From IMG/VR virus record IMGVR_UViG_3300002131_000106: DNA of 59,401 nt; one strand, written 5' to 3'. Of this stretch, positions 1-59,401 are shown piece after piece. Position 1 is the first letter of the stretch. Each line of letters begins with the position of its first letter. Origin of the DNA: an uncultured virus (IMG/VR IMGVR_UViG_3300002131_000106). Taxonomy: Duplodnaviria > Heunggongvirae > Uroviricota > Caudoviricetes. Under the pieces are notes generated by a model. The model was not told the DNA's origin. It did not search any database and saw only the letters and a list, made by a program, of their open reading frames with translations. A program made the translations under genes and the position numbers.

Positions 1-52
1 ATGCCGAATATTCGGGTTAATCCTAAATTAGTCTAAAACTCGAGGAAACAAA

Positions 53-286
53 ATGACTGACGTAAATCAAGAAGTTCAAAGCGAAGAAACTGCTCCGGTT
101 CAATTGCAGCTCCAAGACATCGCAATGTGTGTTCAAGTGATTGATGTATGTTCTAAGCGTGGTGCTTTTGAAGGTACTGAAATGGAAGCCATTGGCGCTT
201 TGCGAAACAGGGTAGCTAAGTTCCTAGAAGCTAATGCTCCTGCTAAGCCTGAAGGCGAAGCTCCTTCGGATGCAGTAGCAGAGTAA
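53..286 (+). CDS. hypothetical protein
   Basis: 77-aa ORF with GAGGA RBS upstream. Confidence 0.75.
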   Translation: MTDVNQEVQSEETAPVQLQLQDIAMCVQVIDVCSKRGAFEGTEMEAIGALRNRVAKFLEANAPAKPEGEAPSDAVAE

Positions 287-366
287 CCACTTGCTCAACG
301 CTACAAAGGTTAAGGACTTCCTTTAAAAAGTCCCTCTATATTATTAATTATAAATTGGATATTATT

Positions 367-624
367 ATGCAAACTAGTGAAAAGGCAAATCTCATTGATT
401 CCCTCCGTAAGGGTACAGTAACGGTAACATTTCAAAAGATCGACAGTGATGAAGTTAGGGTTATGCCCTGTACTCTCAACCCTGTTATTCTAGAAGCTAA
501 TGGTGTAGATATTACAGTAGATAAGGTTAGTCCCGAATCAGATAATATCGCAGTATGGTCTTTAGATAAAGATGCTTGGAGATCTTTCCGTACTAATACC
601 GTGCTCGGATGGGAAGTCCTTTAA
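367..624 (+). CDS. conserved phage protein, possible WYL-like/SH3-fold
   Basis: V.F.K...R.M.CTL and VW..DK..WRSF pattern; ATG at 367 preferred over TTG at 355. Confidence 0.55.
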   Translation: MQTSEKANLIDSLRKGTVTVTFQKIDSDEVRVMPCTLNPVILEANGVDITVDKVSPESDNIAVWSLDKDAWRSFRTNTVLGWEVL

Positions 625-1559
625 TGAATGAGTTTTTGTGGTGTGAAAAGTATCGTCCTAAGAAAATAGCTGATTGCATTTTGCCCAAGCAAATCAAATC
701 AACTTTTGAAGATATTGTTAGAGGAGGTGACCTACACAATATACTTCTGGCCGGCACAGCCGGTCTCGGTAAAACTACCGTAGCAAAGGCATTATGCAAT
801 GAGCTAAACTTAGACTACTTATTTATTAATGGTTCCGAAGAATCAGGCATTGATACTCTCAGAACCAAGATTAAACAATTCGCATCTTCTGTTTCTCTCC
901 AGGGTGGCTACAAAGTAGTCATTCTGGACGAGGCGGATTATCTTAATGCTCAATCTACACAACCAGCTCTTCGAGGCTTTATCGAAGAATTCTCTAGCAA
1001 CTGCAGGTTTATTATGACTTGCAATTTCAAGAATCGAATTATCGAGCCTCTTCATTCCAGATGCTCTGTCATTGAATTTAATGTCTCTAAGAAAGATATG
1101 ATTGGTTTGTGCAGTAGTTTCCATACTAGAGCAATGGATATATGTAAAAAAGAAGGTATTACTGTCGATCCTGCTGTTCTAGCCGAAGTTATCATGAAGC
1201 ATGCGCCAGACTGGAGAAGGGTTTTAAACGAGCTTCAAAGATATTCAACATCCGGCACTATAGATACTGGCATATTAGTAAATCTATCTGAACAGTCTAT
1301 GGACAAACTAATGGGTATGCTAAAAAATAAAGACTTTAAAAATATGCGTCAATGGGCATCAGACAATATGAGTACCGAGCCTACTGCCATTTTTAGAAAG
1401 CTTTATGATAACATGTCAGACTATATTTTGCCAGCTAGCGGTCCACAATTGGTATTAATTCTTGCAGACTATCAGTATAAAAATAGCTTTGTTGCAGACC
1501 ACGAGATAAACCTCGTAGCCTGCTTAACAGAGATAATGGCACAGGTAAATTTCAAATGA
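624..1559 (+). CDS. gp44: clamp loader large subunit (T4 gp44-like AAA+ ATPase)
   Basis: LWCEKYRP, Walker A GTAGLGKTT, Walker B ILDEAD, SRC motif. Confidence 0.95.
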   Translation: MNEFLWCEKYRPKKIADCILPKQIKSTFEDIVRGGDLHNILLAGTAGLGKTTVAKALCNELNLDYLFINGSEESGIDTLRTKIKQFASSVSLQGGYKVVILDEADYLNAQSTQPALRGFIEEFSSNCRFIMTCNFKNRIIEPLHSRCSVIEFNVSKKDMIGLCSSFHTRAMDICKKEGITVDPAVLAEVIMKHAPDWRRVLNELQRYSTSGTIDTGILVNLSEQSMDKLMGMLKNKDFKNMRQWASDNMSTEPTAIFRKLYDNMSDYILPASGPQLVLILADYQYKNSFVADHEINLVACLTEIMAQVNFK

Positions 1560-1753
1560 GTATGTTAGAGGTGGATACCTATTTATGCTGGAAAGTGTAT
1601 TACTCTGATGACAAGGTTGGCTGGAGAGTTACATACTCCAAGTTCGGACAAATCCGATATGAAAGAGTATTTAACACCGAGGATGAAGCCTTAGCTTATA
1701 TAAGCGAAAGAAAACAGAAAGATCCTATTCTACTTAAGGAACAAGGAGAATGA
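1556..1753 (+). CDS. hypothetical protein between the clamp-loader genes
   Basis: 65-aa ORF overlapping both neighbours by ATGA. Confidence 0.6.
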   Translation: MSMLEVDTYLCWKVYYSDDKVGWRVTYSKFGQIRYERVFNTEDEALAYISERKQKDPILLKEQGE

Positions 1754-2130
1754 ATCCCTTTGAATATGTGTTAGCTATTAACACGTCAAAGAAAGATATA
1801 ATGGTTGATGACGTATCCGAAAAGAGTTATAACCCTTTTTTAGTCAACAGATCATTATCTTACTTTAATGACACCGTGTTATATGCTAATGAAATGAACA
1901 TTAACCATCACATTGATCATCGTCTTCAATTCGATTTTTTCATAAATATAATAAGGAAGAGGAAGAGATTCTCTAAATGGGCTAAACCGATTGAATTAGA
2001 GAACCTAGAAGTCATTAAAGAATATTATGGTTATAGCAACGAAAAAGCTAAGTCTGTATTATTATTATTTTCTAATGACCAAATCGAAACATTGAAGAAT
2101 AGGATGGATAAAGGTGGAAAACGAAAGTAA
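1750..2130 (+). CDS. gp62: clamp loader small subunit (T4 gp62-like)
   Basis: YNPFLVNRSLS, ANEMN, RKRFSKW, EYYGYS; position between gp44 and regA. Confidence 0.9.
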   Translation: MNPFEYVLAINTSKKDIMVDDVSEKSYNPFLVNRSLSYFNDTVLYANEMNINHHIDHRLQFDFFINIIRKRKRFSKWAKPIELENLEVIKEYYGYSNEKAKSVLLLFSNDQIETLKNRMDKGGKRK

Positions 2131-2536
2131 AGAAGTGAGGTCGTGGATACCGGCCAACATGCTAGAAATAAGCATTAATGAACCCGATGACTTCCTTAAG
2201 ATTAGGGAAACACTAACTAGAATTGGGGTAGCTTCCAGAAAAGATCAGAAGCTTTATCAGTCTTGCCATATTTTGCATAAACAGGGAAGATACTTCATAG
2301 TCCATTTTAAGGAGTTATTTCTATTAGATGGCAAGCCTTCAACGTTAATGGAAAATGATCTTCATAGAAGAAATACTATTGCAACGTTGTTATCTGATTG
2401 GGGCCTTGTTACTATACTGGATATGTCTCAAATAGATGAAATAGCACCCCTTAGACAAATCAAGGTTATACCGCACAAAGAAAAAGCCAACTGGAATTTG
2501 TGTCCTAAATATAATATTGGTAGTAAGCAACAATAA
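2114..2536 (+). CDS. regA: translational repressor RegA
   Basis: PDDFLKIRETLTRIG, LYQSCHILHKQGRYFIVHFKELF. Confidence 0.97.
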   Translation: MENESKEVRSWIPANMLEISINEPDDFLKIRETLTRIGVASRKDQKLYQSCHILHKQGRYFIVHFKELFLLDGKPSTLMENDLHRRNTIATLLSDWGLVTILDMSQIDEIAPLRQIKVIPHKEKANWNLCPKYNIGSKQQ

Positions 2537-2547
2537 CCAGATTTTTT

Positions 2548-2555
2548 TATAAATA
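2548..2555 (+). promoter_or_regulatory. T4-type late promoter TATAAATA
   Basis: exact consensus in intergenic region upstream of 2587. Confidence 0.75.
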
Positions 2556-2586
2556 TAGTTATATAACTATAGGAAAACTACCATAA

Positions 2587-3480
2587 ATGTGCGTCGTAGC
2601 CGTAAAATACTTTAAAGATGTTGGCTGGATCGGTGTTAAAAACCGAGATCGTAATTATCAACCAACTGTTCAAATAGTACAATCTAATCGTACTGGAGTT
2701 CAACGGCTATATCTTGACGACCTAAAAACTCGATATACTGAAGGTGTTAACGAGTTTGGATTATCAATCCTTTCAGCTTCTCTATCAATTAAAAGCGATG
2801 AGAAAGAAGCTGATAAGGTTGATGGTAATGAACGAGATGCTTCGTATATGTCGCCAGATGGTAAAGACATACGTGATGCTCTATTGTCTAAGTCCCCTAT
2901 GCAAGCCATTGACTTACTAGTATCTAGAGAACTTGCTGGATGCACCTTTGTCTTTAATGAAAAAGATTGTTATCTACTTGAAGGTGGATTCACCATTAAG
3001 AAAAAAGATGCCAAAGACCAAGAAGTTCCTCGGGATTACATATACAAAATTCTAAAGATTACTGGCTATGCGGTACGAACTAATCATGGCGTGGTACTAC
3101 CTCAGTTGGGATATAAGGTAGATGCTGCCGATCCTTACTTTGCTCGAGCACGAAAGTCTTCAGAAGTACGTAGAAAAATCGCTTTGAACGGAGTTAAGAA
3201 TTGTACTGATCCATTAGAAATGATGAATGCAATCTCAGAAACTCCTAATAAAGATGTATTCATGAATCCAATTCGTTTAGGAGATACTAATAAAGGCGAT
3301 ATGGTTACAACCGGTCAATTGATGTTAGTACCGGCAGAAAGAACTATGCACTATAGACCAATATATAGTGAAGTGCAGTTTAAGTATAGTAAATTAAATG
3401 GTCCTGATTCTAAGACATTCTTTGAAATTATTTCATCTAAAAAGCTTCTTGGCTTTAAAGAGCACTTCAAAACTTTATAA
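2587..3480 (+). CDS. putative N-terminal nucleophile (Ntn) hydrolase
   Basis: Cys2 after Met, KNRD motif near N-terminus, GVNEFGL, VRTNH. Confidence 0.55.
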   Translation: MCVVAVKYFKDVGWIGVKNRDRNYQPTVQIVQSNRTGVQRLYLDDLKTRYTEGVNEFGLSILSASLSIKSDEKEADKVDGNERDASYMSPDGKDIRDALLSKSPMQAIDLLVSRELAGCTFVFNEKDCYLLEGGFTIKKKDAKDQEVPRDYIYKILKITGYAVRTNHGVVLPQLGYKVDAADPYFARARKSSEVRRKIALNGVKNCTDPLEMMNAISETPNKDVFMNPIRLGDTNKGDMVTTGQLMLVPAERTMHYRPIYSEVQFKYSKLNGPDSKTFFEIISSKKLLGFKEHFKTL

Positions 3481-3483
3481 ATA
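3476..3483 (+). promoter_or_regulatory. late promoter TATAAATA
   Basis: exact consensus upstream of the hsp20 leader. Confidence 0.75.
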
Positions 3484-3484
3484 C

Positions 3485-3545
3485 ATGTGTTATGCCGAAT
3501 GGTCGGGTAACACATTTACACCTTGCTAAATAATAGGAGGTCATT
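3485..3545 (+). promoter_or_regulatory. structured hsp20 5' leader, ROSE-like RNA thermometer
   Basis: hairpin ATGTGTTA..TAACACAT followed by CCTTGCTA-AATAA-TAGGAGG pairing over the SD with a bulged G. Confidence 0.65.
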
Positions 3546-3998
3546 ATGACACATAGCAAACTGCACGTACCGCGCTCACTTTTTCTTGGGTTTGAAAATC
3601 TATTTGAAGACCTGGAGAGAATTCATTCTTCCGCAAGATCAGGGGATAACTATCCTCCACACAACGTTGTTAAAATCTCTGAAGGTGTCTTTGACATTGA
3701 GATGGCTGTTGCTGGTTTTAAAGAAGAGGATCTACGTATTGAAGTAAAAGATGGTATTTTGCACATTTATGGATGTAACGCCCAGGATACTAGGGAATAC
3801 GCACATAAAGGAATATCATCGCGCAAATTCGAGAAAAGCTTCCGCATCTCCGAATTTGTTGTAATAGATGGTGCTGATCTTAGAGATGGTATACTTGTCA
3901 TTCACTTGAGAGTAGAAGTCCCAGAAGAAAAGCGTCCTAGGGAGATCAAAATCGGATCGGCTGGGGCATCAAACAAAAACGTCTTTTTACAAGACTAA
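3546..3998 (+). CDS. hsp20: small heat shock protein (Hsp20/IbpA-like)
   Basis: NYPPHNV, IEMAVAGF, HKGISSRKFEKSF, GILVI, PEEKRPREI. Confidence 0.95.
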   Translation: MTHSKLHVPRSLFLGFENLFEDLERIHSSARSGDNYPPHNVVKISEGVFDIEMAVAGFKEEDLRIEVKDGILHIYGCNAQDTREYAHKGISSRKFEKSFRISEFVVIDGADLRDGILVIHLRVEVPEEKRPREIKIGSAGASNKNVFLQD

Positions 3999-4047
3999 TT
4001 GAGAGAAACTCAGTGGATTATTAATATCTAATCTACTGGAGATAATT

Positions 4048-4170
4048 ATGGGTTACATCCGTAAGCATAAAGATTCGATTAAGTTTAACGCAAAAATAAT
4101 TGCAGCAGCGAGCACCATGGTTTTGGCCTGGGTACTACCGTTTGCTACTATTTGGATTGCCTCCACTTAA
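4048..4170 (+). CDS. small membrane protein (40 aa)
   Basis: GGAG RBS; MGYIRKHK..TMVLAWVLPFATIWIAST hydrophobic tail; below ORF-track cutoff. Confidence 0.6.
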   Translation: MGYIRKHKDSIKFNAKIIAAASTMVLAWVLPFATIWIAST

Positions 4171-4186
4171 TTGATATGATAAACTC

Positions 4187-4215
4187 AAAGGAGCGAAGAA
4201 ATTTGCTCCTTTTTT
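4187..4215 (+). terminator. intrinsic terminator
   Basis: AAAGGAGCGAA-gaaa-TTTGCTCCTTT followed by a T run. Confidence 0.75.
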
Positions 4216-4222
4216 CATTTTA

Positions 4223-4255
4223 GGGGTTTACAACCTCGCTATATTATGGTATAAT
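4223..4255 (+). promoter_or_regulatory. sigma70-type early promoter (GGGG-TTTACA-N17-TATAAT)
   Basis: -35 at 4227, -10 at 4250; same motif recurs about 19 times. Confidence 0.85.
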
Positions 4256-4261
4256 ACTCGC

Positions 4262-6796
4262 ATGATAAAAAAAGCCTTCTATACAAATGTGTCTCGTTAC
4301 GGTAATCAACTTCTATACCGTGGAATCGAAAATGGTAAAAGGGTTCAAAGGAAATTCAAATACCAACCTACGCTATTCGTAGCTACCCAAAACCCTACTG
4401 ATTGGAAAGCCTTAGATGGCACACCAGTAGCCCCAGTACAATTTGATTCAATGCGCGATTCCAAAGAATGGCTTCAACAGAACAAAAGCGTCTCTGGCCG
4501 AAGCATCTTTGGAAACACCAAGCATATTGCATCATTCATTAATGACTATTTCCCTGGCGATGATATCGAATTCGATAGGTCCCAGATCAATGTAACAACA
4601 ATCGATATTGAATGCCAGTCTGATGATGGCTTCCCCGAACCTAGCATTGCGGCTAAAGAAGTTACTGCTATATGCTTAAAAAATAATATCGATGATATCT
4701 ACTATGTCTGGGGTTTACGCAGTTATGATGTAAGCAAATCCCTAATGAAAACTAACAAAGTAATTTATAAAGAATGCTCTACAGAGCAAGAATTACTCAC
4801 CTCTTTTGTAAACCATTGGGCTACACCCTCTAATACGCCAGATGTTATTACTGGTTGGAATTGCAGATTCTTTGATATTCCGTACCTTGTTAACAGGATG
4901 ATACGAGTCTTTGGACCTGACCGTGGATCAGAGCTTGTTAACAAACTTTCTACCTGGGGTATGGTAGACGAACGAACGGTTAATATGATGAGCAGGGATC
5001 AGCAAACCTTTGAAATCCACGGCATTTCTTGCCTTGATTATCTAGAGCTATTCAAAAAGTTTGGATACTCCTATGGTGCCCAAGAGTCATATCGTCTGGA
5101 CCATATTGCTAACGTTGTTCTTGGCGAAAAGAAACTCTCGTACCAAGAACACGGCAACCTCTTTACCCTGTATAAGGAAGATCATCAAAAGTTTATCGAC
5201 TATAACATTAAGGACGTTGAACTGGTAGACCGAATCGAAAATAAGATGGGATTGATTACTCTAGCGCTCACAATAGCTTATAAAGGCGGCGTTAATTACC
5301 CGGAGGTAATGGGAACAACCTCTATTTGGGATTCTATTATTTTTAGAAAGCTATACTCCCAAAAGACTATCGTACCATTTGCTACTGATAAAATGAGAAG
5401 CCCGTATCCAGGCGGATACGTTAAAGAGCCTATTACTGGAATGCACGATTGGGTAGTTTCCTTCGACCTTAACTCCCTTTATCCTTCTATTATTATGCAG
5501 TATAACATGTCCCCCGAAACTATAGCAGACGGGGAAATCTGCAACATAAACGTTGATTCAATCTTAGCTAATCCTTCTATAGCGAATAGCAGGGGGAAAT
5601 CGCTAGGTGCTAACGGACAATATTTCAATATCGATAAGATGGGGGTATTTCCTGCTATTATTTCTGACCTATACGAAGAACGTGTAGGGATCAAACGATC
5701 CATGCTTGATTCCCAACAGGAGCTTCAGGGTATAAACAAGGCTGATAAGCAAGAACTTCTAAGGCTCGAAAGGGATATATCCATCTCTGAAAACAAACAA
5801 ATGGCTATTAAGATTCTACTTAACTCCCTTTATGGCGCTATTGGCAACAAATACTTTAGGTTCTTTGATCAGCGCATAGCAGAAGCCATTACTTTATCTG
5901 GTCAGCTTATTATTAGATGGGGCGAAAAAGCCATTAATGACTATATTAACAAAATCCTAGGAACTAATAAAGACTATGTGATTGCTATTGATACTGACTC
6001 ATTGTATGTAAACTTAGGCCCATTAGTTAAAGCTGTAAATCCACCAAACCCTGTCGACTTCTTAGATAAAGTGTCTAAGGAAAAGCTAGAAGGTGTACTG
6101 AAAGAAGCATACGCTAAACTGTTTGATCAGCTTGGTGGCATCGAAAACAAGATGGTAATGAAAAGGGAAAACATTGCCAACCGCGGCATCTGGCAGGCTA
6201 AAAAGCGATATATCTTAAACGTCTTTGATAGCGAAGGCGTACGATACGCAGAGCCTAAAATCAAAATGACTGGGATCGAAGCTATTAAGTCTTCTACCCC
6301 TATGCCATGTCGTGATGAAATGAAAAAGATGTTTGGCATTATTATTAATGGTACCGAACAAGAAGTACAAGCAGCAATTGCGGACTTTAAAAAGCTATTC
6401 TATACCCTTCCTGCTCATGAGATAGCATTCCCTAGGGGTACAACCAAAGTTACTGATTTTGCAGATAGAAATACAATCTATAAAAAGGGAACGCCTATAC
6501 ATGTCCGAGGAGCACTACTCTACAACAAGCTTATTAAGGACCTATCTCTGGACAAAAAATACACAGAAATTAAAAGCGGTGAAAAGCTTAAATTCATCTA
6601 TCTTAAAAAGCCAAATCCTATCAAAGAAAATGTCATATCATTCCCCGACTACCTTCATGAAGAATTTGGGCTAACCCGCTATATTGATTATGACCTACAG
6701 TTTCAAAAAACATATCTAGACGGCATTGAGTCAATACTTAATGCGATTGGCTGGACCTCTGAAGAGATTTCAACCCTTGAACAATTTTTCGGATAG
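4262..6796 (+). CDS. gp43: family B DNA polymerase (T4 gp43-like)
   Basis: Exo DIE, SFDLNSLYPS, KILLNSLYG, AIDTDS, KKRY. Confidence 0.98.
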   Translation: MIKKAFYTNVSRYGNQLLYRGIENGKRVQRKFKYQPTLFVATQNPTDWKALDGTPVAPVQFDSMRDSKEWLQQNKSVSGRSIFGNTKHIASFINDYFPGDDIEFDRSQINVTTIDIECQSDDGFPEPSIAAKEVTAICLKNNIDDIYYVWGLRSYDVSKSLMKTNKVIYKECSTEQELLTSFVNHWATPSNTPDVITGWNCRFFDIPYLVNRMIRVFGPDRGSELVNKLSTWGMVDERTVNMMSRDQQTFEIHGISCLDYLELFKKFGYSYGAQESYRLDHIANVVLGEKKLSYQEHGNLFTLYKEDHQKFIDYNIKDVELVDRIENKMGLITLALTIAYKGGVNYPEVMGTTSIWDSIIFRKLYSQKTIVPFATDKMRSPYPGGYVKEPITGMHDWVVSFDLNSLYPSIIMQYNMSPETIADGEICNINVDSILANPSIANSRGKSLGANGQYFNIDKMGVFPAIISDLYEERVGIKRSMLDSQQELQGINKADKQELLRLERDISISENKQMAIKILLNSLYGAIGNKYFRFFDQRIAEAITLSGQLIIRWGEKAINDYINKILGTNKDYVIAIDTDSLYVNLGPLVKAVNPPNPVDFLDKVSKEKLEGVLKEAYAKLFDQLGGIENKMVMKRENIANRGIWQAKKRYILNVFDSEGVRYAEPKIKMTGIEAIKSSTPMPCRDEMKKMFGIIINGTEQEVQAAIADFKKLFYTLPAHEIAFPRGTTKVTDFADRNTIYKKGTPIHVRGALLYNKLIKDLSLDKKYTEIKSGEKLKFIYLKKPNPIKENVISFPDYLHEEFGLTRYIDYDLQFQKTYLDGIESILNAIGWTSEEISTLEQFFG

Positions 6797-6829
6797 GGGG
6801 TTTACAAAGCCCCTGTTTTATGATATAAT
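6796..6829 (+). promoter_or_regulatory. early promoter
   Basis: GGGGG TTTACA N17 TATAAT. Confidence 0.8.
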
Positions 6830-6856
6830 AGTACAACTAATTTGGAGAAAACGTAA

Positions 6857-7135
6857 ATGATTAAACTAGTAAGATTATCGTCAGGCGAAGAGCTAATTGG
6901 CGATGTAAAAGAAACCCCTGATGGCATTACCCTTAGTGATGCTATTATTCTAATTCCCGCTGGTGAAGGTAAGATTGGGTTTATGCCTTTTATGCCATAC
7001 ACCGAAGCATCAGACGGTATTTCGATCAGCAATCAGTTTATCGTCTTTATGGTAAAGCCAGTACAAAATCTAATCGATAACCATCGTGAAGCTACTGGCA
7101 AAATTGCTTTGCCTCCCTCGAGCATTATACTATGA
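6857..7135 (+). CDS. conserved T4-like hypothetical protein (Sm-like)
   Basis: IKLVRLSSGEELIG..F.PFMPY; GGAG RBS. Confidence 0.7.
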   Translation: MIKLVRLSSGEELIGDVKETPDGITLSDAIILIPAGEGKIGFMPFMPYTEASDGISISNQFIVFMVKPVQNLIDNHREATGKIALPPSSIIL

Positions 7136-7536
7136 GTAATGACTGGGTAAAAGATATTGCTGATATGCAAGACAAGTTTGGAACCCGCGAATGGGTTAAA
7201 AATAACCCCGAAAAGCTAAAAGACTTTATGGCCTTCAGACTTGACTTTATCGAAGAAGAGTTTATGGAAACTGTTAAAGCTTTTGTTGAAAATGATCCAG
7301 AAGAAATTGTTGATGGTCTTATTGATATTTGTGTAGTAGCTATTGGTACCTTGGATGCTTTTGGTGTAAATGCTAACGAAGCTTGGAATAGAGTACTAGA
7401 AGCTAATATGGCTAAAAAAGTCGGAATTAAGAAAGAAAGACCAAATCCTTTAGGTTTACCTGACCTAGAGAAACCAAATGGATGGAAAGCACCATCTCAC
7501 GAGGGCAATCATGGTATCCTTAACAATATTCAATAG
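7132..7536 (+). CDS. MazG-like/PRA-PH-type nucleoside triphosphate pyrophosphohydrolase
   Basis: IEEEFME..EIVDGLID acidic metal motif, ANMAK, DLEKP.GW. Confidence 0.8.
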   Translation: MSNDWVKDIADMQDKFGTREWVKNNPEKLKDFMAFRLDFIEEEFMETVKAFVENDPEEIVDGLIDICVVAIGTLDAFGVNANEAWNRVLEANMAKKVGIKKERPNPLGLPDLEKPNGWKAPSHEGNHGILNNIQ

Positions 7537-8428
7537 CATATATGATAACAAAACTGACAAGCGTATGGACTATAATACGTTTGAAGAGTTTGAGCATGTT
7601 TTGTATAAGCTATCAGAATCAACTAAGTACCCTACCAAGAAAGATGCACCGCTTATATCCCCGGCGGTGTATCTTCCTAAAACTACAAGGGCTAATGATA
7701 ACGTAGTCTCTTGGGGCGGATTTGGAATTGTAGACGTGGATGATTATGAAGGTAGTGTTGATGATATCCATAACAAGTATTCCCAGTATAAGTATATTTG
7801 TTACTCTACAGCAAGCTCGACAAAGGAACACCCTAAATTTAGACTGGTATTCCCTTTAAATCAAATTATATCTAAAGAAAAGATAAAACATTTTTGGTAT
7901 GCTCTTAATAAAGAGATTGGCGATATAGCAGACGCCCAAACAAAAGATCTTTCTAGGATGTATTACATACCAGGATCATATAAGGATGCTTACAATTTTA
8001 TTTTTACTCATGATGGTGAAATTATGGACCCAATTGAAGTGATGAGTAAGCATCCTTATGTTTCACAAAACGAGTCATTTTTCGATAGATTGCCTGAATC
8101 TATTAAGATTGGTTTAATGGAGCATAGAAAAAAGACCCTAATCAATACCAACTATACTTGGACAGGTTATGAAGACTGCCCATTCGTAAACAAGAAACAG
8201 GTTAACGAATATAAAGGTATTAGTGGCGGAGGTTGGTATCTTAAAATGTACCAGATAATGGTATCTACCGCAGGAAACGCTATATCAAGAGGCTACCCTA
8301 TAACATCCAAAGAGATAGAATATCTCTGCAGAGATATTGATAACTCTACTGGCGGATGGTATGGCAAGCGCGATATAGCAAAAGAAGCAGAGCGAGCTAT
8401 AGAGTTCGTGTTTAAAAATAATCTTTAA
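7511..8428 (+). CDS. archaeo-eukaryotic primase (PrimPol)-like protein
   Basis: IVDVDD, YSTASS..PKFRLVFP, DLSRMYYIP motifs; helical C-terminal domain. Confidence 0.65.
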   Translation: MVSLTIFNSIYDNKTDKRMDYNTFEEFEHVLYKLSESTKYPTKKDAPLISPAVYLPKTTRANDNVVSWGGFGIVDVDDYEGSVDDIHNKYSQYKYICYSTASSTKEHPKFRLVFPLNQIISKEKIKHFWYALNKEIGDIADAQTKDLSRMYYIPGSYKDAYNFIFTHDGEIMDPIEVMSKHPYVSQNESFFDRLPESIKIGLMEHRKKTLINTNYTWTGYEDCPFVNKKQVNEYKGISGGGWYLKMYQIMVSTAGNAISRGYPITSKEIEYLCRDIDNSTGGWYGKRDIAKEAERAIEFVFKNNL

Positions 8429-8440
8429 GAGAGTGTCATT

Positions 8441-8680
8441 ATGAGAACCGAAACTAGAACCACCTATGAATCTAAGGTTAAAGTTATTTGCAACAAAGTC
8501 GAGGTAGAAGCAGACGTTGATAAGTATCAGCCTGGCAAGTATCTTGCTATTTGCATTCAGGGGGTTAGGGTTAGTCTTAATTGTCAGAAAAATGGATCGT
8601 TCGTTGGATATTTTTCTGGAATGGAACTTGTATGCTTAGGCCCTCCTAGAGCTACATCAACATATACGCAAAGGGTATAA
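8441..8680 (+). CDS. hypothetical protein
   Basis: 79-aa ORF in operon. Confidence 0.65.
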   Translation: MRTETRTTYESKVKVICNKVEVEADVDKYQPGKYLAICIQGVRVSLNCQKNGSFVGYFSGMELVCLGPPRATSTYTQRV

Positions 8681-8684
8681 AATA

Positions 8685-9155
8685 ATGTTTGAATACAGAG
8701 CGAAAATACTACACATAGTGGATGGTGATACCGCAAGGGTCGATGTTGACCTTGGCTTTGGTATTGTTTATGCCAATCAAGCCGTTAGATTTTTTGGTAT
8801 CGATACACCTGAATCCAGGACCAAAGATCTTACTGAAAAATGGTATGGCAAACTTGCCTCTAATTTTGTTAGTGATCATCTAAAAGTAGGCGAAACCTAT
8901 AAAATGAAGACCACTATTGATAAGGGTAAGTTTGGAAGAATACTTGGTGAATTCTTTGTCAAGGGGTTTAAAGAAGATCTAGATCCATTTGGTCATAAAG
9001 TTCAAGAGGAATTCTCTCTGAACCAAAGAATGGTCGATCTAGGCTATGCTGTTGCTTACTTTGGTCAATCCAAGGATGATATCCAAGAGCAACATCTAAA
9101 TAACCGAGTTATTTTAGCAAATAGGGGTTTACATCCCGGCCAATACATGGTATAA
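8685..9155 (+). CDS. thermonuclease (SNase) family protein
   Basis: IVDGDT, GIDTPE, GKFGRILG. Confidence 0.85.
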   Translation: MFEYRAKILHIVDGDTARVDVDLGFGIVYANQAVRFFGIDTPESRTKDLTEKWYGKLASNFVSDHLKVGETYKMKTTIDKGKFGRILGEFFVKGFKEDLDPFGHKVQEEFSLNQRMVDLGYAVAYFGQSKDDIQEQHLNNRVILANRGLHPGQYMV

Positions 9156-9156
9156 T
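9124..9156 (+). promoter_or_regulatory. early promoter within the SNase 3' end, heading the modification operon
   Basis: GGGG TTTACA N17 TATAAT. Confidence 0.8.
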
Positions 9157-9186
9157 GGTCCTATATTAAATAAAAGAGTAAATCTT

Positions 9187-9660
9187 ATGAAAATCACTGA
9201 AATATTTGGCCTTAGTCCTGACATTACTTTTAGCTCCGAAAATCTTTCCCCTGAAACGCTAGAAGCTTTAGAGAAAGAAAGCAATCGATTAGCAAATAGT
9301 ATATTTGGGGGAACATCTGCCAAGGCCTTATCTGGTCGAACCAGGTCTATGAGCGATATACAAAGAGATTCTTATAATGGCTTATTGGCTGAATATTATC
9401 TTCGCGAAGATCTTGGATGGAAGGATGATCAAGGCCGCTGGAAAGATGTTATTTCCCCAACCGGTCTAAAGGCCGAGATTAAAACATATAGCTCAGAAAG
9501 TCCAGGAACTAAGTATAATCATATTATTAACCTTGAAAATAGAAAAACAAAATATGACCATGTAATTATGTTTAAAAGAACAAATGGGGTTTATACCTAT
9601 GACTCCTACTGGACTTATAACTATGATGAAAAACAGTATAATCTTGAGGAACAACAATAA
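9187..9660 (+). CDS. hypothetical protein, possible PD-(D/E)XK nuclease
   Basis: GLLAE..WKDV..AEIKT (E..D..ExK arrangement). Confidence 0.45.
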   Translation: MKITEIFGLSPDITFSSENLSPETLEALEKESNRLANSIFGGTSAKALSGRTRSMSDIQRDSYNGLLAEYYLREDLGWKDDQGRWKDVISPTGLKAEIKTYSSESPGTKYNHIINLENRKTKYDHVIMFKRTNGVYTYDSYWTYNYDEKQYNLEEQQ

Positions 9661-10019
9661 TGAAAACACCAATGGAAGTGCTAAAAGCAGCTGCCGAGAT
9701 TCAGCAGAAAAAAAGCAATGACTATCAAAACCCAAATTCTAGAGTTAAGCAAGCCCAGTACTACCCACGTGGCTGTTCGACTATCTCTGATATTATGTTT
9801 GGCAAGCTTCTTAGAATCCAGTCTGTTCTAGAAGCTATGGAATCTGATTCCAAATACGAGCAGAACTTTGAATCATTAGAAGATTCTGCAATAGACCTAA
9901 TTAACTACGCTACTTTCTTTGTATCGTATCTTAATGGTGGTATTTCAGGTCAAGATCCTGATCGGGACTTTCTTAACAGAGTTAAAGAAAAGACAAGGAG
10001 TATTAATGTTGATGAGTAA
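9660..10019 (+). CDS. nucleotide-modification-associated domain (Nmad1/DUF1599-like) protein
   Basis: KKSNDY, KLLRI, ESLEDSAIDLINY all-alpha pattern. Confidence 0.7.
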   Translation: MKTPMEVLKAAAEIQQKKSNDYQNPNSRVKQAQYYPRGCSTISDIMFGKLLRIQSVLEAMESDSKYEQNFESLEDSAIDLINYATFFVSYLNGGISGQDPDRDFLNRVKEKTRSINVDE

Positions 10020-10761
10020 TCATTTCGAATCAGACAATCTAGAAGATGGGCTAAAAGCCCTTCGATCTAAGTTGCTGACTGATGGATATGAAATTAAAAC
10101 TGAAAGTTGGCAAGGTAAAGGCCCTGACGAATTTCCAGCCCACCTAGAACTGCTTCATGCAGATCTTATTGTACAAATGGCAGCCACGGCTCACGAGGCC
10201 TCAACACTGCTAAAAGCTGCTCAACCATGGGCAGATGTGCATCACGAAGAACGGGTAGGGGGTTTACCTTTAAACCCACCGCCTTCGCACACAATGTGGC
10301 TTCGTGATACAGAAAAGTACTTAAGCAAAGATCAACAAGCATTTTCTCATTCATATCCAGAAAGAATGTGGTGCGATACCACGACCGATGGAATTCGCTT
10401 CAAGTGGGGTAACCTTCAAACGGCAGTTGAATTACTTAAGAAAGAACCTAATACTAGACAGTGTTATGTTCCTATGTGGTTCCCTGAAGATTCTACTGCT
10501 GCTCTAGCAGGCGAACGCGTACCTTGCACCTTTGGATGGCATTTTATGTTAAGGGATGGAAAACTCCATTGCTCATATCATATGCGATCCTGTGATGTAT
10601 GCAGACATTTGCATAATGATCTTTATTTTGCAAACCGATTAGTTTTGTGGATGATCGAGCAATCCGGCATAGATGCTGTACCAGGCACTTTGCACTTCTC
10701 CGCTACTTCCTTACATTGTTTTGTAGTTGATAGATACGTTCTTAAAAATATGGTGAAATAA
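10006..10761 (+). CDS. divergent thymidylate synthase-fold enzyme, dCMP-type specificity residue
   Basis: TRQ, catalytic VPC, YHMRSCD..HND, GTLHF...SLHCF; AAGGAG RBS before ATG 10006. Confidence 0.8.
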   Translation: MLMSNHFESDNLEDGLKALRSKLLTDGYEIKTESWQGKGPDEFPAHLELLHADLIVQMAATAHEASTLLKAAQPWADVHHEERVGGLPLNPPPSHTMWLRDTEKYLSKDQQAFSHSYPERMWCDTTTDGIRFKWGNLQTAVELLKKEPNTRQCYVPMWFPEDSTAALAGERVPCTFGWHFMLRDGKLHCSYHMRSCDVCRHLHNDLYFANRLVLWMIEQSGIDAVPGTLHFSATSLHCFVVDRYVLKNMVK

Positions 10762-10762
10762 T

Positions 10763-12076
10763 ATGTGTGGTTTTATAGCTGGAAGCGACCTACATCAGAC
10801 AACTAGTCTTTCTGATGTTATAGAAAAAATCTCTTATCGGGGATTACCAGGACTTAAGGGCTTTGAAGAGTATGGTCGGCACCAGCTGGCACATTACAGT
10901 TTGCCCTTTGTTAACCTGAATCCAAGGGTTGCTATTCAGCCTATGCACGTTAATAGTATACCTTCATTATTTGTTGGGGAAATCTTTAATTATAATGAAA
11001 TCTCTGATACTAAATATGATACGGACTCTAGAGCAATACACACCGAATACCTAAATCATGGTCTTGATGTGTTTCATAAGTTCGATGGTTTTTGGTCATT
11101 CGTTACTATTAAGGATGATAGCTTATTTGCCGTAACTGATTATTTGGCCCAAAAGCCAATATATTATAGAACAGACTGCGAGGTTTTAGCGTCTGAGATT
11201 GATGTGCTTTTGACATTTGGTAAAAACACTAGGAACCAGTTATTTCATTCGAATGTAATGAAGTGGGGCTATGATCCTACTGGTAATACACCTTGGAATG
11301 AAATTAAACAGGTTCCTCCTGGACATTACTATCACAAGGGTGCAGTTATTCCTTACTGGGATTGGTCTAAAGTGAAAAAGACAAATCTTAGGGATGACCT
11401 TAAAAAAGCCACTAGTCTGCGATTAGGGGGTCAAAGAAAACTGTCTATTCTTCTTTCTGGGGGTCTGGATTCTACCATTATATACGGACTAATCAAAGAG
11501 CTAGGTCGTGAGGTTACCGCTATACACGTAGAAAATCACGAGCATAGTTATGCCCATATGGTGTGTGAAAGTCTCGTACAGGTGGAATTAGGAGGTGTTA
11601 CGGATGAAGAAGCGGTCCTTATACACCAAACCCCTGTAGATCTAGGATCTGTTAAACCCCAAATAGCTATGGCTCGCAAGCTCAGAGAATTAGGCTTTCA
11701 TACTGTTCTTACCGGCGATGGTGCTGATGAGTTATTTGGCGGATATCGCAGAGCAGAAGATTATGATAGCCAGTATTCGGATGTCTTCTGCGAACTGCCT
11801 TATTACCATCTTCCTAGACTAGATCGTACTATGATGCACGAAACTATAGAACTTCGTTCCCCATTTTTAGCCCCCTCGATTGTAGCTCATGCTTTAGACG
11901 TGCCCTATGATCTAAGGAATGGCGAAAAAAAGGTCTTGAAAGATACATTTAAAGATATAGTTCCTAAAGAAATATTGGATAGACCTAAGCATGCACTTAA
12001 AACGGATGCTATTAGGTTATACCCTATTCAGCAGCGTGCTATTAATCAAACTATATGGGATAAGTTATATGGGTAA
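10763..12076 (+). CDS. asparagine synthetase B-like glutamine amidotransferase
   Basis: MCGF Ntn Cys, GEIFNY, PP-loop LLSGGLDS, LTGDGADELFGGY, ELRSPFL. Confidence 0.9.
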   Translation: MCGFIAGSDLHQTTSLSDVIEKISYRGLPGLKGFEEYGRHQLAHYSLPFVNLNPRVAIQPMHVNSIPSLFVGEIFNYNEISDTKYDTDSRAIHTEYLNHGLDVFHKFDGFWSFVTIKDDSLFAVTDYLAQKPIYYRTDCEVLASEIDVLLTFGKNTRNQLFHSNVMKWGYDPTGNTPWNEIKQVPPGHYYHKGAVIPYWDWSKVKKTNLRDDLKKATSLRLGGQRKLSILLSGGLDSTIIYGLIKELGREVTAIHVENHEHSYAHMVCESLVQVELGGVTDEEAVLIHQTPVDLGSVKPQIAMARKLRELGFHTVLTGDGADELFGGYRRAEDYDSQYSDVFCELPYYHLPRLDRTMMHETIELRSPFLAPSIVAHALDVPYDLRNGEKKVLKDTFKDIVPKEILDRPKHALKTDAIRLYPIQQRAINQTIWDKLYG

Positions 12077-12506
12077 TAATTGGAATAATAAGTATATGGA
12101 TCTAGCAAAGACCGTATCTAAATGGTCTAAAGACCCATCTGCTAAGATTGGTTCTGTTGCTATTAGCAGTTCAGGACAGGTATTAGCCCAAGGTTATAAT
12201 GGTTTCCCTAGAGGGATCAATGATAGCGAGACCCGCTATAATGACCGAGAGGTTAAGTATTCCTATGTAGTACATGCTGAAATGAATACGATCTATAACG
12301 CATGTATGAATGGTGTTAGCTTGTCTGACTCTACTTTTTATGTTCATGGCTTGCCAGTCTGCAATGAATGCGCTAAGGGTATTATTCAGGTAGGAACAAA
12401 AAAAGTAGTTATGAGTGGGGATATGGATAATCCTCGATGGGTTGAATCATGCAAAAAAGCGTGTGATCTATTTGATGAAGCCGGGGTTAAATGGGAGTTT
12501 ATTTAG
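12069..12506 (+). CDS. cd: dCMP deaminase
   Basis: WSKDP, GYNGFPRG, HAE and PVCNEC zinc motifs. Confidence 0.92.
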   Translation: MGNNWNNKYMDLAKTVSKWSKDPSAKIGSVAISSSGQVLAQGYNGFPRGINDSETRYNDREVKYSYVVHAEMNTIYNACMNGVSLSDSTFYVHGLPVCNECAKGIIQVGTKKVVMSGDMDNPRWVESCKKACDLFDEAGVKWEFI

Positions 12507-12510
12507 CTTC

Positions 12511-12544
12511 GGGGGTTTACAATAAGCCCAAAGTGTGGTATAAT
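12511..12544 (+). promoter_or_regulatory. early promoter
   Basis: GGGGG TTTACA N17 TATAAT. Confidence 0.8.
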
Positions 12545-12575
12545 ATACAATCAAACAAAAAAAGAGAGACATTAT

Positions 12576-12809
12576 ATGTTTAAAGAAGATAGGCAAAAAC
12601 CCAATCGGAATAGCAAAGAAATTCCCTTTGATGTTCTTTTGCGAAGATTTAAGAAAGAAGTTGATAGGTCTGGTGTTTTGCAAGACCTTCGAAAAAAGGA
12701 ATACTATGAGAAGCCTACCTGGAAGCGCAAGCGCGAAAAGGCGGAGGCAGTATCTCGCTGGAAAACTAAAGAGCGTTCCTTAAATATGAAACCCAAAAGG
12801 TTGTACTAA
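12576..12809 (+). CDS. rpsU: 30S ribosomal protein bS21
   Basis: [29 protein letters not shown]. Confidence 0.88.
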
Positions 12810-12810
12810 T

Positions 12811-13872
12811 ATGTCCTCTATAATGGATAAACTCAAAAAGAACTCTAAGATTAAAACAACAGATATCCTTTCTGATTCAATCTTTTTTACCAACGAGTTT
12901 GTAAAAACAGAAGTCCCTATGATTAATGTTGCTCTTTCGGGCGATATTGACGGTGGCTTAACATCAGGGCTTACAGTGTTAGCCGGTCCTTCAAAGCATT
13001 TTAAAACCTCATTTGCTTTGTTAATGGCTGGTGCATACATGAAAGAACATAAAGATTCTATGATGTTATTTTATGATTCCGAGTTTGGCTCACCCCAGTC
13101 CTATTTCCAACAGTTTGGAATTGATACTGCACGGGTTTTGCATACCCCAGTTATGAACATTGAAGAACTAAAATTCGATATTGTTAATCAGCTAGAGGCT
13201 ATTGACCGGAAAGATAAAGTTATCATTGTCATAGATTCTATCGGTAATATTGCTTCTAAGAAAGAATTAGACGATGCTATGAACGAAAAAGCTGTTGCTG
13301 ATATGTCACGAGCCAAAGCGTTGAAAGGTCTTTTCCGTATGGTAACCCCATATCTAACAATGAAAGACATTCCCCTTCTTGCTATTAACCATACATATCA
13401 GGAAATGGGTTTATTCCCTAAAGCCATTGTGTCAGGCGGAACCGGCATCTACTATTCAGCAGATAACATCTGGATCATTGGACGGCAACAGAATAAGCAA
13501 GGAACAGAAATTAAGGGGTATAATTTTGTCATTAACGTTGAAAAGTCTCGATCAGTTAAAGAAAAATCCAAGATTCCTATTGGGGTTACTTGGGAGGGTG
13601 GTATTGCTACCTATAGCGGCTTGCTTGATATTGCTCTTGCTGGGGGTTACGTTGCTAAGCCTTCCAATGGTTGGTATTGTCTGGTTGATAGAGAAACTGG
13701 AGAAATGATGGAACCAAAAGTAAGAGAAAAAGATACGATGGAAAAAGCATTTTGGACACCGGTGTTTAATGGTACCGACTTTAAAGCCTTCGTTAAGTCT
13801 TACTATCAGATTGGTCATAAGCCTTTATTGGATATAAACCTTGATATTCAGCAGGATGTGTCGGGTGTATAA
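12811..13872 (+). CDS. uvsX: RecA-like recombinase UvsX
   Basis: LAGPSKHFKT, FYDSEFG, IDSIGN, SGGTG. Confidence 0.95.
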   Translation: MSSIMDKLKKNSKIKTTDILSDSIFFTNEFVKTEVPMINVALSGDIDGGLTSGLTVLAGPSKHFKTSFALLMAGAYMKEHKDSMMLFYDSEFGSPQSYFQQFGIDTARVLHTPVMNIEELKFDIVNQLEAIDRKDKVIIVIDSIGNIASKKELDDAMNEKAVADMSRAKALKGLFRMVTPYLTMKDIPLLAINHTYQEMGLFPKAIVSGGTGIYYSADNIWIIGRQQNKQGTEIKGYNFVINVEKSRSVKEKSKIPIGVTWEGGIATYSGLLDIALAGGYVAKPSNGWYCLVDRETGEMMEPKVREKDTMEKAFWTPVFNGTDFKAFVKSYYQIGHKPLLDINLDIQQDVSGV

Positions 13873-14194
13873 TAACATAAAAGATAGTCATTACTCTTTT
13901 CTAGAAAACGCTTCTTCTGATTGGTATGCTATTAAATTAAATGACAAATGGAAGGGGGTAACAGTAGTATATGGGACAGTGTCCATTAAAGAATCCCCCG
14001 AACTGGATTCTGCCACTCTCACCTTTAACTATAATATCCAAGATCCAGGAGAATATAATCATGATGAGTTAAGAGAAGATGAGGGATTCAATAACTATTT
14101 GGGTGCAATTCTACAGTATATTATTTCAGAATCTTTATATAATAATGAGGCGTCAATTGGAACAATCAAATCAGATCCAAACCCATATAATTAA
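13865..14194 (+). CDS. hypothetical protein at the T4 gp40 position
   Basis: GTG start; lies between uvsX and gp41 as gp40 does in T4. Confidence 0.5.
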   Translation: MYNNIKDSHYSFLENASSDWYAIKLNDKWKGVTVVYGTVSIKESPELDSATLTFNYNIQDPGEYNHDELREDEGFNNYLGAILQYIISESLYNNEASIGTIKSDPNPYN

Positions 14195-15548
14195 TCACCT
14201 TTTAAATGATGAAAGTTATTGCCGAAGGGTAATACCTTTTTTGCAAAAAGAGTACTTCGAGGGAGCGCATGGTGTAGTATTCGATCTTATTATTAAGTTC
14301 GTTGCAGCACATAATAAACTCCCTACAGCTCAGGTCTTATCCCTTGAGCTGCGTAAGGTCTCGGCGCCGGATGATCTTTTGATGAGTTCATCAGCTTTGA
14401 TATCAGAAATAGCAGCCAAGTCAGATATTGACACAGACTATCTCATTATTGAGTCAGAGAAGTGGTGCCGGGACAGAGCGATTTATATTGCTATTATGGA
14501 ATCCATTAGTATTATAGATGGTAGAGGAAAAGACCAAACGGAAGGAGCTATACCAGGGATACTATCAAAGGCCCTCGGCGTTTCCTTCGATCAGGCTATC
14601 GGTCATGACTATATTAATAACTCTGATGATCGATTTGAGTTTTATAATAGAACAGAAGAAAGAATACCATTTGATCTGGATTACTTTAATAAAATCACAA
14701 AAGGCGGATTACCCAATAAAACCTTAAACGTTGCCCTAGCAGGTACCGGCGTTGGTAAGTCTCTCTTTATGTGTCACTGCGCTGCTGGCGCTATGGAGCA
14801 GGGTAAAAACGTTCTCTATATTACTATGGAAATGGCAGAAGAACGAATAGCAGAAAGAATAGATGCTAACCTAATGGATATTCCCATTGACCAATTAGAA
14901 AACTTGCCAAAGAATGTGTTTGATAGTAAAATTGCTAAAATTGCTAAAAGTCATTTGGGTAAACTAATTATTAAGGAATATCCAACAGGTGCTGCTCATA
15001 CGGGCCATTTTAGAGCTTTGCTAAATGAACTTAAACTAAAAAAGAACTTTGTCCCTCAGATGATTTACATTGACTATCTGAATATCTGCTCATCATCCCG
15101 TATGAAAGCCATGGGCGGATCGATAAATTCATATACATATATTAAAGCAATCGCAGAGGAAATCCGGGGTCTTGCAGTAGAGTTTAATGTACCCATCATG
15201 ACTGCTACCCAGACTACTCGAAGCGGATTTGGTAATAGCGACGTAGGTCTTGAAGATACCTCTGAATCTTTTGGACTGCCGGCAACAGCAGACCTTATGT
15301 TTGCCTTGATATCTAATGAAGAGTTAGAAGAAGCTAATCAAATCATGGTTAAGCAGCTTAAGAATCGATATAATGATCCTGTCAAGCATAAAAGATTTGT
15401 TATTGGGATAGATCGATCAAGAATGAAATTATATGATGTTGAAGAATCCGCACAAAGCGATATTATGTCAGATATGACAATCCCGGACAAACCCATAGCA
15501 ACATGGGGTAATAACGAGAAGAAAGATTTCTCAAACTTTAAAGCATAA
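14145..15548 (+). CDS. gp41: replicative helicase (T4 gp41-like, DnaB family)
   Basis: LAGTGVGKS, YITMEM, IDYLNI, ATQTTR, SESFGLPATAD, KNRY. Confidence 0.96.
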   Translation: MRRQLEQSNQIQTHIINHLLNDESYCRRVIPFLQKEYFEGAHGVVFDLIIKFVAAHNKLPTAQVLSLELRKVSAPDDLLMSSSALISEIAAKSDIDTDYLIIESEKWCRDRAIYIAIMESISIIDGRGKDQTEGAIPGILSKALGVSFDQAIGHDYINNSDDRFEFYNRTEERIPFDLDYFNKITKGGLPNKTLNVALAGTGVGKSLFMCHCAAGAMEQGKNVLYITMEMAEERIAERIDANLMDIPIDQLENLPKNVFDSKIAKIAKSHLGKLIIKEYPTGAAHTGHFRALLNELKLKKNFVPQMIYIDYLNICSSSRMKAMGGSINSYTYIKAIAEEIRGLAVEFNVPIMTATQTTRSGFGNSDVGLEDTSESFGLPATADLMFALISNEELEEANQIMVKQLKNRYNDPVKHKRFVIGIDRSRMKLYDVEESAQSDIMSDMTIPDKPIATWGNNEKKDFSNFKA

Positions 15549-15561
15549 AAAGGAATAAAAT

Positions 15562-15723
15562 ATGAACTGGTTAAAATCAAGAATGTTAGAAAGAACTTCA
15601 TTGGACGGTATTACTATTATAGTATTGTGTGTATCCATCATACTTTTCGGAGGTATTGCCAAAATGCTAGCTTGGGCAGGTTTACTCTACGGCGCAGCAG
15701 CTTTCGTAATTAAGGAGAAGTAA
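15562..15723 (+). CDS. small two-TM membrane protein (53 aa)
   Basis: AAGGA RBS; MNWLKSRMLERTSLDG followed by two hydrophobic segments. Confidence 0.65.
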   Translation: MNWLKSRMLERTSLDGITIIVLCVSIILFGGIAKMLAWAGLLYGAAAFVIKEK

Positions 15724-15724
15724 A

Positions 15725-16396
15725 TTGAAAGTAAAGCTTATATCTTATTCTCAGCTACCTCCGGGTGTTGAGTCTGATATCGTAGATAATGACCTATTAC
15801 AACTGGTAGCTTACTGTGCTAGGGTATCAAACCCTTCCAATCAGAATAACCCAGATACTTCTGAAAAGCTAGTTAAATACCTTATGAAACACAAGCATTG
15901 GTCCCCCCTAGAAATGGTTTCTGTTTGTTTGGAGGTCGAGACAACAAGAGATATAGCAAGACAGTTCCTTCGCCATAGGTCGTTCTCATTTCAGGAGTTT
16001 AGCCAGAGATACGCAGACCCAGTTAAAGATCTGAATTTCGAGCTTCGTGATGCAAGACTGCAAGATCCCAAAAACCGCCAAAATAGTATTCCTCTTGATA
16101 TGAGTGATGAATATGAAGGGGGATTACAGGATCGCTGGTATCAAAGGCAGCAAAGGGTGATTGATGAATCTCTGATGGCTTATAAATGGGCAATTGATAA
16201 TGGTATTGCTAAAGAACAAGCTAGGGCTGTACTTCCAGAAGGCAATACTATGTCTAGATTGTATGCCAATGGTACGCTCCGCAGTTGGATACATTATATG
16301 GATCTTAGAGGAGCTAACGGTACACAGTCTGAGCATATAGAAATTGCTAAGGCTTGTGCTAAAGTAATATATGAGATTTTTCCATTAGAAGTATAA
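15725..16396 (+). CDS. thyX: flavin-dependent thymidylate synthase
   Basis: RHRSFSFQEFSQRY signature, HWSPLE, EQARAVLP; TTG start. Confidence 0.95.
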   Translation: MKVKLISYSQLPPGVESDIVDNDLLQLVAYCARVSNPSNQNNPDTSEKLVKYLMKHKHWSPLEMVSVCLEVETTRDIARQFLRHRSFSFQEFSQRYADPVKDLNFELRDARLQDPKNRQNSIPLDMSDEYEGGLQDRWYQRQQRVIDESLMAYKWAIDNGIAKEQARAVLPEGNTMSRLYANGTLRSWIHYMDLRGANGTQSEHIEIAKACAKVIYEIFPLEV

Positions 16397-16400
16397 CATA

Positions 16401-16466
16401 TATAACTAAATGTCATAGGTTATTTTCAGTTTAGGGGTTCTCACGGGGGCTATTATATGGTACAAT
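16401..16466 (+). promoter_or_regulatory. promoter with upstream TCATAGGTTATTTTCA box
   Basis: box 16401-16428; GGGG TTCTCA N17 TACAAT. Confidence 0.7.
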
Positions 16467-16496
16467 AGTCCTATATTAAACAAAAAGGGTAACATC

Positions 16497-16823
16497 ATGA
16501 TTAAGGTCTATCAAATGAATTTAGTCAAAGAAAGTGAATCCGAAGACTACGAGAATAACCTCGAGGCATTTCGTGGAAGGTATGATGGATCAAAATCATT
16601 TAACCCTTCCTTGTTTAAGTATTACTCTTGCAAAGCCCATCTTAATACAGATGATCTTGACGAGGCTTTTGTTCTTATGAACCGTTGGTCAGATTCTGAC
16701 CGTTTAAAGATTGATCTTCTTTCGGATCGTGTAGCCAGTCTATCGGTTGGAGACATATTAGAAAGCGAATTAGGCACCATGTATATGGTAGACCCAATGG
16801 GTTTTCAGGAGGTAAGAGTATGA
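16497..16823 (+). CDS. hypothetical protein, YodL-like
   Basis: VYQ..LDEAF..N..SLSVGDI..YMVD..GF pattern. Confidence 0.55.
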   Translation: MIKVYQMNLVKESESEDYENNLEAFRGRYDGSKSFNPSLFKYYSCKAHLNTDDLDEAFVLMNRWSDSDRLKIDLLSDRVASLSVGDILESELGTMYMVDPMGFQEVRV

Positions 16824-17332
16824 TAAAGCTATTGAACTACATTGTGCACATCTTAATGTGTATAACAGGCCAATATGTAATCCAAGACAAGAAAGCCCTT
16901 AGGGATAACCCTGATTATGATTATTATGGGAATAAAATAGAGGAACCCGAAAAAAATGCTTGAATTTTTTAGAAAAAAAGAGCCCATTGTGCTATTCGTA
17001 CTTAGCGGGTTTTTCCTAACATTAGGTGTAACCCCCGTTGAGATGGGATTAGGCATAGTTCTTATGGTTCATGCCATATGGAGTATGATAGAAGATGTCA
17101 ATGAATAATGATAAAAATGAAAGGGCAATTGCTAGTTTAACAAAAGCCATGAAACGTGCGCAAAATCCGGAATTTAAACAGCTTTGGGCTAATAAGATCC
17201 GAGAGCTTTTAAGCAAGGAGAAGAAGATTGAAGATCAAAATTGAGCTAGAGGTGGATACATCCCATCCTGAAGATAAAGATATACTAGAAGAGCTTATTG
17301 AATTACTAGAGAAATATAAAGGTAATTCCTAA
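16820..17332 (+). other. run of four very small overlapping ORFs (16820-16963, 16956-17108, 17101-17244, 17228-17332)
   Basis: read by eye; overlapping start/stop codons, some with RBS. Confidence 0.5.
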
Positions 17333-17355
17333 AAATCACATTTTATATAACATAA

Positions 17356-17411
17356 TATTCTAAAAAAAAGTAAAAAAGGGGGTTCACAGACCTCCTTTTA
17401 TACGGTATAAT
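17356..17411 (+). promoter_or_regulatory. promoter with upstream TATTCYAAAA box
   Basis: GGGGG TTCACA N17 TATAAT. Confidence 0.7.
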
Positions 17412-17446
17412 ACTCCCATACTAAACAACATTGGATAAACTATATT

Positions 17447-17815
17447 ATGAATACCTTACTTGATCAAACCGTGTTAATTTGTGAAAATATGAAAAAAAGC
17501 CTTGACTCTTGGTGCGATAGGTCTAACGTTAATCTCCCATCCTATAATGAAGCAAAATACTACCCAGAAGAAGGGAGTGTTTATATTAAAATAATTAAAA
17601 GCGTATTTGAATATGGGAAAGAAAGAAAATCAGTATGTGGCTTTGTGGTTAAGAAATCCCCCAAAAACGCTATCGATAACAAAACCAAAAGCCCATTCAA
17701 TATTGGCGATATGCTAATGGCTAAGTCCTATACTGCTCCTGCTACAAACTTTGCTCGTGGTAACGCCTTTAAGGTTACCCCTGACACTAAAATCGATTGG
17801 ACTGGAATAATGTAA
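17447..17815 (+). CDS. hypothetical early protein
   Basis: 122-aa ORF after promoter; YIKI..VCGFV..GDMLMA....PA.N.ARGN. Confidence 0.75.
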   Translation: MNTLLDQTVLICENMKKSLDSWCDRSNVNLPSYNEAKYYPEEGSVYIKIIKSVFEYGKERKSVCGFVVKKSPKNAIDNKTKSPFNIGDMLMAKSYTAPATNFARGNAFKVTPDTKIDWTGIM

Positions 17816-17994
17816 TGATAGACTTTAAAAAACTTATTGAAGAAGCCACTACCCCAGGAAGTCTGCTCAGCGAAGCATACTTCCGGGATATGGTGGGTGC
17901 ACCTACAATCGAAGAGTCCCAACATTGTATTTGTGGCGAGCCTCTAGATTCTTCACACCAATCTTGTTACGATCACATGGCTAATGGGTACTAA
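17815..17994 (+). CDS. hypothetical protein with Cys/His motif
   Basis: CICG..CYDHM. Confidence 0.55.
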   Translation: MIDFKKLIEEATTPGSLLSEAYFRDMVGAPTIEESQHCICGEPLDSSHQSCYDHMANGY

Positions 17995-17995
17995 T

Positions 17996-18205
17996 ATGGG
18001 TTTTAGAGCTTTTAAAGAAATTACTAAGTGGGATAGTCCTACTATGCCAAATCATACCTACATCTTTAATGAAAAGGGTGAGTGCATCGGGTATAAAAAG
18101 TCTGGAGGCGGGTATACTCAATTTAAAAGCCCATCCAAGCAATTTTCAAAGTCTCGCAGAAAGTTCATAGAGCTAAAACCTGCTGAAAAGTATATGGTTG
18201 CCTAA
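17996..18205 (+). CDS. hypothetical protein
   Basis: KEITKW..PNHTY..FSKSRRKF. Confidence 0.65.
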   Translation: MGFRAFKEITKWDSPTMPNHTYIFNEKGECIGYKKSGGGYTQFKSPSKQFSKSRRKFIELKPAEKYMVA

Positions 18206-18388
18206 GTGTCTAAGACTAGAAATTATGTTGCTAAAAACATTAACAAGTTTAATAAGCCTGTTACCCATGTTGATAAGAAAAAAGAAGTTAAAATAAAAGG
18301 TCCTGATATCTTGCTTGACGAGCTAGAAATAGGATATAAAAACAAAATAGTGAATTTAACATACACAGAGGAAAATACAAATGACTAA
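18206..18388 (+). CDS. hypothetical protein
   Basis: GTG start; RNYVAK..FNKP.THVDKK. Confidence 0.55.
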   Translation: MSKTRNYVAKNINKFNKPVTHVDKKKEVKIKGPDILLDELEIGYKNKIVNLTYTEENTND

Positions 18389-18641
18389 TATTATTATACC
18401 CAGCAGTCCTGAAGATAGAAAAAAGATCCAAGAGTGTATGGTTGAGATTAGTAATTCTATGTCACGCAGCGAAGGTGAGAAATGCTTTATTAAAGAAGCG
18501 ATTGCGGCTTTAGAAGATGAGGTTGGCATCCCTAAAAAGATCCTTCGTAAAATGGCCACAGCTTACCATAAACAAAATATTACAGAAATGGTTACAGATA
18601 TTGAAGATGTTGAGGCCTTGCTAGAAGCTACCAAATTATAA
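18381..18641 (+). CDS. dsbA: dsDNA-binding protein, T4 DsbA-like
   Basis: EISNSM..IKEA..IPKK.LRKMA..YHKQN. Confidence 0.75.
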   Translation: MTNIIIPSSPEDRKKIQECMVEISNSMSRSEGEKCFIKEAIAALEDEVGIPKKILRKMATAYHKQNITEMVTDIEDVEALLEATKL

Positions 18642-18817
18642 TGTACATTTATTATGCTATAACTGTGGTACTAATAATAGGTTCTGCATATACCTCTTAT
18701 CGTATTGGGGTTAGAGAAGGCGCAGGCTCAATGCTTAATTATCTGCAGGCTAATAAAGTAATCAACATTGACAAGAATGATAACATCACTGCCAATTGTG
18801 ACTTTAAAAACGTATAA
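18641..18817 (+). CDS. small membrane-anchored protein (58 aa)
   Basis: N-terminal hydrophobic helix; read by eye. Confidence 0.5.
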   Translation: MYIYYAITVVLIIGSAYTSYRIGVREGAGSMLNYLQANKVINIDKNDNITANCDFKNV

Positions 18818-18820
18818 ATA
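18813..18820 (+). promoter_or_regulatory. late promoter TATAAATA
   Basis: exact consensus upstream of the 18849 cluster. Confidence 0.75.
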
Positions 18821-18848
18821 GTATGATCTATAAGAGGAATCTTTTTAT

Positions 18849-20234
18849 ATGTTACGACTTTCAAAGTATAAAGTTCTGCGAGAAGCTGCTAAGCTAGTAC
18901 CTTCAGAGCTCCAAAAACCAAATGGAGCCACGGGCGAATCCAGAATAGATATCTTAATTCGTCTCATTAAAAACGGTTCCCCTATTGAACTAGCATCTGG
19001 TGGGTCAGTTACTATTCAAAATACCCCAGAGCTTATTAAGGCTTTAGAGACCTGGAAAAATGATGGCTCCTCGAAAAAGTTCCCGATAGGCTTCTTGGAT
19101 ATAAAAGACAAAGCTTATACCTCCTCCGACCTTGCAAAATCAAAGGTATTCGGAGGAGGCATGGGTGGTGCTGGAGGCGGAACTTTAAACACTAAACAGA
19201 CTGAGTCACATCAATGTGTTATGATACAAGCTATGTTAGATCATGGCATTCAAGACATTGATTATTTTACAGATGATATTATAAAAGATGCTTACAAAAA
19301 AGTATTTGTCGATGGATCATTAGAAGATATCTTAGGGATATCAGATTCATGGAAATCCTCCTCATACCATTCTGCAATTATTCTGATTAAAGAAGGGTAT
19401 GTTAATAAAAATCAAACTTTTCATAGAGGAGATAACAAAATGGTATCCATCTATGCAGCTAAAGACCTAGCATTTAAAAATAATGGATTCCCTTCTTTGA
19501 AAGATGATAAATGGAACCCCGGAGATATATGGGCCATTGATAAGTCATTCAATATATCTAAAGAACTAAATATATCCTCCGTCTCTGGTATAAACCGATC
19601 AATTCTAGAACATTTTGTTTCTCGCCGACTGGTTGGTATATCTCTAAAGCTGGTTAAGAAATCCGCCAAGAAATATGAGTATAATATTAAGCTACCCCCC
19701 GATACTGATGACTATAAAATGGTTAAGATTAAACTAGAATCGGATAAGGGTGATTTTTGGTCTAGTAAGGGTGGTACTATAATATATGATGATGGTGAGC
19801 TAAACCTTAAAGATAACTCTGCAGGAGGGTCTGTTAAGGCCGAACTTAGAATGAAGACGGCTAGAGGCGGTGGAGCAGGCTGGGGTATAATGATTGATGG
19901 TATGAGACAAGTCTTTGGAGTTAATTTATCATCCAAGTTTACAGCAACCATTTTTAAAGATGCTAAGTCTATTAATAAAGGCGACAAGAAATCTATCCTT
20001 AAAATGTTTAAAATGTATAATGAATTTTATAAAAACGAATCATTTGACTCTTTCGAAGAACAACTTAAAAGCAAAGATATGTTTTGGATTTCTTCTAAAC
20101 TAGGCGTTTTAACTATTCTCTATTATGTTAATAAGAATACAGGTCTAAAGGCAAACAGATTTATTACAAAAATAATTAATTATGCTGGGAGTAAATCCGA
20201 AGATTCTAGCACATACGTTAAGGTATACGAATAA
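18849..20234 (+). CDS. hypothetical protein, possible restriction-endonuclease-like fold; putative virion-internal
   Basis: TES..KWNPGDIW..GISLK; N-terminus ends in LRE-A. Confidence 0.5.
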   Translation: MLRLSKYKVLREAAKLVPSELQKPNGATGESRIDILIRLIKNGSPIELASGGSVTIQNTPELIKALETWKNDGSSKKFPIGFLDIKDKAYTSSDLAKSKVFGGGMGGAGGGTLNTKQTESHQCVMIQAMLDHGIQDIDYFTDDIIKDAYKKVFVDGSLEDILGISDSWKSSSYHSAIILIKEGYVNKNQTFHRGDNKMVSIYAAKDLAFKNNGFPSLKDDKWNPGDIWAIDKSFNISKELNISSVSGINRSILEHFVSRRLVGISLKLVKKSAKKYEYNIKLPPDTDDYKMVKIKLESDKGDFWSSKGGTIIYDDGELNLKDNSAGGSVKAELRMKTARGGGAGWGIMIDGMRQVFGVNLSSKFTATIFKDAKSINKGDKKSILKMFKMYNEFYKNESFDSFEEQLKSKDMFWISSKLGVLTILYYVNKNTGLKANRFITKIINYAGSKSEDSSTYVKVYE

Positions 20235-21475
20235 TGAAGACGTTTAAGCAACAACTAGCTGAAGCAGCTGGGAAGAACACCCATATGACTCATCTGGAAG
20301 ATTTAGTTCTAGATGGGGGTGTTAAAGGAGCTAGACAAGCTATTAACGCTCTTAGGTCATTAAGAGATATGCTAGCAGGAACATCTAAAAACAAGGTTGA
20401 CATCACTGTTAAGTGGGACGGCGCTCCAGCTGTGTTTGCTGGGGAAGACCCACAAACAGGTGAGTTCTTTGTTGCTAAGAAAGGGGTATTTGCTAAAAAT
20501 CCCAAGGTGTATAAAAGCCATGCAGATATCGATGCCGACACATCCGGCGATTTAGCCAAAAAGTTAAAGCTAGCATTTGATAACCTTAAAGGCTTGGGTA
20601 TAAAAGGCGTAATTCAAGGCGACTTTATGTTTGATTCCGCAGACCTAAAATCGGCAAATATTAGCGGTACTAGCTATACTACCTTCCATCCTAATACTAT
20701 AGTGTATGCTGTTCCAAAAGGATCTGCTATTGAAAAGCAGATCTCTTCTTCCAAGATAGGGATTGTGTGGCATACTATTTACACTGGTGCAACATTTGAA
20801 ACAATGCAGGCTGAATTCGGAAGAGAGATAACCCCTAAACTAAGACCTTCTAAAAATGTTTGGATGGTGGATGCAACATTACCTGATCTATCCGGTACAG
20901 CTACAATGACGTCGGCTGAGACCGCATTGGTTACTGCCAAACTATCTGAAGCCGGTAAGATCTTTAATCAGATTTCATCAGGCGTATTAAAGGAGCTAGA
21001 GAGTAACAAAGAACTTAACATGCTTATTAATATTTACAATAATACCAAGGTAAGAGCCGGTCAAAAAGTAACGGATACCACAGCGCACACAAAAGGCCTT
21101 ATTGATTTTGTTAACCTGAGATATGCAAAAGAGATTGAGAAAAGATCATCACCAAAGGGCAAAGATGTTCAGGTACAAAAAAGAGACGAATTACTTACTT
21201 TCTTTTCCAAGGATAACATTAAAAACTTAAAATTAATCTTTGATTTGCAAAATTTGATCATTGACAGTAAATTAATTATTATAAATAAACTTAACACACT
21301 AAGTTCTATTGGAACATTTGTGAAGACAACATCCGGATTTAGAGTAACCAACCCAGAGGGTTTTGTTGCTATAGATCGTATGGAAGGTGGCGCTGTTAAG
21401 TTAGTTGATAGAATGGAATTTTCTACTAATAACTTTAGCAAAGATATTATAAAAGGTTGGGACAATCCTAACTGA
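20234..21475 (+). CDS. conserved phage protein with ligase-like KxDG nucleotidyltransferase motif
   Basis: HLEDL, TVKWDGAPA, QGDFMF, PEGFV, KLVDR. Confidence 0.6.
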   Translation: MKTFKQQLAEAAGKNTHMTHLEDLVLDGGVKGARQAINALRSLRDMLAGTSKNKVDITVKWDGAPAVFAGEDPQTGEFFVAKKGVFAKNPKVYKSHADIDADTSGDLAKKLKLAFDNLKGLGIKGVIQGDFMFDSADLKSANISGTSYTTFHPNTIVYAVPKGSAIEKQISSSKIGIVWHTIYTGATFETMQAEFGREITPKLRPSKNVWMVDATLPDLSGTATMTSAETALVTAKLSEAGKIFNQISSGVLKELESNKELNMLINIYNNTKVRAGQKVTDTTAHTKGLIDFVNLRYAKEIEKRSSPKGKDVQVQKRDELLTFFSKDNIKNLKLIFDLQNLIIDSKLIIINKLNTLSSIGTFVKTTSGFRVTNPEGFVAIDRMEGGAVKLVDRMEFSTNNFSKDIIKGWDNPN

Positions 21476-21496
21476 TAATGGGAACCGAGGATCGAA

Positions 21497-21865
21497 ATGA
21501 AATCGTTTAAAGAATTCACAGAGGAGTGGCAAGAGGCTTTCACTATGCAGCAACGCATAAAAGCCAAAGCAACCTTTAAGAAAAATAAATCCAAAATTGA
21601 GCTAGGGCGCAAAAAAGCAGCTAAAAAACTAGCATCCCCAGAAAAACTCAAAGCTCGAGCAGAAAAACAAGCTCGCAATATGATTGCTAAGAAAATCCTT
21701 AAAGATAAAGATAAAAATGATTTAGGATTTGCTGGAAGACAAGGTCTAGAAAAACAATTAGATAAGAAAAAAGGGGCTATTCATAAGTTAGCCACTAAAC
21801 TTCTTCCTTCTATAAAAGTAGCTGATAGAGAAAAGCTTCATAAAAACAAGGAGGATAATAAGTGA
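21497..21865 (+). CDS. highly basic hypothetical protein, putative internal head protein
   Basis: MKSFKEFTEE N-terminus; Lys-rich; TATAAATA at 21280. Confidence 0.65.
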   Translation: MKSFKEFTEEWQEAFTMQQRIKAKATFKKNKSKIELGRKKAAKKLASPEKLKARAEKQARNMIAKKILKDKDKNDLGFAGRQGLEKQLDKKKGAIHKLATKLLPSIKVADREKLHKNKEDNK

Positions 21866-22866
21866 TTAGATCTTTTACCCAGTATATATCTGAAGAAACC
21901 AAAAACGTAACTTTTGTCTTTGGCAGATTTAATCCCCCGACCATCGGTCACCAAAAGCTTTTCGATAAGCTAAAATCTGTTGCTGGATCAGATCAATATA
22001 GGGTTTACGCATCTAAGTCCCAAGATCCTAAGAAAAACCCATTAGATTTTAAAACAAAGGTTAAATTCCTGCGTCGTATGTTTCCCCAACATGCCAGAAG
22101 CGTTATGTCAGACTCAGATGTAAGAATGCCATTGGATATTGCAGTTAAGCTATATGATCAGGGGTATACTAACGTTACTATGGTCGCAGGCTCAGATAGA
22201 GTAAATGAATTTACGGCTTTGCTTAATAAGTATAATGGTGTAGAAGCTAAGCATGGCTTTTATAAGTTTAACAATGGTATTAAGGTTATTAGTGCAGGCG
22301 AAAGAGACCCAGATGCAGAAGGTGTATCGGGCATGTCTGCATCCAAGATGAGATCTGCTGCATCTGATAATGATATGGAAACGTTTGGTAAAGGTGTTCC
22401 AGGGGGAGCAAAAGAAATCACAGATTTGTTTAATGCTGTTCGTAAAGGTATGGGTTTAAAAGAATCCTATCAGCATCGTAAACACGTTCAGCTAGCACAA
22501 GTATCTGATGAAAGAGAAGCTTATATTGAAGGTAAGCTTTTTTCCGTTGGTGATAGTGTTAAGCTAAAAGAATCTAATGAAATTGGGGAGATTAGATCCC
22601 TCGGACCTAATTATGTGGTTGTTAAGTTTGAAAAAGAAAAGAAAAAGGTTTGGATAGAGTCAATAGAAAAAGTTGAAGAAGAATCTTTTATAAATGATAT
22701 GCCGGAACAAATTATACCAAAGCTTAAATCTTTTGCTGATATTCATAAAGAAGGACTATGGGATAACATTCATAAAAAAAGAAAAAGCGGCAGGAAAATG
22801 AACAAGAAAGGGGACCCAGATGCTCCTACTGATAAAGAATTTAAAGCAGCTCAATCAAAAGATTAA
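21862..22866 (+). CDS. cytidylyltransferase-like (HIGH) nucleotidyltransferase
   Basis: FGRFNPPTIGH, VAGSDR, SAGERDPD, MSASKMR. Confidence 0.8.
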   Translation: MIRSFTQYISEETKNVTFVFGRFNPPTIGHQKLFDKLKSVAGSDQYRVYASKSQDPKKNPLDFKTKVKFLRRMFPQHARSVMSDSDVRMPLDIAVKLYDQGYTNVTMVAGSDRVNEFTALLNKYNGVEAKHGFYKFNNGIKVISAGERDPDAEGVSGMSASKMRSAASDNDMETFGKGVPGGAKEITDLFNAVRKGMGLKESYQHRKHVQLAQVSDEREAYIEGKLFSVGDSVKLKESNEIGEIRSLGPNYVVVKFEKEKKKVWIESIEKVEEESFINDMPEQIIPKLKSFADIHKEGLWDNIHKKRKSGRKMNKKGDPDAPTDKEFKAAQSKD

Positions 22867-22886
22867 ATAATTTTAACGGGATAAAC

Positions 22887-24143
22887 ATGAAAACATTTAA
22901 AGAATTACAAGAAAGCTTACGTAGTGATATCGTCAAGCTAGACCCAGTTAAAGAAGTTACCGAAGGATTTTTGGGTAAAGATGGCGAAAAAGGTCGTGAT
23001 ATTAAAAATGCCGGTCTCTTTGATAAAGAAACTGCATATTCTCTTGCAAAAAAAGTTAATGGTGTTATACACAAAGATCCAAAATCAGACAAATATCATG
23101 TTAAACATGGTAAAGGATCAAATGTAAGGGAAGAATCAGTTGACGAAGCTTCCTCAACTTCTCCTAATATGGCCAAAGCAGTCCAAGGTCTAAACGATCT
23201 TGGTTATAAGCTCAAAGGCCGAGATGGTAAAGATGTTCAACGTGTTGAAAAACTATTTAGATCTGGTAATAAGAAAGTATTACAAGGTGCTATAAGAGCA
23301 TTGGATACTGATATTCGTGATCAAATCATGGATATCCTTGAGCCATTAGGATTTGTTAAAAATGGTGTTGTTGAAGAAGTTGATGAATCAACTGCAGCAT
23401 ATGCCGCTTCACTTGAGAAGATGGCTAGTGACAAGAAGCTAAAAGGTATTACACCTAAGGATCGTGAAACCCTTGCAAAACTTGCTGCTATGATGAAAAG
23501 TGCAAATGAAGGCATCGAAGAAGCCTTAGAATTTCATGTTCGTTTAGATCATCTTGATGGGGATAAGCGACAAAAGAAAGTAACTGACTTATTAAAGAAA
23601 CACCAAGATGCTGGCCATATTTCTTTTAGCGGCGAGACTGATAAAGGAATAGTATTTACATCCAAAAGCAAGTCATATATTGATGATGTTCGTAAAGATT
23701 TAAAACCTTATGGTGTATTAGTTGATGAATCAGTTGACGAAGCCGCATCAGTAGATCCTAAAGTTGCTAAGGCTGTTGAAGCTCTAAACGATCTTGGTTA
23801 TAAGCTCAGAGGCCGGAGGCGATTTCATTCAGGTGTTAAACGTGTTGAAACCTTTTTTAGATCTGGTAATAAGAAATTATTACAAGGTGCTATAGACGTA
23901 TTAGATCCTGATATTCGTGATGACGTCATGGGTATCCTTGAGCCATTAGGTTTTGTTAAAAATGGTGTTGTTGAAGCAGTTGACAAATATACTTCTTTCT
24001 CAACACAAAATAAAGGACGTAAACCTAGTCTTAGTCAAAACAAATTATCTAGTGGAGAATATCAACAGGCGAAGAAGCTAAAAGGTTTTAATAAAGATGA
24101 TTGGGAATGGAATGGCGATCTTTATATAAGAGTCGAAAAATAA
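22887..24143 (+). CDS. modular putative internal head polyprotein with internal duplication
   Basis: MKTFKELQE start; modules separated by ESVDEA/EEVDE/IEEA. Confidence 0.65.
   Translation: MKTFKELQESLRSDIVKLDPVKEVTEGFLGKDGEKGRDIKNAGLFDKETAYSLAKKVNGVIHKDPKSDKYHVKHGKGSNVREESVDEASSTSPNMAKAVQGLNDLGYKLKGRDGKDVQRVEKLFRSGNKKVLQGAIRALDTDIRDQIMDILEPLGFVKNGVVEEVDESTAAYAASLEKMASDKKLKGITPKDRETLAKLAAMMKSANEGIEEALEFHVRLDHLDGDKRQKKVTDLLKKHQDAGHISFSGETDKGIVFTSKSKSYIDDVRKDLKPYGVLVDESVDEAASVDPKVAKAVEALNDLGYKLRGRRRFHSGVKRVETFFRSGNKKLLQGAIDVLDPDIRDDVMGILEPLGFVKNGVVEAVDKYTSFSTQNKGRKPSLSQNKLSSGEYQQAKKLKGFNKDDWEWNGDLYIRVEK
23133..23983 (+). repeat. imperfect direct repeat of about 250 bp (23133-23383 and 23727-23983)
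   Basis: shared blocks e.g. CTAAACGATCTTGGTTATAAGCTCA, TTTAGATCTGGTAATAAGAAA, TATCCTTGAGCCATTAGG. Confidence 0.9.
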
Positions 24144-24144
24144 A

Positions 24145-24819
24145 ATGAAAGATTTTAGGTATTTTCTAGATGAAGGGGTTAATGATCCTGGTATTTTTAA
24201 GGCTATCTTTTTAGCCGGAGGACCAGGTTCAGGCAAGTCTTATGTTACTAGTAAGGTTATCCCTTCTTCCCTAGGTTTAAAGATGATTAATTCTGACGAA
24301 GTATTTGAATTAAAAATGCAGAAGGCAGACCTAGACCTAGATCCAGAAAGTATTGCTTCACCTAAAGGCCAAGAAATAAGAGATAAGGCCAAGGCCATTA
24401 CAAATAAAAGACAAAAGTTATACCTTGCTGGTAGACTTGGACTAGTTATAGATGGCACCGGCAAAGACTTTGATAAGATAGAAGGACAAGTAAGACATTT
24501 AAAATCTCTAGGTTATGATTGTTATATGATATTTGTTAACACCTCAGAAGAGGTTGCTCAGTCTAGAAATTTAGCAAGACCTAGGTCACTAGAAAGTGAT
24601 TTAGTAAAAAGACTCTGGTCAAGGGTTCAGAGAAATATCGGATCATTTCAAAGTTTATTCGGAAGGGATAACTTTGCAATTATTGATAATAATAATGCTA
24701 ATGAAGAAATATTCAAACCCGTTTTTAAAGATATTGTTAGATTTGTAAAAAAAGCAGTAGAAAATCACGTTGCTAGGAAATGGATTAACGATCAAAGGTG
24801 GTTTAATAAGAATGGATAG
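24145..24819 (+). CDS. P-loop kinase (zeta-toxin/AAA_33-like)
   Basis: FLAGGPGSGKS, INSD, LVIDGTG, RN..R.R lid. Confidence 0.75.
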   Translation: MKDFRYFLDEGVNDPGIFKAIFLAGGPGSGKSYVTSKVIPSSLGLKMINSDEVFELKMQKADLDLDPESIASPKGQEIRDKAKAITNKRQKLYLAGRLGLVIDGTGKDFDKIEGQVRHLKSLGYDCYMIFVNTSEEVAQSRNLARPRSLESDLVKRLWSRVQRNIGSFQSLFGRDNFAIIDNNNANEEIFKPVFKDIVRFVKKAVENHVARKWINDQRWFNKNG

Positions 24820-25171
24820 TTTTAAAGAAAGGCATTTTGGTATTCATGAGGGGAGAACTGTACCTTTAGAATCTCCCCTGATTGAAGGCCCAGAATTAAA
24901 TCAACCAAAGCGTAGTAGTGGTAATAAAAAATATGTAGTTTATGTTAAAGACCCTAAAACGGATAAGATTAAAAAAATCCAATTTGGTAATGAAAAGGGC
25001 GTAGAAGGTCTTGATGTTAAAATAAACGACAAAGATGCAGCCAAATCATTTGCGGCTAGGCATCAATGTGATTTAAAAACTGATAAATTAAGCCCGGGTT
25101 ATTGGGCTTGCAGATTACCAAAGTACGCGAAGCAATTGGGGTTAAAAGGTGGCGGAGATTACTTTTGGTAA
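24812..25171 (+). CDS. conserved hypothetical protein
   Basis: KKYVVYVKDP..FG..SFAARHQC..GYWAC. Confidence 0.7.
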   Translation: MDSFKERHFGIHEGRTVPLESPLIEGPELNQPKRSSGNKKYVVYVKDPKTDKIKKIQFGNEKGVEGLDVKINDKDAAKSFAARHQCDLKTDKLSPGYWACRLPKYAKQLGLKGGGDYFW

Positions 25172-25430
25172 CAAACCTTATTATGAAAACGGTGAGATTA
25201 GAACTTTTTATCCTAATACAGATGATGAAGAATTTGTTTGGCATAGGGATTTAGAAGATAGGGAAATTGAAATATTAGAGGGCAATGGTTGGCAATTCCA
25301 ATTCGATAAATGTCTTCCCTGGTTATTAGAAAAAGGTATGGTATTTGATATAGAAAAAAATGAATACCATAGATTAATAAAAGGCGTAGATACTTTAAAA
25401 ATAAGGGTTATAAAAAATGCCAATCAATGA
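25149..25430 (+). CDS. cupin-fold hypothetical protein
   Basis: WHRD.E.R..YHRLIKG. Confidence 0.55.
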   Translation: MAEITFGNKPYYENGEIRTFYPNTDDEEFVWHRDLEDREIEILEGNGWQFQFDKCLPWLLEKGMVFDIEKNEYHRLIKGVDTLKIRVIKNANQ

Positions 25431-25707
25431 GAAAATTTCTATGGATCGAATGGATCGAATAGAGAATAAGATAGATAAACTATCGGAAGCTGTGGTTGTT
25501 ATTGCTAGATCAGAGGAAAAAATACACACCTTGACTAGTTTTAGTAAGCAACAATCAGAGCATCTTTCTGTTCTTGTTAGTAGAATTGATCAGATAGAAA
25601 GAATAGTTTTAGAAAATTCAACGACTATAACGATTATTAATAAAATATTCTGGGTAATAATAGTAGCGGGCATTACTGCTATAACCGGGGTTTACATAAC
25701 AAATTAA
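25417..25707 (+). CDS. coiled-coil protein with C-terminal TM helix
   Basis: RMDRIENKIDKL..IFWVIIVAGITAITGVY. Confidence 0.65.
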   Translation: MPINEKISMDRMDRIENKIDKLSEAVVVIARSEEKIHTLTSFSKQQSEHLSVLVSRIDQIERIVLENSTTITIINKIFWVIIVAGITAITGVYITN

Positions 25708-25717
25708 GGAGTATGAT

Positions 25718-26611
25718 ATGAGAATACAAGACGATATTACCCTAGATATTGCAAAAGCTGTTGCCGATGTCTTAGAAGGTAAAAAGCCAGCAGTAGAAGT
25801 TGCTGATCCAGAAGCAAAAGGCGAAAAAGACTTTAAGGATAAGCATGACATTAAAAAGTCTGGCGAAAAAGAAAACGGCACAGTAGTTAAAGAAGCCCCG
25901 TTTTCACCAGCTGATGTAAAGAAAGCGGTTGAAGTTGCTATGAAGATGTCTGGCAATATGACTGATGCTGTGAAAAAAATCGAAGGTATTAAAAAGGGTT
26001 TATCAAAAGATTCTGAGGTACAAGATGCTCTTCAACTAGCTAATGAAAGCTTTGATATGATTCATTCTGAAGCACTTGATATGAACACGTCCATAGAAGA
26101 AGCTAAGGAGTCAGTTGAAGAAGCCGCTGTAAAGGTTATTCCAGAAAAGCTGCCTAGTATGAATAGAGACGAAAAGGATATCGCTGATACCTTAACAAAA
26201 GCCGGTTTAGTTTATGGCAAAGTAAGCAAGTTTGATAGCGGCAAATTTATCGACCCTAAAACCGGGGTTAGCATTACGATTATGCGTAATGGCAATGCTG
26301 TTGCTGCTTCTAGTGCAGATGGCGGTACATTGCTTTCACCAACTGATCCTTCAAACTTAAAAGCATTTTTGAAAAAACGTGGTTTGATTGAATCCCCCGC
26401 TATAGAAGAAGCTTCTAAGGAACTTGGATATACAGATGTTGAAGAAGGTGAAGAACTTTCCCCTAAGCAGAAAAAATATCAGGATTTCTTTTTGAAGGCT
26501 CTTAAGAAGTTCGGAGCAACATCACCAGCAGATCTGGATGTTGAGAAGAAAAAAGAGTTCTTTAATTACATTGATAAAAACTATGAAGCTGAGGGTGAAG
26601 TTTCTGAATAG
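25718..26611 (+). CDS. acidic hypothetical protein, putative head-associated
   Basis: AAGGAG RBS; repeated IEEA/VEEA/VKEA sites. Confidence 0.65.
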   Translation: MRIQDDITLDIAKAVADVLEGKKPAVEVADPEAKGEKDFKDKHDIKKSGEKENGTVVKEAPFSPADVKKAVEVAMKMSGNMTDAVKKIEGIKKGLSKDSEVQDALQLANESFDMIHSEALDMNTSIEEAKESVEEAAVKVIPEKLPSMNRDEKDIADTLTKAGLVYGKVSKFDSGKFIDPKTGVSITIMRNGNAVAASSADGGTLLSPTDPSNLKAFLKKRGLIESPAIEEASKELGYTDVEEGEELSPKQKKYQDFFLKALKKFGATSPADLDVEKKKEFFNYIDKNYEAEGEVSE

Positions 26612-26643
26612 GTATAGTATATTACTATTGACATATATAGCAT

Positions 26644-27015
26644 ATGATGAAAATATTTGAAGAATTAAACGAAAAGAACTTTAAGCTATATGCGGCTCAC
26701 TATTATGATAACCCAGGCATCGTCGATGTTGATGAGTTTGAAGAAGACCTAAGCCGCTTTAAGTACTTAAAAAGATTGCTAAAAAGATATGAGTTAGATC
26801 ATGATCTTCAAGAAAGACTGATATTAAACCACCTTGTAGTAATCTATAATGTATTTGGTATTGAAGCATCTAACAAAATGGTCTGGTATAAGATCGAAAA
26901 AGAACATTGGGCATTTATAAAGCCTTTTTTAATATTTCTTAATTACCTAGATCCCGAAGACAAGATCGAGGTTCCTTTGGACTCCTTTATCATAGAGAGG
27001 TTACGTAAACTATAA
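26644..27015 (+). CDS. conserved T4-like hypothetical protein
   Basis: YYDNP..EFEEDL.RFKY.KRL..RLILNH..YNVF. Confidence 0.75.
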   Translation: MMKIFEELNEKNFKLYAAHYYDNPGIVDVDEFEEDLSRFKYLKRLLKRYELDHDLQERLILNHLVVIYNVFGIEASNKMVWYKIEKEHWAFIKPFLIFLNYLDPEDKIEVPLDSFIIERLRKL

Positions 27016-27605
27016 TGGGTATTATTTCAAGAGCAGGTGATTTATTCTATGCCTTTAAATTCCTAAAGCTTCTTACCACCCCATGGGAGAAGACCAAGGC
27101 TTTTGAATATGGTATCATAGATGCTGATGGTAAAAACCTAATCAAGGCCTCCCAAATACAGGATCCAGAAGCAAAAGACTCCTATACTGTTTTTCATAGA
27201 CTAGTTTTTAATTTAAAAAGACTCCTAGGTAAGTTACCCTTTGGTAAATCCAAGTTAGCCTCATATGCTGCTGCTTTGTTCCTTATTAAAGAACATACAG
27301 ATATGTCAGAAGAGCAAATACAAAAGGTTTTAAACAAAGCATTCGAGATAGACTGGGATGATCAAACCCTATCTGAGAACACCTGGTATACTACTGGTAG
27401 CAAATTAAACCCTGGCGTTTATTCTCTTTGCGAAGACATAATGTCTCCTTTAACCGGCGAAGTAGTTGCTTTAAGAAAAAGCAAAATTAAGGTTAATCAG
27501 ATGTCTGATCCAGTTTCTAAATTCATGGGCGAAAACATATATCAGGTTACCCATGTCTTAACAGGACAAAAGATATACATTACGAATAGGAATATAATTC
27601 GATGA
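27015..27605 (+). CDS. conserved T4-like hypothetical protein
   Basis: FLKLLTTPW..GIID..FHRLVFNLKRL..YAAALFLIKE. Confidence 0.75.
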   Translation: MGIISRAGDLFYAFKFLKLLTTPWEKTKAFEYGIIDADGKNLIKASQIQDPEAKDSYTVFHRLVFNLKRLLGKLPFGKSKLASYAAALFLIKEHTDMSEEQIQKVLNKAFEIDWDDQTLSENTWYTTGSKLNPGVYSLCEDIMSPLTGEVVALRKSKIKVNQMSDPVSKFMGENIYQVTHVLTGQKIYITNRNIIR

Positions 27606-27817
27606 AATCATTTAAAGATATGTGGGAAGATGCTGCTAACTCTGTAGGAGCTGGCGGGGTATCAATGCCAGCTGATGCCTTATTTGATAAGGATAAAAAG
27701 AAACAAAAAAAGACTGAAAAAGCATATGATGGTCGAACCAAAGCCGGACGTAAGTTCGTAGAAAGAATTATGGCCAGGAGACTTGCTAGAGAGGCGGCGA
27801 AAGGTAATGTTAAGTAA
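27602..27817 (+). CDS. small basic protein
   Basis: MKSFKDMWE start; DGRTK. Confidence 0.65.
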   Translation: MKSFKDMWEDAANSVGAGGVSMPADALFDKDKKKQKKTEKAYDGRTKAGRKFVERIMARRLAREAAKGNVK

Positions 27818-28178
27818 AATCTTAATAGGTGTCGTTATAATCTTAGGGTTAGGTGGATATCTTTTATATAATAAAAACATAGAACTTAATAAGTTAAATT
27901 CTGCATTTGAACTAAGAGATGCGGAGCAAAAGCAAGCTATTAAATCTATAACAGAAAACTTCGAAAGACAGAGCGCTGCTTTATCTTCCCTTAGTGAAGA
28001 AAATGCTAAAATACAAGGCGAAATGAATAGATACCTAGATATATTTAGAAGACATAATCTATCAAAGTTAGCAGCTGCAAAGCCTGGTTTAATTGAGCCC
28101 AAATTTAATAGTGCGACCAAGGAGGTGTTTGATGGTATTGAAGCAGATAGCATTAATATCAGCAATCTTAATAAGTAG
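27807..28178 (+). CDS. inner-membrane spanin (Rz-like)
   Basis: N-terminal TM plus coiled coil; overlaps a lipoprotein gene. Confidence 0.7.
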   Translation: MLSKILIGVVIILGLGGYLLYNKNIELNKLNSAFELRDAEQKQAIKSITENFERQSAALSSLSEENAKIQGEMNRYLDIFRRHNLSKLAAAKPGLIEPKFNSATKEVFDGIEADSINISNLNK

Positions 28179-28515
28179 CGGGTGTTCATTACTTACCCCC
28201 AAGCCTCGTGAAGTTGAGATCATTACTAAGCCTGTACAGATAAAAATAGTACAGCCTACATTACCAAGACCCCTAGATTTAAAAGAGCCCTATTGGTATG
28301 TTGTTAGCGAAAAAAATCTGGATCAGTTTATAAAAGATGTTACTGCTCAATCAGGCACTTTAGTTTTTACCGCTATGACTATAGAAGACTATGAGCTTAT
28401 GGCATATAATATGCAAGAAATCAAGAGGTATGTAAGAGAGCTAGGTCAAGTTGTTATATACTATAAAAAAGTAACCACTATCGAGGAACCGGAAGAAGAT
28501 GGAAAACAAGATTAA
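28132..28515 (+). CDS. outer-membrane spanin lipoprotein (Rz1-like)
   Basis: signal with lipobox ISSGC, then Pro-rich segment. Confidence 0.7.
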   Translation: MVLKQIALISAILISSGCSLLTPKPREVEIITKPVQIKIVQPTLPRPLDLKEPYWYVVSEKNLDQFIKDVTAQSGTLVFTAMTIEDYELMAYNMQEIKRYVRELGQVVIYYKKVTTIEEPEEDGKQD

Positions 28516-29266
28516 TTTTAAAAGGTCGCTACTTGCGGCTAACCTAGCTCAAGCCGCATATTGGATTGAAGACGAATCAAGCATTAGGACTAAAGAGCTT
28601 GGCCTTACAAAATCTAAACTAGTATCTAAAAAGGGTGCTGAAGTCCTTATTACTCAGTCCAAGACTGAATTGTGGTTTGCTTTTAGAGGGACAGAGCCTA
28701 CTAAGTTTAATGATGTTATGGCCGATCTAAAAGTTATTAAACATACAGCAAAAGCTGGTGGAAAGGTACACGGCGGATTCCAAGATGAGGTAAATGAGAT
28801 TTGGTCCGAGTGTCAGTTAGAGCTTGATAAAAATGATAACCTAAAGAACCCAAAAGAAGTATACATGTGCGGACATAGTCTTGGTGCTGCTATGGCTACA
28901 ATCGCTGCCAGCCGTTATAAAAATACGAAAGAACTGTATACGTTTGGATCACCAAGAGTTGGTGGTAAGAAATTTACAGATACCCTTTGTACTCCACATT
29001 ATAGATTTGTTAATAATAATGACATTGTTACTCGTGTCCCACCAACTCTATTGCGTTTTAGCCATGACGGCACCGAAATATACTTTAACGCTTATGGACT
29101 TATAAGAGCCCATAGTGGATGGCAAGGCGTAAAAGATACCTTTAGAGGCTTATGGGCTAACTGGAAATCAGGGGTATTCTTTGATTCATTCAGTGATCAT
29201 GGTATGGTTAATTATATCTCTTGCATAGAGAACGAATGTAAACTCGAAGATTCAAAAGGAGAATAG
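28499..29266 (+). CDS. lipase class 3 (alpha/beta hydrolase)
   Basis: AFRGTE, VHGGF, GHSLG nucleophile elbow, TFGSPRVG, DIVTRVP, terminal DH. Confidence 0.9.
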   Translation: MENKINFKRSLLAANLAQAAYWIEDESSIRTKELGLTKSKLVSKKGAEVLITQSKTELWFAFRGTEPTKFNDVMADLKVIKHTAKAGGKVHGGFQDEVNEIWSECQLELDKNDNLKNPKEVYMCGHSLGAAMATIAASRYKNTKELYTFGSPRVGGKKFTDTLCTPHYRFVNNNDIVTRVPPTLLRFSHDGTEIYFNAYGLIRAHSGWQGVKDTFRGLWANWKSGVFFDSFSDHGMVNYISCIENECKLEDSKGE

Positions 29267-29267
29267 G

Positions 29268-29504
29268 ATGTATTGGTTTCTACTTAAGTCAATCATGGGG
29301 TCACTTATCGGCAGTTCCTTTTACCAGTGGTGGCAAGGTACCAAGATGGGTATTTGGTCACAGAGCCGGTTAGATCAGTTTATGCAATATCTTGCTGATA
29401 AGTATCATATCGAGGTAGCAAAGAAAGACGCTAAATTTAAGAAGCAGTACCCACTCATACTAGAAAGGATCCAAGAGCTAGAAAGACTAACGATGAAAAA
29501 ATAA
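29268..29504 (+). CDS. hypothetical protein
   Basis: 78-aa ORF with RBS. Confidence 0.65.
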   Translation: MYWFLLKSIMGSLIGSSFYQWWQGTKMGIWSQSRLDQFMQYLADKYHIEVAKKDAKFKKQYPLILERIQELERLTMKK

Positions 29505-29512
29505 CTCCATAA

Positions 29513-29546
29513 GGGGGTTTACATTCCCCCCTATGTGTGGTATAAT
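29513..29546 (+). promoter_or_regulatory. early promoter
   Basis: GGGGG TTTACA N17 TATAAT. Confidence 0.8.
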
Positions 29547-29589
29547 ATATACTATTAAATAAAACAATAACGTTGGAAGCACCCTTTCT

Positions 29590-31878
29590 ATGCATATAAA
29601 AGTCACTAAAAGAGATGGGAAATCTCAAGATTTCGATTTAGAAAAGGTACACAAGGTTTTAGATTGGGCAACCAAAGACATAACCGGTGTATCCATCTCT
29701 GAGATTGAGATTAAATCTAATATTCAGTTGTACGATAAGATTCCAGCTTATGATATCCACGAGCTTCTTATCAAGAGCGCAGCAGAACTCATAAGCGAAA
29801 ACACCCCTAACTATCAATTTGTAGCAGCCCGCCTGGTTAACTATAAGCTTCGCAAAGAAGTATATGGTCAATATGAGCCGTGGGATTTAGTTAAGATTGT
29901 TGTTGAAAATGTGTCTTCTGGCGTTTATGATGGTGGTATAATGGAAAATTATACTAGGGAGGAGTTATTAGATCTTAACTCATATATTAAGCATGATCGA
30001 GATGATACCTTTACCTATGCAGGTATGGAACAGTTCAGAGGCAAATATCTAGTACAAGACCGAAAGACTAAACAAATCTTTGAAACCCCACAGATTCTTT
30101 ATATGATGATCTCAGCCACATTATTTTCAGATTATCCTAAAGAAAATCGACTAAAATACGTTAAGGATTATTATGATGCAATCTCCCAGTTTTACATCTC
30201 TCTCCCAACACCAATTATGGCAGGAGTTCGAACATCGACTCGTCAGTTTAGTTCCTGCGTACTCATCGAGTCTGGAGACTCCCTTGATAGTATCAATGCT
30301 ACTGCTAGCTCGATTGTTAAATACATAAGCAAAAAGGCTGGTATTGGAATTGGTGCTGGATCAATCCGTGCAGAAGGATCTAGAGTTGGTGATGGGTCTA
30401 TCGTTCATACAGGTCTTATACCTTTTCTAAAGTACTTCCAATCTGCGGTTAAGTCTTGCTCCCAAGGCGGTGTACGCGGTGGTGCAGCTACTGTATACCT
30501 ACCTATGTGGCACTATGAATTCGAAGACCTTGTAGTTCTAAAGAATAATAAAGGAACCGAAGAAAACAGAGTAAGACATATGGATTACTCTTTCCAATTG
30601 AATAAATTAATGTATGAGCGGTTACTCAGCGGTGGTAACATTACCTTTTTTGATCCAAACGATGTTCCCGGTCTATATGAAACATTTTTTAATGACCAAG
30701 ATAAGTTTAAGGCCTTATATGAAAAGTATGAAAAGACTCGGTCAATCCGCAAAAAGACATTGACAGCTTTGGAAGCCTTCTCCTCTTTGATTAGTGAAAG
30801 AAAAGATACTGGGCGAATCTATATTATGAATGTGGATCATGCAAATGATCATGGATCATTCGATCCAACAGTTGCACCGATTCGTATGAGTAACCTTTGT
30901 TGTGAAATTGATCTCCCCACCTCCCCTATGGACTCTCAAGATCCTGATTCTGGCGAAGTGTCATTATGCACTCTGTCTGCTATTAACTGGGGCTTAATTA
31001 ATACCCCTAGCGAGTTTGAAAAGTACTGCGACCTTAGCGTTAGAGCATTGGATCAGCTATTGGATTATCAAGATTACCCGATACTAGCAGCTCAACGTGG
31101 AACTATGAATCGAAGACCCCTTGGTATTGGCATTATCAATCTGGCTTACTTCCTTGCAAAGCGGGGCCTTAAGTATGATGAAGGCGCACTTAAAACAGTA
31201 GATGAATATGCAGAAGCATGGTCCTATTACCTAATTAAGGCTTCCTCAGATTTAGCCATAGAAAAGGGTAAAATACCTCTAAATGATCAAACCAAATACT
31301 CAAGTGGAACCTTGCCAATTGATACATACAAGAGTGCGATAGATAATTTAATAGAGCATACTGAAAGACTACCATGGGACAAGTTAAGGGACCAACTTCG
31401 TGAACACGGTATCCGAAATAGTACTCTCATGGCATTAATGCCTGCAGAAACATCCGCACAAATATCTAATAGTACTAATGGTATAGAACCACCTAGAGCA
31501 TTGGTATCTTATAAGCAAAGCAAAGATGGTGTCATGGCGCAGGTCGTTCCTGGTTATCATCATCTTAAAAACAAGTACGATCTCCTTTGGGACCAGAAGT
31601 CTCCTGACGGATACCTAAAGATCTGTGCAGTATTACAAAAATATATTGATCAAGGTATTTCTGTGAATACATCATATAACCCAGAGCATTATGAAGATAA
31701 CAAAATACCAATGTCAGAAATGATTAAAGACCTTGTTACTGCATATAAGTACGGTCTCAAGCAGTTGTATTACTTCAACACCCATGATGGTGCTGGTGAA
31801 TATAAAGATGATTTGCCTGATTTAAAACTAACAGAATATGAAGATGAAGAAGAAGATTGTGAGAGCTGTAAAATATGA
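29590..31878 (+). CDS. nrdA: ribonucleotide reductase class Ia alpha subunit
   Basis: ATP cone VTKRDG, SSCV, SNLCCEI, LYY, C-terminal CESC. Confidence 0.97.
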   Translation: MHIKVTKRDGKSQDFDLEKVHKVLDWATKDITGVSISEIEIKSNIQLYDKIPAYDIHELLIKSAAELISENTPNYQFVAARLVNYKLRKEVYGQYEPWDLVKIVVENVSSGVYDGGIMENYTREELLDLNSYIKHDRDDTFTYAGMEQFRGKYLVQDRKTKQIFETPQILYMMISATLFSDYPKENRLKYVKDYYDAISQFYISLPTPIMAGVRTSTRQFSSCVLIESGDSLDSINATASSIVKYISKKAGIGIGAGSIRAEGSRVGDGSIVHTGLIPFLKYFQSAVKSCSQGGVRGGAATVYLPMWHYEFEDLVVLKNNKGTEENRVRHMDYSFQLNKLMYERLLSGGNITFFDPNDVPGLYETFFNDQDKFKALYEKYEKTRSIRKKTLTALEAFSSLISERKDTGRIYIMNVDHANDHGSFDPTVAPIRMSNLCCEIDLPTSPMDSQDPDSGEVSLCTLSAINWGLINTPSEFEKYCDLSVRALDQLLDYQDYPILAAQRGTMNRRPLGIGIINLAYFLAKRGLKYDEGALKTVDEYAEAWSYYLIKASSDLAIEKGKIPLNDQTKYSSGTLPIDTYKSAIDNLIEHTERLPWDKLRDQLREHGIRNSTLMALMPAETSAQISNSTNGIEPPRALVSYKQSKDGVMAQVVPGYHHLKNKYDLLWDQKSPDGYLKICAVLQKYIDQGISVNTSYNPEHYEDNKIPMSEMIKDLVTAYKYGLKQLYYFNTHDGAGEYKDDLPDLKLTEYEDEEEDCESCKI

Positions 31879-32948
31879 TACTAAAGAAAAGTAAAAAATC
31901 CCATCTAGAAAAAAACATGTTCTTTGATGAAGCTGTTGATATAGCTCGCTATGATGAAATGAAACACCCGACACTTGATAAGATTACTGAAAAACAACTA
32001 GGATTCTTCTGGCGCCCAGAAGAGGTAGACATATCTAAAGATAAAAAAGACTTTAATGGTTTAACCGATCATGAGCAGCACATCTTTACCTCTAATCTCC
32101 GAAGACAGATCCTTTTGGATTCTGTACAAGGCAGAGCCCCTAATCTGGCATTCTTGCCTATTTGCTCATTACCAGAAGTAGAGAATTGGATAGAGACGTG
32201 GTCATTTTTTGAAACTATCCATAGTAGATCTTATACCCATATTATACGTAACATCTATCCTAATCCATCAATTGTATTTGATTCCTTATTAGATGTAAAA
32301 GAAATCATCGATTGTGCTGAAGATGTATCTGGGTATTATGATAACTTAATAGTGCATAATATATCAGGCATTAAGGGGTCTTACGAGCATAAGAAAAGAC
32401 TATGGATGGCAATGGTATCAGCCAATGCTTTAGAAGGTATTCGCTTTTACGTATCCTTTGCTTGTTCATGGGCATTTGCTGAACTCAAGAAGATGGAAGG
32501 TAACGCTAAGATTATTAAGTTTATTGCCAGAGATGAGAATACTCACCTAGCTAGTACTACCCATATGCTAAAAATGATGGTGAAAGAAGATCCAGACTTT
32601 GCTCGGATTGAGAAAGAAATGAATCCAGATATGATCGATCTTTTTGTTAATGTGATTGACCAAGAAAAAGCGTGGGCAAAATATCTATTTAAAGATGGAT
32701 CAATGATAGGTCTAAATGAGGCTATCTTGGGAAACTATGTTGAGTGGATTGGATGTAAGAGAATGAGAGCGCTGGGCTTAATATGTCCTTATACCACACA
32801 AAAGCAAAACCCATTGCCATGGACAGAAAAATGGATTGGTGGAGGTAATGTTCAGGTTGCTCCACAAGAAACTGAAATTACTTCTTATGTAACCGGTGGC
32901 GTGAAACAAGATGCCACACCAGAAACAATGGCTACGTTAAGCCTTTAG
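31875..32948 (+). CDS. nrdB: ribonucleotide reductase class Ia beta subunit
   Basis: FFWRPEE, ETIHSRSY, EGIRFYVSF, RDENTH, QVAPQETE. Confidence 0.97.
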   Translation: MILKKSKKSHLEKNMFFDEAVDIARYDEMKHPTLDKITEKQLGFFWRPEEVDISKDKKDFNGLTDHEQHIFTSNLRRQILLDSVQGRAPNLAFLPICSLPEVENWIETWSFFETIHSRSYTHIIRNIYPNPSIVFDSLLDVKEIIDCAEDVSGYYDNLIVHNISGIKGSYEHKKRLWMAMVSANALEGIRFYVSFACSWAFAELKKMEGNAKIIKFIARDENTHLASTTHMLKMMVKEDPDFARIEKEMNPDMIDLFVNVIDQEKAWAKYLFKDGSMIGLNEAILGNYVEWIGCKRMRALGLICPYTTQKQNPLPWTEKWIGGGNVQVAPQETEITSYVTGGVKQDATPETMATLSL

Positions 32949-32958
32949 GATAATAAAA

Positions 32959-33183
32959 ATGCTGATAGAGATATATAGTAAAGAGAATTGTGGATTCTGT
33001 GTACAGGCAATTGATAAAGCAAAGGCAGGCTCACATGATGTGAAAGTCAAAAAGCTAGGCATTGATTTTACTAGGGAAGAGCTATTTGAGATCTTTCCTG
33101 ATGCAAGAACCTTCCCACAGATTAAAGTAGATGGACTTTCAATCGGCGGTTGGAATGAATTTAGAAAATTAAAGGGAGTATAA
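32959..33183 (+). CDS. glutaredoxin
   Basis: CGFC, RTFPQI, IGGW. Confidence 0.9.
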   Translation: MLIEIYSKENCGFCVQAIDKAKAGSHDVKVKKLGIDFTREELFEIFPDARTFPQIKVDGLSIGGWNEFRKLKGV

Positions 33184-33326
33184 TGAAAAAGACTATTTCT
33201 TGCGAATATTGTTTTAAATTATCAATTATTGAATTAGAAGAAGACGAGGATATTATTGAGTTCTGCCCTTATTGTGGCGAGCTCCAAGACGAAGGAGACA
33301 TCGGCGAATTAGAAACCGATGAGTAG
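33183..33326 (+). CDS. small zinc-ribbon protein (47 aa)
   Basis: CEYC..FCPYCG; GGGAG RBS. Confidence 0.7.
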   Translation: MKKTISCEYCFKLSIIELEEDEDIIEFCPYCGELQDEGDIGELETDE

Positions 33327-33762
33327 AATGGAATGGCACAAAGACGGCACATTATGGCAACCGCCAGAAGAGTTCAATCCAGACGTCGTGTACGGTTTTG
33401 TTTACCTGATAACGAACTTAGTGGATCAAAAGAAATATGTTGGAAAGAAATTCTTCTGGAGCCAGAAGACCTTACCGATAACCAAGACGAGAAAACGAAA
33501 AAAGAAGATTAAAGTCGAGTCTGATTGGCGTACGTATTACGGATCTAGCAAGCATCTTGTAAATGACATTGAAAAGCATGGGATAGAAAACTTCTCTAGG
33601 GAAATACTACACCTATGCCAGACCAAGGGAGTGTTATCTTACATGGAGATGAAGGAACAAGTAGAACGAGGCGTGCTACTAACAGATCAATACTATAATG
33701 GTATTATCCAATGCAGGATAGGATCCAATAGTGTTAAACCTTTAATAAAAATATCTGACTAG
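33319..33762 (+). CDS. GIY-YIG family endonuclease
   Basis: GFVYLITN..KYVGKK, YYGSS, YYNG. Confidence 0.8.
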   Translation: MSRMEWHKDGTLWQPPEEFNPDVVYGFVYLITNLVDQKKYVGKKFFWSQKTLPITKTRKRKKKIKVESDWRTYYGSSKHLVNDIEKHGIENFSREILHLCQTKGVLSYMEMKEQVERGVLLTDQYYNGIIQCRIGSNSVKPLIKISD

Positions 33763-33795
33763 GGGGTTTACATTCCCCCATAACTGTGGTATAAT
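33762..33795 (+). promoter_or_regulatory. early promoter, probably leaderless transcript
   Basis: TTTACA N17 TATAAT; ATG 7 nt after the -10. Confidence 0.8.
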
Positions 33796-33801
33796 AGACC
33801 C

Positions 33802-34146
33802 ATGGCAAAAATACTAAAGTTTCCAACAAAAGAAGAAATCTCAGATAGAAAGAAAGATCTAGATGAAGACGCATATTATGAATACTGTGAAGTTCTTACA
33901 GATATCGCTATAAGTTTTTCTGAGTATATGTATAATATTTTGGCTGATGAACTGGATGATGCAGAGATGGGGATCGACATAGATGACCCTGAATCTAAAG
34001 CCTCCGAGGATGCTCATGTTATTATCAATATGCTTTGTTCTATGATCCTAAGACACAGCGGAATGGTACATCACCTCCAGCCAAATCTAGATGAGGTGTA
34101 CAATAAAATAATTAATGTTAGTGATGAACATGAGGAAGACCTTTGA
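33802..34146 (+). CDS. acidic hypothetical protein
   Basis: MAKILKFP start. Confidence 0.7.
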   Translation: MAKILKFPTKEEISDRKKDLDEDAYYEYCEVLTDIAISFSEYMYNILADELDDAEMGIDIDDPESKASEDAHVIINMLCSMILRHSGMVHHLQPNLDEVYNKIINVSDEHEEDL

Positions 34147-35000
34147 TATTATTAGATTATAGTCAAATTGCATTAAGTAACATTATAATGCAAAAGTTAA
34201 ACGATGAAGATATGATTCGTCATATGGTTCTAAACAGCATCCGCATGTACAATAAAAAATATAGGGATCAATATGGCCAGATGGTTATATGCTGTGATGG
34301 GTCAAACTATTGGCGCAAAGAATTCTTCCCAAATTATAAAGGTGCTAGAAAAAAGAAAAGGGAAGACGATTCATTGGATTGGTCAGAAATCTTCCGGGTA
34401 CTTAATCTAGTTAGGGAAGAGCTAAAAGAAAACTTTCCTTATAAGGTACTTCATATAGACAAATGTGAAGCAGATGATGTGATTGGAGCATTAGCTATTA
34501 ACACCCAGGAGTTTGGCGAGCACGAGCCTGTCATGATCGTTTCATCTGATAAAGATTTTATTCAGCTCCAGAAATATAAAAATGTTAGCCAGTTTTCACC
34601 TATCCAAAAGAAACAAGTAACAGACCCTAATCCTAGGACTTATTTGTTTAATCATATCATGCGCGGGGATCAGGGTGATGGAATCCCTAATGTTTTATCA
34701 TGGGATGATACCTTTATGGTTGAAGGACTAAAACAAAATCAGCTAAGGCAGACGCGTATTGACGAGTGGGCAGAAAATTCAGATGATCTGAGGTCTTGTA
34801 TGGATGATACCATATATCGCAACTATCAAAGAAATCTTAAACTAATCGACCTAGATCAAATTCCTAAAGAGATCCATGAAACTATTATAAATAACTTTAA
34901 GAGCCAGAAACTTCCGATGAAGATGAAGGTCTTAAACTATTTAATTAAAAAACGATGTAATAACTTGATTGAAGTCGTGGAGGAATTTTACAACAAATGA
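34143..35000 (+). CDS. rnh: T4 RNase H-like 5'-3' exonuclease
   Basis: ILLDYSQ, WRK..YK..R, EADD, SSDKDF.QL, GD..DGIPN. Confidence 0.92.
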   Translation: MILLDYSQIALSNIIMQKLNDEDMIRHMVLNSIRMYNKKYRDQYGQMVICCDGSNYWRKEFFPNYKGARKKKREDDSLDWSEIFRVLNLVREELKENFPYKVLHIDKCEADDVIGALAINTQEFGEHEPVMIVSSDKDFIQLQKYKNVSQFSPIQKKQVTDPNPRTYLFNHIMRGDQGDGIPNVLSWDDTFMVEGLKQNQLRQTRIDEWAENSDDLRSCMDDTIYRNYQRNLKLIDLDQIPKEIHETIINNFKSQKLPMKMKVLNYLIKKRCNNLIEVVEEFYNK

Positions 35001-35434
35001 GCAATGATAAACGAACCCTACTATTACCAGAGGTATTTGAAAAGGCCTCTAAAATTATTTCCAAGAAAGAAAGAATTGACTTTCTCAGAGCAAATAACTC
35101 TGCACCGCTTAGAGATATCCTAAGGATCCAGTATGATCCTACCGTTGTATCCCAGCTGCCCGAAGGAGAACCCCCATACAAAAAAGACGATGGTGTCTAT
35201 GGGTATAGTCCATCAAGCCTTCATAAAGAATACAAAATGTTTAAGTATTTTTTTAAAGGCGGGTCCGATATTGATCAGATGAAGCGAGAAAAGATGTTTA
35301 TTAATCTTTTAGAGTCGGTTCATCCTGATGAAGCAGACATCCTGATTAAAGCTAAAGACCGACAACTAGATATAAAGGGTCTAAGCAAAATCCTAGTTAA
35401 AGAGGCATTCCCGAATCTAATAAAAGAAAAATAG
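34997..35434 (+). CDS. conserved T4-like hypothetical protein
   Basis: LPEGEPPY, REKMFINLLE.VHP.EA. Confidence 0.75.
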   Translation: MSNDKRTLLLPEVFEKASKIISKKERIDFLRANNSAPLRDILRIQYDPTVVSQLPEGEPPYKKDDGVYGYSPSSLHKEYKMFKYFFKGGSDIDQMKREKMFINLLESVHPDEADILIKAKDRQLDIKGLSKILVKEAFPNLIKEK

Positions 35435-35508
35435 GAGGTGTAACCCCAGAAGAAACCTATATTATGATAGTTTCAATTAACAACTACACTCAGATAAGGA
35501 ACATGCTT

Positions 35509-35685
35509 ATGGAAGGTATACAAATTGAACGTCTCAAAAAAGATAAGAATGAGGCAATGTACTATCGTAAAAGATTAATAAAAAAAGGGAAAGATGTTCT
35601 AGCATATAAAATGGCTAAGAAGATTGAGCATCTCGATTATCATATTAATCAAATGGAAACCTTCACAGGGGGAGCTTACCACTAA
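35509..35685 (+). CDS. small basic hypothetical protein
   Basis: AAGGA RBS; start uncertain. Confidence 0.55.
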   Translation: MEGIQIERLKKDKNEAMYYRKRLIKKGKDVLAYKMAKKIEHLDYHINQMETFTGGAYH

Positions 35686-35786
35686 TAAATGTTTATGGGT
35701 TAAACCTGAACATTGGGGGTTATTCTCTATAAATGGGAATTATCCCCAACACCACCTATATAACCATTCAAAAAGAAAAATATATT

Positions 35787-36083
35787 ATGCCGAACCAATT
35801 TGATCCGAAAGAACTAGAAAACTCCAAAAGAATATTTAAGTCTGCTACGCCTAAGTACACATTAGATTGGTATTTAAAGTGGGTAGCAAGTATCCTAATG
35901 CTAATAGCTATGGCCTTAAGAGGTATACCAGACCTTGTGCTGGTAGACATATCCATATCTTTAGTTGGCATTTCTTTATGGCTGTGGGTATCAATCTTAT
36001 GGAAGGATCGAGCTCTTATACTGGTAAACGGCGTAGGACTTGTACTACTACTTAAAAATTTTATAGTAAGTTATTACTCATAA
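35787..36083 (+). CDS. small multi-TM membrane protein
   Basis: DWYLKW followed by three hydrophobic segments; WKDRALI..N. Confidence 0.7.
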   Translation: MPNQFDPKELENSKRIFKSATPKYTLDWYLKWVASILMLIAMALRGIPDLVLVDISISLVGISLWLWVSILWKDRALILVNGVGLVLLLKNFIVSYYS

Positions 36084-36084
36084 A

Positions 36085-36117
36085 GGGGTTTACTTTGTTG
36101 CCTAACTATGGTATAAT
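36085..36117 (+). promoter_or_regulatory. early promoter
   Basis: GGGG TTTACT N17 TATAAT. Confidence 0.75.
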
Positions 36118-36150
36118 GATTACATATATTAAAAAAAGAGATCTGGTACT

Positions 36151-36717
36151 GTGAATATATTTATTTTAAACGAAGACCCTGTTATTGCCGCTCAAGAGCA
36201 GTGCGATAAGCATGTAGTAAAAATGATCCTGGAATCTGCCCAAATGCTATCCACGGCACACCGTATTCTGGATGGATCAGAGACTCGCATGCCATCTAAG
36301 TCTGGCAAGACAATGTCCAAGTATTGGGTACTGCCTGATCCCGAAAAAGAAAATTTATTTTATAAGGCAGTCCATGCAGGTCATCCATGTACTGTATGGA
36401 CCATGGAGTCTGTTTCAAATTATAATTGGCACTATAAACATTTTGTAGCACTTTGCCGAGAATATACATATAGGTATGGTAAGATACATAAGAGTGATAA
36501 AGATTTATTAGGACCATTATGTTCTCCACCCAGAAATATTTCAAGAGGCAGACTTACTCCTTTTAAATTAGCCATGGGTGCTGCACCAGAATGTATGTTT
36601 CCTGATAGACCTGTAGAGTCATATCAAAAATTTTATCAAACAAAACAGGAAAGGTTCAAGATGAGCTGGACCAAACGGGATATACCAGGGTGGTTTACAA
36701 CATATGCCAACATATGA
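36151..36717 (+). CDS. pyrimidine-dimer DNA glycosylase-like protein
   Basis: MNIF.L, CDKHVVKMILESAQML, HPCT.W, EY.YRYGK.H. Confidence 0.7.
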   Translation: MNIFILNEDPVIAAQEQCDKHVVKMILESAQMLSTAHRILDGSETRMPSKSGKTMSKYWVLPDPEKENLFYKAVHAGHPCTVWTMESVSNYNWHYKHFVALCREYTYRYGKIHKSDKDLLGPLCSPPRNISRGRLTPFKLAMGAAPECMFPDRPVESYQKFYQTKQERFKMSWTKRDIPGWFTTYANI

Positions 36718-36952
36718 TTTTAAAAATAAAGAGACCGGAGAGATAGTTACTAAAAATTTATCTTTCTCTGGTAAAGACGAGTATCTAGAAGCAAACCCTT
36801 ATATGACACAGGTGCATCTTTCTTCACCAAAGCTTATAAGAAATTCAGATGGGGATGTACTGAAAGCAGCCGGAGATGGCTGGAAGGATGTACAAAATAG
36901 AATTAAAAGTGGCATGCCACCTAGACTAAGGGATAACATTCGAACCAAATGA
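36704..36952 (+). CDS. FmdB-like hypothetical protein
   Basis: MPTYDF..TGE..NP..DGWKDV. Confidence 0.6.
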   Translation: MPTYDFKNKETGEIVTKNLSFSGKDEYLEANPYMTQVHLSSPKLIRNSDGDVLKAAGDGWKDVQNRIKSGMPPRLRDNIRTK

Positions 36953-37671
36953 CCTACCAACAGCAAAGTAATAATAACAGCAAGAAGCCAAGCAAACTAA
37001 GAGTAGAGCATCTAGCCAAACTAGAACCTCTTACTCCAGCCCAGAAGAAGGTATTTGATGTATATGCCTCTGGTGATACCAACCTATGCCTATCAGGCTC
37101 AGCCGGCACTGGTAAAACTTTTATATCTCTCTATCTTGCATTAGAAGAAATGCTCGAAGCACGGAGTACATATAAAAAAATTATTATTGTCCGCTCAGCA
37201 GTTCCAACAAGGGACATGGGATTCTTACCAGGAACCAAAGAAGAGAAGGAAGATGCCTATGTAGCACCATATAAGGCAATTGTAAATGATCTCTTTGATG
37301 ATAGAGAAGCATGGCTAAAGCTCCTAGCATTCAATAGTATAGAGTTCCTAACCACATCTTTCATTCGCGGCATCACACTCAATGATTGTATTATCATAGT
37401 AGATGAGATGCAAAACTGTAACTATCACGAACTATGCTCAGTCATATCACGTGTAGGTAATAACTGTAGATTTATTATGTGTGGGGACTACTATCAGTCA
37501 GACTTCACAAGAAAAGGTGACCAGGACGGTATCCTAGACTTCATCCAGATCATTGAGAATATGAAGTACTTCGAGCACATTGAATTCCATTGGGAAGATA
37601 TTGTAAGAAGTAGTATGGTAAGGGACTTCATCATGACCAAAGAACTCTTCGAAAAGAAGAAGAAAAGGTAG
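36949..37671 (+). CDS. phoH: PhoH-like ATPase
   Basis: GSAGTGKT, GFLPG, FIRG.T, DEMQN, GDYYQSD, DIVRS. Confidence 0.93.
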   Translation: MTYQQQSNNNSKKPSKLRVEHLAKLEPLTPAQKKVFDVYASGDTNLCLSGSAGTGKTFISLYLALEEMLEARSTYKKIIIVRSAVPTRDMGFLPGTKEEKEDAYVAPYKAIVNDLFDDREAWLKLLAFNSIEFLTTSFIRGITLNDCIIIVDEMQNCNYHELCSVISRVGNNCRFIMCGDYYQSDFTRKGDQDGILDFIQIIENMKYFEHIEFHWEDIVRSSMVRDFIMTKELFEKKKKR

Positions 37672-37682
37672 GAGCACCCATC

Positions 37683-37886
37683 ATGAATGGTAAAGGCAGT
37701 AAGCAACGCCCAACAGATACTAAAAAATATAATGATAACTATGATAGTATCTTTATAAAGAAGAAGAAAGAGATCTGGCAACAACTCGATCTCTTCTATG
37801 ATAATCATAAGGAGGAGGAAGAGACAAGCGTTCCAAAAGACTATAGAGAGGTACAATCTAGTATGACGGACCTCAATTGGGATTAG
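37683..37886 (+). CDS. hypothetical protein
   Basis: GKGSKQRP..YNDNYD.IF; AGGAG RBS. Confidence 0.6.
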   Translation: MNGKGSKQRPTDTKKYNDNYDSIFIKKKKEIWQQLDLFYDNHKEEEETSVPKDYREVQSSMTDLNWD

Positions 37887-37924
37887 CAAACAAAAAATTT
37901 TAAAATCATTAAAAACGATAAGGA

Positions 37925-38611
37925 GTGAGTGAGAGCGTGTTTAAACATGAAGCAGTAGATCTAGGGTATAATGACCTTATAGCGGAGACAGGAGCAAAGG
38001 GTAGGGTGTATAATACGCCAGACGGGCAACAGTATCCATCTATAACTACTGTTCTGTCGATCCTTAACGAAGAGCATATCCAGAAGTGGAGAGCACGTGT
38101 AGGGGATGAGGAAGCGAATAAGATATCCTATAGAGCATCTACACGTGGTACAGCGGTGCATTCTCTCTTAGAGAAGTACGTGGACAATGATCCGAATCAC
38201 CTCGAAGGGTTCATGCCTAATGTGATCGGATCCTTTCAGGACGTGCGACCTATCCTTGATCGATGTCTTACTACTGTCTATGCACAGGAGGCACCTTTAT
38301 ACTCTCAGCACCTGGGAGTGGCAGGTAGAGTAGACTGTGTAGGTGTCTGGGATGGTAAGCCTTCTATCATAGACTATAAGACAGCTGCTAAGCCTAAGAG
38401 AAAGGATTGGATTACTAACTACTTCATACAGTGCTGTGCCTATGCTATTATGTGGGAGGAGAGGACCGGACAGGCTATCACACAACTTGTTATTCTGATT
38501 GCAGTAGATGGTAGTGAGCCACAGGTCTTTATTGAGCATAGGGACAATTGGGATAAGCAACTTATTGCTACTATTAACGAGTATAAGAGGCGTAAGCTAT
38601 TCGGTAGGTAG
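37925..38611 (+). CDS. PD-(D/E)XK exonuclease (RecB/Cas4-like)
   Basis: YPSITTVL, RGTAVH, AGRVD, IIDYKT, Q..AYA. Confidence 0.85.
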   Translation: MSESVFKHEAVDLGYNDLIAETGAKGRVYNTPDGQQYPSITTVLSILNEEHIQKWRARVGDEEANKISYRASTRGTAVHSLLEKYVDNDPNHLEGFMPNVIGSFQDVRPILDRCLTTVYAQEAPLYSQHLGVAGRVDCVGVWDGKPSIIDYKTAAKPKRKDWITNYFIQCCAYAIMWEERTGQAITQLVILIAVDGSEPQVFIEHRDNWDKQLIATINEYKRRKLFGR

Positions 38612-38622
38612 GGTGTACTTAT

Positions 38623-38678
38623 TATTCCAAAATAGTCTATCCAAAGGGGTATACAAGGCATCTGTACTAGTGTATAAT
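38623..38678 (+). promoter_or_regulatory. promoter with upstream TATTCCAAAA box
   Basis: GGGG TATACA N17 TATAAT. Confidence 0.7.
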
Positions 38679-38709
38679 GGTCCTATAAATTAAAAAAGGT
38701 ATCTACATT

Positions 38710-39027
38710 ATGAAACAATATGCGAACTACCATGGCTATTCTGATGTACACCCCTATGAGATTACTAAGGTGATCTCTGATAAGACTATGGAGGTTCGGG
38801 AGATGTTTGCTACTCTTGATCCTACATTCAAATGTGATACTATCCCTGGTGGATTCTTTGGGCATACTACCAACAATGATGCTCAGACCTATACGTATGA
38901 ATCGAATGAAGATGCTCCTACTATGAGGATCAGATACAGTAAGGCCAAAGGAGGTTGGTACTCTGCCACTGGTCAACGACACCTTTTGTCTGATAAGCCC
39001 CGTCGGTTTTATGACTATAACTTCTAG
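38710..39027 (+). CDS. hypothetical early protein
   Basis: 105-aa ORF after promoter. Confidence 0.75.
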   Translation: MKQYANYHGYSDVHPYEITKVISDKTMEVREMFATLDPTFKCDTIPGGFFGHTTNNDAQTYTYESNEDAPTMRIRYSKAKGGWYSATGQRHLLSDKPRRFYDYNF

Positions 39028-39032
39028 GTTGT

Positions 39033-39089
39033 TATTCCAAAACAATCTATCTAAAGGGGTTTACAAAGCCCACAGTAATACGGTATAAT
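39033..39089 (+). promoter_or_regulatory. promoter with upstream TATTCCAAAA box
   Basis: GGGG TTTACA N18 TATAAT. Confidence 0.7.
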
Positions 39090-39118
39090 ACTCTACATAA
39101 TACAAAGAGGATCGGATT

Positions 39119-39622
39119 ATGAAAATGGTTATCAACACACAATATCGTGAAAACTATGGTGCACACGACTGGGATGGAGAAGGACAATGTCCCCAGGCCT
39201 GGAAGAACAAGGGTGGCAGCACCTATGTCATTAACAATATAACAGGCGATGTACTGACTATGGCTATGACCGGTCAGCAAGATCTTGATAGCCTTATTGA
39301 ATACTCAGATCCATACTCAGAAGAGTATATCATAGACTATACTATGAAAGAAGACGATGCTAAGGTTGGTGAAGCCTGGGATGATCCTATTGTTCTTGAA
39401 TTCATTGACTCACTCCAACGTTGGAAGTGTACTATAGTTACTGACAATACTACTGAGTACGGCTTCATGCGTCAAGAGATCGTTCAAAAGGTAGAGACCT
39501 GGTTTCTTGGACCTAATGCAGAACGACAGGACCACCAATCCTTCTATATCATGGAGAATGGTGACTCAGGTATTGGCAGTGACTTTGTTTCAGGGTGGTT
39601 TGATCATAAGGCGGCAGCATGA
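39119..39622 (+). CDS. hypothetical early protein
   Basis: TQYRENYGAHDWDG..WK.KGG. Confidence 0.75.
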   Translation: MKMVINTQYRENYGAHDWDGEGQCPQAWKNKGGSTYVINNITGDVLTMAMTGQQDLDSLIEYSDPYSEEYIIDYTMKEDDAKVGEAWDDPIVLEFIDSLQRWKCTIVTDNTTEYGFMRQEIVQKVETWFLGPNAERQDHQSFYIMENGDSGIGSDFVSGWFDHKAAA

Positions 39623-39936
39623 TCGCTAACTACTCCGGATCTTTAAGATACGATATGAATGGTCGGAAGCGCAAGAAGACTATTGATAGGAAGAAGAAAG
39701 ATACACCTACTGTATCATCCTCCCGGGAATACTCAGTTGTTCCTGCATATAGCAGGCATGATCCTGTAATAGAGAGACAGAGATATCCCTCTGCTGCTAT
39801 TACTTCGGTCCATGTGCCTGCCCAGGATACCTCATATAAGCGTGAGGTATCCGCACAATATACTATTGCACCTGCATATAATAAAGGTGCTTACCAAGTG
39901 ATCTCACGTAATGATATTGAACACATAGGAAAATAA
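39619..39936 (+). CDS. hypothetical protein
   Basis: YTIAPAYNKGAYQVI. Confidence 0.7.
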   Translation: MIANYSGSLRYDMNGRKRKKTIDRKKKDTPTVSSSREYSVVPAYSRHDPVIERQRYPSAAITSVHVPAQDTSYKREVSAQYTIAPAYNKGAYQVISRNDIEHIGK

Positions 39937-40098
39937 AATATATGGTATATGATATGTCTGTAGTAAATGCCCCAATGACCAAGACAATGGCCTTAGCAGA
40001 GGTAGTTGAAGCTCGGCTGAAGGTCTCTGAATTCTTTGAACACATGGGTGATTACGACTCATACAATTGTGACACAGTACTACGGTGGTTAGATCTCT

Positions 40099-40323
40099 AT
40101 GGCGTATAACGGACCGACAGTTACCTTAAATGGCGATCAGGTTGATCTTATCATGCGACAGGAGCTTACTGATCTTATACACCAGTTCACAGATGATCTG
40201 GTTGCAAGGATAGATGGCAGCTCTTTAATTGGTATCTTTGATCATGATCTAGAGAAAGACATTGAGCTTATACAGAAACACATATATGCACTAGATCTAA
40301 TTTATTCATATTATTCTCCATAA
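40099..40323 (+). CDS. hypothetical protein
   Basis: 74-aa ORF. Confidence 0.6.
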   Translation: MAYNGPTVTLNGDQVDLIMRQELTDLIHQFTDDLVARIDGSSLIGIFDHDLEKDIELIQKHIYALDLIYSYYSP

Positions 40324-40324
40324 A

Positions 40325-40357
40325 GGGGTTTACAACCTTATCTAACTATGGTATAAT
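40325..40357 (+). promoter_or_regulatory. early promoter
   Basis: GGGG TTTACA N17 TATAAT. Confidence 0.8.
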
Positions 40358-40389
40358 AGCTACATATATTAAAAAAGGATCTACCCCTT

Positions 40390-40647
40390 ATGATGAAGAC
40401 TACCAATAATGATATGACAAGCAGTTCACATGCCGCTATGTATGCTAAGAAGGAAGCTTCAGAGCTTACGTATGGCGAGCATGAAGAGGCACGTAGAATT
40501 CAAATTCGAATGCATGAATTATTGATTGAAGCTAGACATCTAGCTAATCAGATCAATGCGGATCGATTCGAGGGTGTGGTTCCTTCTTCGGAAGCCACTG
40601 TTCGATTGGTAGAGGTCATGGACATATTGAATGGGGAATACGAATAA
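40390..40647 (+). CDS. hypothetical protein
   Basis: ORF after promoter with AAGGA RBS. Confidence 0.65.
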   Translation: MMKTTNNDMTSSSHAAMYAKKEASELTYGEHEEARRIQIRMHELLIEARHLANQINADRFEGVVPSSEATVRLVEVMDILNGEYE

Positions 40648-40931
40648 TGAGTACTGAATTGAGAAATGTACCAAACACCGATTTGTCCCAAACCCGGTTT
40701 TATGGTGGAGCAAAGCGTGGTACATGTATACAGGTTACTAGTAGTGATAGTAAGCAATTCCTTCAATTGACTCGTGAACAGGCTGATCAGCTTGCCCGTG
40801 AATTGGCATTGTTTGCTAATGCAGAAGAGGTTGTTTATGAAGAAGAAGATGACGATGGCAACGATGGCATTCAGTGCTACATCAATGGCATGCCAGTAAC
40901 TAGCAAAGAATTTGTGAAGGCGTATTCATGA
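40647..40931 (+). CDS. hypothetical protein
   Basis: TRFYGG..RG.C.Q.T; translationally coupled. Confidence 0.65.
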   Translation: MSTELRNVPNTDLSQTRFYGGAKRGTCIQVTSSDSKQFLQLTREQADQLARELALFANAEEVVYEEEDDDGNDGIQCYINGMPVTSKEFVKAYS

Positions 40932-41191
40932 GTGATCAGAAGAAGTATCAATATAACATGGAATGGTACGACGAGTACGGTGTCAAGACTGTTATATGGG
41001 ATCCACAAGATCCTGGAAAACTGAAAAAAGATCTGGTAGAATCGGGCCGGGCAACGGATGAGGACATATACATCTTCAAGAACCTTGGACAAGCCCACTA
41101 TAAGCATAACGGTAATTTCTATGATGGATACCGTTATGACGAAGAAGGTAACCTATACTGGGAGTATGATAATAATAATGACAATGCCTAA
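40928..41191 (+). CDS. hypothetical protein
   Basis: coupled ORF. Confidence 0.55.
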   Translation: MSDQKKYQYNMEWYDEYGVKTVIWDPQDPGKLKKDLVESGRATDEDIYIFKNLGQAHYKHNGNFYDGYRYDEEGNLYWEYDNNNDNA

Positions 41192-41384
41192 TGAACGAAG
41201 GAAGGCAGTTAACTATACTAGACAATTTCTAGTTGATTTAATGGATCCAAAGAAAACACCTAAGGTACCGAGTTCTGTACGTAAAGAAGCATATCGTTGT
41301 CTAAAGCATTACCCTGGTGAGTATCATATGGAACAAGCAGCAGAGCTAGCACCGTCTTTATTTGGAGAATGGGATAGTGAGTAA
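41178..41384 (+). CDS. hypothetical protein
   Basis: MTMPNER..TPKVP..CLKHYP; start reassigned. Confidence 0.65.
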   Translation: MTMPNERRKAVNYTRQFLVDLMDPKKTPKVPSSVRKEAYRCLKHYPGEYHMEQAAELAPSLFGEWDSE

Positions 41385-41694
41385 GTACACCCCAGACAAT
41401 TGGGTAGTATTAAAGATTATGTTACCAGACCAAGATACGCTGTACAAAGTATTAGGTGGATGGAGTGGGGGTTACTTATATGGCGACAGTTGGCGACTCA
41501 ACAGTGGCATTATGAAAGCGGTATACCGAGAAGAGTATGTGGATTTTTATGGGTCGAGTGGCTCAGTATACCAGTGCCATTTATCACAATACCGTTTGAG
41601 AATGAATAATGCTGGAATATGGAATCAGATCAAGGAGAAAGCTGGCTTTGTTGTAATGATGCCAGAAGACACAGACTGGAGTATACTCGTATGA
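41377..41694 (+). CDS. hypothetical protein
   Basis: YTPDNWV..GWSGGYL.GDSWRLNSG; GTG start. Confidence 0.7.
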   Translation: MSKYTPDNWVVLKIMLPDQDTLYKVLGGWSGGYLYGDSWRLNSGIMKAVYREEYVDFYGSSGSVYQCHLSQYRLRMNNAGIWNQIKEKAGFVVMMPEDTDWSILV

Positions 41695-41843
41695 GTAAGA
41701 TAACAATAAGTTACGATGATGGCATAACAAAGATAATCCATGAGCATGACGGTGACGGACATTGGAATGATCACGTACAAGCTATGATCAATTTCCTTCG
41801 TGGCATAGGGTATAAGATACCTGCAGAGGAAGACAAAGTATGA
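41691..41843 (+). CDS. hypothetical protein
   Basis: coupled ORF, FLRGIGY. Confidence 0.55.
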   Translation: MSKITISYDDGITKIIHEHDGDGHWNDHVQAMINFLRGIGYKIPAEEDKV

Positions 41844-42043
41844 ATACTACCATTACACTAACTCGCAATCAGATGGATAAAATTGTTGAGTTTGCAACTA
41901 CCTTTAAAGATGTTCAATTGTTCACTATTAAAGAAACCCATAATAGTGGTATAGGAGCATCAATATATATCGCATGTCCACTGTTTGGAAACGACAGTAA
42001 GGCAGAGATCTCTGTTAATATTACAGACATAAGTGCGTGGTGA
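41840..42043 (+). CDS. hypothetical protein
   Basis: coupled ORF. Confidence 0.6.
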   Translation: MNTTITLTRNQMDKIVEFATTFKDVQLFTIKETHNSGIGASIYIACPLFGNDSKAEISVNITDISAW

Positions 42044-42046
42044 AGT

Positions 42047-42571
42047 ATGAAAGTTAAAATAGGCAACTATCCAACACATCGATGGTACCACAACTTTTTG
42101 TATGAGAAGTTCGGTATCTGCGCGCACGAGCAGAAAGTATCAGTTCGTATTGACCCATGGGATACGTGGAGCATGGATCATACACTTGCCCCTATTATCT
42201 TACCTATGCTTAAACAACTGAAAGAGCATAAGCATGGCGCGTCTGTTGTTAATAACAAGGATGTACCAAAAGATCTACAATCCGAAGATGCTATAGAAGG
42301 GGACGTGTGTGCTACCCATTTCCAAAAGTGGGATTGGGTAATGGACGAGATGATCTTTGCCTTTGAGAGTAAGCTAGTGGACTGGGAAGATCAGTTCAAC
42401 TCAGGTGTACATGATATGCATTGGATAGATCTAGACAATGGTATGAGTGAAATGGTGAAAGGTCCTAACGATACCTTTCAGATAGATTGGATAGGTCGTA
42501 ACGCATATCAGAAAAGAATATCAAATGGCTTCAGACTGTTTGGGAAATACTTCGAATCGCTCTGGGATTGA
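42047..42571 (+). CDS. hypothetical protein
   Basis: WDTWSMDHTLA.IILPML..GFRLFGKYF..LWD. Confidence 0.75.
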   Translation: MKVKIGNYPTHRWYHNFLYEKFGICAHEQKVSVRIDPWDTWSMDHTLAPIILPMLKQLKEHKHGASVVNNKDVPKDLQSEDAIEGDVCATHFQKWDWVMDEMIFAFESKLVDWEDQFNSGVHDMHWIDLDNGMSEMVKGPNDTFQIDWIGRNAYQKRISNGFRLFGKYFESLWD

Positions 42572-42599
42572 CCCCGGGGTTTACTAAAAAAGGTGGTGT

Positions 42600-43058
42600 A
42601 TGAGTAAGTTAATTAGAATCTTAAAATGTGATGACCCAAAGAAATGGTATGCAAATAAGATTGGTGAGATAGTAGAGTTTAGTGGCATTGTATCAGCCCC
42701 TGAAGACAGCGGTGGTACAGAGTATCGTTGTAGAGATGATAGTGGATACGTTAACTTTATCCCTGCTGTTGATGCATTCCTCTATGAGGTAATAGATGAT
42801 AAATATCCGCCAGCACCTGCCATAACAGACGATCGATTTGATCTCGAAGCACGTCTAACAGATTGCTGGGACATTACAAGTGACCTCAAATGCTTATATG
42901 AGTATATTGGGGATCATGCTTTCTTTCGAGACATGTCTGGCACACATCAGGATGAGATCATTAATATCATGATCGGTCTAGAGAAACTATACAATGTTAA
43001 GTTTGAACGTCTGAGTGCTACAATGGAACAATGTATTGCTAACGGCACTCTGAAGTAA
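42600..43058 (+). CDS. hypothetical protein
   Basis: 152-aa ORF with AGGTGG RBS. Confidence 0.65.
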   Translation: MSKLIRILKCDDPKKWYANKIGEIVEFSGIVSAPEDSGGTEYRCRDDSGYVNFIPAVDAFLYEVIDDKYPPAPAITDDRFDLEARLTDCWDITSDLKCLYEYIGDHAFFRDMSGTHQDEIINIMIGLEKLYNVKFERLSATMEQCIANGTLK

Positions 43059-43217
43059 TCGTGTGCATCCGATCATGTTAATATACCTAGCACTATTCAA
43101 TCTCTTTATCATGATAGTCCTTCTGAAGGTTAACCCGAAAGCAGGTGCTACAGTAATAGAGGTATACCTAATCATAGCCTTATGTGCCATGGTTCATACT
43201 TTATTATTTAAATAGTA

Positions 43218-43253
43218 GGGGGGGTTTACACCCTTACCTAATTATGATATAAT
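43218..43253 (+). promoter_or_regulatory. early promoter
   Basis: G7 TTTACA N17 TATAAT. Confidence 0.8.
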
Positions 43254-43289
43254 GGTCTCTTATAATAACACAAAGAAGGCATACTCCGC

Positions 43290-44387
43290 ATGGAAACATC
43301 TACTCTATATAAACGCGACTCGAATGGAAGGATTCGAACCTGGAAGGGTGAATCAGATCCTACTGCATGGAGAACTGTCACGGGGCTTCAGGACGGAAAA
43401 CAAGTAACGTCTGGATGGAAAAAGGTTGATCAAAAGAACGTTGGTAAGATCAACGAGACCTCTATAGAAGAACAAGCTATAGCAGAAATGAATGCAGACT
43501 ATAAGAAGAAACTAGATACTGGTTACTTTCTATCACTATCTGACATAGACGATTATGATAAGATCATGCCAATGCTAGCTTCTAAACATGAAGATGCCAA
43601 GTATGACTTTTCCGCTAATCCTTACTACTCTCAGCCTAAGCTAGATGGCATACGATGCATTGCACGTGCCAATGGTTTATGGACACGAGCCGGTAAAGAG
43701 ATTGTTAGTGTGCCTCATATCATAAAAGATCTTATGCCATTCTTTACCAAGTATCCTAATGCCATACTCGATGGTGAACTATATAACCATGACCTCAGAG
43801 ATAACTTTAATAAGATCACATCACTTGTACGTAAGACTAAACCTACAGATGAAGATATAGAAGAGTCTAAACAATATATTCAGTATCATGTATATGATGT
43901 TATAGGGCCCGGTTCATTTTCAGGGCGCTTCGTGTCTATAAAAGATACCCTCGTATCTGAATACGTGAAAGCTGTGCATACTGACGTGTGTATAGATCGC
44001 GATGAGATGGACAATAGATACGGTGGTTATATCGAGGATGGTTATGAAGGCCAGATGATACGCCATGATAAACCATACCAGCAGAACAAACGGTCTAAGT
44101 ACCTTATTAAGCGTAAAGAGTTTATTACCGAAGAGTATGATGTGGTTCGTGTAGAAGAGGGCCTAGGTAATTGGTCTGGTACTGTTAAGCGATTTGTCCT
44201 TACTACAAGTGATGGTGTAGAATTTGGATCTGGCGTACGGGGTAATCTAGAAGTACTGGGTAACCTACTCACTTCTGGCATAACCCCTAGGTGGTGTACA
44301 CTCAGATACTTTGCCTTAACCCCTGATGGTATACCGCGCTTCCCTGTTGTAATAGATTGGGGTAATGATGAAAAAAGATCTGACTAG
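43290..44387 (+). CDS. ATP-dependent DNA ligase
   Basis: QPKLDGIRC, LDGELY, YEGQMIR, PRFPV. Confidence 0.93.
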   Translation: METSTLYKRDSNGRIRTWKGESDPTAWRTVTGLQDGKQVTSGWKKVDQKNVGKINETSIEEQAIAEMNADYKKKLDTGYFLSLSDIDDYDKIMPMLASKHEDAKYDFSANPYYSQPKLDGIRCIARANGLWTRAGKEIVSVPHIIKDLMPFFTKYPNAILDGELYNHDLRDNFNKITSLVRKTKPTDEDIEESKQYIQYHVYDVIGPGSFSGRFVSIKDTLVSEYVKAVHTDVCIDRDEMDNRYGGYIEDGYEGQMIRHDKPYQQNKRSKYLIKRKEFITEEYDVVRVEEGLGNWSGTVKRFVLTTSDGVEFGSGVRGNLEVLGNLLTSGITPRWCTLRYFALTPDGIPRFPVVIDWGNDEKRSD

Positions 44388-44420
44388 GGGGTTTACAAAT
44401 GGATTCATATGTGGTATAAT
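44387..44420 (+). promoter_or_regulatory. early promoter
   Basis: GGGGG TTTACA N17 TATAAT. Confidence 0.8.
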
Positions 44421-44448
44421 AGTCTTATAAATTAAAAAAGGGATAAGA

Positions 44449-45027
44449 GTGAAAGAGAATATAATATTAGTAGACTGCGACGGAGTCCTTTGTGACTGGG
44501 AGTACGCGTTTACTCAATGGATGAACCATCAGAATATTCGTAGTGTGGATGACACCCAGTATGATATTGCTAAAAAATTCGGCATGACTACATGGGAAGC
44601 TAAGAAGCTAGTTCGAGAGTTTAATGCTTCTGCTGCTATCGCCTTCTTACCACCTTTACGTGATGCAGTATACTATATGAAGCGACTACACATGCTTCAT
44701 GGATATCGCTTCCATTGTATTACTTCTCTGAGCGATAATAAGTATGCTCATAGGCTTAGATATCAAAACCTCGATCTTCTCTTTGGTAGAGAACTATGGG
44801 ATGAGGTTATATGTCTAGGATGCGGTGATGACAAAGACGAAGCATTAGAACCTTATCGAGATACTGGATGTTTCTGGGTCGAAGATAAAGTTGCCAATGC
44901 AGAGCTTGGTGTTCAATTAGGGCTTAACTCTATACTAGTTGCTCATGAGCATAATGCTAATTACGACGGTGACATTCCACGTTACTGGAAATGGAAAGAA
45001 ATCTACAATCACATTGTAGGAGAGTAA
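44449..45027 (+). CDS. HAD-family phosphatase/5'-nucleotidase (T4 gp30.2-like)
   Basis: LVDCDGVL, ITS, WVEDK. Confidence 0.8.
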   Translation: MKENIILVDCDGVLCDWEYAFTQWMNHQNIRSVDDTQYDIAKKFGMTTWEAKKLVREFNASAAIAFLPPLRDAVYYMKRLHMLHGYRFHCITSLSDNKYAHRLRYQNLDLLFGRELWDEVICLGCGDDKDEALEPYRDTGCFWVEDKVANAELGVQLGLNSILVAHEHNANYDGDIPRYWKWKEIYNHIVGE

Positions 45028-45037
45028 AATTTTTAAT

Positions 45038-45113
45038 TCCCCGATAGCTCAGTTGGTAGAGCAAATGACTGTTAATCATTGGGTCCGTGGTTCGAGTCCA
45101 CGTCGGGGAGCCA
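45038..45113 (+). tRNA. tRNA-Asn(GTT)
   Basis: cloverleaf TCCCCGA/TCGGGGA, loop CTGTTAA, TTCGA, encoded CCA. Confidence 0.95.
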
Positions 45114-45126
45114 ATTTTAATACGTG

Positions 45127-45203
45127 GGGCCTTTAGCTCAGATGGTTAGAGCATCCGACTCATAATCGGCAGGTCCAAGGTTCAAGTCCTTGAAGGCCCA
45201 CCA
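45127..45203 (+). tRNA. tRNA with CAT anticodon, probably tRNA-Ile2 (lysidine)
   Basis: GGGCCTT/AAGGCCC stem, CCGACTCATAATCGG arm like bacterial Ile2, no initiator GGG/CCC, CCA. Confidence 0.85.
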
Positions 45204-45232
45204 ATATTACTATTATAGGAAGTTATTATATA

Positions 45233-45601
45233 ATGAATCTAATAGCCAATGCATTAAGAACCCCGGATGGAACCATACTCGAATCCAAGAGTAGACATGA
45301 CTATAAAGAATATGTCGATTCAAATGGCAAGACATATATGGTTGATGGTGGAATAGATTATCTACGTCGGTCTGCGCATGGTGATGAGATTGATATGAGT
45401 CTTTATGATGATCAGCCTCATGACGTTCAAGCACAGGTATTAACATGGGGTACATATGGAATTAATGGAGACCAACCTTTGCGCTGGATTCCTATTGCTG
45501 ATATGGAAACGGATCATATTAAAGCAGTACTAGAAAATGTAAAAAATATACAACCTGTATACAAGACAGTTATGTTAAATGAACTACGTATACGCTCTTA
45601 G
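45233..45601 (+). CDS. hypothetical protein between tRNAs
   Basis: S.SRHDY..VDGG.DYLRR..WGTYG. Confidence 0.7.
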   Translation: MNLIANALRTPDGTILESKSRHDYKEYVDSNGKTYMVDGGIDYLRRSAHGDEIDMSLYDDQPHDVQAQVLTWGTYGINGDQPLRWIPIADMETDHIKAVLENVKNIQPVYKTVMLNELRIRS

Positions 45602-45668
45602 CTCAGCAGGATAGAGCAACAGCCTTCTAAGCTGTGGGTCACTGGTTCGAATCCAGTAGGGCGTACCA
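45592..45668 (+). tRNA. tRNA-Arg(TCT)
   Basis: ACGCTCT/AGGGCGT stem, loop CTTCTAA, TTCGAATC, CCA. Confidence 0.92.
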
Positions 45669-45729
45669 TTTATTATAAAAGTCTGGGTCTTACTATGCAT
45701 AAATAAACACATAGATAGGATTATAATTT

Positions 45730-45996
45730 ATGACAGATAACTTATTAGATTTTGACTTTGGTTTCACTGCGGTGGATGAGAACGAGCTAGAGGTCGTTCA
45801 ACATTCCACTGTTACTGTGAGTAATGAACAAGCTAGGTCAAAGGAATTAGAAGACAAATTGAATAAGCTATACAATGCTATACAGCCTCTTCTTAGTAAC
45901 CTTAAAAAGAATCCAGAGAAAGAGTATATACTTTGGCCCAACAGAACTGAGAAAATAGAACAGTTCGAAGATTTGATTAGAGGAATTATAAAGTAA
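45730..45996 (+). CDS. conserved hypothetical protein
   Basis: DFDFGFTAVDE..PLL.NL.KNP.K.YI.WPNR. Confidence 0.7.
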   Translation: MTDNLLDFDFGFTAVDENELEVVQHSTVTVSNEQARSKELEDKLNKLYNAIQPLLSNLKKNPEKEYILWPNRTEKIEQFEDLIRGIIK

Positions 45997-47174
45997 TGAC
46001 TATACCTAGTACTAATATAAGCTTAGCTGCCATACAGGCAGAAACGGGATATGGTTCTACTAGCAATATATCACTGACCACACAATCTCAGAATGCTATT
46101 ACTGCAGGAAACACTATTAACAACACCGCGCCTTATGGTATGCACGAGTGGATTGGATATGTTCATGCTACGGCATATGGTACATTAAGTGGGGTTGTGC
46201 GAGCTCGCACAATAGGCAGTACTGCTAATTCTTTCTATAGAGCTTACAGTACTAGTCAAAGCGGTGACGGTTTTGTTGTCAGTGTTTATGCTCTTGTAAA
46301 AGTAGTCTTGAACACTTCAGGTTGCTATCTTCAAGTAGCAGGTATCAACGCTGTCTCTACTTCATACTGGTATAATCTAGCAGGCGCGGCGCAGAATCTA
46401 GGAAATACTTATGTTACAGCAGCTTCTGGTACTACAGGATTTACTAGTAACAATGTAAGCGCGGTTCAATTAATATACGGAGTTGAAACAGGTACTGCAA
46501 GCTTTTCTGCAAATGCCGGCGCTACGTATTTTCCGGCAAGTGGTGCATGGCAATCTCTTAGTAATGGGCAATCAGCCGGGTTTCAGGTTCGTGAAACTAC
46601 CCCAATAATATATGCTAGTGAATCAGGTTCAGCGAATCACTACGGTTACGTTACATTATCGCTTAGAGGTCCTGGAAAATTAGACACAGAGGTCTATGCA
46701 TTAGATTGGTATATGACTGTCTCCGGTAGCTCTACAAGTTGCTTCACTGCTGGCAGTTTGGTCACTATGGGTGATGGTTCTACTAAAGCAATTGAGACTG
46801 TCGTGGTAGGTGAAGAGCTAATGGGTAATGAAGGTGTTACTAATACTGTAATTCAATTAAGACATCATGAACAAAGGATTAGACAAATTTACGTTATTAA
46901 TAACTATCTGGAAACTACAGAAACTCACCCGATACTTACTACTGACGGATGGAAATCTTTATTACCTGAAGCTACTACTGAGCAACATCCAGAATTAACA
47001 ATCTCTATGCTAGAAATAGGTGACACGTTAGTTAAGTACAATACCTCAGGCGTGCGTTCAGAGGAAGTTATAGAAACCATAACTAGTGACGAAAGAGATA
47101 TTCCAGTATATAACTTTGATGTTACCGGTAATGATACCTTCATCGTTAATGATGTTGTAGTACATAACAAGTAA
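45996..47174 (+). CDS. putative virion/fibre-associated protein with C-terminal Hint (intein-like) domain
   Basis: Ser/Thr/Gly-rich N part; Hint from Cys249 CFTAGS, T.THP, VYNFDV..F..VVHN-K. Confidence 0.8.
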   Translation: MTIPSTNISLAAIQAETGYGSTSNISLTTQSQNAITAGNTINNTAPYGMHEWIGYVHATAYGTLSGVVRARTIGSTANSFYRAYSTSQSGDGFVVSVYALVKVVLNTSGCYLQVAGINAVSTSYWYNLAGAAQNLGNTYVTAASGTTGFTSNNVSAVQLIYGVETGTASFSANAGATYFPASGAWQSLSNGQSAGFQVRETTPIIYASESGSANHYGYVTLSLRGPGKLDTEVYALDWYMTVSGSSTSCFTAGSLVTMGDGSTKAIETVVVGEELMGNEGVTNTVIQLRHHEQRIRQIYVINNYLETTETHPILTTDGWKSLLPEATTEQHPELTISMLEIGDTLVKYNTSGVRSEEVIETITSDERDIPVYNFDVTGNDTFIVNDVVVHNK

Positions 47175-47189
47175 AAGGCAGAATAATAT

Positions 47190-47933
47190 ATGGCACTACA
47201 AGGTTCAGGCGCAATAAGTCTTAATGATATTCACTTAGAAGCGGGAGGAACTACTGGTACCGGTGCTTCTATTAATGATGCAGATATACGTGCTCTTATT
47301 GGCAAAGGCGCTGGTGTTTCAATGGCTTTTAATGAATGGTATGGAGCAAGTAATACGATTGATTATCCAGCATTCGTTGCCAGTAATATTGAATTGGGAT
47401 CTGCGGCCGGGGATTCATTGACCGGTTCCAAAGCACAAACTGGCCCTTCCGTTCTGCTGAATGGTAATTATACTGGATATAACTTTAGAGTATTTGCAAA
47501 CACTTATGGTGTATTTTTATATATTAGGGAATATAATGCTGCATCAACATCATATTATTATACTCCGGCCAATGTTCAAACCGTCTTATCAACAACTGAT
47601 ATTTTAGCTTCAAGAGATAATGGTACTATTCAAACAGCGAAGGTCACAAATGCTAAGATAGAGTTAGTTTATACTACTACAGATACGGGGGGGTCTGGTG
47701 GTCAAAGATCAACCATACTTGTAAATAACAATACCTGGACGGCAATAGCAAATGGCGGTAGTGTTAATACTACTATAAGGGTTGGAACAGGCGCGGATTG
47801 TTATGCTTCGGTGTCTAGAACTGTTTTAGGAAGTGTAAATATTTATCTAAGAGGTCCTGGATATAATGATGGGTTAGTTGTATCACATGATTTTAGAATA
47901 TACTCCGCTGCAACATCAAACCGGTGTTACTAA
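47190..47933 (+). CDS. paralog of the previous gene without Hint domain
   Basis: shared ISL..I..E.G, EW.G, LRGPG; ends at CY. Confidence 0.75.
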   Translation: MALQGSGAISLNDIHLEAGGTTGTGASINDADIRALIGKGAGVSMAFNEWYGASNTIDYPAFVASNIELGSAAGDSLTGSKAQTGPSVLLNGNYTGYNFRVFANTYGVFLYIREYNAASTSYYYTPANVQTVLSTTDILASRDNGTIQTAKVTNAKIELVYTTTDTGGSGGQRSTILVNNNTWTAIANGGSVNTTIRVGTGADCYASVSRTVLGSVNIYLRGPGYNDGLVVSHDFRIYSAATSNRCY

Positions 47934-47954
47934 GAACTAAAGGTATATAAAAAA

Positions 47955-48311
47955 ATGAAATATTTAAATATAAAAACAGAAGTGGTTCGTGATAGTAATA
48001 ATGTCACAAAGACTATTGATGTTACTATGGAATTACATAGCGATATTACCCATATACCATATACATTTACCAATAAAGATGGTGTTGAGGAATCTTCAAC
48101 TTATGAAGGTTATGTAAATGATACTCTTGTTGCTACAAGATCTTGTGTTTATACTATTCCAGAAGATGTTCAAACTGATTTGTTGGTTGGGTTCGAACCT
48201 CATAATACTGAAAACGAACTTGCTTATCAAGCTTTATATAATGGTTGGTGGGCTGGTATAAAAGAAATGGCAGAGTATCAAGCTAAATATACAGAATTAG
48301 TAGAACTATAA
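47955..48311 (+). CDS. hypothetical protein
   Basis: 118-aa ORF. Confidence 0.65.
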   Translation: MKYLNIKTEVVRDSNNVTKTIDVTMELHSDITHIPYTFTNKDGVEESSTYEGYVNDTLVATRSCVYTIPEDVQTDLLVGFEPHNTENELAYQALYNGWWAGIKEMAEYQAKYTELVEL

Positions 48312-48336
48312 TATATAAAATAAGGGTAATGATAAT

Positions 48337-48783
48337 ATGAATAGAGAATCAGTATACGAACAACTAAAAATAGATGAGGGCGTAGTATATGAACTATATA
48401 ACGATCATCTCGGATATGCGACATTTGGTGTCGGGCATTTGGTTAAGGAAAGTGACCCGGAGCACGGAAGTTCGCTCGGAACTCCCGTCTCAGAAGAAAG
48501 AGTTAGAGAGTGCTTCGAATCAGACCTCAACACGGCGATCTCAGAGTGTAACGCTCTATACGGAGAAGGGACATTTGCAGACTACCCAGCTACAGTCCAG
48601 GAAGTCTTGGTCAACATGATGTTTAATATGGGCCGAGGTAGACTTGGTGGATTCAAGAACTTTAGAGTTGCATTGGATGAAGGCAACTGGTCGAAGGCTG
48701 CTTCAGAAGGACGAGATAGCAAATGGCATAAACAAGTAGGTTCCCGAGCAGAAAGACTTATGTCTCGAATAGAAAATATATAA
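48337..48783 (+). CDS. T4-type lysozyme (GH24) endolysin
   Basis: LKIDEG, YND.LG..TFGVGH, NMMFNMG, DSKW.KQV..RA.RL. Confidence 0.88.
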   Translation: MNRESVYEQLKIDEGVVYELYNDHLGYATFGVGHLVKESDPEHGSSLGTPVSEERVRECFESDLNTAISECNALYGEGTFADYPATVQEVLVNMMFNMGRGRLGGFKNFRVALDEGNWSKAASEGRDSKWHKQVGSRAERLMSRIENI

Positions 48784-48786
48784 ATA
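48779..48786 (+). promoter_or_regulatory. late promoter TATAAATA
   Basis: exact consensus before the 48809-52659 gene run. Confidence 0.7.
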
Positions 48787-48808
48787 ATATAACAACAGGA
48801 ATAAAAAA

Positions 48809-49060
48809 ATGGCATCAGTAACGAAATTATTAGGCACAGAATCTAACCTTGCTACAGCAACTGCAGTAGGTCTTAAGCCTTTGGTCAGAGTACATAACAC
48901 AGGAGCAGCAGGCGCAGTAACTCATAAAAATGCAGCTGGTGTAGTTATTGGGAGTGTAACTCTTGTAGCTAATGAAGTTATGAATATCCAAAAGGCACCA
49001 AGCGATACATTGGAAGGCGGAGCAGCTTTCTTAGCAGTACCGATCGCATATACAAACTAA
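48809..49060 (+). CDS. small beta-rich hypothetical protein
   Basis: AGGA RBS; LVRVHN..IGSVTL. Confidence 0.7.
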   Translation: MASVTKLLGTESNLATATAVGLKPLVRVHNTGAAGAVTHKNAAGVVIGSVTLVANEVMNIQKAPSDTLEGGAAFLAVPIAYTN

Positions 49061-49080
49061 AAGTCCCGGAGCATTATATC

Positions 49081-49641
49081 ATGTTAAGATTATTTATTAT
49101 TACTATATCATTATTAGGTTTAAGTTCAGCTTGGGCCCAAGACGGAGTGGATGATACGATTAGAACGGACTCTATAACAAATAGCACAATTAATTCAAAG
49201 TCAGATTCTACTACTACATTGAAATCGCCGCCGGCCTCTGCGATTACACCAACTATTAATACGTCTAACTCAGACCTATGTACATTTGGTGTTGCAGGAG
49301 CTATTCAAACTCAGATACTTGGTATCTCAACTGGTACTCAGGTGACTGATGAGAATTGTGAGCGGTTAAAGCTTGCAAAGACCCTGTATGATATGGGAAT
49401 GAAAGTAGCGGCAGTATCTACAATGTGTCAAGATAGAAGAGTATTTGATGCAATGATGAACGCTGGTACTCCATGCCCATTTGATGGTATGATAGGTCCT
49501 GAAGCAAAAGCAGCATGGGAAGTAAATGCTGAACAGCAGCCAGGTGGTGTAGATAAACAAGATGAGGAAATGAGCAATGGCACTAAGACAATGCTTGGGG
49601 GCGCTGGCGTTGCTAGTTTGCTCCTCTTACTCATACTCTGA
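49081..49641 (+). CDS. exported Cys-containing protein with C-terminal membrane anchor
   Basis: signal ..SAWA; four Cys; tail GGAGVASLLLLLIL. Confidence 0.7.
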   Translation: MLRLFIITISLLGLSSAWAQDGVDDTIRTDSITNSTINSKSDSTTTLKSPPASAITPTINTSNSDLCTFGVAGAIQTQILGISTGTQVTDENCERLKLAKTLYDMGMKVAAVSTMCQDRRVFDAMMNAGTPCPFDGMIGPEAKAAWEVNAEQQPGGVDKQDEEMSNGTKTMLGGAGVASLLLLLIL

Positions 49642-50443
49642 AGAAGTATTTGGTTCAACAACCAATGCAGCTTCGGCTGGTTATAATTGGGTTATGACTA
49701 ACCTCCTACCTGCGCAAGCGGGTTTACAAGTAAATGGAGTAGTGTATCGCTACACAGCAGTAAAGAATACGGATGATGATATGGTTGTCCATGTTCAGAA
49801 TGAGAATGCTAGAGGCGCTGGTTATATATTTCGATCTAGTGATGATTGGTCTGGTCTACCTGGTAATACAATCAATAAGGTAGTGCCGGTCAACAATGTT
49901 GACATATCGTATTGGGGAAATGGTTCAATACAGGTTGATGGTTTTGGTACAGTGGAAGATGCTAGGGTAGTGTATACGTATCAGTTTGATCCTTGCTTTG
50001 ATCCTCAATCAAACCCCACATGTGCTGGATATATTGTACCCATAGATTATGCTGCAGAAGAAATTGCTTATGAAGAAGATCAAAGCTATATCCAGGATGA
50101 GCTAGATCGAAAGCAGACATTGCAAGATGAAGAAGACCAAGAAGAGACAGATAGAAAAACTCTTATAGCACGGAAGAAAAAAGAAAGCGACGAACGGCTT
50201 GAGGTTCTATTAGGTCTTGTTAATACAACGGAGCTTTCACAGGATCAATTATTAAAGCATTCAGAGTTAACATTAACTAATAGTTTTTCTTCTTCATATT
50301 ATAATAATATACAAGGAGGTAATTATAAAGAGACGCTTGCGTTAATCGACAATAAACTTCCTGATAGCAATAAAGGTTTGAGAGTTAATTTGGCAACTCA
50401 GATCCTACACCAGAAGTTGGTGGATCTACAGTATGATAATTAA
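49577..50443 (+). CDS. exported hypothetical protein
   Basis: signal ..SYSYS; DPCFDPQSNPTC; acidic helical C half. Confidence 0.7.
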   Translation: MALRQCLGALALLVCSSYSYSEEVFGSTTNAASAGYNWVMTNLLPAQAGLQVNGVVYRYTAVKNTDDDMVVHVQNENARGAGYIFRSSDDWSGLPGNTINKVVPVNNVDISYWGNGSIQVDGFGTVEDARVVYTYQFDPCFDPQSNPTCAGYIVPIDYAAEEIAYEEDQSYIQDELDRKQTLQDEEDQEETDRKTLIARKKKESDERLEVLLGLVNTTELSQDQLLKHSELTLTNSFSSSYYNNIQGGNYKETLALIDNKLPDSNKGLRVNLATQILHQKLVDLQYDN

Positions 50444-50478
50444 ACTAACCAGCAAGCTTATAAAGGAGAACATATAAG

Positions 50479-50979
50479 ATGTTCAAGAAAACACTTATTG
50501 CAGCATTGGTTTGTTCGGTTCCTAGTATATCATTAGGTGCAGAACTTCCAATCGCTGGCACTGTAGAATCTAAATGTATAGTGCAAACAGACACATTGGG
50601 AGTATATGGTAACCCATCACCAAACACTCTTAGTACAGACCCGATTGATGGTGGTGTAACCCCTATCATTCGATTTGATGTTATTCAAGCTAACTATTAT
50701 AAAGCCCGTATTATTACGCCGAATTCTTTTACACAAAGTCCATCTCTAAGTGATGTAGTAACTTGGACTGGTGTAGTTGCTGTTGGCGAAGTATCAGACA
50801 CTCAAATGTCTGCATACTCTAGTGCTTTGGTTTTATATGATAACGTAACTGAGGTTGATCTAACTGTCGCAGGAAGTACTTGGTTTGATGTATCTTCAGA
50901 GGCTAACTATGGATTCGACACAGCACTACCCGCCGGCACATATCGTGCTGTCGTAAGTGCCGAATGCATTGCGCTATAA
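50479..50979 (+). CDS. exported fimbrial/pilin-like subunit (Csu/SCPU-like)
   Basis: signal; I.GTV.SKC N-terminal strand; LPAGTY.A.V...C C-terminal strand; AAGGAG RBS. Confidence 0.6.
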   Translation: MFKKTLIAALVCSVPSISLGAELPIAGTVESKCIVQTDTLGVYGNPSPNTLSTDPIDGGVTPIIRFDVIQANYYKARIITPNSFTQSPSLSDVVTWTGVVAVGEVSDTQMSAYSSALVLYDNVTEVDLTVAGSTWFDVSSEANYGFDTALPAGTYRAVVSAECIAL

Positions 50980-50983
50980 TATT

Positions 50984-51355
50984 ATGCGATATATTATGGT
51001 ATTACTATTGTTTGTTAGTGGGTACGCAAGTGCCCACCAATGGACTCCTACATATCCGGTATTAAAACCTTCTTATGCTTCTGGAATATTAGTTGCTAAT
51101 ATGGAATTATTTAATAGCAGAAAGGATATTGAATATTATGAGATTGGAATATTCGATAAAGATTTCATTGCTGTTCCGTTTGCTACTGAGGCAAGGATAA
51201 TAAACCTTCCTTACTTAGGAAGAAAAAAGATTGACGTATTCATCAGAGATAAGGACAGATATAAAGCAGTATACGTTTGTTCAAAATCCAAGTTGATTGC
51301 AAAAGGATCTGCGATCACCTCTATATCATCAAGGATATGTTCTAAAATTAAATGA
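50984..51355 (+). CDS. exported protein, possible pilus chaperone-like Ig domain
   Basis: signal ..YASA; WTPTYP, MELFNSR, YYEI; two Cys. Confidence 0.5.
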   Translation: MRYIMVLLLFVSGYASAHQWTPTYPVLKPSYASGILVANMELFNSRKDIEYYEIGIFDKDFIAVPFATEARIINLPYLGRKKIDVFIRDKDRYKAVYVCSKSKLIAKGSAITSISSRICSKIK

Positions 51356-51364
51356 GCAAATGAA

Positions 51365-51793
51365 ATGAGATTGTTTTTTATAATAATGATGATGGTTATA
51401 AGCATGGGGTCAAGAGCAGATTCTAGTTCATTGAACCTTGCAATACCCCAGTCACAACAAAGTTATCAGTCAGATAGAATACGAGCTGGCGATTTGGAAT
51501 GTCAAAATGCTATAGGATCGGCTACAAATGTAGAGTTTGGTGTGGTTGGAATACTTAGCCAAAATGACCCGTTTTCTAATGGAGCATACTTAGACCCTAA
51601 TTATGACTACGGTAGTAGTAACTTGATTAAGGACGTTGGGGTATATGCAAAGATTACTATACCAATTGGAGCGCCTAAAGAAAGATTGAACTGCAATACA
51701 TTGTATCTTTTAGAGCTTGAGAAAAAGAGATTAGAGGTACAAAAACTAAAAGCTGAGATCCAAAGTCTCAGAGAACTTAAGTTCGAGAATTAA
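51365..51793 (+). CDS. exported hypothetical protein with C-terminal coiled coil
   Basis: signal ..GSRA; GVYAKITIPIG beta strand; two Cys. Confidence 0.7.
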   Translation: MRLFFIIMMMVISMGSRADSSSLNLAIPQSQQSYQSDRIRAGDLECQNAIGSATNVEFGVVGILSQNDPFSNGAYLDPNYDYGSSNLIKDVGVYAKITIPIGAPKERLNCNTLYLLELEKKRLEVQKLKAEIQSLRELKFEN

Positions 51794-51796
51794 GAT

Positions 51797-52273
51797 ATGG
51801 CAGAAGAAGAAGATAAGACCACAATAGAATTTGGCGGAATGTCGTTCACTGGGGGTAAAGCAATGGTGCTTGTTACCGCGCTATCTACCCTAGGAGGTGC
51901 TAGTTGGGGCGCCTTTGAATTTTACGCCGACTATATGAACATGAAAGAGATCATACAGAACATCGATACAGATGCTATAGCTGCTCGTAACGATGTGATC
52001 GAAACCAAACTTGACGAAGCAATAGATTACTCTCGTAGTATTAAGAACGACCTGCGTGACGACTTTAATCGTATGGAAAAGAACGTAGACCGTATTGAAG
52101 ATCAGAACCGCAATATGCAAGACGAGGTTAGGGAGATGATTGATAAAGCTGGGGATAGGTTTGACAACAAACGAGAGAGCCTACAACTAGACACAGAGAT
52201 AAAAATGAACTCTCTTGAAGATAGACTACAGAAACAGATTCAGACAGTGTTAGATAATCCTTTGGCGGATTAA
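51797..52273 (+). CDS. membrane-anchored coiled-coil protein
   Basis: N-terminal TM, long heptad pattern, ends LDNPLAD. Confidence 0.7.
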   Translation: MAEEEDKTTIEFGGMSFTGGKAMVLVTALSTLGGASWGAFEFYADYMNMKEIIQNIDTDAIAARNDVIETKLDEAIDYSRSIKNDLRDDFNRMEKNVDRIEDQNRNMQDEVREMIDKAGDRFDNKRESLQLDTEIKMNSLEDRLQKQIQTVLDNPLAD

Positions 52274-52275
52274 TT

Positions 52276-52659
52276 ATGGCTTATTCAGAACAAGTAATGG
52301 ATCATTACAACAACCCACGCAATGTGGGCAAGTTAGATAAAGAGTCAGACTCGGTTGGTTCCGGAATGGTAGGTGCTCCCGCGTGTGGTGACGTCATGCT
52401 ATTACAAATACAGGTGAACAACGATGGAATTATCGAAGATGCTAAATTTAAAACCTACGGATGCGGAAGTGCTATCGCTTCTTCCAGCTTGCTTACCGAA
52501 TGGGTTAAAGGTCTCAGTCTTGATGAAGCTGGGAATATTAGAAACACCGAGCTCGCTGAAGAGCTCGCCCTCCCTCCAGTCAAGATCCACTGTAGTGTCC
52601 TTGCAGAAGATGCGATCAAAGCTGCGATAAAGGATTACCGCAGTAAGCATATTTTATAA
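52276..52659 (+). CDS. iscU: Fe-S cluster scaffold protein IscU
   Basis: DHYNNPRNVG, APACGD, GCGSAIASSS, LPPVKIHCS. Confidence 0.96.
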   Translation: MAYSEQVMDHYNNPRNVGKLDKESDSVGSGMVGAPACGDVMLLQIQVNNDGIIEDAKFKTYGCGSAIASSSLLTEWVKGLSLDEAGNIRNTELAEELALPPVKIHCSVLAEDAIKAAIKDYRSKHIL

Positions 52660-52701
52660 ATAGTTATAACCAGTAGTTATTGTAAATCATATCTTTATGA
52701 A

Positions 52702-52762
52702 TAAATGTCATAGGTTATTTTCACCTAGGGGGGTTAACGTAGGGGGTATTACGCGGTATAAT
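52702..52762 (+). promoter_or_regulatory. promoter with upstream TCATAGGTTATTTTCA box
   Basis: box then G6 TTAACG N17 TATAAT. Confidence 0.7.
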
Positions 52763-52779
52763 ACTCTAACATAAACCAA

Positions 52780-53001
52780 ATGAGATATATGATTATGAGA
52801 AACTTTATCACTCTTAGAAGCCTTTTAGTTACTAATGCGGATAACGTTGAGATTGACCTTAACTATAAAGAAGCACAGTTAGCCTTATTGAACACCAAAG
52901 AGTCTATGACCATGTTCGATAGCATGCTCAACGAGCGCTTGGGTGTAAAAGTTCTGGGATATTATGCTGTACAGTCTATTGACATAGGCGTTACATCTTA
53001 A
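52780..53001 (+). CDS. hypothetical protein
   Basis: ORF after promoter; start uncertain. Confidence 0.6.
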   Translation: MRYMIMRNFITLRSLLVTNADNVEIDLNYKEAQLALLNTKESMTMFDSMLNERLGVKVLGYYAVQSIDIGVTS

Positions 53002-53052
53002 TATTGATATATGAGAAATTTTCATATAAAAGGGATTCCAAATGAAAATATA

Positions 53053-53107
53053 TCATAGGTTATTTTCATTTGGGGGGGTTCTTTCACTGTCTAGGATATG
53101 GTATAAT
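53053..53107 (+). promoter_or_regulatory. promoter with upstream TCATAGGTTATTTTCA box
   Basis: box then G7 TTCTTT N17 TATAAT. Confidence 0.7.
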
Positions 53108-53140
53108 ACTCCCATATTAAACAGATTAGGTCATAAAGCT

Positions 53141-53554
53141 ATGATTATTGAAATTGAAGGGCGTCATAAGCACAAGGATGTAGTTAACGTTTACTTAGGA
53201 AATCTATGTAGATCTTTAAAGCTTAACCGCTTACAAAGGTTGATCTTAATTAAGTTTAAAAGTCGTCTAGATAATGATGCACAGGGCCTGTGCGAAGGGG
53301 AGGAAAGTTATGCTCAGATTTCTATCGGGACTAAGAACGCTCCATTCCTTCTCCAAATGCAGGCTCTTGCCCATGAGATGGTACATGCTAAACAGTTCCT
53401 CCGAGGAGAATTAACCTCTATCGGTGTCTTTAAATGGAAAGGACGAAACGCTGAAAACTATGCCTATATTAACCAGCCATGGGAAAAAGAGGCCTATAGG
53501 ATGGAGCGAGAATTATTCCTAGATTGCTTTCCCTTTGAAATGTACGATGCATAA
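53141..53554 (+). CDS. putative zinc metallopeptidase (HEXXH)
   Basis: LAHEMVH.KQ, PWE.EA; start placed after the promoter. Confidence 0.7.
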   Translation: MIIEIEGRHKHKDVVNVYLGNLCRSLKLNRLQRLILIKFKSRLDNDAQGLCEGEESYAQISIGTKNAPFLLQMQALAHEMVHAKQFLRGELTSIGVFKWKGRNAENYAYINQPWEKEAYRMERELFLDCFPFEMYDA

Positions 53555-54083
53555 GTCAGCGATATCCATAGCGTTTCTACTGATAGGGGTAGGAGCTATA
53601 ACAAAGGTATCTGAAGACCCCTTAATCCCGGTAATAGCCCCAATCGTTAAAGAAGAAATGAACTGTCTAGCCCTTAACATATACCACGAGGCCCGAGGAG
53701 AAATACTAGCGGGCAAGGTAGCCGTCGCAGATGTAGTCTTAAATAGAGTTAAGGATAAAAGATATCCAGATACTATTTGCGGGGTTATCTATCAGGGTAA
53801 GTTATCTTCGTGGTGGCTAGACCAGGGTAAGGAAGTGCCTATTTTTAACCAGTGCCAGTTTTCTTGGTACTGTGATGGGGTACATGATAAGCCATTGAAT
53901 AATAAAGCCTGGGAGGAATCAAAAAATATTGCCAAAAACATTATTATTAATGGTTCTTATATAGGGATAACAGAAGGGGCTACACATTACCATGCTTCAT
54001 ATGTTAAACCTTATTGGTCTACCAGTAGGAAGATGAAGCTCACTGCCAAGATTGGCGACCACATTTTTTATAAGCAAAAATAG
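53547..54083 (+). CDS. cell wall hydrolase, SleB family
   Basis: CLALNIYHEARGE, VLNRV, QFSW, GATHYH, IGDHIFY. Confidence 0.9.
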   Translation: MHKSAISIAFLLIGVGAITKVSEDPLIPVIAPIVKEEMNCLALNIYHEARGEILAGKVAVADVVLNRVKDKRYPDTICGVIYQGKLSSWWLDQGKEVPIFNQCQFSWYCDGVHDKPLNNKAWEESKNIAKNIIINGSYIGITEGATHYHASYVKPYWSTSRKMKLTAKIGDHIFYKQK

Positions 54084-54101
54084 CATATACTTCCCTATAC
54101 C

Positions 54102-54167
54102 TATAACTAAATGTCATAGGTTATTTTCACACAGGGGGTATACAACCAGGCTAAACCACGATATAAT
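54102..54167 (+). promoter_or_regulatory. promoter with upstream TCATAGGTTATTTTCA box
   Basis: 28-bp identity with 16401-16428; G5 TATACA N17 TATAAT. Confidence 0.7.
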
Positions 54168-54200
54168 ACTCCCATACCAAACACAAAAAGGAACAAGATC

Positions 54201-54356
54201 ATGAAATTATTAATTGGTTTAATTGGGGGTTTTTTGGTGATGGGCTCAGTCGGTTCATTAGAAACAGATGTTATGTCTATCACGCAGACACTTGGTTTTG
54301 CAATTTCTGGGCTTGGTCTAGTTTTATATGTTTTAATGAGTGAGGAACTTGTGTAA
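54201..54356 (+). CDS. small two-TM protein (51 aa)
   Basis: AAGGA RBS; hydrophobic; read by eye. Confidence 0.6.
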   Translation: MKLLIGLIGGFLVMGSVGSLETDVMSITQTLGFAISGLGLVLYVLMSEELV

Positions 54357-54559
54357 TGATTATCGAACGAGTAAGCCCTGTAACAGGCAAAAAGAATACC
54401 ATGGAATTACCTATAAACGAGGATCAGCTTCTCCACTATACTGGTGGCATGCTTGCTCAAAAGGCTTTCCCTGGTTTAAGTTTAGCAGAAAGGGAATTCC
54501 TTATTTCTGGCTGCACCCCTGCCTGCTGGGACTCAATATTTCCAGAAGAAGAGGAATAA
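54356..54559 (+). CDS. hypothetical protein
   Basis: AFP.LS..EREFLISG.TP..WD. Confidence 0.7.
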   Translation: MIIERVSPVTGKKNTMELPINEDQLLHYTGGMLAQKAFPGLSLAEREFLISGCTPACWDSIFPEEEE

Positions 54560-54563
54560 GAAT

Positions 54564-54869
54564 ATGTCAATAGATCGTATGCAAATGATTAAAGAAGCTG
54601 CTCGAAATGCTGCTCGTAAAAAGCAGTCTAAAGTGGAAATGAAAAGACTTATAAAAGGACTTGACCAAAGGAAAAAAGAAAAGAAAGAAGAAATGAGAGT
54701 ACACAAGAAGCTCTCAACTGCAGCAAAGAAAGAAGGGGATCAAGCCCCAGGATCTTTGGATTGCTTTAAGGAAGAAAACATGTACTATTCCGAAAAGGAA
54801 ATAGCTAGCTATTTGGAAGGTACCTCTTATATGGAAACTTGGCAATCTATGAAAAATGATTGGGATTAG
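54564..54869 (+). CDS. hypothetical basic protein
   Basis: GAGGA RBS. Confidence 0.65.
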   Translation: MSIDRMQMIKEAARNAARKKQSKVEMKRLIKGLDQRKKEKKEEMRVHKKLSTAAKKEGDQAPGSLDCFKEENMYYSEKEIASYLEGTSYMETWQSMKNDWD

Positions 54870-54880
54870 AGGAACACAAA

Positions 54881-55087
54881 ATGAATTACATGATAATTGA
54901 GTCAATGGAAAGAGATGGAAGAAAGTCTGAGGTTGTCCGGTCTTTAGGAGAGGAGCCTTATACATGGGGAATTAGAATGTATCAGGGGGATAACTACCTA
55001 GGCATAGAATGGTTCCAGGGTAAGGCAATGAATTATGCTAGGGATGCTGCAGAGAATTTTGCACTGGGAATTAAAAAGTTCCCATAG
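54881..55087 (+). CDS. hypothetical protein
   Basis: GAGGA RBS; YARDAAENF..G. Confidence 0.6.
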   Translation: MNYMIIESMERDGRKSEVVRSLGEEPYTWGIRMYQGDNYLGIEWFQGKAMNYARDAAENFALGIKKFP

Positions 55088-55121
55088 GGGGGTTTACATT
55101 AGTATCCATATATGGTATAAT
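55087..55121 (+). promoter_or_regulatory. early promoter
   Basis: G6 TTTACA N17 TATAAT. Confidence 0.8.
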
Positions 55122-55140
55122 AGCTACATAAACAACAAAG

Positions 55141-56328
55141 GTGAAAGATATGGCTAGACCAAGTAAAACAGAAGGCGATCGATTAAGAGCAAGCCTTCGT
55201 AAAAATAGAGTAAGCATTGATGATACTCACGCTGGGGTAGAGCCTATCTTTTTGCCTGAGAATGCTCCAAAGGATGATAAGGAGTACCAGAGCATTTGGG
55301 CTTCTGCTGCTAATTGGTATAACTATTATTATTCCTCCAATGATTACATCCCTTCTATAATGAAGTATGCCCAAAAGAATTTGGGATATGATAAAGACCA
55401 ATTAGCAGCCTTAAAGAAACATCCTGATTGGACTTTATCTATTCCTATCGGTAAGCTCTGTGTGATTGCTATGAGAGGCTTAGAGCCAAGGGATAAAGAT
55501 AAAGAAGAGATCAAATCTGTTCTAAACGGTCTTTTAGAATCCTCGCAGCTTCTAGAGGAACTAGAACCCGACCAAGATAAGCCAGTGGTTATTTCTATTC
55601 AACAAAGAACCCGTCATAAAGTACTTAATACAGTATATCAAGACTGGGAAGATTCTGTTGTGGATCAGTGGTCAGAAGGTAACTTTAAGGTAGATTTCGA
55701 AGCTTACTTATTGTTTAAAAAGCATGATCTAAAAAGCAATGCTATAGAGGTCTTTAAGGACATACTTAAGCAAGACCATGATGCGATCTTGGATGCATAC
55801 AATAATGCCTGTGAGCAAGCCGTAGAGGCGTACTCGCACATTAAAAGAACAGATCTTAAGAAGATGCTAGCTACCTTTGAAAAGGCCTATGCTGATCTAG
55901 ACCAGTTTAAATCAGCCGCTAAGGCCACTAGAATACCTAAGGCTAAAAAGCCTAAGGCTTCAGACAAGCAGATAGAAAAACTAGCCTATAAGAAAGAAGA
56001 TATTGATTCTAAGCTGGTCTCGATCTCTCCTGTCCTTATACCAGGTCAGCACAGACTTTATGTCTATAATGTAGAGGAAAAAAAGCTGACCGAGTTTGTT
56101 AGTAGCTCCACTAAGGGCTTCGAGGTTAACGGTTCTACCTTAAAGAATATTGATACTAATTTAAGCAGGGTAACCAAGCTAAGAAAACCAGAGGAGATCA
56201 TACCACTCATTCAGAAAAAGACTATTAAACAAATAGACAAGGTGTGGGCAGGGCTCACTACCAAGATAAACATTCCAACCGGAAGGATTAACAAGCACTG
56301 CATTCTATTGAGGGTAACAAATGATTGA
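55141..56328 (+). CDS. conserved T4-like hypothetical protein upstream of gp33
   Basis: NWYNY, L.VYN, LRKPEE, GRIN..ILLR. Confidence 0.75.
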   Translation: MKDMARPSKTEGDRLRASLRKNRVSIDDTHAGVEPIFLPENAPKDDKEYQSIWASAANWYNYYYSSNDYIPSIMKYAQKNLGYDKDQLAALKKHPDWTLSIPIGKLCVIAMRGLEPRDKDKEEIKSVLNGLLESSQLLEELEPDQDKPVVISIQQRTRHKVLNTVYQDWEDSVVDQWSEGNFKVDFEAYLLFKKHDLKSNAIEVFKDILKQDHDAILDAYNNACEQAVEAYSHIKRTDLKKMLATFEKAYADLDQFKSAAKATRIPKAKKPKASDKQIEKLAYKKEDIDSKLVSISPVLIPGQHRLYVYNVEEKKLTEFVSSSTKGFEVNGSTLKNIDTNLSRVTKLRKPEEIIPLIQKKTIKQIDKVWAGLTTKINIPTGRINKHCILLRVTND

Positions 56329-56554
56329 ACAGAAAATAATGACCAAGAAAAGGTTCTCGACAGCAGTAGAGCTTATGGTCTTAAAGGATGGGGTATCATA
56401 CCTAGATGCCATGACAGAAATAGTAGAGGATAGAGGGTTGGATTATGCTAATATACCCCGGCTACTCACAGATTCTCTTAAGGATAAGATCGAGGCAGAA
56501 GCTAATAAGTATAATCTATTACGAACTCCAGGAGGTAATACCCTACCATTATGA
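56321..56554 (+). CDS. gp33: late transcription coactivator (gp33-like)
   Basis: FS..VE..SYLDA..L..KIEAEA..NLL; synteny with gp59-gp32. Confidence 0.85.
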   Translation: MIEQKIMTKKRFSTAVELMVLKDGVSYLDAMTEIVEDRGLDYANIPRLLTDSLKDKIEAEANKYNLLRTPGGNTLPL

Positions 56555-57159
56555 GTGCTGATCCCTATGCTTCATATCAACTATATAATGCGCTTAAGCT
56601 TCATTTTGAAACCCCTAGCTATGATGCTATCAAGTATAACTTTAAGACCTCTGTTAACCCGAAATCCTTTCTTAAAAGGAAAGATAAGTATTTCTTTGCC
56701 AAGTTAGCTAAAAAGCATACTGATGATCTAATGATGTATTACGTATCCAATTTTAAGTTAGGGTTGAGCTACGTTGGTGATATGATGGATGAGGACGGAG
56801 AAAGAAACTATAGGGATCATAAAAGAATTACGGAATCACTCCATAGAGTGTTTTCGATTGATATAAATACATTAGCTGAAGTAACAGAGAAAGACGATAT
56901 TAGCTTTGACGACTTATTCGTCGCTATTGATAATAGACACCCAATTGTTATAAAGCTATGGATGCAGGAAGAGATTAGTCTAGAGACTGTTGTTATTCTG
57001 AATTCCATTTTAGGGTTTATAGATCGAGAAAGCAAGAACATATCAGAGACTATCACATGGCCTGGTATTAAACGCCGTATCGAAAAGTATACCCCCTTTG
57101 TTAGGTTCGATAAAGATAAATGTTTAATTTTATTGAAAAAGAGGTTTACAAAGGATTGA
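56551..57159 (+). CDS. gp59: helicase loader (gp59-like)
   Basis: Y.ALKLHF..YD..KY, RKDKYFF.KL, ISLET; synteny. Confidence 0.85.
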   Translation: MSADPYASYQLYNALKLHFETPSYDAIKYNFKTSVNPKSFLKRKDKYFFAKLAKKHTDDLMMYYVSNFKLGLSYVGDMMDEDGERNYRDHKRITESLHRVFSIDINTLAEVTEKDDISFDDLFVAIDNRHPIVIKLWMQEEISLETVVILNSILGFIDRESKNISETITWPGIKRRIEKYTPFVRFDKDKCLILLKKRFTKD

Positions 57160-57173
57160 AAGTATGGTATAAT
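57143..57173 (+). promoter_or_regulatory. early promoter for gp32 (late TATAAATA also at 56862-56869)
   Basis: GG TTTACA N17 TATAAT. Confidence 0.75.
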
Positions 57174-57227
57174 ATACTATACAAAAAATACACTGTTAAT
57201 ATAATGCACACAAAAGGAAATATATAA

Positions 57228-58133
57228 ATGTCATTTGCAAATCTAAAAAGTAACCGAGGCTCATCAATCGATGCGCTTGTTAAAGCTGCAGAAGCAGTAT
57301 CATCTCCCAAATCAGAATCTAAAGGCTATGGCGATGACCGATTCTGGGCACCGACCCGAGACAAAGCTGGTAATGGTTATGCAGTAATCCGCTTCCTGCC
57401 CGCTAAGGCAGGCGAAGACCTTCCTTGGGTTCGATATTGGGATCACGGGTTTAAAGGCCCAACCGGTCTTTGGTATATCGAGAATTCTTTAACTTCAGTA
57501 GGTCAGCAAGACCCAGTATCAGAGTCTAACTCTGTTCTCTGGAACACTGGTCGAGACGAAGACAAAGCTATTGCTCGCGACCGCAAGCGCCGACTACATC
57601 ATGTAAGTAACGTTCTTATTGTATCTGATCCTGCACACCCTGAAAATGAGGGTAAGGTAATGCTCTATAAGTTTGGTAAAAAGATCTTTGATAAGATCAT
57701 GGATGTTATGCAGCCGCAGTTTGCTGATGAAGATCCTGTTAACCCATATGACTTCTGGGAAGGAGCAGACTTTAAGATCAAGATTCGTAAGGTGGAAGGA
57801 TGGGTAAACTATGACAAGTCTGAGTTTGCTAGTCCATCAGCTTTATATTCAGGGGAAGAAGATCGTCTTGAAGAGATTTATAATAAGCTTTACTCTTTAA
57901 AAGACTTTGTAGATCCTAAGAATTATAAATCTTATGATGAATTAAAGGCTAAGTTCAATCGTGTGGTTGGAGCGGATGCAGGAGTGTCTATGGAGATGCC
58001 TATGGCTTCTATGCCTGTAGTAGAGCAATCCCCATTCTCAGCCTCTGTAGAATCATCCCCTATGGTAGAAGATTCTTCTAGCAGTGAAGATGATACTTTA
58101 AGCTACTTTGCTAAGCTAGCACAAAGCGAATAA
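57228..58133 (+). CDS. gp32: single-stranded DNA-binding protein (gp32-like)
   Basis: DDRFW, GNGYAVIRFLP, WYIENS, FGKKIFDKI, NYDKSEF, acidic tail. Confidence 0.96.
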   Translation: MSFANLKSNRGSSIDALVKAAEAVSSPKSESKGYGDDRFWAPTRDKAGNGYAVIRFLPAKAGEDLPWVRYWDHGFKGPTGLWYIENSLTSVGQQDPVSESNSVLWNTGRDEDKAIARDRKRRLHHVSNVLIVSDPAHPENEGKVMLYKFGKKIFDKIMDVMQPQFADEDPVNPYDFWEGADFKIKIRKVEGWVNYDKSEFASPSALYSGEEDRLEEIYNKLYSLKDFVDPKNYKSYDELKAKFNRVVGADAGVSMEMPMASMPVVEQSPFSASVESSPMVEDSSSSEDDTLSYFAKLAQSE

Positions 58134-58162
58134 TAATAACGGTTAGACAACATGGAAGTTTT

Positions 58163-58191
58163 AAAGGGAGACATTGCGTCTCCCTTTTTTT
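58163..58191. terminator. bidirectional intrinsic terminator
   Basis: AAAGGGAGAC-attgc-GTCTCCCTTTTTT between convergent genes. Confidence 0.85.
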
Positions 58192-59401
58192 ACCTTGCAG
58201 AAATACTAGCTAGAGTCATTGATGCCCTAGATGTAGGCATCTGCATAATATTAGTTACAGTAGAGTTGCTGGTAGGAGCATTACTAGTTTGAGATATTAC
58301 CTGTGATACATTAGATACCGCTGCTTTATTAGAAGCATCATTATCCCTTGACATATTATTTAATGCATCACCCGTATTTACAGTTGGTACGCTGAGTGAT
58401 GGCTGAGTTTGAGCCCCCTGTATTTCTATTGGGGTTAATGTTTGTATTCCTAGTGCTTGACCTGGTATAGCTTCCACAACTGGCTGTTGGACTAAGGGGG
58501 TTAGAGGCTGAACATCTGCTCCAGTATCTTCCGATTCTTTTTTCTTGTCTCTTTCTATCTGCTCTGCAGCCTGCTTTGCATTAACTTTCTCAAGGTTATC
58601 AGTAGCCATAGTACTTAATTTATATTGAGATAAATCAGGCATGTCAAAACCTAGGAACTCTGCAATTGCACCGCCGTACTTGTCGACAAAACCTATAATA
58701 CCGTTAATAACACTTACGAACATATTCACAAGACTACCAAAGGCATCTTTCATTCCAGCTATGGCCCAGTCAAACATATCACCATAAGAGTCAAAGCCAC
58801 CAAGATTTTTTACAGCAAACATTAGTAGTCCAACAATACCTGCTATCGCTAATCCGATTAGTACGAATGGTGCCATTGCTCCAAAAATAGCAGTGAAGGT
58901 AGCCATAATGCCGGGTATTAAAGTCCCCATCATGAACAGTCTAACTACCTGCAGAGCCTTGACTACTTTGCTTAGTACTCCAAATATACTACTGAATGCA
59001 CCGATAATTGGACCGGCAAAGTAAGCAGCTAGACCTGCAATAATTCCTGCAATAGCTAATCCGTGACCTTCGAATTTTTTTAATCCCCCTGCTAAATCTC
59101 CCTGAAAGATTAAAATGATTCCACTAAAGATATCTGACACAATGTTCATAACATCCATCATTATTTTTGCAAACTTTTCAGGGTCGGTAAACAGCATGAA
59201 CATTCCTGCGAGACCAGCTAGAAACCCTACGCCTTTAACAGCGCCTTGTCCAAGGTTGGTTATCCCTGAAGATACATCTTTTAATGAAGCTTGCATGCTT
59301 AGAAAGATATCCGTTTGTTCGTCGCTTGCTTTGGCAGCTTCTCTTCTTTTCTCTTCGGACTCTGTTGACTTACCTAATTCTTCAAGCTGCTTTGTAGCGG
59401 C
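58190..59401 (-). CDS. partial tail tape-measure/baseplate-hub-like protein (5' end outside window)
   Basis: frame open to the window edge; Gly/Ala-rich hydrophobic helices and low-complexity tail; convergent with gp32. Confidence 0.55.
   Translation of the reverse strand, partial: AATKQLEELGKSTESEEKRREAAKASDEQTDIFLSMQASLKDVSSGITNLGQGAVKGVGFLAGLAGMFMLFTDPEKFAKIMMDVMNIVSDIFSGIILIFQGDLAGGLKKFEGHGLAIAGIIAGLAAYFAGPIIGAFSSIFGVLSKVVKALQVVRLFMMGTLIPGIMATFTAIFGAMAPFVLIGLAIAGIVGLLMFAVKNLGGFDSYGDMFDWAIAGMKDAFGSLVNMFVSVINGIIGFVDKYGGAIAEFLGFDMPDLSQYKLSTMATDNLEKVNAKQAAEQIERDKKKESEDTGADVQPLTPLVQQPVVEAIPGQALGIQTLTPIEIQGAQTQPSLSVPTVNTGDALNNMSRDNDASNKAAVSNVSQVISQTSNAPTSNSTVTNIMQMPTSRASMTLASISAR

What the first reader, a model, noticed from the sequence alone, without database searches (positions are those of the whole stretch)
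9124..12506. Candidate novel DNA base-modification operon: dCMP-type TS homolog plus AsnB-like amidotransferase
Seen: one promoter (9124-9156) heads a tightly coupled run of nuclease-like ORF, Nmad1-like protein, TS-fold enzyme, AsnB-like amidotransferase and dCMP deaminase. A MazG-like enzyme and SNase lie just upstream. The TS homolog reads RSCDVCRHLHND. Aligned to E. coli ThyA RSCDVFLGLPFN, it has Asp where ThyA has Asn177, as T4 dCMP hydroxymethylase does, which indicates cytosine specificity (established determinant). It also has RH in place of the usual LG/FG. A separate ThyX (15725) supplies dTMP, so this enzyme is free for another role. AsnB-type enzymes adenylate an acceptor and transfer glutamine-derived ammonia. 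Inference: a pre-replicative pathway making a C5-substituted, amidated or aminated cytosine nucleotide, with pyrophosphatases removing the canonical dNTP. No glycosyltransferase is visible here and I know no characterised pathway with this combination. The product is unknown.
Basis: partly seen in the sequence, partly recalled or inferred. Interest (0 to 1): 0.88.

Follow-up and report, generated by a model that had tools for sequence, protein, structure and literature searches.

The report
Phage cytosine-modification operon with amidotransferase
A T4-like phage from an uncultured source carries the usual gene kit for swapping DNA cytosine for a modified cytosine, plus a virus-only relative of asparagine synthetase that probably adds a nitrogen group, which would give a DNA base that has not yet been described.

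Summary
A promoter-like site at 9128-9156 heads five tightly packed genes: an unknown 157-aa ORF, an Nmad1-like protein, a thymidylate-synthase (TS) homolog, an AsnB-like amidotransferase and a dCMP deaminase. A MazG-like enzyme, an SNase and a ThyX lie nearby. Only the "nuclease-like" label of the first ORF has no support.

The TS belongs to a distinct subfamily. It keeps Cys146 and Asp169, and it has invariant Arg, His and Asp at ThyA positions 143, 173 and 177.

The MazG and Nmad1 proteins match the two halves of one fused protein that sits beside the TS of the 5-methylcytosine phage Xp12. The core is therefore an Xp12/T4-type cytosine-replacement kit.

The AsnB-like protein is a compact family listed almost only from viruses. 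It keeps the glutaminase Cys and the PP-loop, but three positions I recall as acceptor-site residues differ from E. coli AsnB. It lies next to this TS subfamily, or next to a thymidylate-kinase-like gene, in several unrelated phage backbones.

The product is unknown and I found no paper on this pairing. The nearest precedent is CmoY of phage S-B43, an AsnB homolog that amidates 5-carboxymethylcytosine in DNA. CmoA and CmoX were not found here.

This scan has noted the same module in at least six other genomes. I rate it a new variant of a known kind, interest 0.7.

The parts
7132..7536 (+). MazG-like (PRA-PH family) nucleotide pyrophosphohydrolase. It is the candidate dCTP/dUTP-clearing enzyme, but its substrate is inferred.
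   Evidence: PF01503 E 1.8e-10 and phrog_671 E 2.9e-23. BLASTP E 6.6e-12 to residues 37-139 of the Xp12 protein encoded directly upstream of the Xp12 TS.
8685..9155 (+). Staphylococcal-nuclease-like endonuclease. It lies upstream of the unit and is not shown to be part of the pathway.
   Evidence: PF00565 E 4.1e-11 and phrog_452 E 4.3e-27. My iterated profile search found it in 14 ORFs across the 149 loci held at the time.
9128..9156 (+). Sigma-70-type early-promoter-like site (TTTACA, 17-nt spacer, TG, TATAAT) heading the five-gene unit.
   Evidence: 11 of 12 consensus matches plus the extended -10 TG. It is one of 12 copies of the motif in the window, against 0.13 expected. The next copy is at 12516-12544, after the deaminase.
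9187..9660 (+). 157-aa ORF of unknown function, the first gene of the unit.
   Evidence: No family in Pfam, PHROGs or NCBIfam. Atlas neighbours are unnamed viral clusters. Relatives were found in 17 ORFs of the fetched loci.
9660..10019 (+). Nmad1 (DUF1599)-like small helical protein.
   Evidence: PF07659 E 8.6e-4, 20 bits, below the 25-bit cut-off. phrog_18404 E 3.4e-11. BLASTP E 4.3e-13 to residues 174-255 of the Xp12 MazG-Nmad1 fusion protein.
10006..10761 (+). TS-fold enzyme of the 'Arg143 / His173 / Asp177' subfamily. It is predicted to act on dCMP at C5. The product is unknown.
   Evidence: PF00303 E 1.6e-8 and phrog_160 E 4.6e-31. Cys146, Arg166, Ser167 and Asp169 are kept; Asn177 is Asp. 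AF2 pLDDT 92.0. The best Foldseek hits are phage HY126 dCMP hydroxylase 9iqu (E 6e-15) and CMP hydroxymethylase MilA.
10585..10620 (+). Active-site motif RSCDVCRHLHND. Its last residue is the Asp at the ThyA Asn177 position.
   Evidence: Translation and alignments A1 and A3.
10763..12076 (+). Compact (437 aa) AsnB-type amidotransferase found almost only in viruses. It has an N-terminal Cys glutaminase domain and a PP-loop ATP pyrophosphatase domain. The acceptor is unknown.
   Evidence: PF00733 E 1.9e-30. TIGR01536 scores 171.9 bits, below the 267.1 cut-off. AF2 pLDDT 93.3. The best Foldseek hit is E. coli AsnB 1ct9, E 1.7e-25. Residue comparison. Of the ten Atlas cluster rows printed, seven are mostly viral (79-100%) and three mostly bacterial.
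12063..12506 (+). dCMP deaminase family enzyme (HAE and PCxxC zinc motifs are present in the translation).
   Evidence: PF00383 E 9e-20 and phrog_174 E 2.7e-35. Translation. It follows the AsnB-like gene in 34 of 34 close loci with at least 3 kb on both sides.
15725..16396 (+). Flavin-dependent thymidylate synthase ThyX. It is the separate dTMP supply that frees the TS homolog for another role.
   Evidence: PF02511 E 3.6e-40 and phrog_85 E 1.2e-73.

Best explanation
The unit is a phage cytosine-replacement pathway of the T4/Xp12 kind that works on nucleotides, with one extra enzyme.

Shown by sequence: the five genes form one promoter-bracketed, translationally packed unit. The TS homolog keeps the catalytic Cys and the phosphate-binding residues and has the cytosine-type Asp. 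The AsnB-like protein keeps the glutaminase nucleophile and the ATP-pyrophosphatase loop.

Inferred pathway:
1. The MazG-like and Nmad1 proteins return dCTP to dCMP.
2. The TS homolog adds a C5 substituent to dCMP. Its conserved Arg and His, where ThyA has Leu143 and Gly173, suggest a product or co-substrate other than a plain methyl group.
3. The AsnB-like enzyme adenylates an oxygen function of that nucleotide. A carboxyl group on the side chain is the most likely target by family precedent; a hydroxymethyl group or the ring C4 oxygen is less likely. It then replaces that oxygen with ammonia made from glutamine.
4. A nucleotide kinase and the phage polymerase place the new base in DNA. The kinase is not identified in this window.
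5. The deaminase and ThyX keep dTTP supplied.

The result would be a nitrogen-bearing 5-substituted cytosine that shields phage DNA from host nucleases.
For: 1. One unit. Promoter-like sites at 9128 and 12516 bracket the genes, and all junctions overlap or are 1 nt apart.

2. TS subfamily. In 22 of 22 aligned members Cys146, Arg at position 143, Asp169, His at 173 and Asp at 177 are invariant. Papers I read state that Asp177 switches TS to dCMP and marks contigs with modified cytosine. These are eLife 2021 PMC8670742 (passages) and NAR 2026 PMC13326640 (sections 24 and 28).

3. Xp12 parallel. Phage Xp12 is described as fully 5mC-substituted in bioRxiv 10.1101/2024.12.05.627091 (section 5). It has the order [MazG+Nmad1 fusion]-TS(Asp)-dCMP deaminase, and both window proteins hit that fusion.

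4. The TS is not redundant. ThyX coexists with it in the window and in Zuko, and ThyA coexists with it in the complete jumbo record G003.

5. Linkage of the AsnB-like gene to this TS.
- TS lies within 5 kb in 34 of 34 loci at 44% identity or more that have at least 3 kb on both sides (32 within 600 bp).
- TS lies within 5 kb in 12 of 35 loci at 32-40% identity.
- The contexts include unrelated backbones: L068 has SNF2 helicase and Enc34-type SSB with the order TS-Tmk-AsnB-MazG-deaminase; the ~36-kb contigs have pyrophosphohydrolase-TS-AsnB.
- The other 23 of the 35 are one jumbo-phage lineage. In each of the five I inspected, a thymidylate-kinase-like gene sits directly upstream of the AsnB-like gene.
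- The one complete genome of that lineage has the same TS subfamily 96 kb away.

6. The enzyme looks competent. Cys1 is kept in 121 of 121 close relatives. Gly75, Glu76, Asp98, the SGGLDS loop, Lys429 and Lys449 are all kept. Glu348 is Asp and Asp384 is His in 121 of 121, and Lys376 is hydrophobic in most. This is consistent with an acceptor other than aspartate (the roles of these AsnB residues are recalled, not taken from a call).

7. The family is mostly viral and large. There are 193 representatives at E<=1e-30, and the three nearest Atlas clusters are 89-100% viruses.
Against: - No product has been seen, and nothing in the calls identifies the acceptor.
- This TS subfamily occurs without any AsnB-like gene in 89 phage records that cover at least 80% of the query, among them Muddy, Serbin and Gordonia phages. 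The amidotransferase is therefore an optional add-on, and the TS product need not carry a carboxyl group.
- Muddy and Serbin have no other TS. In them this TS could simply make dTMP.
- Known TS-type chemistry gives methyl, hydroxymethyl or hydroxyl groups, none of which is a usual AsnB acceptor.
- In the family the Asn74 oxyanion residue is Val or a gap, and in the window's subgroup Arg49 is Ser or Ala. This may weaken glutamine use.
- No nucleotide kinase of the thymidylate-kinase family was found in the window or in its 64-72% complete relatives.
- In the MetaGPA table the Asn_synthase domain is not significantly enriched on cytosine-modified contigs: 6 selected against 255 unselected, p 0.059, corrected p 1.
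- Much of the linkage within the T4-like lineage is inherited synteny, and several contigs were fetched twice under two locus ids.
Confidence: 0.5

Rival explanations
1. The cassette makes only a simple modified cytosine (5-methyl or 5-hydroxymethyl, as in Xp12 or T4). The AsnB-like enzyme is an unrelated auxiliary metabolic gene, for example for asparagine or another amide, that happens to sit in the early operon.
For: MazG, Nmad1, TS(Asp) and deaminase already form a complete Xp12-type set. Overall fold and sequence are closest to true asparagine synthetases. The Asn_synthase domain is not significantly linked to modified contigs in MetaGPA supplementary table 2. The window holds other auxiliary metabolic genes, such as NifU, lipase and HSP20.
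Against: The gene sits between TS and deaminase with a 1-nt gap and a 14-nt overlap. It recurs beside this TS subfamily or a thymidylate-kinase-like gene in unrelated backbones. The family is mostly viral. It is about 115 aa shorter than AsnB, scores below the NCBIfam AsnB cut-off (171.9 against 267.1 bits), and three AsnB positions are changed, two invariantly.
Confidence: 0.15
2. The AsnB-like enzyme acts after replication on DNA, as CmoY does. It would amidate a carboxyl-bearing base already in the polymer with glutamine-derived ammonia.
For: SpCmoY, an asparagine-synthetase homolog, ligates glycine to 5-carboxymethylcytosine in DNA. A second, glutaminase-bearing cluster is proposed to use ammonia (PMC12783734, sections 11 and 13). 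The TurkishDelight gp123-125 arrangement is methyltransferase, GATase/AsnB, methyltransferase. Its gp124 aligns full-length to the window protein (23% identity, E 4e-23). In distant relatives L094 and L133 a C5-cytosine methylase homolog lies between the AsnB-like gene and the TS.
Against: No PF00145 methylase or CmoA (TIGR00740) was found in the window or in 5 of 5 related records, which are only 17-72% complete. That search tool also missed a known TS in another record. Similarity to SpCmoY itself is limited to the PP-loop (E 0.005). The partners here are mononucleotide enzymes: TS, deaminase, pyrophosphohydrolases and thymidylate-kinase-like genes.
Confidence: 0.15
3. The TS homolog is just a divergent thymidylate synthase and the unit is an ordinary dTTP-supply operon. 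No base is modified.
For: In Muddy and Serbin this TS type is the only TS. It sits in a classic order of thymidylate kinase, dUTPase, hypothetical protein, TS and deaminase. The best NCBIfam match is the short archaeal TS model TIGR03283 (E 8.7e-9). Earlier notes of this scan report archaeal TS enzymes with Asp at this position that must still supply thymine (unchecked).
Against: ThyX is 3.2 kb downstream in the same window. Zuko and the complete jumbo record G003 also carry a second, canonical TS. Asp177 is invariant. The C-terminal folate-closing segment of ThyA is missing. The top structural neighbours are cytidylate-modifying enzymes, although their E-values are close to those of true TS.
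Confidence: 0.1

Closest known systems
Xanthomonas phage Xp12 5-methylcytosine cassette (MazG-Nmad1 fusion, dCMP-methylating TS homolog, dCMP deaminase)
   Same: It has the same component set and order. Asp sits at ThyA-177. The window's MazG and Nmad1 proteins match the two halves of the Xp12 fusion protein, with E 6.6e-12 and 4.3e-13.
   Different: Xp12 has no AsnB-like gene and has a DHFR-like gene downstream. Its TS is a different subfamily (32% identity over 43% of the query; Asn rather than Arg at position 143 and Leu-Gly-type residues at 172-173). The window splits MazG and Nmad1 into two genes 2.1 kb apart.
T4 hydroxymethylcytosine pathway (gp56 dCTPase, gp42 dCMP hydroxymethylase, gp1 dNMP kinase, Cd deaminase) and the related 5-hydroxy-dCMP synthases (RB69 gp48, HY126 AfhB)
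   Same: The phage backbone is T4-like: clamp loader, RegA, gp43, gp59, gp32, UvsX and RNase H. The logic is nucleotide-level: a TS homolog with Asp177 and a truncated C-terminus. The best PDB matches are 9iqu and 9iqc.
   Different: Asp169 is kept, whereas the 5-hydroxy-dCMP synthases have Asn there (PMC13326640 section 28; Mosigvirus row). Arg, not an acidic residue, sits at position 143. No glycosyltransferase was seen. An amidotransferase is present.
CmoA/CmoX/CmoY of Synechococcus phage S-B43 (5-carboxymethylcytosine and its glycine amide; Yang et al., Nat Commun 2025, PMC12783734)
   Same: A phage asparagine-synthetase homolog is used as an ATP-dependent amide-forming enzyme in cytosine hypermodification. 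That paper notes an untested glutaminase-bearing cluster.
   Different: CmoY is 271 aa, has no glutaminase domain and acts on DNA. Its carboxyl handle comes from a C5-methyltransferase homolog using carboxy-SAM. In the window the partner is a TS homolog. CmoA and CmoX were not found, and sequence similarity to SpCmoY is limited to the PP-loop.
Asparagine synthetase B (E. coli AsnB, human ASNS)
   Same: It has the same two-domain fold (Foldseek E 1.7e-25, TM about 0.76), the N-terminal Cys, the SGGLDS PP-loop, and Lys429 and Lys449.
   Different: The window protein is 437 aa against 554 aa. It scores below the TIGR01536 cut-off. Asn74 is Val or a gap, Glu348 is Asp, Asp384 is His and Lys376 is hydrophobic. 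It is 24% identical. Its family is mostly viral.

Membership tests
Thymidylate synthase / dCMP hydroxymethylase superfamily (PF00303) | TS fold and a profile match above the curated cut-off | tested here: met
   PF00303 scores 34.4 bits against a 24.3-bit cut-off. The AF2 model has pLDDT 92.0, and 396 Foldseek matches at E<=0.001 are led by TS-fold enzymes.
Thymidylate synthase / dCMP hydroxymethylase superfamily (PF00303) | Catalytic Cys146 and phosphate-binding Arg126, Arg166 and Ser167 | tested here: met
   These residues are invariant in alignments A1 (8 sequences) and A3 (22 sequences).
Canonical ThyA (dUMP to dTMP) | Asn177, which selects uracil | tested here: not met
   Asp is at this column in the window and in 22 of 22 subfamily members.
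Canonical ThyA (dUMP to dTMP) | C-terminal segment that closes over the folate cofactor (about 57 residues after His207) | tested here: not met
   Only 14 residues follow the aligned His in the window protein.
5-hydroxy-dCMP synthase (RB69 gp48 / DLP3 gp80 / HY126 AfhB type) | Asn in place of Asp169 (the diagnostic residue given in PMC13326640, section 28) | tested here: not met
   Asp169 is kept (RSCD). The Mosigvirus homolog in the same alignment shows SQN.
T4-type dCMP hydroxymethylase | Asp at position 177 together with an acidic residue at position 143 (as stated in PMC13326640, section 24) | tested here: inconclusive
   Asp177 is met. Position 143 is an invariant Arg, not Asp or Glu. No T4 gp42 sequence was put in the alignment.
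Xp12-type dCMP methyltransferase cassette | TS with Asp177, flanked by MazG/Nmad1 and a dCMP deaminase | tested here: met
   However, the TS belongs to another subfamily, so the product may differ.
Asparagine synthetase B (TIGR01536 / PF00733) | N-terminal nucleophile Cys and the PP-loop SGGLDS | tested here: met
   The protein starts MCGF. The loop is invariant in 121 of 121 relatives.
Asparagine synthetase B (TIGR01536 / PF00733) | Equivalog-level score and the residues recalled as aspartate-site or catalytic (Asn74, Glu348, Lys376, Asp384) | tested here: not met
   The score is 171.9 bits against a 267.1-bit cut-off. Asn74 is a gap or Val, Glu348 is Asp, Lys376 is Val/Met/Ile/Thr and Asp384 is His. 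The roles of these residues are recalled, not taken from a call.
CmoY (phage 5-carboxymethylcytosine amide ligase) | Genomic association with CmoA (Cx-SAM synthase) and CmoX (a C5-methyltransferase homolog) | tested here: not met
   There is no PF00145 or TIGR00740 match in 5 of 5 related records, which are 17-72% complete. Neither family appears among the window ORFs scanned.
CmoY (phage 5-carboxymethylcytosine amide ligase) | Sequence relationship to SpCmoY beyond the shared PP-loop | tested here: not met
   BLASTP E 0.005 over 47 residues around the PP-loop only.
dCMP / cytidine deaminase (PF00383) | Profile match and the zinc motifs HAE and PCxxC | tested here: met
   70.9 bits against a 25-bit cut-off. 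The motifs are visible in the translation. Substrate preference (dCMP against 5-substituted dCMP) cannot be tested with these tools.
Nmad1 / DUF1599 (PF07659) | Profile match above the cut-off | tested here: inconclusive
   20 bits against a 25-bit cut-off. It is supported by phrog_18404 (E 3.4e-11) and by the Xp12 fusion protein (E 4.3e-13).

The most novel reading that the evidence does not exclude
The TS homolog and the compact AsnB-like enzyme together make a DNA base not yet described: a cytosine whose C5 side chain ends in an amide or amine nitrogen taken from glutamine. It would be built at the mononucleotide stage. This would be a new reaction class for the asparagine-synthetase family (a pyrimidine nucleotide as acceptor) and a new product class for TS-fold enzymes. 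It may be widespread, because close homologs are very numerous in metagenomes (3920 at E<=1e-5 among the 8000 candidates scored).
Probability: 0.4. Interest if true: 0.85.

Novelty: new variant of a known kind. Interest (0 to 1): 0.7.

Why it matters
Modified bases decide whether phage DNA survives host restriction and CRISPR defences, and they have given useful enzymes for sequencing and biotechnology. This module is abundant. The AsnB-like family has 193 representatives at E<=1e-30 in a library clustered at 50% identity, and it occurs on contigs up to about 150 kb and in a 348-kb jumbo phage. It spans several unrelated phage lineages, yet neither this TS subfamily nor the amidotransferase has a known product. 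The question can be tested directly with three or four cloned genes and nucleoside mass spectrometry. A positive result would add a new natural DNA base, a new activity for two well-studied enzyme families, and a marker for spotting modified genomes in metagenomes.

Tried and rejected
- DNA-level search of the region against 50,697 phage records found no match. The lineage has no cultured relative in that collection.
- Paper searches found nothing on the pairing. The terms tried were thymidylate synthase + asparagine synthase/synthetase + phage, a six-term search including amidotransferase, and Muddy/Gordonia TS. 'Nmad1' returned six unrelated papers. The PDB codes 9IQU/9IQC/9IR2 returned one unrelated paper.
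- Complex prediction for the TS with the AsnB-like protein could not be run: the queue was full twice and then the tool was declared unavailable. Whether the two proteins bind was not tested.
- No whole genome is held for this window. The rest of the phage genome was judged only from related records that are 17-72% complete.
- The TS-subfamily profile A3 found nothing in five jumbo-lineage contigs, 0 of 5, all 39-59% complete, with no positive control in that call. This is uninformative.
- PF02223 (thymidylate kinase) gave 0 of 5 records above the cut-off.
- The genome search missed the TS of record G012, although hmmscan finds it at E 6.8e-8. Its negative answers, including those for CmoA and CmoX, are therefore weak.
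- A methyltransferase-like protein (partial N6_N4_Mtase match) sits just upstream of Nmad1-TS in many relatives (39 ORFs). It has no counterpart in the window at hmmsearch E<=1, so I did not count it as part of this window's system.
- The conserved hypothetical proteins next to the TS in Zuko, Muddy and Serbin (phrog_13667 and phrog_34294, function unknown) show no similarity to the AsnB-like, p157 or Nmad1 proteins.
- I did not see the supplementary figures of the bioRxiv preprint. They may hold TS product assignments relevant to this subfamily.

Full report
**What is in the sequence**

All genes in the region are on the + strand. The 157-aa ORF (9187-9660), the Nmad1-like ORF (9660-10019), the TS homolog (10006/10012-10761), the AsnB-like ORF (10763-12076) and the dCMP deaminase (12063-12506) are joined by overlaps or by a 1-nt gap.

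A sigma-70-type site, TTTACA-N17-TATAAT with an extended -10 TG, lies at 9128-9156. The next one lies at 12516-12544. The motif occurs 12 times in the window, all on the + strand, against 0.13 expected from shuffles. The five genes therefore look like one early transcription unit.

- TS: PF00303, 34.4 bits.
- AsnB-like: PF00733, E 1.9e-30, plus the class-II glutaminase domains.
- Deaminase: PF00383, E 9e-20.
- MazG-like: PF01503, at 7132-7536.
- SNase: PF00565, at 8685-9155.
- ThyX: PF02511, at 15725-16396.

The 157-aa ORF has no family anywhere I looked, so 'nuclease-like' is unsupported. Nmad1 is below Pfam's cut-off but is supported by other evidence described below.

The rest of the window shows a T4-like phage. 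It has clamp loader, RegA, gp43-type polymerase, UvsX, gp59, gp32, RNase H and ribonucleotide reductase. No glycosyltransferase, C5-methyltransferase or dioxygenase family was hit among the 88 ORFs scanned.

**The TS homolog**

In a MAFFT alignment with E. coli ThyA, Cys146, Arg126, Arg166, Ser167, Asp169 and His207 are kept. Asn177 is Asp, Leu172-Gly173 are Arg-His, and Leu143 is Arg. The C-terminal segment that closes over folate in ThyA is missing (motif at 10585-10620).

Across 22 diverse members taken from loci that also encode the AsnB-like protein, several residues are invariant: Cys146, Arg at 143, Asp169, His at 173 and Asp at 177.

The closest cultured relatives, at 35-42% identity over the full length, are annotated 'thymidylate synthases' of Streptomyces phage Zuko, Mycobacterium phage Muddy, many Gordonia phages and Serratia phage Serbin. 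They share the signature.

Papers I read give the meaning of some of these positions:
- Asp177 switches TS to dCMP. It is the residue most strongly associated with cytosine-modified contigs (eLife 2021, PMC8670742, passages; NAR 2026, PMC13326640, section 24).
- The flavin-dependent 5-hydroxy-dCMP synthases are marked by Asn at position 169 (PMC13326640, section 28). The window enzyme keeps Asp169, so it is not of that type.

The AF2 model is confident (pLDDT 92.0). Its best Foldseek hits are phage HY126 dCMP hydroxylase (9iqu, 9iqc) and CMP hydroxymethylase MilA. True TS enzymes follow at nearly the same E-values. The product cannot be read from the sequence.

**The Xp12 parallel**

Phage Xp12 is described as fully 5-methylcytosine-substituted in bioRxiv 10.1101/2024.12.05.627091 (section 5). 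In it, the gene directly upstream of the TS(Asp177) is a 257-aa protein. The window's MazG-like protein matches its N-terminal half (E 6.6e-12) and the window's Nmad1-like protein matches its C-terminal half (E 4.3e-13). A dCMP deaminase follows the Xp12 TS.

The two MetaGPA papers report that TS(Asp177), PRA-PH pyrophosphohydrolase and dCMP deaminase co-occur on cytosine-modified contigs. They also report that some of these deaminases prefer 5-substituted cytosine. In supplementary table 2 the counts of selected against unselected contigs are TS 109/303, deaminase 99/429 and PRA-PH 50/179.

The core of the window's unit is therefore a known kind of cytosine-replacement kit.

This TS type is not redundant with dTMP synthesis in at least three genomes:
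- The window has ThyX.
- Zuko has ThyX.
- The complete 348-kb jumbo record G003 has a canonical ThyA (273 bits) as well as a member of this subfamily (281 bits to my local profile).

Muddy and Serbin have only this TS. That keeps the plain-TS reading alive for those phages.

**The AsnB-like enzyme**

It is 437 aa long. It is 24% identical to E. coli AsnB (E 1e-22) and scores below the NCBIfam equivalog cut-off.

The AF2 model is confident (pLDDT 93.3). It matches AsnB, human ASNS, TsnB9, beta-lactam synthetase and carbapenam synthetase.

I aligned it with 120 close relatives and E. coli AsnB:
- Kept: Cys1 in 121 of 121, Gly75, Glu76, Asp98, the SGGLDS loop, Lys429 and Lys449.
- Changed: Asn74 is a gap (Val in the raw sequence), Arg49 is Ser or Ala, Glu348 is always Asp, Asp384 is always His, and Lys376 is hydrophobic.

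In a wider set of 37 sequences at 29-47% identity, Cys2 stays nearly invariant and the Arg49 position is Arg in the consensus.

Keeping the nucleophile Cys argues that glutamine-derived ammonia is still used. The family members I recall as having lost the glutaminase function have lost this Cys, and CmoY lacks the whole domain. The changed synthetase-site residues argue for an acceptor other than aspartate. The roles of these AsnB residues are recalled, not taken from a call.

The family is large and mostly viral:
- 3920 proteins at E<=1e-5 among the 8000 candidates scored.
- 193 representatives at E<=1e-30 in the 50%-clustered library.
- The three nearest Atlas clusters are 89-100% viruses. 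Of the ten cluster rows printed, seven are mostly viral and three mostly bacterial.
- No member of the compact family in the 50,697 phage records. There were only 10 weak hits at 21-24% identity.

**Linkage across phages**

I fetched 69 loci with the single protein and 80 with a family alignment. I annotated them with local iterated profiles.

Among the 71 loci with at least 3 kb on both sides of the AsnB-like gene:

| Identity to the window protein | Loci | TS within 5 kb | TS within 600 bp | Deaminase within 5 kb |
|---|---|---|---|---|
| 44% or more | 34 | 34 | 32 | 34 |
| 32-40% | 35 | 12 | 8 | 2 |
| 24-26% | 2 | 0 | 0 | 0 |

Two caveats apply. The first group is one T4-like lineage with conserved synteny from polymerase to ThyX. 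Several contigs were fetched twice under two ids.

The informative cases are the unrelated backbones:
- L068 has an Enc34-type SSB, a VRR-NUC nuclease and an SNF2 helicase, followed by TS, a thymidylate-kinase-like gene, AsnB-like, MazG-like and deaminase.
- A set of ~36-kb contigs has DUF6378, a pyrophosphohydrolase, TS and AsnB-like.
- L110, L115, L122, L133, L134, L137 and L138 have further arrangements.

The 23 loci of the 32-40% group without a nearby TS are one jumbo-phage lineage. In each of the five I inspected, a P-loop protein matching the thymidylate-kinase PHROG 761 sits directly upstream of the AsnB-like gene. The only complete genome of that lineage has the same TS subfamily 96 kb away. 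Five incomplete contigs gave nothing.

The partners of the AsnB-like gene are therefore always pyrimidine-mononucleotide enzymes. This is why I place its step at the nucleotide level.

**The published precedent**

I read its abstract, sections 11 and 13, and passages.
- In Synechococcus phage S-B43, CmoA makes carboxy-SAM.
- CmoX, a C5-methyltransferase homolog, makes 5-carboxymethylcytosine in DNA.
- CmoY, an asparagine-synthetase homolog, ligates glycine to it.
- The authors also describe a second ligase cluster with a glutaminase domain, presumed to use ammonia. They could not obtain it in soluble form.

Streptomyces phage TurkishDelight shows that arrangement: methyltransferase, GATase/AsnB and methyltransferase after two ParB genes.

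The window protein aligns with TurkishDelight gp124 no better than with E. coli AsnB (E 4e-23 against 1e-22). With SpCmoY it shares only the PP-loop.

No C5-methylase or CmoA was found in the window or in five related records. These are weak negatives: the records are 17-72% complete, and the tool missed a known TS elsewhere.

The window's system is therefore not a CmoAXY system. That work does show that phages use AsnB-type enzymes to build amides on cytosine side chains.

**Most likely mechanism and its limits**

I put about 0.7 on this lineage replacing or modifying cytosine through the TS homolog. I put about 0.5 on the full statement that the AsnB-like enzyme then converts the TS product, or a closely related pyrimidine dNMP, into a nitrogen-bearing derivative before polymerisation.

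By family precedent the acceptor should be a carboxyl group. How a TS-fold enzyme would supply one is open. The invariant Arg143 and His173 could bind an anionic co-substrate, but that is speculation. Adenylation of a hydroxymethyl oxygen (giving an aminomethyl group) or of the ring C4 oxygen (re-amination of a 5-substituted dUMP) are less precedented alternatives.

Points against the statement:
- This TS subfamily occurs in 89 cultured-phage records without the amidotransferase.
- The Asn_synthase domain is not significantly enriched on modified contigs in MetaGPA: 6 against 255, p 0.059, corrected p 1.
- The family's altered oxyanion residue may weaken glutamine use.
- No dNMP kinase is identified in this lineage. 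A 224-aa P-loop protein at 24145-24819 is a candidate only.

**Novelty**

My searches found no paper on the TS + AsnB pairing. The same module was noted by this scan in at least six other genomes. I treat those notes as leads, not as evidence. I classify the finding as a new variant of a known kind (phage cytosine hypermodification), with a real chance (about 0.4) that it encodes an undescribed DNA base.

Noticed in passing
window 12576-12809: Phage-encoded ribosomal protein bS21 (PF01165, E 8.1e-17; phrog_21469). It has its own copy of the early-promoter motif at 12516-12544 and is conserved after the deaminase in most T4-like relatives.
   Followed up: partly
window 4227, 6801, 9128, 12516, 29518, 33767, 36089, 40329, 43225, 44392, 55093, 57145: Twelve copies of TTTACA-N14-TG-N-TATAAT, all on the + strand, against 0.13 expected by chance. 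The three I checked (6801, 9128, 12516) lie in gaps between genes. This looks like the phage's early-promoter set.
   Followed up: partly
L078 2079-4306; L016 3986-4897; L110 2164-3348; L137 3528-4655: Many relatives carry a methyltransferase-like protein (partial N6_N4_Mtase match; 39 ORFs by local profile) directly beside the Nmad1-TS-AsnB genes. In L078 an S-adenosylhomocysteine hydrolase lies between the TS and the AsnB-like gene as well. The window has no counterpart.
   Followed up: partly
L094 6744-7937; L133 6344-8650: In two distant relatives a C5-cytosine DNA methylase homolog (PF00145, E 1.6e-25 and 5.4e-16) lies between the AsnB-like gene and the TS. TS-type and methylase-type cytosine chemistry therefore coexist in one cassette.
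   Followed up: no
L009 1057-5145: One T4-like relative has sugar-nucleotide genes inserted just upstream of its TS-AsnB pair: a KDO-8-phosphate-synthase-like gene (DAHP_synth_1), a CMP-sugar cytidylyltransferase (CTP_transf_3), a cupin and a PMM/HAD-like phosphatase.
   Followed up: no
window 45996-47174: A 392-aa ORF with a Hint / homing-endonuclease-associated Hint domain at residues 248-328 (PF05203, E 1.7e-9). It could be an intein-like or Hint-bearing protein.
   Followed up: no
window 52276-52659; 28499-29266; 3546-3998: Auxiliary host-like genes: a NifU/IscU-type Fe-S scaffold (E 3.2e-51), a class-3 lipase (E 3.2e-23) and an HSP20 small heat-shock protein (E 5e-14).
   Followed up: no
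window 24145-24819: A 224-aa P-loop protein (AAA_33 / zeta-toxin-like kinase fold; phrog_12810, E 3e-46). It is the only candidate small-molecule kinase seen in the window and might be the missing nucleotide kinase.
   Followed up: partly
L070 2865-3926; L071 3033-3926; L072 3177-3986: In Zuko, Muddy and Serbin a conserved hypothetical protein of 269-353 aa sits directly upstream of the same TS subfamily. It is phrog_13667 in Zuko and Muddy and phrog_34294 in Serbin, both of unknown function. It may be an alternative partner to the AsnB-like enzyme.
   Followed up: partly
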